NCBI GenBank assembly: GCA_965235115.1
Contig: OZ249436.1
Span: forward strand, 6,636,001 to 6,696,000
DNA from: Laetmonice hystrix
Lineage: Eukaryota
Direction: 5' to 3'
DNA length: 60,000 nt
Both the position numbers and the translations under genes were made by a program. The notes below the pieces were generated by a model. It saw only the letters and a list, made by a program, of their open reading frames with translations, made no database searches and was not told the origin of the DNA. Below, piece by piece: positions 1-60,000 of the stretch; within the stretch, counting starts at the first letter, position 1, and every line of letters starts with the position of its first letter.

Positions 1-1520
1 TGGAACACCATGCCCCCCAAAATTGAAAAAAACAGATCGGAGAAAAAAAAGTTCAATATTCAAACATTTTTCATGCGAAGGTTATTTCTTGTAACTTCTT
101 GATTTTTGGGGATTTGATTTATGGCTATATGAGGTGCATGTAGACACCAAAATAATCTTCCAAAAATAGACACAGGTGGCGCCACTAGTGGCCAAAGTTG
201 GCCGATCGCTAAATATGACCCATTTTGAGAGGCCATTTTACCTATGTGGCCAAGGTGGAAGAGCGTTGGGATATTTTTTCCTTGATAGTGCACATTTTTG
301 CCATTAACAAAACCTAAGTCCCTAATCCCTTCCATACTTCCTTCCCTGTCAAATAATTTTTCAAATAATATCCATTTGAGTAAAGTTCACGCTGTGATGG
401 GATATGAGGTACGTTGTTTTTATATCATAAAATTTTTATTATTTGCCAAAGAATTTTTGAAAGTGGTAAATATCCTAAACTGTTGGTCTTTTGTAGATTT
501 TTGTCTTTAAATTAATTAGTTAATTAATTAATTATAAATAAATTTATAAATTTATTTTAATTAATTAATTAAATTAATTAATTAAATTATTGATTTAATA
601 ACTTAAAATCATAAAATATAATAATATAAGATAAAATATAAAAATAAATTATAAATTTATTTTACAATTAATTAATTACTTTAATAATTAATTTAAATAC
701 AAAAATCTTCAAAAGACCAACAGTTTAAGCTATTTACCACTTTCAAGAATTCTGTGGCAAATAATAAAAATTTTATGATATAAAAACAATGTACCTTGTA
801 TCTCGTCACAGCGTGAACTTTACTAAAATGGATATTATTTGAAAAACTATTTGACAGGGAAGGAAGTATGGAAGGGATTAGGGACTTAGTTTTCTTTAAT
901 GTCCAAAATGTGCTTTATCAAGGAAAAAATATCACAATGCTCTTCCACCTTGGCAACATAGGCAAAATGGCCCCTCAAAATGGGTCATATTTAGCGATCG
1001 GCCAACTTTGACCACTAGTGGCGCCACCTGTGTCTATTTTTAGAAGATTATTTTGGTGTTTGCATGCACTTCATATAACCATAAATCAAATCCCCAAAGA
1101 TCAAGAAGTTACAAGAAGGAACTTTTGCATGAAAAATGTTTGAATATTGAATTTTTTTTTCTCCGATGTGTTTTTTTCTATTTTGGGGGGCATGGTGCTC
1201 CAAGGAATAAGCAGAGAATTAAAATGTTATTACTTTTTCCTGGTCTCTACATATTAAAGTTTCAGTGGGCAGAAATACAAGTTGCCAGCTCTTATAATTT
1301 CTGAATGGCAGCCCTCTAAAAACGGCTCAGAAAAAGAAGCGTTTTTTTCAGGGGTACCCCCACCCAAACTCATGGGGGTATAACATGGGAACCGTTGGGA
1401 ATTTGGAAGAAAAATTTCAGAAATGTACTTCAGATATATAGATCTAACTACATGCCAAATAAGAAAAAAATTGGAGATGGTCACCCGGGAGCCACTGGTC
1501 GATTTGACATGGAATGACCC
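1..1520. mobile_element. Foldback (long-TIR) non-autonomous DNA transposon, copy 1 (left 326 bp outside window)
   Basis: Same sequence as 4568-6087. Ends GGAATGACCC at 1520 followed by TTTA; near-pure AT centre ~505-700. Confidence 0.9.
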
Positions 1521-1728
1521 TTTAAGCTGTGAACGTGATGTCCCAATGCTGGCCGGTATCAGATATTCTCAAACATACAGTGTACTCAAAATGTCAGATA
1601 CCATGTATAGTTTAAGGTTTTGTTCGATATAAGACGGTTATAGACGTATGCAAGGAAAGAACACGTATTACAGTATATAAAATATGGATATAATATTAGC
1701 AAGATCGATTCTTTTCTGATGTTGTGGG

Positions 1729-1744
1729 GGTCCTGAGAAGGACC
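1729..1744 (-). terminator. Replication-dependent histone 3' stem-loop with downstream purine-rich element
   Basis: Minus strand GGTCCT-TCTC-AGGACC ~30 nt after the H2B TGA, followed by CCCACAACAT and CAGAAAAGA (HDE-like). Confidence 0.85.
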
Positions 1745-1773
1745 ATTAGTTTCGTTTCGTAGATTGAGCCTCT

Positions 1774-2141
1774 TCACTTGGAGCTGGTGTACTTGGTGAC
1801 GGCCTTGGTGCTTTAACTGACGGCGTGCTTAGCCAGCTCACCGGGGAGGAGCAGACGGACGGCCATCTGGATATCCCGGCTGGTGATGGTAGAGCGGCGG
1901 TTGTAGTGGGCCAGACGTGGAGCCTCGGCTCGAAGATGTCGTTCACAAACGAGTTTATGATAGACATGGCCTTGCTGTAGATACCCGAGTCTGGGTGGAC
2001 CTGCTTCAACACCTTGTAGATCTAGATGTAGATGGAGTTGGAGTCCCTCCTCCTCTTCTTGCGCTTCTTGTCGCCCGTGCGGACAGCGTTGGCCTTGCTA
2101 GCGGCCTTCTTAGCTCCCTTCGACGCTGGTTTTGGCGGCAT
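1774..2141 (-). pseudogene. H2B: Histone H2B pseudogene (copy 1)
   Basis: Reads [70 protein letters not shown], then a 10-nt deletion, then ..[49 protein letters not shown]. Lesions: 6-nt insertion with TAG, frameshift, second stop at the AVSE glutamate codon. Confidence 0.97.
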
Positions 2142-2398
2142 GGTGACTAAGATGCCAGCCGGTGCGTTTTCTTTATATATGGAGTCGTATGCAAATTAGC
2201 AGCGAGTTCATACTGAAAGGAGCCATGCATGGTTCATCCGCGATCCGTTGGTGGCGCCACCGTACAGTGCTGCGGTTCGACCCATGTTTGAACTCGCTCA
2301 TTCGCTTGCATATAAACGCGGAGAACACCGGCCTCGCCATTGTGCTAGACATTGTGCTAGACAGATATTTTGCTAACACACCCATCCAAACAATCATC
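2142..2398. promoter_or_regulatory. Divergent H2B/H2A-type promoter with putative H2A 5'UTR
   Basis: H2B side: TATATAAA (minus, 2172-2179) and octamer ATGCAAAT 2189-2196, the classic H2B element. Plus side: TATAAA 2311-2316, cap-like CATT ~2338, A/C-rich leader ending CAAACAATCATC. Mirror motifs GCGAGTTCA and TGAACTCGC occur on the two sides. The H2A assignment is inferred from the usual H2A-H2B pairing. Confidence 0.7.
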
Positions 2399-2660
2399 AA
2401 GTTGTCCGATGGAGGATTACAAGTGGCGTCCATTAGAGAAAGGCGTAAAACCAAGAGAATTAAAATAGCATTATCCCTAATCTTGGGAGAAGGAACTGAC
2501 AAATTGTATATTGGTCGAGAACTTAGATATGAGCGGAATGAGTTAAGTAGTAACTTGAGTCCACATAGTGAAATAAAACCTAGTTTTTTGAGGAAAGCGA
2601 TAGAAGATTGGTTTTATTTTCGTTCTGCATTTCCAAGTGTTAAAATTATTGACGACTTAA
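2399..2660 (+). mobile_element. Fragment of L1/Tx1-clade non-LTR retrotransposon ORF2 (region C-terminal to RT)
   Basis: Translation KLSDGGLQVASIRERRKTKRIKIALSLILG...NLSPHSEIKPSFLRKAIEDW resembles the GGL-x-[VL]..I....A..[IL]K motif and the PHS..P.F...W segment of L1/Tx1 ORF2. Recognised by eye; 3' limit approximate. Confidence 0.55.
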
Positions 2661-3067
2661 GCGTTTTAAATCATTCCCTGGCCAGTACAAGCATAAATTT
2701 GTGCGCACTGAAGAAGGTAGCAATGGCATTCATAGGAAAAATTTCAAGTTGGCACACACACTCAGCTTCTCAAAGTAGACAGAAACGTGGAGATGTTGGT
2801 ATAAAACCGGCTATTTCTGTACACAATTGGCTGGAAGTGTACGAAAGTATATATTCTCTGAAAGCTCTATTAGTTCTCTATCAGATGAGACCAGAAAATC
2901 ACAGATTTATGCATTTCGTTTCATTTTATTTGACCTTGAGGCGCTGAAAGTCTGAAAATAGGCAATTGTACATGGTTCAAAATTATCACCCATATATCGC
3001 CACCCGTGTGACAGACAGTGTACTTTGAAGCGCTGCTAGGGACACGGACGGGGCACCAGAGGTTTAA
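2661..3067. mobile_element. Possible right end of a piggyBac-type non-autonomous element (duplicate at ~7228-7630)
   Basis: Ends GGGGCACCAGAGGTTTAA, a piggyBac-like end before TTAA. No matching left TIR found. Confidence 0.25.
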
Positions 3068-3131
3068 TGAAATATACCACTAGGACGGCGACATGTTTGA
3101 GTGTTTCAATAAATGTCAGGCCAATCAGAAA

Positions 3132-3316
3132 CGTGCGGACGGCGTTGGCCTTGCTAGCGGCCTTCTTATCTCCCTTCGACGCTGGTTTTGGCGGCATGAT
3201 GACTAAGGTGCCAGCCGGTGCGTTTTCTTTATATATGGAATCGTATGCAAATTAGCAGCGAGTTCATATTGAAAGGAGCCATGCATAGTTCATCCGCGTT
3301 CCGTTGGTGGCGCCAC
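3132..3316 (-). pseudogene. H2B: Second 5' H2B fragment (first ~22 codons, ATG at 3197) plus TATA/octamer promoter
   Basis: Diverged direct copy of ~2076-2260 with octamer and TATA retained. Confidence 0.9.
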
Positions 3317-4240
3317 ATATTATACCCCGACGCCGTGCCTGCTAGGGAGCATGTTTGGCGCTGCAGTCGCTTGGCAGGCTGCCGCCGTCACGTGTGATGC
3401 CAAGGCCAATCAGCAGCCATGTATGAACTCGCCGTTTCAGAAATCTAAGCTACTTGCTAGTTACCGGCCCATTTGACCAGCAAGATGGCGTCGGTCGTCA
3501 TAACCCTAGATTTCATCATTTTCAGTAATATCTTATAATAGAAATTATTTACAATAACAATTTATGGATAGTCGTTGCACTTTTAGTCCCGCAGACAACA
3601 TATCCAAATCCAAGCTTTGGGTTGTGGCTACAAAATGCTTATATCTTATCATAAATAAGGTGGTTCGCGCGGGACACCACTCTGGAGGTCCAGCGCCACC
3701 TCGATACTATATAAAGCCCGCACTACCACTGGTAATATGTAGTGAACGGTCACGTCTGAAAGTATCGCTTAGATAGACTCGGGTCTGTCTCCCATGAACT
3801 GGCTGATGGGTCGGAAGGAGCTTGCATGGGTCCACGTTCGGTCGTAGCCTGGCAACACGTGCTGATGGTCAAACACTGACAGTATGATGAGTCGCTTAGT
3901 GTCCACTTGGAGGCGGGAGGGTGCAAGCCTGAGAAAAGTGCGACATGACTCTTCTAAAGGGATGTAGCAATACAACCCGTTCCCCGTCAGTGGGTCGATC
4001 TGTGGCATAGTTCCGTATGGCGGCTACCATTGGGTTATCACGTGTTGTATCAGACGCCAGATCTTCGAACGGTAGGATGAACGAATCTAGTCGACTAAGA
4101 CCAAGTTCACTTTTTTTTAGGTTAATTAAAATTCCTCCATCATCTGAAATTCAACAAACGCTACCGTTCTCCGTTTTGTGCAAGGCTCGTGACGACCGAC
4201 CAGGATTGATTATGAGAAGTGTGTGGTTGTGAATGTTTTA

Positions 4241-6087
4241 GGGTCATTCCATGTCAAATCGACCAATTTTGGAAAATCTTCCCGGGGGACCATCTTCGAT
4301 TTCTTTCAAATTTGGCATGCAGTTAGACCTGTGTATTTGCAGTACAATCCTAAAATTCTGCTCCAAAATACCCAACGGTCTCCGAGTTACACCCCGATAA
4401 GCGAGGGTGGGGGTACCCCTGAACAAAGCACGTTTAATTCTGAGCCATTTTTAGAGGGCTATCATTCAGAAACTGTAAGAGCTGGCAACTTGTATTTTTT
4501 CCCACTGAAACTTCAATATGGAGAGACCAGGAAAAAGCAATAACATTTTATTTCTTTGCTTATTCCTTGGAACACCATGCCCCCCAAAATTGAAAAAAAC
4601 AGATCGGAGAAAAAAAAGTTCAATATTCAAACATTTTTCATGCGAAGGTTATTTCTTGTAACTTCTTGATTTTTGGGGATTTGATTTATGGCTATATGAG
4701 GTGCATGTAGACACCAAAATAATCTTCCAAAAATAGACACAGGTGGCGCCACTAGTGGCCAAAGTTGGCCGATCGCTAAATATGACCCATTTTGAGAGGC
4801 CATTTTACCTATGTGGCCAAGGTGGAAGAGCGTTGGGATATTTTTTCCTTGATAGTGCACATTTTTGCCATTAACAAAACCTAAGTCCCTAATCCCTTCC
4901 ATACTTCCTTCCCTGTCAAATAATTTTTCAAATAATATCCATTTGAGTAAAGTTCACGCTGTGATGGGATATGAGGTACGTTGTTTTTATATCATAAAAT
5001 TTTTATTATTTGCCAAAGAATTTTTGAAAGTGGTAAATATCCTAAACTGTTGGTCTTTTGTAGATTTTTGTCTTTAAATTAATTAGTTAATTAATTAATT
5101 ATAAATAAATTTATAAATTTATTTTAATTAATTAATTAAATTAATTAATTAAATTATTGATTTAATAACTTAAAATCATAAAATATAATAATATAAGATA
5201 AAATATAAAAATAAATTATAAATTTATTTTACAATTAATTAATTACTTTAATAATTAATTTAAATACAAAAATCTTCAAAAGACCAACAGTTTAAGCTAT
5301 TTACCACTTTCAAGAATTCTGTGGCAAATAATAAAAATTTTATGATATAAAAACAATGTACCTTGTATCTCGTCACAGCGTGAACTTTACTAAAATGGAT
5401 ATTATTTGAAAAACTATTTGACAGGGAAGGAAGTATGGAAGGGATTAGGGACTTAGTTTTCTTTAATGTCCAAAATGTGCTTTATCAAGGAAAAAATATC
5501 ACAATGCTCTTCCACCTTGGCAACATAGGCAAAATGGCCCCTCAAAATGGGTCATATTTAGCGATCGGCCAACTTTGACCACTAGTGGCGCCACCTGTGT
5601 CTATTTTTAGAAGATTATTTTGGTGTTTGCATGCACTTCATATAACCATAAATCAAATCCCCAAAGATCAAGAAGTTACAAGAAGGAACTTTTGCATGAA
5701 AAATGTTTGAATATTGAATTTTTTTTTCTCCGATGTGTTTTTTTCTATTTTGGGGGGCATGGTGCTCCAAGGAATAAGCAGAGAATTAAAATGTTATTAC
5801 TTTTTCCTGGTCTCTACATATTAAAGTTTCAGTGGGCAGAAATACAAGTTGCCAGCTCTTATAATTTCTGAATGGCAGCCCTCTAAAAACGGCTCAGAAA
5901 AAGAAGCGTTTTTTTCAGGGGTACCCCCACCCAAACTCATGGGGGTATAACATGGGAACCGTTGGGAATTTGGAAGAAAAATTTCAGAAATGTACTTCAG
6001 ATATATAGATCTAACTACATGCCAAATAAGAAAAAAATTGGAGATGGTCACCCGGGAGCCACTGGTCGATTTGACATGGAATGACCC
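4241..6087. mobile_element. 1847-bp foldback non-autonomous DNA transposon, Sola2/Sola3-like (GGG...CCC termini, 4-bp TSD TTTA)
   Basis: Starts GGGTCATTCCATGTCAAATCGACCA and ends TGGTCGATTTGACATGGAATGACCC. Imperfect inverted arms of ~830 bp surround an AT-only core (~5075-5265). TTTA lies at 4237-4240 and 6088-6091, and a single TTTA marks the empty site near 8993. Superfamily inferred from termini and TSD only. Confidence 0.88.
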
Positions 6088-6295
6088 TTTAAGCTGTGAA
6101 CGTGATGTCCCAATGCTGGCCGGTATCAGATATTCTCAAACATACAGTGTACTCAAAATGTCAGATACCATGTATAGTTTAAGGTTTTGTTCGATATAAG
6201 ACGGTTATAGACGTATGCAAGGAAAGAACACGTATTACAGTATATAAAATATGGATATAATATTAGCAAGATCGATTCTTTTCTGATGTTGTGGG

Positions 6296-6311
6296 GGTCC
6301 TGAGAAGGACC
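6296..6311 (-). terminator. Histone 3' stem-loop (copy 2)
   Basis: Identical to 1729-1744. Confidence 0.85.
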
Positions 6312-6340
6312 ATTAGTTTCGTTTCGTAGATTGAGCCTCT

Positions 6341-6708
6341 TCACTTGGAGCTGGTGTACTTGGTGACGGCCTTGGTGCTTTAACTGACGGCGTGCTTAGC
6401 CAGCTCACCGGGGAGGAGCAGACGGACGGCCATCTGGATATCCCGGCTGGTGATGGTAGAGCGGCGGTTGTAGTGGGCCAGACGTGGAGCCTCGGCTCGA
6501 AGATGTCGTTCACAAACGAGTTTATGATAGACATGGCCTTGCTGTAGATACCCGAGTCTGGGTGGACCTGCTTCAACACCTTGTAGATCTACATGTAGAT
6601 GGAGTAGGAGTCCCTCCTCCTCTTCTTGCGCTTCTTGTCGCCCGTGCGGACGGCGTTGGCCTTGCTAGCGGCCTTCTTAGCTCCCTTCGACGCTGGTTTT
6701 GGCGGCAT
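6341..6708 (-). pseudogene. H2B: Histone H2B pseudogene (copy 2)
   Basis: Same lesions as copy 1 (DSYSIYM*IYK, 10-nt deletion, AVS*), so inactivation predates the duplication. Confidence 0.97.
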
Positions 6709-6965
6709 GGTGACTAAGATGCAAGCCGCTGCGTTTTCTTTATATATGGAGTCGTATGCAAATTAGCAGCGAGTTCATACTGAAAGGAGCCATGCATGGT
6801 TCATCCGCGTTCCGTTGGTGGCGCCACCGTACAGTGCTGCGGTTCGACCCATGTTTGAACTCGCTCATTCGCTTGCATATAAACGCGGAGAACACCGGCC
6901 TCGCCATTGTGCTAGACATTGTGCTAGACAGATATTTTGCTAACACACCCATCCAAACAATCATC
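6709..6965. promoter_or_regulatory. Divergent H2B/H2A-type promoter (copy 2)
   Basis: Duplicate of 2142-2398. Confidence 0.7.
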
Positions 6966-7227
6966 AAGTTGTCCGATGGAGGATTACAAGTGGCGTCCAT
7001 TAGAGAAAGGCTTAAAACCAAGAGAATTAAAATAGCATTATCCCTAATCTTGGGAGAAGGAACTGACAAATTGTATATTGGTCGAGAACTTAGATATGAG
7101 CGGAATGAGTTAAGTAGTAACTTGACTCCACATAGTGAAATAAAACCTAGTTTTTTGAGGAAAGCGATAGAAGATTGGTTTTATTTTCGTTCTGCATTTC
7201 CAAGTGTTAAAATTATTGACGACTTAA
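6966..7227 (+). mobile_element. L1/Tx1-like ORF2 fragment (copy 2)
   Basis: Duplicate of 2399-2660 (DGGLQVASIRERLKTKRIK). Confidence 0.55.
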
Positions 7228-7694
7228 GCGTTTTAAATCATTCCCTGGCCAGTACAAGCATAAATTTGTGCGCACTGAAGAAGGTAGCAATGGCATTCAT
7301 AGGCAAAATTTTAAGTTGGCACACACACTCAGCTTCTCAAAGCAGACAGAAACGTGGAGATGTTGGTATAAAACCGGCTATTTCTGTACACAATTGGCTG
7401 GAAGTCTACGAAAGTATATATTCTCTGAAAGCTCTATTAGTTCTCTATCAGAGACCAGAAAATCACATATTTGTGCATTTCGTTTCATTTTATTTGACCT
7501 TGAGTTGCTGAAAGTCTGAAAATAGGCAATTGTACATGGTTCAAAATTATCACCCATACACGCCATCCGTGTGACAGACAGTGCACTTTGAAGCGCTGCT
7601 AGGGACACGGACGGGGCACCAGAGGTTTAATGAAATATACCACTAGGACGGCGACATGTTTGAGTGTTTTAATAAATGTCAGGCCAATCAGAAA

Positions 7695-7879
7695 CGTGCG
7701 GACGGCGTTGGCCTTGCTAGCGGCCTTCTTAGCTCCCTTCGACGCTGGTTTTGGCGGCATGATGACTAAGGTGCCAGCCGGTGCGTTTTCTTTATATATG
7801 GAGTCGTATGCAAATTAGCAGCGAGTTCATACTGAAAGGAGCCATGCATAGTTCATCCGCGTTCCGTTGGTGGCGCCAC
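7695..7879 (-). pseudogene. H2B: 5' H2B fragment plus promoter (copy 2)
   Basis: Duplicate of 3132-3316. Confidence 0.9.
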
Positions 7880-9105
7880 ATATTATACCCCGACGCCGTG
7901 CCTGCTAGGGAGCATGTTTGGCGCTGCAGTCGCTTGGCAGGCTGCCGCCGTCACGTGTGATGCCAAGGCCAATCAGCAGCCATGTATGAACTCGCCGTTT
8001 CAGAAATCTAAGCTACTTGCTAGTTACCGGCCCATTTGACCAGCAAGATGGCGTCGGTCGTCATAACCCTAGATTTCATCATTTTCATTAATATCTTATA
8101 ATAGAAATTATTTACAATAACAATTTATGGATAGTCGTTGCACGTTTAGTCCCGCAGACAACATATCCAAATCCAAGGTTTGGGTTGTGGCTACAAAATG
8201 CTTATATCTTATCATAAATAAGGTGGTTCGCGCGGGACACCCCTTTGGAGGTCCAGCGCCACCTCGATACTATATAAAGCCCGCACTACCACTGGTAATA
8301 TGTAGTGAACGGTCACGTCTGAAAGTATCGCTTAGATAGACTCGGGTCTGTCTCTCATGAACTGGCTGATGGGTCGGAAGCAGCTTGCATGGGTCCACGT
8401 TCGGTCGTAGTCTGGCAACACGTGCTGATGGTCAAACACTGACAGTATGATGAGTCGCTTAGTGTCCACTTGGAGGCGGGAGGGTGCAAGCCTGAGAAAA
8501 GTGCGACATGACTCTTCTAAAGGGATGTAGCAATACAACCCGTTCCCCGTCAGTGGGTCGATCTGTGGCATAGTTCCGTATGGCGGCTACCATTGGGTTA
8601 TCACGTGTTGTATCAGACGCCAGATCTTCGAACGGTAGGATGAACGAATCTAGTCGACTAAGACCAAGTTCACTTTTTTTAAATAATTCACCTCTCATAC
8701 TTTTAATCACTCATATAATTGACAAGTGATGCCGAGGTCAGCCTAATAAAGCAGATGGTGCTTTTAGACAGGACGTTGTTTCACTGAAAGGCGTCTGTCT
8801 TTGACCAAGTCGGTCGTAAGGCACGTCAGCTGAACGCCCCCCCCCCATCGCCACCACCTCATGGCGGCGTACCCAAGGTTAATTAAACTTCCTCCATCAT
8901 CTGAAATTAAAAAACGCTACCGTTTTCCGTTTTGTGCAAGGCTCGTGACGGCCGACCAGGATTGATTATGAGAAGTGTGTGGTTGTGAATGTTTTAAGTT
9001 GTGAACGTGATGTCCCAATGTTGGCAGGTATCAGATATTCTCAAACATACAGTGTACTCAAAATGTCAGATACCATGTATAGTTTGAGGTTTCCTTCGAT
9101 ATAAG

Positions 9106-9494
9106 TTATACATGTCCATATTATCATGTTATCATGTTGATGACCGTCATCGATGTGAAAACTAATTTAGGAGTAATGCGTCCTTGATAAAGGGTGACCC
9201 AGCAAAATTCAGGATGGAAGTATACATTTGGCACGCTTTGAGAATTTTTGTTGGTTGTATAACTTGGGGTCCCTCACAGAGAAATGAAAGTGACATCTTA
9301 AGTTGAAGGATTTATACATGTCTGAACGCATGGAGAATAATACGAAAGACGGCCGACCGGCCGGGAATTGATGTCATCGTTTCTGAACAAATTCCAGCAA
9401 ATCTCGATTATCGTGAATATAGAAGGTGCACAGAAATACTCCTGATGCATGTAAAAACTATAATTACTATATAACTCCGCGGTTATAGGTTATA
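9106..9494. other. 389-bp segment flanked by 19-bp direct repeats, absent from units 1 and 2
   Basis: AGGTTTCCTTCGATATAAG at 9087-9105 and 9495-9513; units 1 and 2 have a single related copy (aggttttgttcgatataag). Confidence 0.75.
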
Positions 9495-9605
9495 AGGTTT
9501 CCTTCGATATAAGACGGCTATAGACGTATGCCAGGAAAGAACACGCATTACAGTATATATATGGATATAATATTAGCAAGATCGATTCTTTTGTGATGTT
9601 GTGGG

Positions 9606-9621
9606 GGTCCTGAGAAGGACC
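9606..9621 (-). terminator. Orphan histone 3' stem-loop (unit 3, no upstream H2B)
   Basis: ggtcctgagaaggacc with the same flanks as copies 1 and 2. Confidence 0.8.
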
Positions 9622-9798
9622 ATTAGTTTTGTTTGTGGGATATACCAGAGCATAATATCTATACAATTCTTTTACAGAGAGATGCTCAATAGGATCGGAA
9701 TTTTAAAGAAACATTTGTTTACATGTCGTTATGGGAATGAAAATGCCATGTAATGTTTCAGGCAGAGAGTTTAAACATGTTGATGGGAACAGAGAGTC

Positions 9799-9838
9799 GC
9801 GCCTCTCGCCTCTCGCCTCTCGCCTCTCGCCTCTCGCC
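9799..9838. repeat. (CGCCTCT)n heptamer repeat, ~5 copies
   Basis: Direct reading. Confidence 0.85.
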
Positions 9839-11220
9839 AGCCCGTTTAATGACGTCGTACTAACACCAGTCGGCGCCATCATCGCCGTCTGCGCGGGCTG
9901 AAAGCGGCCACCTGGCGGAGTTTCAGCGCATTACATCTATTGACGACCTCGGCGGCAGATGGAAAACTCCGAAGCCCTGTCTGGAAGCGGGAGTCTGGCG
10001 CGGCATCTGAGAAAAGTAACAATCATGCTCATTCCTTTTACGTGCGATATATCTTTATGTCACTCATCCGGATTAAGACGTCGAACGGGTCTTTCAAAAT
10101 CTATCGCCATTTTCAGAGGACTACGATTTCCGTACGTCGACTTTTAAGTTCATTAGGACGGGCAAATAAGATTCTCTACTGAGGGCCTCCAGTGCTTGGA
10201 TAATATGATGCACGGGAATTACTGGTGATGCGCCAACATGATGACGATCTTCTTTCTAATAATGGGTAAGTTATTGTTTATTATTGATATAGTATTTTTT
10301 ACATACATATTTTACTCACATCGTCTCTATAATACACCTTATAGACTATTCTCTACCAGTCTGTTAACGTGTTTCGGTGTATTCCATGAGATTAATTTTC
10401 CGCAGTATGCAGTCTAAGCGTAGATTCACGTAGAATGTATCACCCAAACACAATTCTCAGCAATCAGCCTCCAGTCGAGCTCATCCGCCATCATTGAGAG
10501 TGAAATTGGAGTTGTTCAGCGGAACTTAGCCTCCGATAAATACCTGCTACCTGGTCGGGCGTCTCAGGAGGGCCGCGCATGCGCATCCGTTTCCGGCAAT
10601 CCCCAATAATCTCAGCAGAGGTCACTGTAAAGTCAATCGATGCGCAGTCCTGGATTATCTCGTCCACCCCACCCCATCCCCCGTTTTTTTACATCCCTTT
10701 CCAATCTTTTCCTTGTACAGAAATACCTTTGCAGGCCCATCAACAGTTAAACTTTCTTGTACATACTTGTATCTATCCAGGTATTATTTAGGCCCACATA
10801 AGGCCTTTATTATTCGCCCTTTAACGGCCAATATAAACTATCGCCTTGTCCGATATCTATGGATGGTTTTCTTGTCAAGTGAGTAGCTCGGCTGGTACTG
10901 CAAGTACACCAGAAAACACATACGTCAATGATACTGATTAGACGATAGATTAAGGCAATGGGATTGGAATGGCCGCATCTGTCAAATTCACTGAAACGGG
11001 ACCTAATACATGGACGATTTTGTCCTAGGAGGAATTCATTACAGAGTCATGAGATGAATTTGGGAATAATGAAAATGACATTTAATCGATTTATGTAACT
11101 CAGTATACGCAACCCTTACTCTCTAGTATTATCAAAGAATGATCGGCTGAAAGCTATAAATGCCAAGTCAGGTATACGTAGCTTAGAAAACCACATGTGT
11201 TGTAGTACAATGTAGTACTC

Positions 11221-12355
11221 TAGTAGTACATACAAGCTGTGGATATGACTGTAGTATTGGTACATGCAAGCTGTGGATATGACTGTAGTAGTACATGCAA
11301 GCTGTGGATATGACTGTAGTAGTACATGCAAGCTGTGGATATGACTGTAGTAGTACATGCAAGCTATGGATATGACTGTAGTAATACATGCAAGCTGTGG
11401 ATATGACTGTAGTATTGGTACATGCAAGCTGTGGATATGACTGTAGTAGTACATGCAAGTTGTGGATATGACTGTAGTAGAACATGCAAGCTGTGGATAT
11501 GACTGTAGTAGTATGCAAGCTGTGGATATGACTGTAGTAATACATGCAAGCTGTGGATATGACTGTAGTATTGGTACATGCAAGCTGTGGATATGACTGT
11601 AGTAGTACATGCAAGTTGTGGATATGACTGTAGTAGAACATGCAAGCTGTGGATATGACTGTAGTAGTATGCAAGCTATGGATATGATTGTAGTAGTAGT
11701 ACATGCAAGCTGTGGATATGACTGTAGTAGTACATGCAAGCTATGGATATGACTGTAGTAGTACATGCAAGCTATAGATATGACTGTAGTAGTACATGCA
11801 AGCTATGGATATGACTGTAGTAATACATGCAAGCTGTGGATATGACTGTAGTATTGGTACATGCAAGCTGTGGATATGACTGTAGTAGTACATGCAAGTT
11901 GTGGATATGACTGTAGTAGAACATGCAAGCTGTGGATATGACTGTAGTAGTATGCAAGCTGTGGATATGACTGTAGTAATACATGCAAGCTGTGGATATG
12001 ACTGTAGTATTGGTACATGCAAGCTGTGGATATGACTGTAGTAGTACATGCAAGTTGTGGATATGACTGTAGTAGAACATGCAAGCTGTGGATATGACTG
12101 TAGTAGTATGCAAGCTATGGATATGATTGTAGTAGTAGTACATGCAAGCTGTGGATATGACTGTAGTAGTACATGCAAGCTGTGGATATGACTGTAGTAG
12201 TACATGCAAGCTGTGGATATGACTGTAGTAGTATGCAAGCTATGGATATGATTGTAGTAGTAGTACATGCAAGCTGTGGATATGACTGTAGTAGTAGTAC
12301 ATGCAAGCTATGGATATGACTCTAGTGGTAATACATGCAAGCTGTGGATATGACT
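11221..12355. repeat. Minisatellite, 31-bp unit GCTGTGGATATGACTGTAGTAGTACATGCAA (29/34-bp variants), ~36 copies
   Basis: Direct reading; higher-order periods of 156 and 439 bp. Confidence 0.97.
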
Positions 12356-12838
12356 TTAGTGCTGCTTCAAATGATCTCAGGCACTGCCCGCTCGATGTTA
12401 TTAGGAAATGGGTGTCGCTGTATACGTAACGTGACGTCATCTTTATCCAAGAAATAACGCAGTTCAGTAACACTGAGACTGAGCAGAACTCTGGGTCCAT
12501 TATTAGTCGTCATAACTCTCTCCTTTTATACTAAAGTGTGAACGGTGCCAAATCGTAGGGATTCTCAGTAATAACAGGCCGCATGGTTCCCTACACATAC
12601 GTCTAACCGAAACCATAGGCGTACAGTGCTGAAATACGGCCATTATCTTCGTCCCGACACCTGCGGAAGGCGCAGGGCGCAGCGCCCATCGTACCGCTGG
12701 ATTAGGCCGTGATCGGCCTTGTGTGCCTGGTCAATATCAGGGCATGGTCAGTGGTGGTCGTTTTCCGGGAGAGTCAGCGACCTCGCTACTTCAGGGTACG
12801 ACGGTGGCGTCTGATCACTTCGATTACCTCACCACCTC

Positions 12839-12894
12839 GCCCCACCCCCACCCCACCACCCCCACCACCCCCACCACCCCCACCACCCCCACCC
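12839..12894. repeat. (CCACCACCC)n C-rich tract; G-quadruplex-prone on the minus strand
   Basis: Repeated C-runs separated by A/ACCA. Confidence 0.8.
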
Positions 12895-13026
12895 GTTACG
12901 GTAAGAAGTATCCTTGACAACCACTAGCCGTGGACGCCGACTGAGCTTATCGGGGCAGGCAGACTATAATTTGCACCGTTTTACTTGGCGTCCAAGTCTC
13001 CAATTACCTCTTGTTGACCAGCCTTT

Positions 13027-15110
13027 CTTGAATACCAGCCAGAGTCCTGTGTCCTCCCTCTCAATGAGTCAGTTTTCACATGGTGAGGTTCACTTGAATA
13101 CCAGCCAGAGTCCTGTGTCCTCCCTGTCAATGAGTCAGTTTTCACATGGTGAGGTTCACTTGAATACCAGCCAGAGTCCTGTGTCCTCCCTCTCAATGAG
13201 TCAGTTTTCACATGGTGAGGTTCACTTGAATACCAGCCAGAGTCCTGTGTCTTCCCTCTCAGTGGGTCAGTTTTCACATGGTGAGGTTCACTTGAATACC
13301 AGCCAGAGTCCTGTGTCCTCCCTCTCAATGAGTCAGTTTTCACATGGTGAGGTTCACTTGAATACCAGCCAGAGTCATGTGTCTTCCCTCTCAATGAGTC
13401 AGTTTTCACATAGTGAGGTTCACTTGAATACCAGTCAGACTCATGTGTCCTCCCTCTCAATGAGTCAGTTTTCACATGGTGAGGTTCACTTGAATACCAG
13501 CCAGAGTCCTGTGTCCTCCCTCTCAATGAGTCAGCTTTCACATGGTGAGGTCCATTGAATACCAGCCAGAGTCCTGTGTCCTCCCTCTCAGTGGGTCAGT
13601 TTTCACATGGTCATGTTAACTTGAATACCAGCCAGAGTCCTGTGTCCTCCCTCTCAATGAGTCAGTTTTCACATGGTGGGGTTCACTTGAATACCAGCCA
13701 GAGTCCTGTGTCCTCCCTGTCAATGAGTCAGTTTTCACATGGTGAGGTTCACTTGAATACCAGCCATGGTGATGTTAACCTGAATACCAGCCAGAGTTAT
13801 GTGTCCTCCCTCTCAATGAGTCAGTTTTCACATGGTGACGTTCACTTGAATGCCAGCCAGAGTCCTGTGTCCTCCCTCTCAATGAGTCAGTTTTCACATG
13901 GTGAGGTTCACTTGAATACCAGCCAGAGTCCTGTGTCTTCCCTCTCAGTGGGTCAGTTTTCACATGGTGAGGTTCACTTGAATACCAGCCAGAGTCCTGT
14001 GTCCTCCCTCTCAATGAGTCAGTTTTCACATGGTGAGGTTCACTTGAATACCAGCCAGAGTCATGTGTCTTCCCTCTCAATGAGTCAGTTTTCACATGGT
14101 GAGGTTCACTTGAATACCAGCCAGAGTCATGTGTCCTCCCTCTCAATGAGTCAGTTTTCACATGGTGAGGTTAACTTGAATACCAGCCAGACTCATGTGT
14201 CCTCCCTCTCAATGAGTCAGTTTTCACATGGTGAGGTTCACTTGAATACCAGCCAGAGTCCTGTGTCCTCCCTCTCAATGAGTCAGTTTTCACATGGTGA
14301 GGTTCACTTGAATACCAGCCAGAGTCATGTGTCCTCCCTCTCAATGAGTCAGTTTTCACATAGTGAGGTTCACTTGAATACCAGTCAGACTCATGTGTCC
14401 TCCCTCTCAATGAGTCAGTTTTCACATGGTGAGGTTCACTTGAATACCAGCCAGAGTCCTGTGTCCTCCCTCTCAATGAGTCAGCTTTCACATGGTGAGG
14501 TCCATTGAATACCAGCCAGAGTCCTGTGTCCTCCCTCTCAGTGGGTCAGTTTTCACATGGTCATGTTAACTTGAATACCAGCCAGAGTCCTGTGTCCTCC
14601 CTCTCAATGAGTCAGTTTTCACATGGTGGGGTTCACTTGAATACCAGCCAGAGTCCTGTGTCCTCCCTGTCAATGAGTCAGTTTTCACATGGTGAGGTTC
14701 ACTTGAATACCAGCCATGGTGATGTTAACCTGAATACCAGCCAGAGTTATGTGTCCTCCCTCTCAATGAGTCAGTTTTCACATGGTGACGTTCACTTGAA
14801 TGCCAGCCAGAGTCCTGTGTCCTCCCTCTCAATGAGTCAGTTTTCACATGGTGAGGTTCACTTGAATACCAGCCAGAGTCCTGTGTCCTCCCTCTCAATG
14901 AGTCAGTTTTCACATAGTGAGGTTCACTTGAATGCCAGCCAGAGTCCTGTGTCCTCCCTCTCAATGAGTCAGTTTTCACATAGTGAGGTTCACTTGAATG
15001 CCAGCCAGAGTCCTGTGTCCTCCCTCTCAATGAGTCAGTTTTCACATGGTGAGGTTCACTTGAATGCCAGCCAGAGTCCTGTGTCCTCCCTGTCAATGAG
15101 TCAGTTTTCA
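13027..15110. repeat. Minisatellite, 66-bp unit CTTGAATACCAGCCAGAGTCCTGTGTCCTCCCTCTCAATGAGTCAGTTTTCACATGGTGAGGTTCA, ~32 copies
   Basis: Direct reading; 950-bp higher-order duplication. Confidence 0.97.
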
Positions 15111-16567
15111 GAGATGGAAGTAAAATAGTTTGAAGGCGCAAATCGCGCTAAGTATAGGTATACATATTCTGTTTAAAATGATATGCATTAACACCTCTGT
15201 ACCGTATGTTACTAAAAAATAAGTTTAATAGGATCGCGGATAGAACTTGAACAAGACAGAACGTTTTTAGGACGAGGGAAACCATTTACATGGGCGGATA
15301 AGTACCAGATCAAGCAATTTATTTCATTGTAACATATTATGCACTTTTTCAATTTAGTTATTTGAGTCCGTCAACGCATTCCAGGCCTCATGTAAGGTTG
15401 CGTAAATTACCAGCGAGGATCTATAAATAGGCTGTGGTTAGGGCAACCGACATAATTAACTCGTGAAAATTAGCTCGTTTTGATTGCAGACGGACTTAGG
15501 CGGGCATGTGACGTCATGTAACGAACAGACGTCAAGACGTGATCGGTGTAACGCGCGTCTCTGAAGCCAAATTACAGTTTAACGGGCGAATGTTTCAGTG
15601 ATAAATGGCGCCATTTTAGAGAAAAACTACTCTAATGCGTCCCCACACGACTGTGTTCGTCAAAAGTGTTCTCAGCTGCCATCGAAATATGCAGACTGAG
15701 TTTCCACATTGCTGATGGCTGATGGCTGATGAACATTGTCACTTAATCGTTAAAAGAAAATTCTGTTCGACAATCAACAACAAAAAAAAGGAAATTACAT
15801 TATAAGGTTAGACATTCACGCAACACGTGCATTACATTGTATTTACTTAAAGAAACATAAGGAAAACGTTATGTATGCTGCAGGTAGGCCTATATAGCGT
15901 TACGATCGAACAAGTAACTCGCAGGTTTTATAAGAAAAGTCTGCTCGGATTCAGACTGACGGTTTATGTGGACTATCAGATTGTCTTGACTTCTTGACAG
16001 TCTTGCCTGAAGGATACGACATTTGGGCTCCTATTGGTATTTACAAATTGACGGAGCAAAATTCATGCGCAAGTCCTCGGTCGGTAAACAGGTGACTACT
16101 TTATCGCCCATTCTCTGGTTCACTATGTGTTATCGACGCCTCCGGTTCCCATGACTACCGTCGCTATGCCTCAATGCCCGACCACTCAGGCCGTGATGGC
16201 TACTGTCTGACAGTGTTTCCCTGTGGCCTTTCCAGGAGAACATTAGCGTCGGTCAAGGACGTGCTACATGGGTTTGTGAATGAACTGACCACCATTGGTA
16301 GCTATAGACACGGAGCCTCTCCTAGAAACCGTGTCATGTCGTGATTGTTGTCGGAATGTTAAAAATGTATGCAGGAGGATTATAGGTGGGTAATCGAATC
16401 CTTAAACACCAGAGAACAAAAATATGGGCCACTGTTCCGGGCCTCTCCTAGAACAGGTTGATATTACATCGTATTGGACACTTTTCACCTTGATGGACCG
16501 TGATGACGCGTGTGTTCCACTTTCCCCCCTTCTACTAGGTCTGAGCTGGTTTCCTTGTAATCGCCTC

Positions 16568-17117
16568 GTGGAGAGATACTGCCTACCAGGACCCAAGCGG
16601 TCAGACGGTCACAATAAGTAGTGTAGAGAAATACTGCCTACCAGGACCCAAGCGGTCAGACAGTCACACTAAGTAGTGTGGAGATATACTGCCTACCAGG
16701 ACCCAAGCGGTCAGACGGTCACAATAAGTAGTGTGGAGATATACTGCCTACCAGGACCCAAGCGGTCAGACGGTCACAATAAGTAGTGTGGAGATATACT
16801 GCCTACCAGGACCCAAGCGGTCAGACGGTCACAATAAGTAGTGTGGAGATATACTGCCTACCAGGACCCAAGCGGTCAGACGGTCACAATAAGTAGTGTG
16901 GAGATATACTGCCTACCAGGACCCAAGCGGTCAGACGGTCACAATAAGTAGTGTGGAGATATACTGCCTACCAGGACCCAAGCGGTCAGACGGTCACAAT
17001 AAGTAGTGTGGAGATATACTGCCTACCAGGACCCAAGCGGTCAGACGGTCACAATAAGTAGTGTGGAGATATACTGCCTACCAGGACCCAAGCGGTCAGA
17101 CGGTCACTATAAGTAGT
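16568..17117. repeat. Minisatellite, 55-bp unit GTGGAGATATACTGCCTACCAGGACCCAAGCGGTCAGACGGTCACAATAAGTAGT, 10 copies
   Basis: Direct reading; central copies identical. Confidence 0.97.
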
Positions 17118-18146
17118 ATACGAAAAGTGACGCGTGTATCGGGCGGCTACATGTCGTCTCGATTCCCCGCAGGCGAGTTGAGGTGCAGCATTCTACCGTC
17201 CATAGATTCTCTGGTGCCGACTTGTGTATACATCGGTATTACGTTGTACGTCTACCCAAAGAATATACTACCGTTACATTGGTCATACAGATACAGATAT
17301 GGATTAGAATGACTTTCATGAAAGGGAAATACACTACGTTCTGTGGGTGCACATCGGCTACCGCTCCGTAAACGTCTTAAAACGACGTAATGTCATGGCC
17401 GATTGTTTCTGCTGAATTTCACTCGTCCCACGACGATCTCTGTCAGCAATGTTTATGAAGTAAACCATATGAATAGAGTGCCTGCCAGAATCAATAGCCA
17501 TGCTGTCGTATTCCTGTTTCTCTTTCTCCTATCGCCGACCCGCAATGTTTACTCTTCAGTGTCCAAGCCCCAAGCCTTTCATGCCTATACCAGGCAGAAT
17601 ACGGCACGTCTTCCTCCACGGGAACACGCGAACCGGCCCTGAGAAGGCAAGCGAGGGGTGGAGTGGCCAGGGAGGGGGTTCCTCTCGGAAATGTGGCCTG
17701 ACGGGAACGGGTGATAACGTCACAACATTGGGTGCATTGAGTACATAATCCTGACCTCACTTCGTGATTTGAATCAACACAAAAGGAAATCATAACAACC
17801 GTTCTGTATTGTGTCTGCAGATAATAGAAAAGGTCAAACCTAGTACCAGGAAGGAGAGCGAGACGAACTCTGCTTCAGTACATATCGCTGACATCTTGTG
17901 GTGGACGGCGCTGCATTCAGTATCATGTCCATCCCTCCATCTCCCCGGCACCGAAACATAGCAAATCAAACAATGGGTAAAATAAAGTTTTCCATCAAAT
18001 ACTCACAGGAATACAATAGTCTTACATAGCTAACCGCCGTTAACCTGAACCCCCATGTAACGTAGTATCGTGGCCAGACCTACAATCACGGAGACGTATG
18101 TACGTCTGTCAAACCTTGAGGTAATAGCGCGCTACTGCTGATTGGG

Positions 18147-18519
18147 AGTTTCCCAGGGTCAGATTCAGTGCCATTGCTACAGTTTCCCGGGGTCAGATTC
18201 AGCGCCATTGCTACAGTTTCCCGGGGTCAGATTCAGTGCTATTGCTACAGTTTCCCGGGGTCAGATTCAGCGCCATTGCTACAGTTTCCCGGGGTCAGAT
18301 TCAGTGCTATTGCTACAGTTTCCCGGGGTCAGATTCAGTGCTATTGCTACAGTTTCCCGGGGTCAGATTCAGTGCTATTGCTACAGTTTCCCGGGGTCAG
18401 ATTCAGTGCCATTGCTACAGTTTCCCGGGGTCAGATTCAGCGCCATTGCTACAGTTTCCCGTCAGATTCAGTGCCATTTCTACAGTTTCCCGGGGTCAGA
18501 TTCAGTGCTATTGCTACAG
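18147..18519. repeat. Minisatellite, 34-bp unit CAGTTTCCCGGGGTCAGATTCAGTGCTATTGCTA, ~11 copies
   Basis: Direct reading. Confidence 0.96.
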
Positions 18520-21009
18520 GCGTAGTAAAATTAGACATAGGACGTATGCTTATATTACGATAAAATACAACCCTCTTCGATATATGCCTTTTGTAATGAA
18601 CGTGTACTGTATTTACGATTGACATTGTCACTGCCCCTGCATGAACTGCATTTGGTTTCCATTTTCATATAGGTAAAAGCCCATGCCCACCACATGATGG
18701 ACATGACTTCACAGCCCTCCCCAGCCTGATTCAATATGATTGAACACGCAGTCTGCCTGGTCCAGTCGACCCCAGCCTTGCCCCACCCCCAACCCACCCC
18801 CACCCAGGGGCACGTCTCCCTTTTACAGCCAGTGTCAAACGTCATAAGAACACAGTGAAGAGTAACGTAAAGATATTCAACAGGAGGAACAGTACATTAA
18901 TCCCGCTGGTCTGGAGAGAAATCTTGAACGTGTCAGTTTTATCATTGCCAAGGAATAGCCACTGAATGCAACAGCATCCTGATGTAATGTCACCAGGCTG
19001 GAACCCAACTACACATGTATATACACTGTATGTTCATAACACGCCGCCAACCCGACTCCCTTCATACACTGTATTCCTGTCAGGCTCCACTCACATCGAA
19101 ACATCCAGAAGTCCACATGGGGCAAATATACCAGTGTGCTAGCAGTAATGAAGGCCATATCCCACGGCTATCAGTCCTATACATCTAATGCAATCTAGAA
19201 ACATTCATAGACGCTGTAGGAGATCGTATGTTGCGGAGACTTTTTCTCTCTGTGTTTCCCATTTATTGATTTGCCAACATGACCTCAGAAGAGAATTCGA
19301 TTCTGCGCTATGTGGGAGTAGAGTGATAGCAAACCGACTTTTGTACAAAGTAACTTCAGGCAAGAATATGCCTGAAAATGACTTTGATGGTTCCGACATA
19401 CAGTAGGCTGATTGTTATTAGGCTGGAAGTGTGCTGATTATTTGCATATATTTCTAGTCCAATTACGCCAGTGCTGGTCTCAATATGGCTGGCCCTGATG
19501 TAGATGTATTATTTGGAAGTTCGGCCCGGGACAATCTGCCAAACAAGTATTGAGGATAATTTTAGACCCAGTTACACAACCTACAGTTCCGGCTGTTAAT
19601 CACACCCCTTTGCTCTCCTGGGTATGCTATGGCCTTCCCCATTTCTGCTGCGGTAGGATACGGTGTCTAAGGTATAAGTCTGTAATAAGGATTTATTTTC
19701 TCATTAATTAAAGAGAGCAATATTGTGCCGAGAGCGTACAGCACATGTCTTGCTCCAAAATGTCCATGTAATAGAATCCTACGCAATCATAAAATAAGGT
19801 ACCACACTTATGGCAATTACAAGATTTTACGTAAACTTGATCTTTATTTTCTTTAATTCTGATCATTTAAATTTCACTTCAAAGTTCTTTTTTTAGAAGA
19901 AACTTCCACAACCCTGCATGCATCCACATCCTGCGGGCTTTTCTAGAAGCTAGTTTTAGACGAGCATTCACTGCATGGTGCCACGAAGAGTCATGCATTT
20001 CATCCACCACCGCCAGTTTAGCCAAGGTTGGATGAGATTCCCATATAAAGCCAGTTTCCGGTTCTGTATACCCGCCATTGCGAACGGTGCCTTGAAGTAA
20101 TGGACCGCGCTACCTTTCACAGTTCAACACACGGGGCGATCGTGGAAATGATTTATGCAACAGAAAATATCTTAAATCTGTCGGCAGAGCTTGTGGGTAT
20201 TGACCTCGGGATAGCGAGGCTGTCTCGCCAAGAGCCGCTAATGAACCGGGATAAAGGGGAGTGAACAAACACAGAAGAGATGGCGAATATCGTCGACTGC
20301 GGGGAGTGTCGTTTAGAGACTTCTGTCGCAGTTCTGCCGGTCACTCCGGGCGACAAATGACCAGTCTGGTGATGGTCAACACAACAACCCTCGTCATTAT
20401 TCCTGAGCGGGTTTCCAAACAGCCGTCTTCACACTGATTTTGATGGCGAGGAACGCCGATTCCTGTAATGGACCCCTCTTTAGGACCAACGCAGACGACA
20501 TTATTCAAGGCGGTCAGAACCATGGCGCCCTTTCTGACCAATCGGAAACAAGCTTGGCGCCAGAGGCAGGGTCAGCCACTGGAAACGGAACGGAACCTGG
20601 TTGTCTGCAAAACAGCAAACGCAGAAGATTATTGGTTCTGAACGTGGTATTTGCCGTTCCGTTTACCGCACCCCCATGTCGATCGTCATATAATAACTGC
20701 CGGCTTTGATCAACAAATAGAAAGGCAAAGCTCACCGAAATATAGGTCAAGTATGTACACGTGTTTGGAGAACAGATAAGAAATTTGACTTGCAGGCATC
20801 TGTGTGCAAAATTGTGAGTTATAAAGATAGAGGCGTTTATCATATTGAAAAAGTCTGTTTAACTGTCTATTCATTGTCTCGTTCCAAACTCCATCATACG
20901 CTGTTTGTGAGCATCTTGACGGAGATTTTCATGGGGTGGTGGTGTCAGCTTTTCTGTATTTTAGATGGAACCTGAGAGATCCATACAGGCTTAGATACAT
21001 CCGACTATG

Positions 21010-21077
21010 TAAAAACCAAATAGGTCTTTGGTAAAACCAAAGATCTATGAATATCATTCATAGGTCTTTGGTAAAAC
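21010..21077. mobile_element. Tiny palindromic MITE (33 bp, 21038-21070) with 7-bp TSD GTAAAAC, next to an internally deleted copy
   Basis: GTAAAAC-[CAAAGATCTATGAAT-ATC-ATTCATAGGTCTTTG]-GTAAAAC. CANRG termini with a 7-bp TSD suggest the P superfamily (inference). Confidence 0.55.
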
Positions 21078-21403
21078 GTCTGATTCCGACCACGGAAGAA
21101 TTCGGCTTGAACCATCCTATTCCAGCCCACAACATTAAACCATTTTAGTTTTGTCAGTTGAAGGCCGGTTGATCGGTTAAATTTAAACGTTCTCTCACAG
21201 AGCGTTCCACCTTGGCAATCTGGCCTACAGGTTGCACCCAGGTCGGCAGAGCGGATTCCACAATCGGTTGGAAATCGGCCTTAGGCCTTAGGCCTTAGGC
21301 CCTATCAGCAGTGAAACGTGCCTACAAATGAAGAAATTTAGGCCTAAAGAATCTCCATCTATTTCCAATGGACTACATGTATATACATCTGGCGATTTAC
21401 GCA

Positions 21404-23465
21404 CGGCTCAGTCACAATCAGGTGTCATTTTAGGACTATGTAATGTTACAGCAACCTTTGCACACCTAGGCCCTATACCAATAAATAGCCACAGTTTATG
21501 TTCATTATGCGAAGTGTCTTGTTAACACACATACATCCATGCACCTTCTTTTGGTCGATGTTGAAGTTCATGTTTCTAAAAGTGGTTTTACATGTGGAAG
21601 AATGGCAGGTTTTAGTTGTTACGGGTTTGCACTTATGAAATTACGTTGTTTTGCATAACGTAAATGTCAGTTTAATGTTACAATTACACTAATGTAGATA
21701 GGCCTATGCATAATAAATTTGTTAACATTTTTTCTTTATATGCAGGTATTTTGGTTGAAATCTGACCTTTGTGACGAAAGTACCAGAATGTTTTCAATAA
21801 TGTGTTGTTCGTTACAAAATAGCGATATTTTTATTACAATGACCAAAACCTTAGATCTACCTGATATCTGTAATTTCCAACATAAATGCATACTAATGCC
21901 ACTGATTTAAACTTAATAATGTTTATTTGGAACTGGGATGGAGAAAAAAGTTTGGGTGTTATCATATATGAAAATAGGTATGAATCCTTTTGCATGCTGT
22001 TATTTCCATAAATTTTTGTCCTGTCCGTACCCCATGGGGCATCTCGCTACTCTAAAAGCAGCTACTTGTGCCATATTGTGCATGTGTAGCCCTTCTTTGA
22101 ACGTCCTTAAATACAATATTTATAAGAGGTTTCACACTGTTGCGTCCTGAAAAACAAGACACAACTCGCATTTTGTCCTGTCCGTCCCCGTCGTCCTGTC
22201 CGTACCCCCTTGCTATAGGCTTTAATTTGATGAAGTTTTATCAAGTGAATATGACAATATGTTGATTATTTACTACTGGATAAACTGTAAAGGCAATAAT
22301 ACATTTAGTTCATGCAATATTTCGCTCAAAGTTTTAATACAAGGGAAATTTACTGACGGGTTATGCACCACCTAAACTTATATGCTTTAAAAATGTATTT
22401 TAGTTCAGTAAATCTGGTGCTAATATTGTGATTACTGCATTAATTTGCAATACTTGCTACATTATATGTATAACAATAAGAAATTTAAAAGCTATCTGAT
22501 TTCTGCTTTAATTTAATAGGCAGCACTGTAACCCGAAAATAATGAAGGGGGGACGGACAGGACATTATTTAAAGTGAAGGATGTGTGAACATAATCAGTT
22601 TCTGTTTGCATATATATTGCAGTGAGTGAATGAGTGAGTGAGTAGTGGTGGTTTTCCGCCGTGTCGGCAGGGTTAACAGGGTTAAAAGACCATAAAGTGA
22701 AAGGAACCCATTTTATCCCGGGCCCCAACGGGAATTGAAACAAACTCAATCCTGTCAGCCCAACAGGGCTATCGACGAGCCTGAACTATAAAAGAGTGAG
22801 AAGTCCAGCCTCTGGCAAAAACTCTAAAATCACATACTGGTCTGACATTGCTAAAAAGGTCCTTAAGACTTGTCTCATTATAAAACCGTTGTCTGATCGG
22901 AGTAAAATCACCACACTCAAGTAAAAGATGCTTCAGTGTCAAAGGACATTGACAGCCATAACATTCTGGAGGTGGCTCCCCTTCAATAAAAACACGTGGA
23001 TTAATCTAGAATGACCAATCCTGCATCGAGTAAAAACAATTTCATGCCTACGTTGGGTCAGGCCGTGATGATACCTTTGGTTCACGACGGGACTGATCTG
23101 ATACAATTTATTGTTTGGTTGTTCATCCAATTCGGCTTGCCATTTGTTCTTAACATAAGCCCAGATGGTATTGGTAGGTCTGAGATCAGATTGGACACGG
23201 TTTGACATCTGTTTCAAGAGCCCTCTTGGTCATTTGACGATCTGAATTTGGTTTGTCGGGAGCCCTGTCCTGTCCGTACCCCCATGGGACACATGTTATT
23301 CGAAACCTCGTATCTCGAAAACAGAGTGCGAATGCTTCACAGGGTTTGTTATATTTGAATCCTGACACATTTCTGCAAAAATCATTGTATGACTTACTCC
23401 TATTTGAGGAAAAAAAAATTGGACCAATTTGCAAACCACTGGGTACCCTGATTGTGACTGAGCCG
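21404..23465. mobile_element. Non-autonomous TIR DNA transposon (2062 bp including nested LINE), 19-bp perfect TIR, apparent 3-bp TSD GCA
   Basis: CGGCTCAGTCACAATCAGG (21404-21422) and CCTGATTGTGACTGAGCCG (23447-23465), with GCA on both flanks. Internal motif GTCCTGTCCGT(A/C)CCCC at ~22018, 22175, 22193, 23287 and inverted at ~22547. Confidence 0.8.
22621..23240 (-). mobile_element. 5'-truncated, frameshifted I-group (Nimb/I-like) LINE: ORF2 C-terminus, 3'UTR and (ACTC)n tail
   Basis: KRALETDVKPCPI / SDLRP..YVKNKWQAE.DEQPNNKLYQISP...RRHEIVFTRCRIGHSRLIHVFLL / EPPPECYGCQCPLTLKHLLLEC (CX2CX7HX4C knuckle). Tail CTACTCACTCACTCATTCACTCACT at 22621-22645. Confidence 0.9.
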
Positions 23466-23900
23466 GCAGCGACACCTCCGCGCGTAAGTTTTTGGCGAAG
23501 TAAAGCGTAAAATAAGGGCGTCTCCGCTTGGCCCCCTAGCGGAGACACCAGAGGGCTTGAGTGACGCCAGGGCAGCAGGCAGTCTGTCTGGCAGCGTTCG
23601 TGTTTACTACACGGCTCCTGTCGTCAAGGTCACCGGAAGTAATTCATCACAGCCGCTGCGACAATATTGGTTTACCTGTGTTGTAACGGGTAGTTCATCG
23701 GCTGCCTCTAGTTAGGCAGTGTCGCAGCAATCGCACCACTGTCTCTTACTTTACCACCCACGATAAAGATTACAAGATAAGATTCTAGCTCAATAACAGG
23801 CCTACCTGTTTTTCATTGTTGGGAACCGTTTTCGTCTGGGTCCTGTTCTGTAAGTTATGTCGTCACCAACTGGAACCTACCGTTCACTTGTGAAGATACG

Positions 23901-25061
23901 AGTTGAGCAAGGATGTGGCGCTAAGGTTGCTGATATTTGAGCAGGGGTGTGGCGCTGAGGCTGCTGATAGCTGAGAAGGGATATGGCGCTGAGGCTGCTG
24001 ATAGTTGAGGATGTGGCGCTGAGGCTGCTGATAGTTGAGGATGTGGCGCTGAGGCTGCTGATAGTTGAGGATGTGGCGCTGAGGCTGCTGATAGTTGAGC
24101 AGGGATGTGGCGCTAAGGTTGCTGATAGTTGAGCAGGGATGTGGCGCTGAGGCTGCTGATAGCTGAGGATGTGGCGCTGAGGCTGCTGATAGTTGAGGAT
24201 GTGGCGCTGAGGCTGCTGATAGCTGAGAAGCGATGTGGCGCTGAGGCTGCTGATAGTTGAGCAGGGATGTGGCGCTGAGGCTGCTGATAGTTGAGCAGGG
24301 ATGTGGCGCTGAGGTTGCTGATAGTTGAGCAGGGATGTGGCGCTGAGGCTGCTGATAGTTGAGCATGGATGTGGCGCTGAGGCTGCTGACAGCTGAGAAG
24401 GGATGTGGCGCTGAGGCTGCTGATAGCTGAGAAGGGATGTGGCGCTGAGGTTGCTGATGGTTGAGCAGGGATGTGGCGCTGAGGCTGCTGATAGTTGAGC
24501 AGGGATGTGGCGCTGAGGTTGCTGATAGTTGAGCAGGGATGTGGCGCTGAGGTTGCTGATAGTTGAGCAGGGATGTGGCGCTGAGGTTGCTGATAGTTGA
24601 GCAGGGATGTGGCGCTGAGGTTGCTGATAGTTGAGCAGGGATGTGGCGCTGAGGTTGCTGATAGTTGAGCAGGGATGTGGCGCTGAGGCTGCTGACAGCT
24701 GAGAAGGGATGTGGCGCTGAGGTTGCTGATAGTTGAGGATGTGGCGCTGAGGCTGCTGATAGTTGAGTAGGGATGTGGCGCTGAGGTTGCTGATGGTTGA
24801 GCAGGGATGTGGCGCTGAGGCTGCTGATGGTTGAGCAGGGATGTGGCGCTGAGGTTGCTAATGGTGGAGCAGGGATGTGGCGCTGAGGCTGCTGATGGTT
24901 GAGCAGGGATGTGGCGCTGAGGTTGCTGATAGTTGAGCAGGGATGTGGCGCTGAGGTTGCTGATAGTTGAGCAGGGATGTGGCGCTGAGGTTGCTGATAG
25001 TTAAGCAGGGATGTGGCGCTGAGGTTGCTGATAGTTAAGCAGGGATGTGGCGCTGAGGTTG
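23901..25061. repeat. Minisatellite, 34-bp unit GGGATGTGGCGCTGAGGTTGCTGATAGTTGAGCA (30-bp variants), ~35 copies
   Basis: Direct reading; explains the 409-aa ORF. Confidence 0.97.
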
Positions 25062-25775
25062 TGCTGAGGTTGTAAGTGGGCTTCCATGGACAGAAGACGG
25101 TAGTGTCACCCACCGTTCATGGCTCAGAACCAGAAGGTGACAATAAGAGAAGGTGAGGGTGGTTAGTCTCACCCAGTCATTACCACCCCAACTCTATACT
25201 GACGGTCCAGCTCTCCTAGTCGTATCTATTCTGAAATCAGAAAAATAAAAATAAAATATCCCGCCCAAACAAACAAGGGCTTGAAAAGGCGGGGTAATTC
25301 TATAATTTAAAATAAATCTGTAAGTTTTATAACACGGTCCCGATATCTCATATTTTGTATATTTAATCGATACTATCTTTATTTGTATGCCTAGACTGCG
25401 TGCCACCTTGCAGCGTTACAGAAGATCTTGCTATAATCAACCTCTTCAGAACTTTCCGTGTTTTACATGTGACCTTTTACTGGATTTAAATGAGAGTATG
25501 GTAGATTTGACTGGCCGACGGAGATGTGTGCGTGTACAATCAACCTCCGGTAAGCTCATCTACTGTTGGCGACCATCCCACCGATAATCTGACTTCGTTA
25601 CTCTCACAATGTCTGCACCGATTGAATTATCTATTACACGATGGAAGACTGACTGGGGTCACGGAGCGCTAATTGCCACCACCTAAACGAGTTGGCGCTT
25701 CTTTCATTTAGGCGTCGATGGCGTCGGCAGCGTCGGGTGTGCCCCAGCCTGGTCGTAGACATTTTGGCGGGTTAC

Positions 25776-25859
25776 ATTTAAAACACCCGTTCTATACCTA
25801 CACATACAGGGAGAGATTTAAAACACCCGTTCTATACCTACATATACAGGGAGAGATTT
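25776..25859. repeat. 40-bp tandem duplication (2 copies)
   Basis: ATTTAAAACACCCGTTCTATACCTACAYATACAGGGAGAG x2. Confidence 0.9.
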
Positions 25860-25916
25860 CCTTAGAGTGGGGAAATGTGCAGAGGCCTAAAACATGTACC
25901 ACTCATATAGGTAGGC

Positions 25917-26090
25917 CAGTGAGGGATCCAGGATTTAAAAAAGGGGCGCCACCTAAAAAGAAATTATTATGTTGCTCCTGGATGACTGAGGAGGCATTTT
26001 TTTAAAGGTTTCAGGGTCCCAATAATGCATCTTCTTAAAAAAGGGGAGGAAAATTTAAGGGGGCGGGCCCCACCCCCTGGATCCCCAGTG
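25917..26090. mobile_element. Small MITE with CA...TG ends (GGATCCAGG-type TIR, hAT-like)
   Basis: CAGTGAGGGATCCAGG ... CCTGGATCCCCAGTG; no clean TSD. Confidence 0.55.
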
Positions 26091-26784
26091 TAGGCTATAG
26101 GTATGTCAAAATAATATTGGATTGAGTTCAGGCATGCCAACGACTCTATCTGGCTGCAAGTGTTTCAGAATATTATAACCCATGAACATTATCTGATAAC
26201 ACCTTTCTCAACTCTACTGAGCGGATTACTGTCAAAACACAGAGAGGGGTTATCGCCTAGCGTGAGAACATTGTAGGAGATCTTGTCCTCTCCTAATCTT
26301 TGTCTATTTTGTCTCACTAATCCTTGACACCTGTACGTTACTTCGGTACTGGTACGTCACCCGTCCATGACAATGTAATGATTATAACCGAGATTTTTAC
26401 AATGTTCGGAACCGTTCCTTTTGCCACTAGATGGTGATTATTTAGAATAATGCATTCTTACTCTACAACTAGCTGTCATCCTTCAAGCGAGTCATCATTA
26501 AGTGTTAACACAGACATTTTCTAAAGACCGAGGCCGTTATTTTTTTTATAGACCTGTCGATAAGTGCCATTATCTTAATAGGTGTTTAATCGACATAGTC
26601 ATAATCTCTTATGGCACTGATATTAGTGATGAGGTGTAGACTGCTACAGTGTACATGTACTCATGCCTGTCAGGGCATTAAACAAATCCATATTACATAT
26701 TGATATGGGCTATACAAGTGCATATACAGTTAGGCTACTTCAGATAACGGGTCGGACGTGTTGAATTGTTGACAACCGTGAGTG

Positions 26785-27656
26785 AATAACCTTTCCTGTC
26801 ATCAAGATCTAGACGGAGAAATAACCTTTCCTGTCATCAAGATCTAGACGGAGAAATAACCTTTCCTGTCATCAAGATCTAGACGGAGAAATAACCTTTC
26901 CTGTCATCAAGATCTAGACGGAGAAATAACCTTTCCTGTCATCAAGATCTAGACGGAGAAATAACCTTTCCTGTCATCAAGATCTAGAAGGAGAAATAAC
27001 CTTTCCTGTCATCAAGATCTAGAAGGAGAAATAACCTTTCCTGTCATCAAGATCTAGACGGAGAAATAACCTTTCCTGTCGTCAAGATCTAGAAGGAGAA
27101 ATACCCTTTCCTGTCATCAAGATCTAGACGGAGAAATAACCTTTCCTGTCATCAAGATCTAGAAGGAGAAACAACCTTTCCTGTCATCAAGATCTAGACG
27201 GAGAAATAACCTTTCCTGTCATCAAGATCTAGACGGAGAAATAACCTTTCCTGTCATCAAGATCTAGACGGAGAAATAACCTTTCCTGTCATCAAGATCT
27301 AGACGGAGAAATAACCTTTCCTGTCATCAAGATCTAGACGGAGAAATAACCTTTCCTGTCATCAAGATCTAGAAGGAGAAATAACCTTTCCTGTCATCAA
27401 GATCTAGACGGAGAAATAACCTTTCCTGTCATCAAGATCTAGACGGAGAAATAACCTTTCCTGTCATCAAGATCTAGACGGAGAAATAACCTTTCCTGTC
27501 ATCAAGATCTAGACGGAGAAATAACCTTTCCTGTCATCAAGATCTAGAAGGAGAAATAACCTTTCCTGTCATCAAGATCTAGAAGGAGAAATAACCTTTC
27601 CTGGTATCAAGATCTAGAAGGAGAAATAACCTTTCCTGTCATCAAGATCTAGAAGG
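26785..27656. repeat. Minisatellite, 35-bp unit AATAACCTTTCCTGTCATCAAGATCTAGA(C/A)GGAGA, ~25 copies
   Basis: Direct reading. Confidence 0.97.
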
Positions 27657-30600
27657 GGAGGCAGGGATTTCTACTTCCTTTCAAACATTCCTAGGTTAGT
27701 TGCAAAAAAAATTAAATTAATATTTAACATTCCGCATTCTAGTAAAATTCTCAACACTTACCAACGTAGGCTTTCTGTATGTCCTCTGGTTGTAATTAAA
27801 ACTTTCACATAAAAAACATGTTAGAAACCAGAGAAAGTTTCATATTATAGTTTATATTGTAAAGTATACTAAATAATATAGGCCCCTATATTCGATCTAT
27901 GCCGAAGGTAGGCGAGTTAATCGTTGATGCTTTGTTAGAGTAGAGATTTAGGTAAATGCTGAATGGTCTTTGAAATCTATGAGTGTATAGATAATTCAGG
28001 TAGTCCCGTTACCAAGGAAACGGCGTCCCCCGGGCCACGAACGCTACATCACGGACGCCCAGGGAGCGATAATAGGCGAGTTACAAATGATCGCGTCCCA
28101 TTAGTCGGACTTGGTCCGTTGTCACTTGAAATCACGAGAGGCGGACCAGCACAACAAACTATCACCGACCCATCTCAGGATCCGGCCCAAATCGTCGCTC
28201 AGAGACGATCACTGAATCCCTCACTGTCAGAACTTACCAAATATATCGTCGCATTCTTTCTTCTTTTTTGTAATATTTTTTTTTAATGATAAAAAAATCT
28301 ATCAAGCATCCATATATTCACGCTGTTTTGCCAGAACATGGTGGGGTATGTTATACTGTGGCACAGTCTGCGTAACGGACGATTTTCTAGATTATCTAGA
28401 GTGTACTAAGATAATCTAGGAAGTATATAGATTATTGAGAGTGCCCCCACCTTATCTGCCACTCGATGTATGACAGTGAAAGGTTACCAACGAACCAACC
28501 GTTGAGATAACGCATGCACACCTGTGTATATATACCTCTTCTCTTGATTCGTACACTTGTCAATCATCGAGTCCTCCATATACCTGCACTCGCCAGTACC
28601 AACGGCTAAAGTGCAAAATCATTGCACTTTACTTCGCATTGTGCAATATCAATTTCAATATTGCATACACACCAATGGCCATATGCAAGAACATTTTATG
28701 AAGTTAATCCCAAGAATCGCTTAACTTACTATCAAGCCTAGATTTACGGTTGGGTATGTTTAAGGGTAGTCATGTTTAATTGAATTCTATTGTGCTTGGT
28801 CAGCGAAATAAGGGGCCATTCTCCAAAAAGGAGAAAGAGCGAGAAAATTCTGACTTTCTGGCGACTGGGAATAGGCGTAAATCCACGGATTGGGTTAATC
28901 TCGAGACCAAGTACGTTCTTGCATACGGCCATAAGTGTTGTATTTGTTTACATGTACTATGCTCCCCGGAACAGATCTTTATTTGTGATCACGTGGCAGG
29001 GAATTAACCAATCGCTGCAGGGTAGGCGTGGTAGTATACAATATCATGTCAGAAATATACAAAATTTAATGATGAATTCTGATAACAGAAGTATTGTATT
29101 ACTTTCGTAGGAAACTTCTAACGTTTAGGCCTGCATGTATAAATACACACGTAGTTTTAAGAATTTACAATCTTCATGTCACTCCTTCGGTTTAGCCCGA
29201 CTGCATACCAAGGAAAGAGCGTCCTTGGCAAGCATCCATTATGAGATGAACTCTCTCTAACGTGCCAGTCTATCACCATGTCAGTTCTAAGGATGCTCTG
29301 GACGCCAAACGGGATCCGAGCAGACGAGATTGAGGGATCAGTTTCCATAGAGAGGAAGACCCGGATGAGAATGGCCATCAGAACAGATGCACCGTTCACG
29401 AGGCAGCCGCAGCTTATGACACCTCGGCTCCCATGCTGAGCATGCGCGGCTGTCTGATAGGCCATACAAAGCCTTGGTGGTCAGGGCCAGGGCAACGTGT
29501 CGACATATCGGCCTCCCAGAATGCCAGGCAGGGATCGGGCGATAATTGAGTTATCCACGCCATTTTTAACCGTAGCCGACAGGACTGGGGCAGGTACGGC
29601 CGCACAGTCGGAGTATAGATAACGGATGTAGTCAATGATGGGCGCCATTTTGACGACACGCCCGCCACCTGTTGTATTTAAGGCGGCTGCCCTTTTGCCA
29701 AAACCAGAAAAGACATGAATTCGTCACGATGATCTCCTGACACGCTAATGACTTACTGCATACGAACCGCCTCTCTGTGGTTCCTAGTTGCATGTTAAGT
29801 GGTCATAGCTGGTTAAGGATAAGTTCTTCTCTTCTGACTTAAACCATACATCTCCCGGAAAATTACAGGCTCTGGAGGACGCTAAAGGCCCCTAGCCAGG
29901 ATATCCGGAAGGGTGGTTCGTTTTGCCGAAAAGCGCATGGAGTTTTTGAAGAAATGGACTATTAGGCCTACTTTAGAAAAAGTGGACCTTTTGGGGACGA
30001 AAAGGTGGTCCATGGGGGTTCAGGGACTTTCGGGAGGTGTATTCTTCGAGCATCCATGCAATACTTTTCATAAGAACTTCATAATAACAATATTGTGAAA
30101 CGGAAAAGTTTAAAATAGATACCACATGTTGACTGTTAAAGCAATGTATGTTATACCATCGAGTTATCAAGTTATATCATCCAATATATATTGTATATAG
30201 TCGGTAGTATGATAGTAAAAGGAGGAGTCTGAGACACATATTTGTGTCCATCAATTTGCTGGCGTGGATCTGGTAATACTTGTTATGTGAGATGTGATCA
30301 GTTTGACTGCTACTGACGGGCAGGAATTTCACAATCCTATCGCCGCCTCTTTCGGTGTGCGTGACCCTGTATACCCGTTCAAACTCGATTTGATTCAATG
30401 TCACTTGATTGACTTACTGGTAAGAACTACTCCCTGCGGACGGGGCCTCATCAAATGTAGACGGGACATCTGAGGGCCCATCAGACAGAACTCATCCAAG
30501 CCGCCGCATTATGTCGACCTGTCTTCGTCAGCAGTCAGATACGAGTCCAATATAGCCTGCCCCGACTCCCGATCGCTTGCTGCCATTCGCCTGGAACAAA

Positions 30601-30767
30601 GAACGTAGCAATACGCGTAGGACAATTTTCTAAATTACCTGTCAGTAATTTGTTCCTAGTGAGATCCATCGGCGTTAAGCCGGCTGCTGCAAATGGACTT
30701 ACCGGTTTCATAATACTTACTATACAGACCACAGATCGGCAACAGGGAACCCTATTTATGGCGCTGT

Positions 30768-30876
30768 TGGATCGACTGAGGACAACAAACTGTACGCGGA
30801 CACAGTCAAACATGGACCGTGGGATCGACTGAGGACAACAAACTGACTGTAGGCGGACACAGTCAAACATGGACCA
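30768..30876. repeat. ~54-bp tandem duplication (2 copies) abutting a TTC tract
   Basis: GGATCGACTGAGGACAACAAACTG...GCGGACACAGTCAAACATGGACC x2. Confidence 0.85.
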
Positions 30877-30883
30877 ACGCTAC

Positions 30884-30987
30884 TCTTCTTCTTTTCTTCT
30901 TCTTCTTCTTCTTCTTCTTCTTCTTCTTCTTCTTCTTCTTCTTCTTCTTTTCTTCTTCTTCTTCTTCTTTTCTTCTTCTTCTTCTTA
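30884..30987. repeat. (TTC)n microsatellite
   Basis: Direct reading. Confidence 0.97.
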
Positions 30988-31014
30988 TAGTTTTGCATAC
31001 GCGGTATGTGGTTC

Positions 31015-31116
31015 AGTTTGCTGTCCCTGCAGTTGCTAAAAAGGTTTAATACCACTGCAGCAGTCAGTTTGTGGTCCCTGCAGTTCCTAAGAAAGGTTTA
31101 ATACCACTGCAGCAGT
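31015..31116. repeat. ~51-bp tandem duplication (2 copies)
   Basis: GTCCCTGCAGTT.CTAA.AAAGGTTTAATACCACTGCAGCAGT x2. Confidence 0.85.
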
Positions 31117-32498
31117 ACACTGTTATTTTGCCATCCATCAGAAGGTGAAAAAGACGCATTAACTGCAGCAGACAATATGAGATCAATTGGCGGGAAACGG
31201 AACCAACGTTCCGTCTTGACAGTTGGGAGCTGTCGATCGGGATCCAAAGTAACGGGTTATTTTATGTTACCTCTGCTCATAATAAATATCTACAGTGAGA
31301 GAAGGTTTATATGAGCCTATAGTGTATAAGGTTTGTACATAATGTCTTTGGCTTTTGGCAAGTGCACAGCACCTCACGATATTCTAAATACGACCATGTA
31401 AGCTGCTTTTTTTTCTCCCAGTAGGCTAATTGGTTTTGTGTAGACATGAGATGTGGCAATTATAATACGATGAAGAAATAAAGACTTGCTGGATGTTTAA
31501 TCTACATCAGGGTTGACTTGATACCGGTGCTTATAGAAAGGGGACGGACAACCAATGAGATGTGCAGCTGATACAAAATATCATGTACAAAAAGTGATGT
31601 AGATTGGGTTCAATAATACACATAATACCTCATACACACCAACCGTTTCCCTCACTCTTACACAGGGTCCATAACTCTAAGCCGAGGCTGGTTCCACTAC
31701 GACCGTTTTCAACATCAAAGCCAATGAGACACCAGGGCGCTTTAAGGTAGGCGGGGGCTAATTTAGACGGATAACATCCACAGAGTGGGTGTTTAACGTC
31801 CGACATAGCAATCATTTACAAAAACCTGGGAGTTTTATATGAGAGTAGCTATAGGCGATCTGTGTAAATGAAACAAGCCTGTGCTACTATGGAAGTGGAA
31901 ACGTTGATATTATTACAGAGGCGCCCAGGCGCACAATTATAATCTGACAGCTGATATAGAACAGGGTGCATAAAGAGTCACTTTCAAACAGATGAGATAA
32001 AGTCCATAGATTCACTTTGTAGCGACTTCTCGATGCCTGAAAATGGGGACCACTTGCCTATACTACTGGCAGGTCTGCGTCTGTAAAACTACAGTGCTGA
32101 TGTTCTGTACAGTTCCAATATAATACCTATCGATATTTCTGTATTGTGTATATTTAGGCGTCAGTACTGCGCATAATATAGCGTCATTACGCGGCTCTCT
32201 GTAATATGAATATAAACATGATATTTGCGGAAGTACGTTTCGCTCTTGTTCATGATGTGTAGGTTTACTCGAGACCTAGACTAGATTTATAGGCCGAACA
32301 TATTGGATAATTCCATGGACACGCCACTCTTCTTGAGTGACAAATACACCAAGACGCAGTCTCTGGGCTCCATGTGACGCCAAGTTGACGATATAGGCCT
32401 ATGTTCACGTCACGGGGCCTACTGAACGTTGCACTTGTTGACAGGGAAACAATATAGTGACGTATACATCCTTTAGTCCTTTATTTTCTACTTATCCT

Positions 32499-32722
32499 GG
32501 ATATTAGAGTGTGTATGAGAGGATGGATATTACAGAGTGTGTCTGAGAGGAAAGATATTACAGAGTGTGTCTGAGAGGATGGATATTACAGAGTGTGTCT
32601 GAGAGGATGGATATTACAGAGTGTGTCTGAGAGGATGGATATTACAGAGTGTGTCTGAGAGGATGGATATTACAGAGTGTGTCTGAGAGGAAGGATATTA
32701 CAGAGTGTGTCTGAGAGGAAGG
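32499..32722. repeat. Minisatellite, 28-bp unit GGATATTACAGAGTGTGTCTGAGAGGAT, ~8 copies
   Basis: Direct reading. Confidence 0.95.
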
Positions 32723-33709
32723 TATTTCAAGAACATGAATGTCTATCAGCTGAAGGACATGAAGCTGTACATTAGGGTCAGTCTGTCTACCTCACACAAA
32801 CTTCCGTGACGACCTTTCAATTGCTGCAGGAAGTATTCATTATTCACAATTCTTGGTTCGAGAAGCAATGTATAGCGCTATTTATGGCAACTCTGACATT
32901 TTCACCTACTTCTACGTGGGTGTGACACATATAAATGGAAATAAGCAACTCCCAACCTCTGACTTCACTATTAGAGATAGAATGTAGGTCATGTGCTGGA
33001 CATTCGAACACAACATTTCGACAATATCAGTTGTGTGTAATAGGTACACTATCTAACATTGGGTACAAATGTTTCCATTGCCCCTAACCCTAACCCTACC
33101 CAATACCCCGCAACCCTGTCTGTGACTGGGCCAGCGTTACAAAGTGAGTCGGGGATTCATAAAAAGATAGCTCGAGGGAGGAGAACATGGTAGAGGGGGA
33201 GACAAGCCTTGGGGGAACATTTGCATCTATACAACTCCGTTTTTATGAAGGGCTCGCCCCATCACCATGATGAAGTAATTCCATTTCTGAGCACCGCCGG
33301 CGTAAACGATCGGGAAATGGCTGGCTCGATCCATCAACAAGTGGTAGCAGTAGAGGGAAAGCCGACAGTCACCGCCCCCCCCCCCCCCCACCACACCTCC
33401 TGGCGGCCACTGCCGGGGGTGCCGGGGGCCGTCCGTGGGGGCCGGGGGAGGGGGTTCGAACCCACCACCACCACCACCATCGACTCCTGTAAGTAGGACG
33501 GTCGGCTTCCCGTACACCTAGTCCAGCACCCTTCACCGTAAAGACGCCGTAACGATTGGCGCATGGCGACCCCATTGTCCGATATGACCAACTTTCCTGG
33601 ACATTCTTCGGGGATCAGGGGGTCGATAGCTCGTCCGAGTGGGTGTGTTCATGTAGAACGAGCAACAAGTGGCATACATAGGTATTAGGGCCAAGGCTTT
33701 TAATTGCCT

Positions 33710-33743
<34 letters not shown>

Positions 33744-34910
33744 CTCTGTTTTCCCCATCTTGAATATGTTTAGGCCACCAGTCACAGCCATCTGAAATGC
33801 TCCTGTCAAACCACGAATTGTTATCAGAGGGAGACCTTTAACGACCTTTCCAAGTCTCAGAGGTCAGCAGACTTTAATACGTTTGCCAAAATGCATCATC
33901 ACATTGAATTCATGAGGTTCAAACAGGCAAAATGTTGATTTGACTCAAATGTGACCTTCTGTCTTCACTCCTTTCTTTCGTCGTAAAGGTCCAAGGCCCT
34001 TTAAGAAGTGGTGACCTTCATGATCATGTGACGCGTCATGATATCATGCGTGGCGGGAAAAACGTCTTTGATATTTGTGTCTCCATAGTTGATGCCAGTC
34101 AGTGCACGTAACCAGCTTTATTACGGTAAACCACATTATAGATAGATGGCTGTGTGCATGACCGCTGCCAGTCGTTTATTAATGAGGTCTTTGCTGCTTC
34201 CTTTAACCATTGTCAATGGCAGTATTAACAAAACAATCCATAGATTACGCGGTGGGGGGAGGAAGCGGCCGATGGGTGACGTATCTATGCGGGGCGCCCC
34301 CTACCTTCTAAAACGAGTCAGTTCTCACAGCGAGGCTGGGATCAAACGATTGGTCGATTTCATTTAGGGCGGGAGAGCAGTAAGATTGCTAGCTAAGACG
34401 CCACTCACAACCAGCGCGCTGGATGTCGTCTGCGACTAATGCACGCGAAATTGATTCGGATTATGGAAACGGAGACTCTATAGAGCTGCCGACAGTCAAC
34501 AGCCTCTGTAAATTAACTATGGAGTTTCTGTGTTAAAGTCTCCCGTAGGTGTGGGGATTGGGACTATGGTAGCGGTCTCTAGGGTGGTTATAAGGGTTCC
34601 ATTGCCTGACTTTTGATGTCATTGTAGCCGAGAATCTCCCTTTATAACATGGAGGTTAATCGCGCAATGGGGACGTAATGTGTCAATATGGTATTGACGT
34701 GCTTGTATCCCCATGCCTCCTCCCAGATAAAGCCTAGGATATTCCTGGCCCAATTCATCTTTATATCCCCCACATTAACATGAGTGCAGGCCTCCTAGTT
34801 TAGATATTAACTGCAGTTACCTTTCTTGTAGTTGTGGGTGGGGGAGAGGAGTGATGTACATGTACCACGCGTTCTCGTGGTAGATACAGCCTCACTGAGC
34901 GGCCCTTTTA

Positions 34911-35310
34911 TAGATACATGACTGAGGATAAAGAGTGAGCAGTGGTCGATATGTTAAACAAGGAGTTTAGATACATGACTGAGGAGAAACAGTGAGCAGT
35001 GGTCGATATGTTAAACAAGGAGTTTAGATACACGACTGAGGATAAACAGTGAGTAGTGGTCGATATGTTAAACAAGGAGTTTAGATACATGACTGAGGAT
35101 AAAGAGTGAGCAGTGGTCGATATGTTAAACAAGGAGTTTAGATACATGACTGAGGATAAAGAGTGAGCAGTGGTCGATATGTTAAACAAGGAGTTTAGAT
35201 ACATGACTGAGGATAAACAGTGAGCAGTGGTCGATATGTTAAACAAGGAGTTTAGATACATGACTGAGGATAAAGGGTGAGCAGTGGTCGATATGTTAAA
35301 CAAGGAGTTT
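34911..35310. repeat. Minisatellite, 57-bp unit TAGATACATGACTGAGGATAAAGAGTGAGCAGTGGTCGATATGTTAAACAAGGAGTT, 7 copies
   Basis: Direct reading. Confidence 0.96.
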
Positions 35311-36221
35311 CATTCTGATTCCTTGTTGCACGTCTTCAAGACGCAGCCTTGTAGATAACGTCAGGAAATACTGCCAGACTCTGACCAGATTTACTGCACA
35401 CTTTCTTCAGGCGGATTTATTTACCTGCTGTAGTTGGTATCCTCCAGCCAGACATGACAAGAATGAAGAGAAGTGGCGGGAGGACCGTGAGAGTGAAGAT
35501 GAAGATCGTAGATGAACTGATACGGCAAGTTACTGTTTCCAAGCCTTGATCTTATCTTTTATTGACTTTCGGCTCTCTGAACAGAGCAACCCACTGCATG
35601 GTTGGCGTCGGACGTAATTGTGCCATTTGAAGACGGATCGGTCTCTAAATAGAAAGTTGATCTCGGCTTCTCCAAGTATGGCGTGCACTGGTGCAACGCT
35701 TGGCGACACACACCCGTGCTGATCACGTACATGCATGCAATGGAAACACAGCGTCTCTGATGCCATCGGACACTCCATCTCACACTGCGCAGATACCAGT
35801 ACGTGCATGGCTCTGGACGACGGGGTCTCACTGACTCTAACCTATAGCCACGCTTTCTGTCCAAATGCGCAACAATTTTTTTTTTTTTGCCTTAACTGTA
35901 AATGTACAATTCAAACACACAATATGCTGCGGCATTCACTTCCGAACACGTATAATTGATTGGAATATCGTTTGAAATCACGTAAGTCTCGACCAATTTC
36001 ACGGATTTGTCTGGAAATCGATGGCGAATCTCGGCTGATCGTCACCGACGTTCAATCCATGGTGTCAGGGTGGTGCGCTGTAAGAACTGCAGCAAGTTGG
36101 CGGGAAAGTCTTGGGTAAGCTTGGAGTGGATGCAAGTGTTTGTCTTCGTCACCACGGCAGTGAACAATCAATGAGATTTGATGCTGTCCGATACTAATCC
36201 TCAGACATGGTATGCCATACG

Positions 36222-36419
36222 TAATTCACATCACTGCATATTCTACAGTTTGCTTAATTCACATCACTGCATATTCTACAGTTTGCTTAATTCACATCAC
36301 TGCATATTCTACAGTTTGCTTAATTCACATCACTGCATATTCTACAGTTTGCTAAATTCACATCACTGCATATTCTACAGTTTGCTTAATTCACATCACT
36401 GCATATTCTACAGTTTGCT
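36222..36419. repeat. Minisatellite, 33-bp unit TAATTCACATCACTGCATATTCTACAGTTTGCT, 6 copies
   Basis: Direct reading. Confidence 0.96.
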
Positions 36420-38181
36420 GGTCGCTGGGGTGCTACAGGCTGGAGCATGGCGGCTTAGCCAAGCCATCGATTGCGTCTTGCAGCTCTAGTTTATTAATAA
36501 AGCTACGGCTACGGACAGATCATAATCTTTGAGCATATTGGCCGATTCCAGTGATGCTACATACGATTACTCTCATCACTGTACACAGTAGTCTCTAATA
36601 AAAACAGACAACTTTGGCGTCCTGATTCCAGGCGAGAGAAAATAAATAAAAGGCGCCACAGTCCGGCTTGTGGGACTGTGGATAGAGGCGTCGGATAGAG
36701 GCGTCGGATAACGTCGAGCGGAGAGACGTCAATACTAATATTGGGCGTAACTTCTCCCGTGCCTGTTGATATTGATGTAAAGCCAATTCTTGTCTCAATT
36801 TTTTAGGAACAATTCTCCGCAAATGATATAGTATGTTCAGATCTATCCTCAGGCAATATTTAACAGGGGGAGTAAGATGTCCAGACATTATGTCTGATCC
36901 ACAGTGCTTTATCTTATGTCTGCCTGATCCATAGTGCTTTATCTACAGTGTTCACGATATTTCGTATTTTTTGTCTCTCGTCATTGACGATGTAAATTCA
37001 CTATTTGAGGGAGCAGATATTCGTGACTGACTAAGCTCACGCATGAGATGTACTTATCTTTCATCGAGAACAACCATATAGGTTTCCCTGCCAAACAGGG
37101 AATAGTGTACGGGGAAAGCTTTACAATTGCTGTATGCTGTTAGTCTAGGGCCGTGACCCCAGCCTCCCCCCCCCCTCCCTGCACCGCTGCACTCCGTTCC
37201 CTGTGGCCTTGTAAAAGCACTACCGTATCTGGCAGAGGGCCAGTCTCGACTCGCGCTCTCTCGAGCCATAACGTACCCTTGGGCAGTGCCTGCGCATGTC
37301 CTTGGCGGCCGTGCACAACAAGGCAAACGCTGCCATTCGACCACTCGATGGAATCAAGTACGGACCTGCCTCCTCCTCCTCCAGGGAGTACGCGGCCACC
37401 ACGTGCGCCCTCCAGAACGGACGACAACACCGCCCTGGATGGTTCTCCTGTGTTCTGGAGTTTAACCGCCACAGGAGTCGACCATTGTGTTGGGAGACAG
37501 GCGTGGAATGCGATCAGACGCACGGCTAGGTCTGAGGTGGAGTTTAAGTGTTGATGTTCCATAGTATATCGATGGATTCAAGCGGCCACATGATTTGATC
37601 TGCTACTTATTATGCTGAGACAACATGGGACTAACATGGTCCACTCATTAAGCGTTAATGTGTTGGCGATACAATGTGCTGTCGTGCTAAGGATGACGAT
37701 GATGGAGAGGATGATTGGGATGACAATCGGATGGTGTCCACAAGTGTATTGTTTACAGAGCAGAGCTGATTGTACGTGTCTTCATAGAGATGTAAAGCAT
37801 GATGAATTAACATTTGGAGTGGCTAGACTTTAATGGAAAAACTACCAATTGGTGAGTTGCTAGACGTTTCTATATAGTAATCTCTTGCTGGAAAAGACTT
37901 CTTGGATTTCTTAGTACCCTGATATCGTAAGAGAAGATACAAATATTTCCATTCAACACTTCCTGTTTCCTCTCAAAGTTTCCAATTCTTTCCACATTCT
38001 TCTAGATATATACTGCCTTCTATAGTTTTCTGTCTTTTCTATTCATTTCTTCTATTTTTTGCCTGCATGACCCGTCATACCAATATCTCTCTACATTAAT
38101 ATATATCTCTTCATATACAGAGTATAGTTCTCGTTCCTCCCCATCCTATCCTTTCATGTTGTCACCGCTACCCTACCCTAC

Positions 38182-38550
38182 TCTCTCTCTATCTCTCTGG
38201 CTCTCTCTATCTCTCTGTCTCTCTCTATCTCTCTATCTCTCTCCAGTGGCGGATCCAAGCGGGATTGGGGGTTTAACCCCCCTAGGCAGCCAACTCCCCC
38301 CAGAATTGACCATGCTAACCCCCTAAGCAAATTCTGCCCTTACCCCCCCCCTTACCAAAACCCCTGCTCTCTCGCTCTCTCTCTCTCTCTCTCCCTCTCT
38401 CTCCCTCTCTCTCCCTCTCTCTCTCTCTCTCTCTCGCTCTCTTCTTTAGAAAAAGGTCTCTCTCCCTCTATATCTCTCCCTCTCTGTCTCTGTCTCTCCC
38501 TCCCCCTCTATCTCTCTCTCTCACTCTCCATCTGTCTCCCTCTCTCTCTC
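38182..38550. repeat. (CT)-rich microsatellite interrupted by a one-ended MITE fragment (CAGTGGCGGATCCA..., ~38244-38365)
   Basis: CT tracts at 38182-38243 and 38367-38550; the fragment start resembles the TIR at 25917. Confidence 0.75.
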
Positions 38551-38922
38551 CCACCTGTCGCCCCACCTCCCCGCCCCCCTCCAGTATCATCCTCGCTAGC
38601 CGAGTGCCCAGCTCTCTCACGCCCGCTCGTCCAAGCGGGCCGGAGCACGATTTATTCGGCACAACTGGCAGACCATTCACGCAATAAATTGCGTGGAATT
38701 ACCTCAGATTCAAGGATGTATGGAATTACTACTGCCATGACATCCCGGCCTCCGTTTTGATCCTCAGCGTACAGAGTATCGGGTAGGTTGAGTGTGGGGA
38801 TCGTTCTGCGGTCTGTGTACGGCTGTACTATTCTTTCAGACCATCGCTATCATTTACTAGCATTATGTGTGAGAAATACTTAACTGGTGCTTACTCGTTA
38901 CTAGTTAATTATCAGGTATAAT

Positions 38923-39094
38923 CAGCGGCGCCGGAAGCAAATTATTATTTAGGGGGGGGGGGGAAGAGATCCGAAACGAATGTGATACATGTCAAGTAAG
39001 GGGGTATAATGCATATATTTCATTCGGGATCACAGATTATGGGGTGGGGTGGGGGGGGGGGTGGTCGACCCCCCCCCCGCTTCCGGTGCCTATA
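38923..39094. mobile_element. Small MITE with imperfect TIR (hAT-like)
   Basis: CAGCGGCGCCGGAAGC ... GCTTCCGGTGCCTATA with internal G/C runs; flanks GGTATAAT / GGTAAAGT match only partly. Confidence 0.55.
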
Positions 39095-39438
39095 GGTAAA
39101 GTATAATAATTCTCTGAGCAATTAACATGCTCAGCTACCACTTTAATGCCACTCCTTTGAAGACCATCTTTAAGACAAGGTATGGCCATTTTAAGGCAAA
39201 CACATGCATATAAGGCATCTTATATATTATAAATCTGTATACACTCTAGGCCTAGATATACATTCAAACACATCCATACTTACATTCATGTATATCATAT
39301 AATATACGCCGAGCACGAAGAAACACCAGACCCTTACCAACGGGCATAGATTATGTATCCACCAAGTGACAAGAACACATGATCAATCTGAGTAAGCTGT
39401 TTCTGTCGCCAGGTCACGCTTGGTTTAACGATATGTGG

Positions 39439-40062
39439 CCAAGTCAACCACATATCGGTGCATGGTGTATACGACCCAAGTCAACCACATATCAGTGCAT
39501 GGTGTATACGACCCAAGTCAACCACATATCGGTGCATGGTGTATACGACCCAAGTCAACCACATCGGTGCATGGTGTATGCGACCCAAGTCAACCACATA
39601 TCGGTGCATGGTGTATACGACCCAAGTCAACCACATCGGTGCATGGTGTATACGACCCAAGTCAACCACATATCGGTGCATGGTGTATACGACCCAAGTC
39701 AACCACATATCGGTACATGGTGTATACGACCCAAGTCAACCACATCGGTGCATGGTGTATGCGACCCAAGTCAACCACATCGGTGCATGGTGTATGCGAC
39801 CCAAGTCAACCACATATCGGTGCATGGTGTATACGACCCAAGTCAACCACATATCGGTGCATGGTGTATACGACTCAAGTCAACCACATATCGGTGAATG
39901 GTGTATACGACCCAAGTCAACCACATATCGGTGCATGGTGTATACGACCCAAGTCAACCACATATCGGTGCATGGTGTATACGACCCAAGTCAACCACAT
40001 ATCGGGGCATGGTGTATACTACCCAAGTCAACCACATATCAATGCATGGTGGATACGACCCA
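39439..40062. repeat. Minisatellite, 37-bp unit CCAAGTCAACCACATATCGGTGCATGGTGTATACGAC (35-bp variant), ~17 copies
   Basis: Direct reading. Confidence 0.97.
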
Positions 40063-40230
40063 CCTGACAACTTGGCGTCATCACCACACCCATTCGCTAC
40101 ACGCCAGAATAATATTGATGAACCAAGTTCTGATATACGTCTGGTGTGATACACGAATGGGCGTAGGCATATTGTATACAACATCCGGGACCTTTCCATA
40201 GGACACAAAATATAGATTTTGTTGACTCTG

Positions 40231-41314
40231 TCGGAATATTCTGTTTCCAAGGCACCGGATGTGGTGTGGCTAGTCGGAATGTTTTGTTTCCAAGCCACGT
40301 CATGTGGTGTGGCTAGTCGGAATATTCTGTTTCCAAGCCACGTCATGTGATGTGGCTAGTTGGAATATTCTGTTTCCAAGCCATGTCATGTGATGTGGCT
40401 AGTTGGAATATTCTATTTCCAAGCCACGTCATGTGATGTGGCTAGTTCGAATATTCTGTTTCCAAGCCATGTCATGTGATGTGGCTAGTTGAAATATTCT
40501 ATTTCCAAGCCACGTCATGTGATGTGGCTAGTTCGAATATTCTGTTTCCAAGCCATGTCATGTGATGTGGCTAGTTGGAATATTCTATTTCCAAGCCACG
40601 TCATGTGATGTGGCTAGTTGGAATATTCTGTTTCCAAGCTACGTCATGTGATGTGGCTAGTTGGAATATTCTATTTCCAAACCACGTGATGTGGTGTGGC
40701 TAGTCGGAATGTTCTGTCATGTGGTGTGGCTAGTCGGAATGTTCTGTCATGTGGTGTGGCTAGTCGGAATGTTCTGTCATGTGGTGTGGCTAGTCGGAAT
40801 GTTCTGTCATGCGGTGTGGCTAGTCGGAATGTTCTGTCATGTGGTGTGGCTAGTCGGAATGTTCTGTCATGTGGTGTGGCTAGTCGGAATGTTCTGTCAT
40901 GTGGTGTGGCTAGTCGGAATGTTCTGTCATGTCATGTGGCTAGTCGGAATGTTCTGCCATGTGGTGTAGCTAGACGGAATGTTCTGTCATGTGATGTGGC
41001 TAGACGGAATGTTCTGTCATGTGGTGTGGCTAGTCGGAATGTTCTATCATGTGGTGTGGCTAGTCGGAATGTTCTGTTTCCAAGCCACGTGATGTGGTGT
41101 GGCTAGTCGGAATGTTCTATCATGTGGTGTGGCTAGTCGGAATGTTCTATCATGTGGTGTGGCTAGTCGGAATGTTCTGTCATGTGGTGTGGCTAGACGG
41201 AATGTTCTGTAATGTGGTGTGGCTAGTCGGAATGTTCCGTCATGTGGTGTGGCTAGACGGAATGTTCTGTCATGTGGTGTGGCTAGACGGAATGTTCTGT
41301 CATGTGGTGTGGCT
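40231..41314. repeat. Compound minisatellite: 43-bp units (to ~40690), then derived 30-bp units GTGGTGTGGCTAGTCGGAATGTTCTGTCAT
   Basis: The 30-mer is the 43-mer minus 13 bp (GTTTCCAAGCCAC). Confidence 0.96.
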
Positions 41315-44300
41315 GTCAAGCCGTGTCATCCCGCGTCATGAGAACTGTTTCCGTCAATCTCAGCATCCAGTGTATATTCCAATCCCGGACGTAAGTAATG
41401 TTGACAATTTATCGACAAATACTTGCTTTCACGGATCTATCTACAGCGATATCCCTGTCACCACATAAATAACCTCGTATCTAAACCGTGTGGCCATGCA
41501 GCTATACTCACTGATTACGTTCGTGTAGTAACCCAGAAATATTGCCCTATAAAACTACCAATACATCGGAGTATAAGACAACATAATGAGGTTCGTATGT
41601 TTCTTTAATTACTGGGTTTCTACAAATTGTGGAGCGTTATATGTGGCAAGCGTTCCTCGTCAAGGTTAAATATTCACCCTATCAAGGTCATCCCCAATAG
41701 GTATCGATTATTTTGGTCAAAGGACGACGGAACGCAGCTACCGTTTAATAAACTTTAATGAAAGGAAAGAGATGAGAGTTGGAAGATTGTATCTATCTAT
41801 CATGTATTACCGGCAATCCCCCGCTTCTGTTTGGGGTTTTAAAATTTTATGAGCGTCTCAATTTACGGCGGGTATTTACGGACCGTTTTAAAAATGTAAA
41901 ATATGTGATGGCGGATTACGAAATGTGGTGCGATCGACTACTAAATGCCACTAAAGTAGGCTGGCGGGTGTTTAGCGGACTGTGTAGGTGGATTATGTCA
42001 ATATGTACGCAGTAACACACTGGCCGCGTGACCAGAGGTAACTCGTTACTGTTGGGCAATCTATCACCTGTGACTCTGGCCCGGGGCCGACGGTCAGTAA
42101 ATCGGTGGAGACGTAGCGTTCCGAGGTATACGACCCGGACTGTTGCTCACTGACATGCGCCATGATCACACATGTTGACATTTGCGAACGTTAGAGTCGG
42201 GCTCGCAACTCGTGGTCGTAGGCAGTCGTACATCTAACGTCCATGCATGTCCTAAGTTATTTACAGAGATATACTGGATTATCAAGGCAAGGGAACACAG
42301 CGTTCGTACATGTTAATAACCTTTACTTTACACCTGCATGCTGTACATAACTGTCAATACATCAAAGGCCTGTATCCGGACTTTGATGACGTCTTTAAAC
42401 ATGTCATTAGTCCGTTATGTTTATTTTACGACGCACATTTGTGACGGACGACAACAGATGAACGCTGTCGGAGGGATACCACAAGGTCAAAGATCAAAGG
42501 TCGAGGTTGGGGTCGACACGGATGCTCAAGGCAAACGTGGACCCTAGCGGTCCTCAGGTGAACCTGCGCAGTGCCAATTTGTATTGCCCTTTGACCCCGG
42601 AGTGGTAGGGACCAACTCGGACAGTGACTGCTGGCAGTTGACGGGTCCATGAGAGTGGGGACAGTTTGGTTGGTTGACAGTTTCTGACATGACCTACATG
42701 GTACCCGCGATCCCTGGACATTGTGTGGTCTGGTCTGGCAGGGTCACACTAGGCTAGACCTGCCAAACTGACGACGTCTCCATCCCGTCCCGTTTATCAT
42801 GTACTACACCCACTATATACCACAATGACAGTCTTACATCCCAAAACTGAGCATCCCAAAACGTCCATACACCAAACCACGGCCTACCTAGGCTATATCC
42901 ATGAAAACATTGGGGGAATATGCTTTCTTTATAGGTCATACCTGTTGAATAACAGAACTATGCCTATTTTGTTCTTAATCAACTTTATTCGTTGCTGGTG
43001 AATTTACATAATGTTTTCCTTCACAAGGAAGGGGGGGGGGGTTCTGGCCGTTTCCTGTCATGTTTGGATGTCAAGAAATTTCATCTGACCTAACAAGTCT
43101 ACATAGATTTCTTTTAACGTTCAACGATTTATTATTAAATGAATAAATGAGCAAATATGTTGTTTTACGTTGAATTGTTGGACGACAGAACAGAAACAAC
43201 TGTTGTTAGGTTGACCTGTGTTTAGTCATCTCTGTCAGCAGTGTCCAAGTAACAAATAATTGTTTCATGGTGAACTAATAAATACTTAAAGCCAACACGC
43301 TGCCCGTGCCCCGGTCGTGGGTGTCGTCAAGCCAACGACCTTCCAGGACGTGAACTCGTGACCTTTAGTCTTGCCGCCTCGCGTGGCGTTCCACAGCAGA
43401 CGACATGTTGATCTGGCGGTCAATTGGCCGATCTGTGTACATACAATAGTCACACATCTACATAAGCGTCCTGGAGTGGACAGAAATACTCATCCATACC
43501 GTACTCACTGGTTGTGTTCCTGGTACAACGTCTCTAGACGGGCGAGTCCAAGCAGGACCAAACTTGGCACTTCTTCCATGGGTGAGATAGGTGATCTTTT
43601 CGTTGGCAGAATCGGGGTTAGTCCGGAGTACGGAGGAGAGCAGGGGGAAGGGGGTAATACAGCAGGTGCTACAAACCAAGTTTTCACCGGAACATTTAAG
43701 ACTCCATATCCTCTATCAAAATCCCACATCCCTCTCAAACCGTGTATGGTAAACCTATTTACCTCCCACCTCCCCCTCCCGTCTCCTCAGACAATCCTGT
43801 CGGCGGCCATGACGGCCAGATGTCATTTTCTGTAATATAGTGTCCGGGAGACATAGGTCACATGGACAAACCTGTCACAGCGGACAGTCACACCGTTTGT
43901 GGTGAGGAACTCGGCCAGTCGTGGTGGCGAGGCGCCATGTTGATTACAGACAGTCAGTTATTGCGCCCTTTTAGTGCGCCTCGTGTGCAAACTCATTTTG
44001 TCGAATGGTTTCTTTCGTCTCGTGTTATTGCATGGGCACTGGCAAGTCAATGAATTTCGAGGTGACAAATTGAACGAAGCCAATTGTATCGAAGATATTC
44101 TTTGACCCAGATTAGGTAGATGAAAATCAGGAAAGATCTTAAAACGGTTGCGTGACTCATTCATTGTACATGTATATGTTCTGGTGCAAGGAACTGCTTC
44201 ACTGTCGGCGAATGTTTAGAAAGAAGAGTTAATGCATAACAACCAACAAAAGATTCCCATCAAAGAGATGGTTGTACATAATACAGTCAAGTTAGCTAAA

Positions 44301-47300
44301 GTAAACGTGTATTCTTGTGAGTTCATATGTCACACTTTGGTAGTTCTCTCTCAGTTGAAGAAATGGACAAATTGATAGCAAAAGACGATGGGTACAAAAA
44401 CAACATTAGGTACATGTATTAATAGGTAGTTCTTATTCTCAGGATAAAGTCATTGACCGGAAAGCCTCCTACAAGCTAGATTGTAAGCTTTATTTACAGT
44501 TTCCTGACTTTTTAAATTGCATTTACCATTTTCTTGTCACTTACCAGACTTTTGCATTTGGCTTCAATACATTTCAGTCAGCGTTTAAATGTACAGGAAT
44601 CCTCCAATAGATAAGGCACAGAATAATAACCTGAATGTGATTAGTTTGGCTGTATATCGTATAGAATAAGGTTGTAACAATCAGTGCTACAAGCTCCCCG
44701 CTAGCCGGGAGTCATTTACTGACTGGTGATTCCCGGCGAGGAGTACGGGTACGAGGAGGAGACCGCTGCCGGTCCGGGGACCGGGGGGGGGGGGGTAGGG
44801 GCGGTCAATTTGTATTCAGGTAGGCAGTCGGGAGGGAAGTCAGGCGGTGACCGCCAGTGGCTGCCTACAAACACCGCCTCACTCGTGTCCCTGTGGACTC
44901 GTGTGACGGGACTCGGTAAAACAAAGGTTCCTCGCCGACAAGTGTCGCTGGTATAACCCGACGCGCACACAAACCATGGCTTGCAGTGGGTTTGGTAGGA
45001 ATATCGATATGTGTCGTAACTACATGGTCGTTGGGGGACTGCAGCGGATAGCTGCAGGTGATGGTATGGTTATTGTTAGAACAGCAACATTTAGTAACAA
45101 CTCCGAATTGGTTGGCAGGTAGTTGGGAGATGGGCCTCAGTTTGGAGGTCTTAACCTGAAGCCAAGTGATGCTGGAACATAAAGAGATATTGAAGCTATG
45201 AACCGATTTCAATAAACAAGAGTGGGCAAAACTGACACATCGACGTCTGAGATGTCTGATGTCGGGGGGCAGTTGAGAGAGCTGTGGGAATACAGTTCAG
45301 GGAAGGGAGAGATAGACAGAAAGAGAGAGATAAAGATAGATAGAGACAGGGAGAGACAGAGACAGATGTGTCCTCAGAAAGTGATGTATTTCTTAGTGTA
45401 AGTAGTATATGGAACTGTGGCTGAAAGCCGTGCGCTCAGTGTATATGTGTGACATGGACAGGACGGCCCCCTGGGACAGCACGATAGTCGCCATCGCATG
45501 TTGACATTTTGTTAGGACCCCAACCTCACGATGTCGGAAACTTCCCTTGTCATTTGTAATAAGGTTTGGAGTTAGATTCCTTTACTACATCTCAGTGTCT
45601 CCCATAGTTGGTGTCGTAATCTCTTGGCGACCATTTGCCAGTGATATGAATGACAATCAGGTTAACTCTTGCCCTCGACTTTAGTCATTCCACCACCGTG
45701 ACGGTAGTCTATATGAGCCCATGGCGGCCATGCAGGAAGCCAATTCGTCGCAACATTAGCCCTGGCGTGGACATCTTGTACTATTACCGGCATTAATTAA
45801 CAAAGGTCGTACACGTTTATGTCAAAAGCGTCCGTCGCGTGCCCCAGTCAAATGAATTCCGATTTTCCTCGAGTGGTTATTGCAGTGTGACTTGAAGATA
45901 TGATCCTCTTGCACGCACCTCGGCCGTTATGTCCGGAAAGGTCAGGCCGTCTGGCTGGTCGGGGCTGTCCGCTCCCGGAGGAGCCGTTATCTCTCGGCCT
46001 GGACCGACCGACCGGTCACACCGGCCCTCGGTCCCGATAAAATACCACCCGGAGACAGCCCCACACCGCCGCCCGGCCAACACGGCCGGTCACTCCGCTA
46101 ATACCGCAACTCTCCTGGCTAAAGTTCGAGACACACACGAGCTATTAATGCGATTGTTCCACGCTCTCTGGTCTCCGGTGATCGGAACACGATCAGAGGT
46201 GAAGCCTCTGTGTGAATTGTATTATACACTTTTGGATATTCCGATAAAATGCCGTATACAAAAACTACCGTTTTACATAAGGTTACTCTGTATAGAAGTT
46301 TGTCTCTCGAGCTCTTTCAAAGTTTTTCATTTGCCCTGCTGCAATATCTTATTTCTCCGCCCCCTCTCTCTCTCTCTCTTTACCCCCCCCCCCCCCATTC
46401 CGTCATAAATATGTAATTTGCGTGAGGGTTACAGTTGTGATCATTGTCTTTCATACGCAATGGATTTTGAAATTTAGATGTAATGTGATATAAAATAGCA
46501 GGTTTGTTGTACATTGCTATCCTTTTATTGCCATCGATAACACAGCTATATCCTTGTACAATGTATATATGACCATCAATAGTAAGGCTATATCAAGACG
46601 CATACCCTCTCGAGGGGGGAGTCCTGCAGCCGAACATTGCCTTCATTTTGTTGGGGAAATTAAAGTGATGTTTGTTGTGGTGTTGAAGAGCCTGGTTTAC
46701 ACAACGCAAGTCAGCAGCAGCTAATCACTGCAGGGCTTGAAACGTCTCCTTGAAGGGCCCCCTAGGATAATGATCAGCCTGATTCTTGGGCCTAATTGGC
46801 GTCTTTAAACTGTGGCACCGAATAGCGAAAAGGAAAAATCAATGGTTCTAATTGATAGCCCTAATTACATTGATTCCTCAATGCAGCTGTAATGACGTTT
46901 AAATTGCCTGTGAAGATTAGGCCGAAAAGATGCGAAGTCGTCGATAACTCACCATGAGAGTGTTACGCGATGTGTTATTGGCTGGAATGAAGGCCGCTTA
47001 TGTCCCGGCCAACAAGGCATGTTGGAATTGATTCGATCGCTGTTAACTACACGTAGACAAAGCGGAACTCACGCTGGAATACTCCAGCGACAACAAGACA
47101 ATCAGCTTGCATTGACTGACTGATCAACATGTCCACTTGCGGTGCTGTGCTGTAGAATGCTTGTGCGGGTTTCATTTCGTCGTGTTGGTTTTTAAGGCCC
47201 TCGATTGTTGTCTTTCTGTCTTCATAACCAAGGTTAGGTTCCCAAGGTTACCGACATCCTGGCGTAAGCTGCGGGTAGTTCATTTTGTCGGGTACAACCG

Positions 47301-47321
47301 ACGTTGGGAAATATTTCTTAA

Positions 47322-47661
47322 AGGTGCTATTCGTGAACAAAAATTCAATTTTTTTATTTTTAATTTTGTTGACGTTTATGTGATCCCACCTATCATGGAA
47401 ATAGATTCACAACAAAGGAAATCAAAATTTTTCATGGATAACGGCACAAATGTGGCTCTCTCAGAACGCCTGTGGAGACCCTGACACGCCCCACCACAGG
47501 AAATGGCTCTATCTCGGTGCGCACCGAGATAGGTTTCAAATGCTGCACACAAACTAATAGAAGGTTTATCAGGCCAATGGTATCGGTAGGAATTTTTTCT
47601 AGTACTATGTGCACAATGTATGATAGGAGAAATGCCATTCTGTGCGAGACGAATAGCACCT
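47322..47661. mobile_element. 340-bp MITE, Kolobok-type (TTAA TSD, AGG...CCT ends)
   Basis: TTAA(47318-21)-AGGTGCTATTCGT ... ACGAATAGCACCT-TTAA(47662-65); 13-bp perfect TIR. Confidence 0.85.
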
Positions 47662-48059
47662 TTAAAGGATTTATGGCTTAATGTTTTTTCTTTCCGTGAG
47701 TTATGTATAATTTTATTTTTCTCATATCTACCGTTGTAAAGACGAGGGTCTATAACTTTGAAATCCTTAAAATGAGAAAAAACATCAATTTCTTCGACCC
47801 GTATCACAGTCTTGGCTCTCCGTGCATATTTCTGAGACCCTCGCTTGCCGTCAAACTCATGCTACCACTTGTTATAAGGTGCAAATCTTGCCAGAAATGT
47901 AGCTCATGTCATAACAAAAGAGCGCGTGTCACCGACAGAATCACCTATTGATGCTTACCGATTCGTCTCGAGACTAGCCCGAGAATTTGCGAGGTTTAAA
48001 GATATCTGGTAATACGAGAGGGCCGGGAATCTGCTGGAACACTGTCTTTGCTGTCCGTG

Positions 48060-49120
48060 TTTGGCTTCCTATTGGCCGGGCGATATTGAAGGCTTCTGCT
48101 GTGGCCATCGATCCAATGTTAACAGCATAGGCTTTAGAGTCCAGCTATTCACGCGGGCCGGACGTGGCGGAGGGGCTTGTGAGACCATGTTGTCTTCTCA
48201 CGTGTGACGTGCGCCCCACGCCATGCGCGTGCCGTAACTTGGCGTTCCTGCACGCGCCATTGTCGTCACACTGCTGGGTTGGTGTTTACAGTGTATTGGT
48301 TGAACTGACGATTCTCACCGCCTTTTTTTACCCGGAGCATGTCCACATTACCGCCAACACGAGACAGAACAAATACACGTCTCAAATTGGACCGTTTTCC
48401 AGCATCGCTTGTCGCGCCCGGCCACCGCTAGGTGTCAACACGTACGCCCCATTTCCGGATGTGCCGTCATGTTTCTGCGCATGCGGGTTGCTATCATTTT
48501 TAGGACAACTTGGAATGCGCATTCTGTGGGTGCAGTCAACAGAAAAAGTATGTGTTTTAATGTGCCTGACGTAGAATGTGCATTCCTGGCGCGGACGTAG
48601 CACTTAGATATCCTACGAAATTGTTTCAAGAATCAAAAAGGACGATCTGCATTGAATTATTCAACTACAGCCAATATTATCTCAACTCCGTCGGGTATAA
48701 GTTATAACTCCGGAATATTTTTTTTTCTGCCGCCAACTATTATAACGAAACACCCATCAACTACGAGCAGACACATAGCCAGCCAAACTAAGACATGACT
48801 CGTCCGTGGGGGGTATGTGGGCCCGCGGTGACACGTGACGGGGGCGACTGCCAACCTACGTCACGTGTCCGACTGCTAACGTATGACACCATGAGTGGCG
48901 CCCTCTATACTCGGCACGCCATGTCGACCTGGCGGCAGGATCTATATCTGCCATCTCCGGTAGTGGCTCGCACTCAGCCTCGCCTTCCGCTATAGGACGT
49001 GGCCAGGATCAGCGCCAATGTCGTCCCGTTTCCCGACCCTTCCGTCGTAATGTCGTGGGATCGGGCGCCATCTTACATAACAAATGGCCGCCTTTCCCGG
49101 TCCGGGTCAGGCCGGCTTAG
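48060..49120. promoter_or_regulatory. CpG-rich regulatory-like region
   Basis: High CpG, ATTGG ~48071, several CACGTG/TGACGT, YY1-like GCCATCTT and AAATGGCCG at ~49065-49092. Motif-only evidence. Confidence 0.25.
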
Positions 49121-49594
49121 GTGCTGACAGTCGGGTGTCAGGAAATGGATGTCAATTTGATTGTGTCGCGATTGGCCGTCAGAGAGGATGATCTAGTGTG
49201 GGACCCATCGGAAAGGGAGACTGCCCACCAGGCTTGGCGCAGGCTGGGCCGGGTCGGGAAGGCATGGGATACCGGTGACTTATCTTTGGGGAAATGGGGC
49301 GTGGTACGGGAAGGGGAGATAGCATGGGATAGGAAGGGAGGCAAGGGGAAGGTCATGGGGCGGGGTGTTCATGAGGGAAAGGATTAAAGGCTCAAACAGG
49401 GCCAAGCCAAGGATTCACACTGCCGGCGGGATAGAGACCTTGGTAAGTCGGTGAATATTGTTTCCTTCAAAGACATGTGCCCGGGTCAACAACAAAGTCA
49501 AACTGAATACAATTTCCTTCAAATCAATTTCAACCAATGATATTCACGTAAAAGGTTTATCCTAAGCTAATAAAATTTAATTTAACTTGAGTTT

Positions 49595-49604
49595 GTAGTA
49601 GTAA

Positions 49605-49636
<32 letters not shown>

Positions 49637-49685
49637 ACAGTAGTAGTAGCAGCAGTAGTAGTAGTAGTAGCAGTAGCAGCAGTCA

Positions 49686-49718
<33 letters not shown>

Positions 49719-49769
49719 ATCTAGTAGTAGTAGTAGTACATGTGTAGTAGTACTAGTAGTTCCTCTCTG

Positions 49770-49811
<42 letters not shown>

Positions 49812-49817
49812 TCTCTC
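49595..49817. repeat. (AGT)n followed by (CT)n microsatellites
   Basis: Direct reading. Confidence 0.95.
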
Positions 49818-50671
49818 AACTGACCAACTCGGTCATCGATCGTGCCCGCCTGCGTCAATACAGCATCCTAATTCTTGCTAAACCCTGTCAGAATTAAACT
49901 TCTTCCAGCAGACCACGCCATTTTACTGCCCACGTGTAGGGCGTCCTATGATGTTTAGAGGAAGCCATACTTGGCTTGCACAAAAGGCACTTTCCACAGC
50001 CATTTTCACGTCGTGATTTAGACACTGACGTCTCGGCAGCACAAGGTATTAGTCAGCGACATGCAATTCTATAGCGCGTTGCCAACGGTTTTGCCTGCAT
50101 TAAAGTTATTGGTGATTCTCACTGTCGCAACCATTATGACTCGAATTAGGTCGGGAAATTACAGGGGTTGTGTACACAATGGCCACAGCGAAGATTTTAA
50201 AATACTAAAAGACAAACATTACGGAGGACCGCCTATATGACGGCAGTATTCTTGCACTAAAGCGCTTTGAAGAAATCGACATGAATGGCACCCTAATGTA
50301 TATGGGCCTACCCGATTACCTTGTGGCGATCATGAACAATCGATGATTGGCATGCTTAGATGGTCTCTGCCGATACGATAATACGTCGGTCTGCATGTGA
50401 AGGTGTTATTAGACCGTCTCGCAGAGGGCCTGGCAAACATTGTTGGCAAGATTCCTAAATTCGAATTAAGGTCGTATTTGAGGAGGTTGTGCATGGTTGC
50501 AGTTATACCTGGGTGGATAGACGTTATCAATATAGCCATTCGTTTCGAATAAACAAACGTAACCTTGATCACAGGAAGAGCTTAGTTAAAATCCGGGCGT
50601 TAGAAACTTCATCGTCCTAATTATATCGCGAATCTTTAATTCCTGCCACTAAACTGGCCTCTCTCTCCACC

Positions 50672-50672
<1 letters not shown>

Positions 50673-50742
<70 letters not shown>

Positions 50743-50745
50743 TCC

Positions 50746-50795
<50 letters not shown>
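50673..50795. repeat. (CT)n microsatellite
   Basis: Direct reading. Confidence 0.97.
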
Positions 50796-50797
<2 letters not shown>

Positions 50798-52532
50798 GCC
50801 GTTTGTCATATAATTATATCTCTGCACATGCCCAATTTACACTCCATTTCGCTGAATGACGTTTAATGATTGAAGGACATCAGGTTCTTCATCTTTACTT
50901 ACTCCGTGCATTCAGAAAACATCTGAAGCCGCCGAATGACGTCACGGGGTGTGAGCAGAATGATTGTGGCGTCATAATGAGAACCCACAAAGAGTTGTAA
51001 ATTGGATGTTTGTGTGTGGATGATTGTTTGCCTGTGTGGAGGTACAGATATAACGCCCGTGTCTGAGGTAGGCGGTACATTGGGCGGCAAGCCTTACCTT
51101 GGACCGCCATCTACTCTGTGAAAGTGTTTACTTAGCACAGAATAATTGCTCCCAACAATTCAACCCTTTCTATTATTTTCTTTGTTCTACTTGTAAAACC
51201 TATCCTGATGGGTATCTTGACCTTGAATGGATCAAAGGAGAACTGTATTAACGCTTTGACTTAGTATATCGGGGGTCGCATGTAATTTAGTCGGAACCAC
51301 CCTTAATATGCTCCCGAACTGATAAACGATATGACCTTAATTGATACACTTTAGCTTCATACGTTTTTGAAAATTATTACTTCTAACATTTTATAAGAGG
51401 TTCTAAGGAAAGCCTTAGGGTGTTCAGTGGAGTCTTAATGAAGAGGTCGCCTAACCAGATCCGATCAAGGTCTTCATGGCAATGTGTATCGTAGGCCTAT
51501 ACCTGGAATCTTAGATCTATAGACAGCCAATCACAGGGTTTTTTTTATCACGTATACGTAATCAATAGGTACATTCAACTGTCCCTGTTTTCCTTGAATA
51601 CTGTGGCATCCTTTCACATATTGAGCCGGAGAAGTGGACAGCCATTGCAGGGTTATCTTCTGATACATCTATGTAATCCCTTGGCGTGACGAGCAGTCGG
51701 TCGTCTGCCAGAACGCCAAGCTTTCACACGATTGAAGTCAATGGGTCCGTTTTGATCCCGGCCTCTGATTGCTTGATGTGGGCCTCCGCCGCCTCCACCC
51801 TTCTCCTCCGTGTCGCCGAGCTCCCCTGGCGGCAAAACGCCGCATTACCATACCATCTTTTAAGTGTCAAAATCAATCTGCAGATGATCTTTATCCTCCG
51901 AAACCACAATGACCAGATGTCAGCATCTTATCGATTTAATCCCCGAGGAGGATTTCTATTGCATTCCGCAATCTTTTAAAAGGTCGCTCGGTCGTCGTAT
52001 GAATAGTTCTTCGGGAGCCAAGGAGAAGTACCGATGTGCATTATGGGTAGTGTCAGTGAAAAAAAAACTTCGATTGTGGAAAATTCAAGTGTGGCATTAG
52101 ATTTGTATAGATTTGCACTCATGTAACTATGGGTCACGTAGATGGGTTTCCAGCTCGAAATATGTCACCGGTACTAAACTGTGCACTATAGTGCATGGCC
52201 AGTAAATAGTATGTAACAAAATGAAGAAAAACACACACTCGATCTTAATACAACTTAATCTTTCTAGAAGGGTAGTTCCAGATGTGACCGCTACAGAAAA
52301 TGAAGAGGGAAGATTTTACCTGATCCAGTGGGACTTATTCCTCTGATAAATATGATATTTTTACATTAATACCACCACTAATGGCAGTTGAAGGTGGCCG
52401 CTTTGTCAAAATGCCGGACGTCATTTCTAAAACGGCCTCTAAAGTAGGATCTCGTGGGGCAATTCTCCCAGCCTACTTTTGACCTCTTGACCCTCACCTT
52501 CCAAGCCGGCAGACACGAGAGAAATCATCGAT

Positions 52533-52631
52533 TGGTAGGAGTCGGGCTTGAACCCCGAGCTCGCCCCGAAATCCCCCGACGTGTCAAGCCAATGTCGACC
52601 GATCATCCATAGAGGATCATCCATCGCTACA
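52533..52631 (-). pseudogene. Possible degenerate tRNA-derived sequence (long variable arm type) or SINE head
   Basis: Minus strand GTAGCGATGGATGATC..GGTCGA...TTCGGGGCG...GGGTTCAAGCCCGACTCCTACCA: box-B-like GGTTCAAG and terminal CCA; stems pair poorly. Confidence 0.25.
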
Positions 52632-53028
52632 GGCGCCACCACTGTGGGATCATCCATCGCTACAGGCGTCACCACTGTGGGACAGTCTGGCCATTTAATC
52701 CTTACGAATCCTCACCTAGAGATAAATATATACGTTCCCAACATGACAGCCGCCATGGGCCTGAAATGTGAACTTATTGATTTATATAAAACGTACGAAA
52801 TGTTACGTAGGCCTATGGCCTGCTTTACAGTCGCCCGTCCCCATTCGTAATGGGGCTCTCTATGAATGGGCCATGCATTTCACGCCCCCAAGTCATTTTC
52901 ACGGTAATTATTTCATCTTATACCATTTCATTACCTCCAGAATACTGTTTCAAAAATCGCTCGAAATACTGTAGTCTTCATCACATTCAATACCTTGGAA
53001 TAGCTCTATCCATTACTATATACTCGAA

Positions 53029-53561
53029 ATATTCCTACTCTCCTAGCAGAGGTATTTGTGCTTCCGCTAGCAGTTGAAGAGTACGAATTCCTACTCTCCT
53101 CGCAGAGGTATGTGCTTCCGCTAGCAGTTGAAGAGTACGAATTCCTACTCTCCTCGCAGAAGTATGTGCTTCCGCTAGCAGTTGAAGAGTACGAATTCCT
53201 ACTCTCCTCGCAGAGGTATTTGTGCTTCCGGTAGCAGTTGAAGAGTACGAATTCCTACACTCCTGGCAGAAGTATTTGTGCTTCCGGTTGCAGTTGAAGA
53301 GTACGAATTCCTACTCTCCTCGCAGAGGTATTTGTGCTTCCGGTAGCAGTTGAAGAGTACGAATTCCTACACTCCTGGCAGAAGTATTTGTGCTTCCGGT
53401 TGCAGTTGAACAGTACGAATTCCTACTCTCCTCGCAGAGGTATTTGTGCTTCCGCTAGCAGTTGAGTACGAATTCCTACACTCCTAGCAGAAGTATTTGT
53501 GCTTCCGGTTGCAGTTGAACAGTACGAATTCCTACTCTCCTCGCAGAGGTATTTGTGCTTC
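53029..53561. repeat. Minisatellite, 56-bp unit GAATTCCTACTCTCCTCGCAGAGGTATTTGTGCTTCCGCTAGCAGTTGAAGAGTAC, ~9.5 copies
   Basis: Direct reading. Confidence 0.96.
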
Positions 53562-54816
53562 CATTTGTTTCCATTTGTCCCTCAAAGGTGTATGGTGGAA
53601 GGCAACCCTTTCCATTTGTCTATGGATGGTGTTTGGTGGACACCAACCGTTTCCATTTGTGTATGGATGGTGTATGGTGGAAACGAACCGTTTCCATTTG
53701 TCTATGGATGGTGTATGGTGGAAACGAACCTTTTCCATTTGTCTATGGATGGTGTATGGTGGAAACGAACCGTTTCCATTTGTCTATGGATGGTGTATGG
53801 TGGACACCAACCGTTTCCATTTGTGTATGGAGGGTGTATGGTGGAAACGAACCGTTTCCATTTGTCTATGGATGGTGTATGGTGGAAACGAACCGTTTCC
53901 ATTTGTCTATGGATGGTGTATGGTGGAAACGAACCGTTGCCATTTGTCTCTGAATGGTGTATGGTGGAAACGAACCGTTTCCATTTGTCTATGGATGGTG
54001 TATGGTGGAAACCAACCGTTTCCATTGGTCTATGGATGGTGTATGGTGGACACCAACCGTTTCCATTTGTCTCTGGATGGTGTATGGTGGACACCAACCG
54101 TTTCCATTTGTCTATGGATGGTGTATGGTGGACACCAACCGTTTCCATTTGTCTCTGAATGGTGTATGGTGGAAACCAACCGTTTCCATTTGTCTATGGA
54201 TGGTGTATGGTGGACACCAACCGTTTCCATTTGTCTCTGAATGGTGTATGGTGGAAACCAACCGTTTCCATTTGTCTATCGATGGTGTATGGTGGACACC
54301 AACCGTTTCCATTTGTCTATGGATGGTGTATGGTGGAAACGAACCGTTTCCATTTGCCTCTGGATGGTGTATGGTGAAAACGAACCGTTTCCATTTGTCT
54401 ATGGATGGTGTATGGTGGAAACCAACCGTTTCCATTTGTCTCTGGATGGTGTATGGTGAAAACGAACCGTTTCCATTTGTCTATGGATGGTTTATGGTGG
54501 ACAGCAACCGTTTCCATTTGTCTCTGGATGGTTTTTGGTGGAAACGAACCGTTTCCATTTGTCTCTAGATAGTGTATGGTGGAAACGAACCGTTTCCATT
54601 TGTCTATGGATGGTGTATGGTGGACACCAACCGTTTCCATTTGTCTCTGGATGGTGTATGGTGGACACCAACCGTTTCCATTTGTCTCTGGGTGGTGTAT
54701 GGTGGAAACGAACCGTTTCCATTTGTCTCTGGATGGTATATGGTGGACACCAACCGTTTCCATTTGTCTATGAATGGTGTATGGTGGAAACCAACCGTTT
54801 CCATTTGTCTCTGAAT
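53559..54816. repeat. Minisatellite, 41-bp unit TTCCATTTGTCTATGGATGGTGTATGGTGGAAACGAACCGT, ~30 copies
   Basis: Direct reading. Confidence 0.97.
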
Positions 54817-55241
54817 GTGGCAAGGATCTTTGTTATCAGATGCATGAATCAATACGCCCAGAGAAATATGCGCTGCCCTAGTCTACACCACGTGACTTGG
54901 TGGCCCAGTGACATCCATCTTCATAACACGAGAAATCTTTCCCGTCTCCAGCCTGATTGGTGTATATTATCTGGGATTAGATGAGGAGTTGTAGACCTAA
55001 TTCGATGAATCCAAGTGTTTAACGCTTGATGTTAACTAATGAGGAAAGATGCGTGGCTTTCTTTCGGCATTAGTCCAATAAAACGCTACTTTGGGCGATG
55101 CTCAGATCGGGATAGCTTTGATTTACGGTCGCATAGACCACTTTGGTAGAAAAAAGTTAATCTTTCTTGATTTTGAAAGTTGAATCTCGCCTCCTATCAA
55201 CTCGTTGTTCCTATTACCGGCACATACCAGACAAAATGTCT

Positions 55242-55964
55242 ACAATGTGTATCCGAAGTCAAGGCTACCACATTAACAATGTGTATCAGAAGTCAAGGCC
55301 ACCACATTAACAGTGTGTATCAGAAGACAAGGCCACCACATTAACAATGTGTATCAGAAGTCAAGGCGACCACATTATCAATGTGTATCAGAAGTCAAGG
55401 CGACCACATTAACAGTGTGTATCAGAAGTAAAGGCCACCACATTAACAATGTGTATCCGAAGTCAAGGCCACCACATTAACAGTGTGTATCCGAAGTCAA
55501 GGCGACCACATTAACAGTGTGTATCAGAAGTCAAGGCCACCACATTAACAATGTGTATCAGAAGTCAAGGCGACCACATTAACAGTGTGTATCCGAAGTC
55601 AAGGCGACCACATTAACAGTGTGTATCCGAAGTCAAGGCGACCACATTAACAGTGTGTATCCGAAGTCAAGGCGACCACATTAACAGTGTGTATCCGAAG
55701 TCAAGGCGACCACATTAACAGTGTGTATCAGAAGTCAAGGCGACCACATTAACAGTGTGTATCAGAAGTCAAGGCGACCACATTAACAGTGTGTATCAGA
55801 AGTCAAGGCGACAACACATTAACAATGTGTGTATCAGAAGTCAAGGCGACAACACATTAACAATGTGTGTATCAGAAGTCAAGGCGACCACATTAACAGT
55901 GTGTATCAGAAGTCAAGGCGACCACATTAACAATGTGTATCAGAAGTCAAGGCGACCACATTAA
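55242..55964. repeat. Minisatellite, 34-bp unit ACAGTGTGTATCAGAAGTCAAGGCGACCACATTA, ~21 copies
   Basis: Direct reading. Confidence 0.97.
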
Positions 55965-56308
55965 AGGGAATAGAAAAGTTCCTCACTAACGTACCTTTGA
56001 ACACCAGTAACACCATATAAAGTGTCTAAGGTCACACCGATAAGTGGAACACTGTCAACGGCGACTTTTTAAAAATACCGCCCGGGTCATTCGCTATTTC
56101 CCACGCGAGACAGCGGGAGCTATCTATTAATAGATTGAGATAAGGGCCAAATAGGGTAAAGAAACGGACGAAGCCAGCGGGAGAATGTCTCTACATTTCG
56201 GTTGATTATTCCTTTATTAAAGATCAGATAATCACAGAATTGTAGGTAAGAACAAGCTTGTTCATGCTGAACACCCTTATATTGATAGTTTGAACTTTTC
56301 TATTCCCT
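55965..56308. mobile_element. 344-bp MITE, Kolobok-type (TTAA TSD)
   Basis: TTAA(55961-64)-AGGGAATAGAAAAGTTC ... GAACTTTTCTATTCCCT-TTAA(56309-12); 17-bp perfect TIR. Confidence 0.88.
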
Positions 56309-56365
56309 TTAAGAAGGAGTAGGGGTTAGATTAGGACGACAGAGGTTAGGGCCAGGTGGACAACG

Positions 56366-56938
56366 AGACAAAGTCAGCTGGTGTATCTCGACCGTACCTC
56401 CGTAACGTGCACTAGACAAAGTCAGCTGGTGTATCTCGACCGTACCTCCGTACACGTGCACTAGACAAAGTCAGCTGGTGTATCTCGACCGTACCTCCGT
56501 AACGTGCACTAGACAAAGTCAGCTGGTGTATCTCGGCCGTACCTCCGTACACGTGCACTAGACAAAGTCAGCTGGTGTATCTCGACCGTACCTCCGTAAC
56601 GTGCACTAGACAAAGTCAGCTGGTGTATCTCGACCGTACCTCCGTACACGTGCACTAGACAAAGTCTGCTGGTGTATCTCGACCGTACCTCCGTCACGTG
56701 CACTAGACAAAGTCAGCTGGTGTATCTCGACCGTACCTCCGTAACGTGCACTAGACAAAGTCAGCTGGTGTATCTCGACCGTACCTCCGTACACGTGCAC
56801 TAGACAAAGTCAGCTGGTGTATCTCGACCGTACCTCCGTAAGGTGCACTAGACAAAGTCAGCTGGTGTATCTCGACCGTACCTCCGTAACGTGCACTAGA
56901 CAAAGTCAGCTGGTGTATCTCGACCGTACCTCCGTACA
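56366..56938. repeat. Minisatellite, 48/49-bp units AGACAAAGTCAGCTGGTGTATCTCGACCGTACCTCCGTA(C)ACGTGCACT, ~12 copies
   Basis: Direct reading; 48- and 49-mers alternate at the left end. Confidence 0.97.
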
Positions 56939-57999
56939 GGGTTAGCATTATTGATTCACAAAGCGAGCTGAATTACGAGCTGAGCATGTTGCACTATCTG
57001 ACCCCCACCGAGGGGGTGATGGGGACAGATGACCAGTGGATGACCGCTACTACCTGCTCCAGTTCCCATTGTTACCCTCTAAGTTACCCTGCCATGGTTT
57101 TACCCCGTATGCAGGGTCCAATATCGATCCCGACGCAGCTTCTCTGCTGGAACTATGCCAAAAATATAGCTCAGTATTCATGATAGAATTTGGGTTCCAC
57201 GCAGGCTGTGTTGATAAGTTCCACACAACAAACTAAATCAAAATTCCTCAGTACGAGAAAAAAGGGCAATGCATTATATACAGGTTTTACATAATATTGA
57301 AATTTGTGTAGATTCCTGACAATACTGTTCATAAGGTCATACATTGACATATTTGTGTAAATCCCCAGAATACTGTTCTGAAATTAAAACTCTCCAGGAT
57401 GTAAATCCACAATTACTGATCGTAAATTCGTCAGAAACAAAGTGTTGATGGTTTCCGGTAGGTGAGGGGATGACGAAAGTACCGGTTGACATCTTAGATC
57501 GTGAGTCATCAGATATTGATTGGTGTCCATGTCAAATGTCCAGTACGTTGTACTTTCAGACAATTAAGTTGACCCCCCCCCCCCCCGCCCCCTTCAGCGC
57601 TGGCTAAATTATGTTTAAGCGGCCAATCGCTTGATAAGAAGTGGCAAGTGTCACTAACGGGGGAGCTATAGGTCCCGACCTGCTGTGTCCAGGTGTGTCG
57701 CCAGTATGATGTTAGAAAACTGTGACCAACACGACGTCACCTGAGTCACAGGTGGTCACAGGAGGTCACAGGATGATTACTCGGGTCATAATGGTCTGAC
57801 GGACACCACTGGGGTTCATTATATTAACAAATTCTGAAATTAAAATGGTACATTCCATCAGATATACAAATAACATAAATGTATATAATTCAATCTTCTT
57901 GAAGCTTAAATTACGTTATTTTTACTTGATGGATCTCAATAGTTATAGAATTGCGCCGCTAAAATTGGTATGAAATTATTCCTAAAAAAAGTAACGTTA

Positions 58000-58300
58000 C
58001 ACTGTGGGAATGGCGTTTAGATTTTAAACACAATCCTAAACACATTTTGTCCCCATTTTTTAACACATCATTGGTCTAAACATGTCAAGGGCACAAGTCT
58101 TGAACTGTCTGTGGAAGTAAATCATGATACAAAAATGTTACAAACGTGTTTAGGAATATGACACAATATGGATCATGTTTAGATGTGTGCCATGTTTACA
58201 GGCGTTTAACTCTTGACATGTTTTGACCAATGATGTGTTAAAAGAGTGGGGACACAAATGTGTTTAGGATTGTGTTTAAAATCTACCCAATTTGGCCACA
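58000..58300. mobile_element. ~300-bp palindromic (foldback) MITE, possibly CACTA/CMC-like
   Basis: TAGATTTTAAACACAATCCTAAACACATTT..CATCATTGGTC.AAACATGTCAAG (from 58018) is mirrored by CTTGACATGTTT.GACCAATGATG..AAATGTGTTTAGGATTGTGTTTAAAATCTA (to 58285). Left end CACTGTGG; outer limits approximate. Confidence 0.75.
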
Positions 58301-59364
58301 AACCGGACATTTTAGCTTTTTAAGACCCTGAAGGCTGGTATTATAGGCGTAGATCTAGATACTTGTTAGTTCGTATGATAACAGATAGATGGCGAATATC
58401 GCGCCTGTCGTTTAGAATTAGTACAGTATTATACACCAGGTGGCGGTATCATCACCCGTCGGGATCAGCCGTTCGAAGACACGCGGTCCAGACAAATACC
58501 ACCAGAATCAGCCACCAGGTGGTAGCACTGTACCAGCAGCGGCTCGTCCCCGGCACGCGTGTGACGAGGCCGGGTGAAACAAGTCGATCTCCCGTTCTGG
58601 ATCCCCGTCATGTGCAGGCGAGCAGCGGACTCGCGCGCACGTGTTCCTTGGTAGCTTACACTGAATCAGCGACCACCATGTGGCTAGGCGGGATCTCTTA
58701 ACGTGGCAGCCCCGGCAATCAACTAACTCCTATACTCTGGGCCTACGTCTGATCTGAGACAGTTTGGGAAATCGTACCTTCTACTATTGTCGGATTTATC
58801 ATTGAAGGCCTTCCACTAACTGATACCACACACCTCAGTAAGTAAGTGGGCTTTCTCAACCTGTTGGTTTTACTTTTTTCATTCTGAATGGTGCAGGGTT
58901 TTTTTTGCTGTGTATCAGACTAGTTGCTGCCAAGTTGGGTTATTCTTCTCTGAATGATTACTTTTCTCCACATGTCTCAACTGCTCAGGCGTCTTACCTG
59001 TCGCATCTGTACCCAGCCTCACCAACGACAACTCTTAAAAAAATGTTTATTGAAGTTTTCGGCTACCTCTGAATTTGATTGTATTTACATTGTTCACGGT
59101 TATCAGTATGTTCTTTAGATAACATTGTTGGTTTTAACAGTTTGTTCCTCCAACGTACTCGCTTTCATTATTGGCTTTCATGTTGTCAAAGAGAGCAAAA
59201 AACCTTCGTGCCCGGTCCTTGGTGTCATCCAAACTGGTAGGATGCATTCTCAGTACTGCACCCAACTGTCGGGTATGTGCCAGTAACTAGAAGAGCGTTT
59301 TTGTTGTTGTTTACACGCCGTTGATTACCGATTCATTTACTCGCCTCCTGAAGATGCTGGCAGT

Positions 59365-59500
59365 GGTGGCGGCGAGAGTCTGGGAGGCGGGCGTGACTGG
59401 CAGGTGACATCTGCATAGCTGTTGTCAATCAGCGGCGTTCGCTCAGCCCCGCCTCCAGCCGACCAATCAGCGCAGCGTACCGCCTCACGTGGCGGCAAAC
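59365..59500. promoter_or_regulatory. Candidate proximal promoter (GC boxes, CCAAT, E-box)
   Basis: GGCGGG ~59387, CCCCGCC 59447-53, CCAATCAG from 59463, CACGTG 59486-91; GC-rich downstream sequence ends at a consensus donor GTGAGT (59988). Confidence 0.35.
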
Positions 59501-60000
59501 TTCGTGGGTCTATTTCACTCACTTGTGGGGAGCCGTCATTCGAAAAGTTTCTCGAGTAGCGTGGAGTTCGTAACACATGGTTGCTACCACTGACACGATG
59601 ATGTTGTTTTTACCTTTGAAGGTGCAGTGAGATGAGCTGAGAGCGGAGAGACGGCAGATTGCTGGGATGTCTCAAGGGGAGAGTGGAGGACAGAGGTAAC
59701 TTTGAGCGTCTTGCCCGTGTACACAGCGCAAAGTGAAGTGGATTAAGCGGGCCCGACTCTGATGGGGGCTGATGAGCAGTCCGGTCAAGGGCAGCGGCGT
59801 GGCTACCCCGCCCGAGGACGGACCTCTTCGGTACCGGGCGACCTATGGTGCCTTACCGGCTCGGAGACTTTCTCAACTCGTCGATTCCTACCGCCAGTGT
59901 CGTGTTAGACGTCGGCTGTTTGGTGCGGTCATGCTGTGCACAATCTTTTGGATTAGTTTGTACACTCTTAGCTTCAGTTGTTGTGTGGTGAGTAACCCTG

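Follow-up and report, generated by a model that had tools for sequence, protein, structure and literature searches.

A histone H2B/H2A promoter joined at the H2A start codon to a probable Tx1-type ORF2 fragment within a high-depth composite repeat of Laetmonice hystrix

Overview

The window, a 60,000-nucleotide stretch of the Laetmonice hystrix assembly (contig OZ249436.1, positions 6,636,001 to 6,696,000 of the forward strand), contains a decayed piece of a histone gene cluster that is broken at the A of the H2A ATG and adjoins a fragment very probably derived from the ORF2 of a Tx1-type retrotransposon. We consider it likely that the fusion is one old, untargeted junction, now inert, that was multiplied as the cargo of a repeat of non-autonomous and probably DNA-transposon-like type. 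In this best reading, a non-autonomous repeat would have captured and spread a histone promoter together with a scrap of a LINE, which is of modest interest. The coordinates of the features are collected in Table 1.

Table 1. Features of the composite repeat and its surroundings in the window
Feature	Position	Strand	Basis and remarks
Histone 3′ stem-loop of the H2B pseudogene	1704..1749	−	Rfam RF00032, 24 bits, E 0.0037, below the gathering score of 34
H2B pseudogene	1774..2141	−	Two in-frame stops and one frameshift (translation); weak Pfam Histone match in one frame, E 0.0015
Divergent H2B/H2A promoter and H2A leader	2142..2399	+	Sequence; intact H2A start in a loose end
H2B TATA	2171-2180	−	Sequence
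Octamer-like motif ATGCAAAT	2189-2196		Sequence
H2A TATA (TATAAA)	2311-2316	+	Sequence
Cap-like CATT	2338-2341	+	Sequence
12-bp duplication	2339-2362		Absent from one read contig
H2A leader end CAAACAATCATCA	2387-2399	+	Sequence
Probable internal Tx1-type ORF2 piece (post-RT thumb region, ~80 codons)	2401..~2650	+	Donor-like contigs and protein tests; cut on both sides; 18-bp deletion between 2507 and 2508
High-depth non-coding repeat module	2660..3120		Adjoins the Tx1 piece at its right end; other contigs have another left flank at 2660
Second, partial copy of the H2B 5′ end and promoter	3132..3316	−	96% identity to 2076-2260
Right arm of an 18-bp inverted pair	3490..3507	−	Possible carrier end; copy 2 at 8053-8070
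Left arm of an 18-bp inverted pair	4183..4200	+	Also 8939-8956
Nested 1.85-kb foldback DNA element	4241..6087		Self-inverted match; empty site near 8993; also 1-1521
Second promoter/Tx1 junction copy	6709..7217	+	Junction at 6966; product of the 4,567-bp tandem duplication

Histone portion and the break at the H2A start codon

As an earlier note on this DNA had described, a second TATA box, a cap-like site and a leader are all present opposite the H2B pseudogene. Octamers have a role in H2B promoters, and a similar motif lies in the divergent promoter. Position 2399 is the A of the H2A ATG, and the window sequence diverges from intact H2A after it. The earlier note had proposed aligning the leader with an intact cluster, and H2A does follow the leader there. 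In read contigs from a sample containing the DNA of the window, intact H2A (M-S-G-R-G) directly follows CAATCATC, and the window copy is therefore broken at the A of the H2A start codon. The claim that H2A was replaced at this codon is borne out by a loose end in X3 behind 2381, in which an identical leader is followed by M-S-G-R-G codons (one contig among the 24 listed of 408 loose ends). The intact H2A start, together with a promoter contig that is ~12% different from the window copy, provides an identifiable parent of the captured host sequence.

No H2A remainder was found in the window by a six-frame search with ten short histone motifs, which gave only two unplaced 4-residue PVGR matches. 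Just beyond the break, positions 2403-2415 resemble the intact H2A start at 9 of 13 letters, counted by hand, with an offset of 3 bases. This likeness may have guided the join, and it could also have arisen by chance, at a few percent by hand estimate.

Identity of the sequence downstream of the break

The frame GGLQVASI..RIK..PHS..PSF...W, to which the earlier note had drawn attention, is present from 2399 and reads KLSDGGLQVASIRER-KTKRIK...PHSEIKPSF...W. Because standard searches showed no Tx1 similarity, references were gathered by an RT-motif scan of metagenome contigs (109 loci) and by two protein searches. The resulting set is labelled Tx1-type by homology to P0109 (named Transposon TX1 149 kDa protein) and not by a tree. 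When the whole piece was aligned glocally to 14 Tx1-type thumbs, the mean score had a z of 4.3 and was reached by 0 of 600 shuffles (1 of 600 without P0005). The corresponding z values of the controls were 0.0 for plant L1 (n = 7), 0.5 for mammal L1 (n = 2), −0.6 for four RTE-like sequences with one plant L1, and −0.4 for others (n = 5). By these scores, the piece has post-RT homology to Tx1-type ORF2 and none to the control clades. The Tx1/L1-like origin proposed earlier for the replacing DNA has thus gained considerable ground, in the form of a very probable derivation from Tx1-type ORF2.

Individual comparisons varied in strength. The piece is colinear with residues 857-930 of P0005, a protein with RVT_1 and zf-RVT, at 30% identity over 74 columns and 204 residues after the RT motif. 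This pairwise score was reached by 2 of 3,000 shuffles, while 4 of 150 shuffles under BLOSUM62, and 15 of 150 under BLOSUM45, attained the best pairwise score among 124 proteins. A profile of the 14 sequences built without the query gave 4.8 bits (9 of 5,000 shuffles), and 0 of 5,000 shuffles reached its score once six X were placed at the gap described below. In a further test with six X at the gap, none of 1,500 shuffles and none of 160 natural pieces reached the score. Weak results came from the 14-sequence HMM without P0005 (77 and 34 of 5,000 shuffles) and from a coral-heavy 135-sequence profile (~1 bit; 122 of 5,000 shuffles as is, 38 of 5,000 with X).

The protein alignment opens a gap after GEGTD, and read contigs hold 18 extra bases between 2507 and 2508. 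Read in frame in a sister copy, these bases begin with a stop, at a place where the references have an invariant Trp. The position of the gap and the 18 missing bases form an independent check, which agrees with the Tx1 alignment. Compared with P0005, the piece lacks ~230 codons along with the 3′ untranslated region and any tail, and it contains neither an RT domain nor an APE endonuclease. Of the 13 listed differences within the piece, 11 were put to a synonymous-site test (2 beside the gap were dropped); 4 were silent and 7 changing, an uninformative split.

Other searches with the piece were negative. No match was obtained in Pfam, the ESM Atlas, PDB sequences or a fold search (Foldseek, using a single-sequence AlphaFold model with a pLDDT of 55). 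A word-indexed search of longer proteins yielded 693 candidates, none at E ≤1; hhalign returned a probability of 1%; and direct tblastn against 112 fetched loci gave nothing significant. Relatives of the piece were found neither in metagenome contigs nor in genome contigs, and relatives of P0005 were not found in viral contigs. The single match of a phmmer search on 1.84 billion protein representatives was P0001, a low-complexity repeat protein that was rejected as a relative, since it matches residues 84-125, outside the Tx1 piece. A SNORD116 match at 2575-2667 (E 0.069, below gathering) was treated as chance.

The chimera has no evident coding capacity. Beyond the leader, the nearest ATG is in another frame and opens 19 codons, and the first in-frame ATG, at 2723, lies beyond the Tx1 piece. 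As the piece has no in-frame ATG, no retroelement protein is expected from the histone promoter, and the earlier suggestion of retroelement sequence placed under an S-phase histone promoter fails as far as a protein product is concerned. A 266-codon open frame at 2147-2944 is not regarded as a gene, since it runs across three unrelated modules and is interrupted by frame-breaking indels in sister contigs.

Read contigs across the junction

Six public runs match part of the region, with no RNA run among them, and contigs of four of these were mapped onto 2142-3130. They come from no more than one sample, which may be the source of the assembly. The rows listed comprise 24 of 408 loose ends, 32 of 2,656 pieces and 40 of 189 differences, and the summed depths given below are not copy numbers.

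Donor-like contigs of 950, 1,559 and 2,111 nt (depth 137, 398 and 390) align only at 2401-2604 or 2401-2647 and are ~12% different from the window. The alignment starts at 2401 in three of the four runs, preceded by other sequence of up to 1.3 kb, and the longest contig continues ~570 nt beyond 2647. These contigs are likely to represent the donor family of the Tx1 piece, and the piece in the window is an internal stretch truncated on both sides. Among the rows listed, 2401 is the only 5′ cut point.

The junction itself occurs in multiple diverged copies. Contigs that bridge it (2310-2453; depth 465 in X2 and 391 in X3) are off the window at 15 letters in ~144 (~10%). Joints from 2491-2524 to 3017 were present at depths of 52-1,267; since one of them retains the 18 bases lost in the window, these joints probably represent sister versions of this chimera. 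The histone piece was broken and rejoined at several further points, as seen among the rows listed in a joint that leads from 3106 back to 2153 (depth 799) and in loose ends at 2145, 2160-2164, 2260 and 2314.

In X1 to X3, summed depth was 27,000-153,000 over the H2B core promoter (2175-2306) and peaked at 107,000-141,000 in the module at 2660-3120, compared with 270-1,100 in the far part of the Tx1 piece; many single contigs had depths of 20-90. The depth of 27,000-153,000 for the H2B core promoter piece with its TATA box and octamer-like motif (2153-2314 and 3200-3316) is well in excess of the 5,500-9,100 over the leader region, which suggests that the histone promoter fragment is carried by a very abundant repeat. 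At such high depth, this piece could seed promoter motifs across the genome.

Tandem duplication and the putative carrier

Positions 1-4117 equal 4568-8680 at 99.15% identity, which is a 4,567-bp tandem duplication. As the block was duplicated in tandem, the junction at 6966 does not count as a separate event. Positions 8876-9634 contain a third, partial copy, which is older and has the left modules and the histone stem-loop in common, without H2B. A further histone 3′ stem-loop, the third, lies with its downstream flank at 9581-9626 on the minus strand; no H2B coding sequence adjoins it, and no minus-strand frame of at least 110 codons occurs near it.

The inverted arms are complementary at 15 of 18 positions, and the pair 4183-4200/8053-8070 (also 3490-3507/8939-8956) encloses the histone and Tx1 modules. 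A search of genome contigs with the right-arm pattern gave no match. Because homology between copies continues ~64 bp outside it, the left arm may not be the true end of the carrier. The carrier resembles a non-autonomous DNA element family whose cargo varies; this class is given tentatively, because no target duplication is visible at the inverted pair and because of the homology outside the left arm. Outside the right arm, at 3707-3720, there is a TATA-like site (CTATATAAAG) with no histone or Rfam gene after it. The nested foldback element has long inverted arms and an AT-rich center, and its target duplication reads TTTA or a TTAA variant.

Origin of the junction

In the most likely scenario, an animal non-autonomous composite repeat would have captured a histone-cluster piece consisting of H2B with its 3′ flank, the divergent promoter and the H2A leader. 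Once, long ago, the H2A side would have become linked at its start codon with an inner part of Tx1-type ORF2, either when an untargeted retrotransposition formed its 5′ junction, or through template switching or end joining during mosaic assembly. The right side of the Tx1 piece may then have been cut back and fused to the high-copy module at at least two points, and the chimera, which encodes nothing, would have been copied as cargo, decayed by ~10% and become tandemly duplicated here. This agrees with donor-like contigs that start at 2401 with other upstream sequence, with the divergence of the bridging contigs, with the sister forms that carry a shorter Tx1 piece and with the breakage of the histone piece at several other points. 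It also fits the Tx1-type homology, the lack of an H2A remainder and of an in-frame ATG, the tandem duplication, and the depth of promoter and module (10,000-150,000, versus 20-90 for many single contigs). However, a break exactly on the A of an ATG is improbable for any single random break, the carrier ends and target duplication are putative, and the read evidence consists of contigs from at most one sample, with 24 of 408 loose ends and 32 of 2,656 pieces listed. Moreover, many Tx1 families are target specific according to the accessible text of PMC4494074, and the long unitigs and low depth (137-398) of the donor family are as expected of a low-copy, target-specific family.

In a rival reading, the donor would be a low-copy Tx1 family specific for the H2A start, i.e., for a multicopy protein-coding gene transcribed by Pol II. 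Its endonuclease would cut close to or at the start of H2A in the tandem cluster, and the window would hold a captured, decayed 5′ junction, a 5′-truncated insertion having been picked up later with H2B and the promoter while its 3′ part was lost. The exact break at the ATG, the Tx1-type homology and the even, low-depth, unbranched donor contigs favor such a family, as does precedent, with Tx1 families targeting U2, U5, 5S, microsatellites and transposons (PMC4494074, accessible text). We nevertheless consider it unlikely. There is no 3′ junction, tail, target duplication or H2A remainder, the rows listed (24 of 408 loose ends, 32 of 2,656 pieces) show a single 5′ cut point, and several other breaks fall within the same 330 bases of the histone piece. 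The Tx1 piece does not extend to a 3′ end of the element with remaining target sequence behind it; it ends at ~2650 and adjoins another repeat. In addition, no H2B match was found in the 112 fetched loci, a weak argument, as these come from other organisms and are mostly short. The earlier idea of an ordinary 5′-truncated insertion of an H2A-start-specific family is not supported for a fragment that lacks these parts, has one listed cut point and sits in a high-depth composite repeat. If the donor did target the H2A start, the targets of sequence-specific retrotransposons would include a protein-coding gene array in addition to transposons, simple repeats and RNA genes, with a new endonuclease specificity. 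The donor might instead target the high-copy non-autonomous DNA element and have inserted into a histone-carrying copy, with later deletions removing the H2A coding sequence and both Tx1 ends and so producing the junction at the ATG. Tx1L, Tx1-Mar and Tx1-9_AMi are precedents in DNA transposons (accessible text of PMC4494074), the piece is embedded in a very-high-depth repeat in which deletion variants are common, and the likeness of 2403-2415 to the H2A start would fit. But that likeness is offset by 3 bases, gives no clean microhomology and is possibly due to chance, and no Tx1 3′ end is seen in the module at 2660-3120, so that we judge this origin rather improbable. It is very unlikely that the piece is not Tx1 ORF2 at all, with chance motifs and another low-copy repeat as donor. 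The Pfam, word-indexed, phmmer, Atlas, PDB and fold searches without a relevant match, the hhalign value and the 135-sequence profile would be in keeping with this, but the colinear P0005 match, the glocal scores with and without P0005, the test with six X at the gap and the coincidence of the 18 missing bases with the invariant Trp argue against it. A template-switch chimera formed from mRNA was ruled out because the left part includes a TATA box and the divergent H2B gene.

Relation to known systems

Histone orphons are dispersed, decayed copies of histone genes, and the isolated H2B pseudogene with its stem-loop and promoter outside the tandem cluster resembles them. The window copy differs in being part of a multicopy composite and in its fusion to a retroelement piece. 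The closest working model is provided by the multicopy Pack-TIRs of animals, such as Ssk-FB4 and Pack-hAT-N8_XT, in which host gene pieces, including 5′ regions, are amplified in a non-autonomous repeat with mosaic breakpoints (PMC8277862, accessible text). Here, however, the carried sequence comprises a histone H2B gene, its promoter and a LINE fragment, and terminal repeats and target duplications are only suggested.

According to the accessible text of PMC4494074, Tx1 elements target U2, U5, 5S, microsatellites, satellites, DNA transposons and LTR elements; examples are Keno at U2, Kibi and Koshi at microsatellites, Tx1L in Tx1D, Tx1-Mar and Tx1-9_AMi. In that study, a family was considered target specific when >20% of its flanks lay in one target. 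The window resembles the target-specific Tx1-clade LINEs in that Tx1-type ORF2 sequence adjoins a conserved point of a multicopy gene. It differs in that no 3′ end, target remainder or independent insertions are seen, and the targets named in the accessible text of PMC4494074 include no histone gene. The word "histone" does not occur in the accessible portions of PMC4494074, PMC8869645 and PMC5035012, and those of PMC12477816 and PMC2861651 contain nothing on histone targeting. Neither a histone-targeting LINE nor a histone-carrying Pack element was found in the literature accessible in this way; subscription journals, Repbase and supplements may contain one. Sequence look-ups in other stretches of DNA yielded nothing that resembles this region.

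Other features of the window

Between 11217 and 56938, the window contains ~fifteen unrelated minisatellite arrays with units of ~30-100 bp, several of which give long repetitive open frames. A 161-codon open frame at 47379-47861 on the minus strand is non-repetitive and protein-like in composition, and is possibly a fragment of a transposon gene. A 268-bp imperfect palindrome, 75% self-complementary, is located at 58018-58285.
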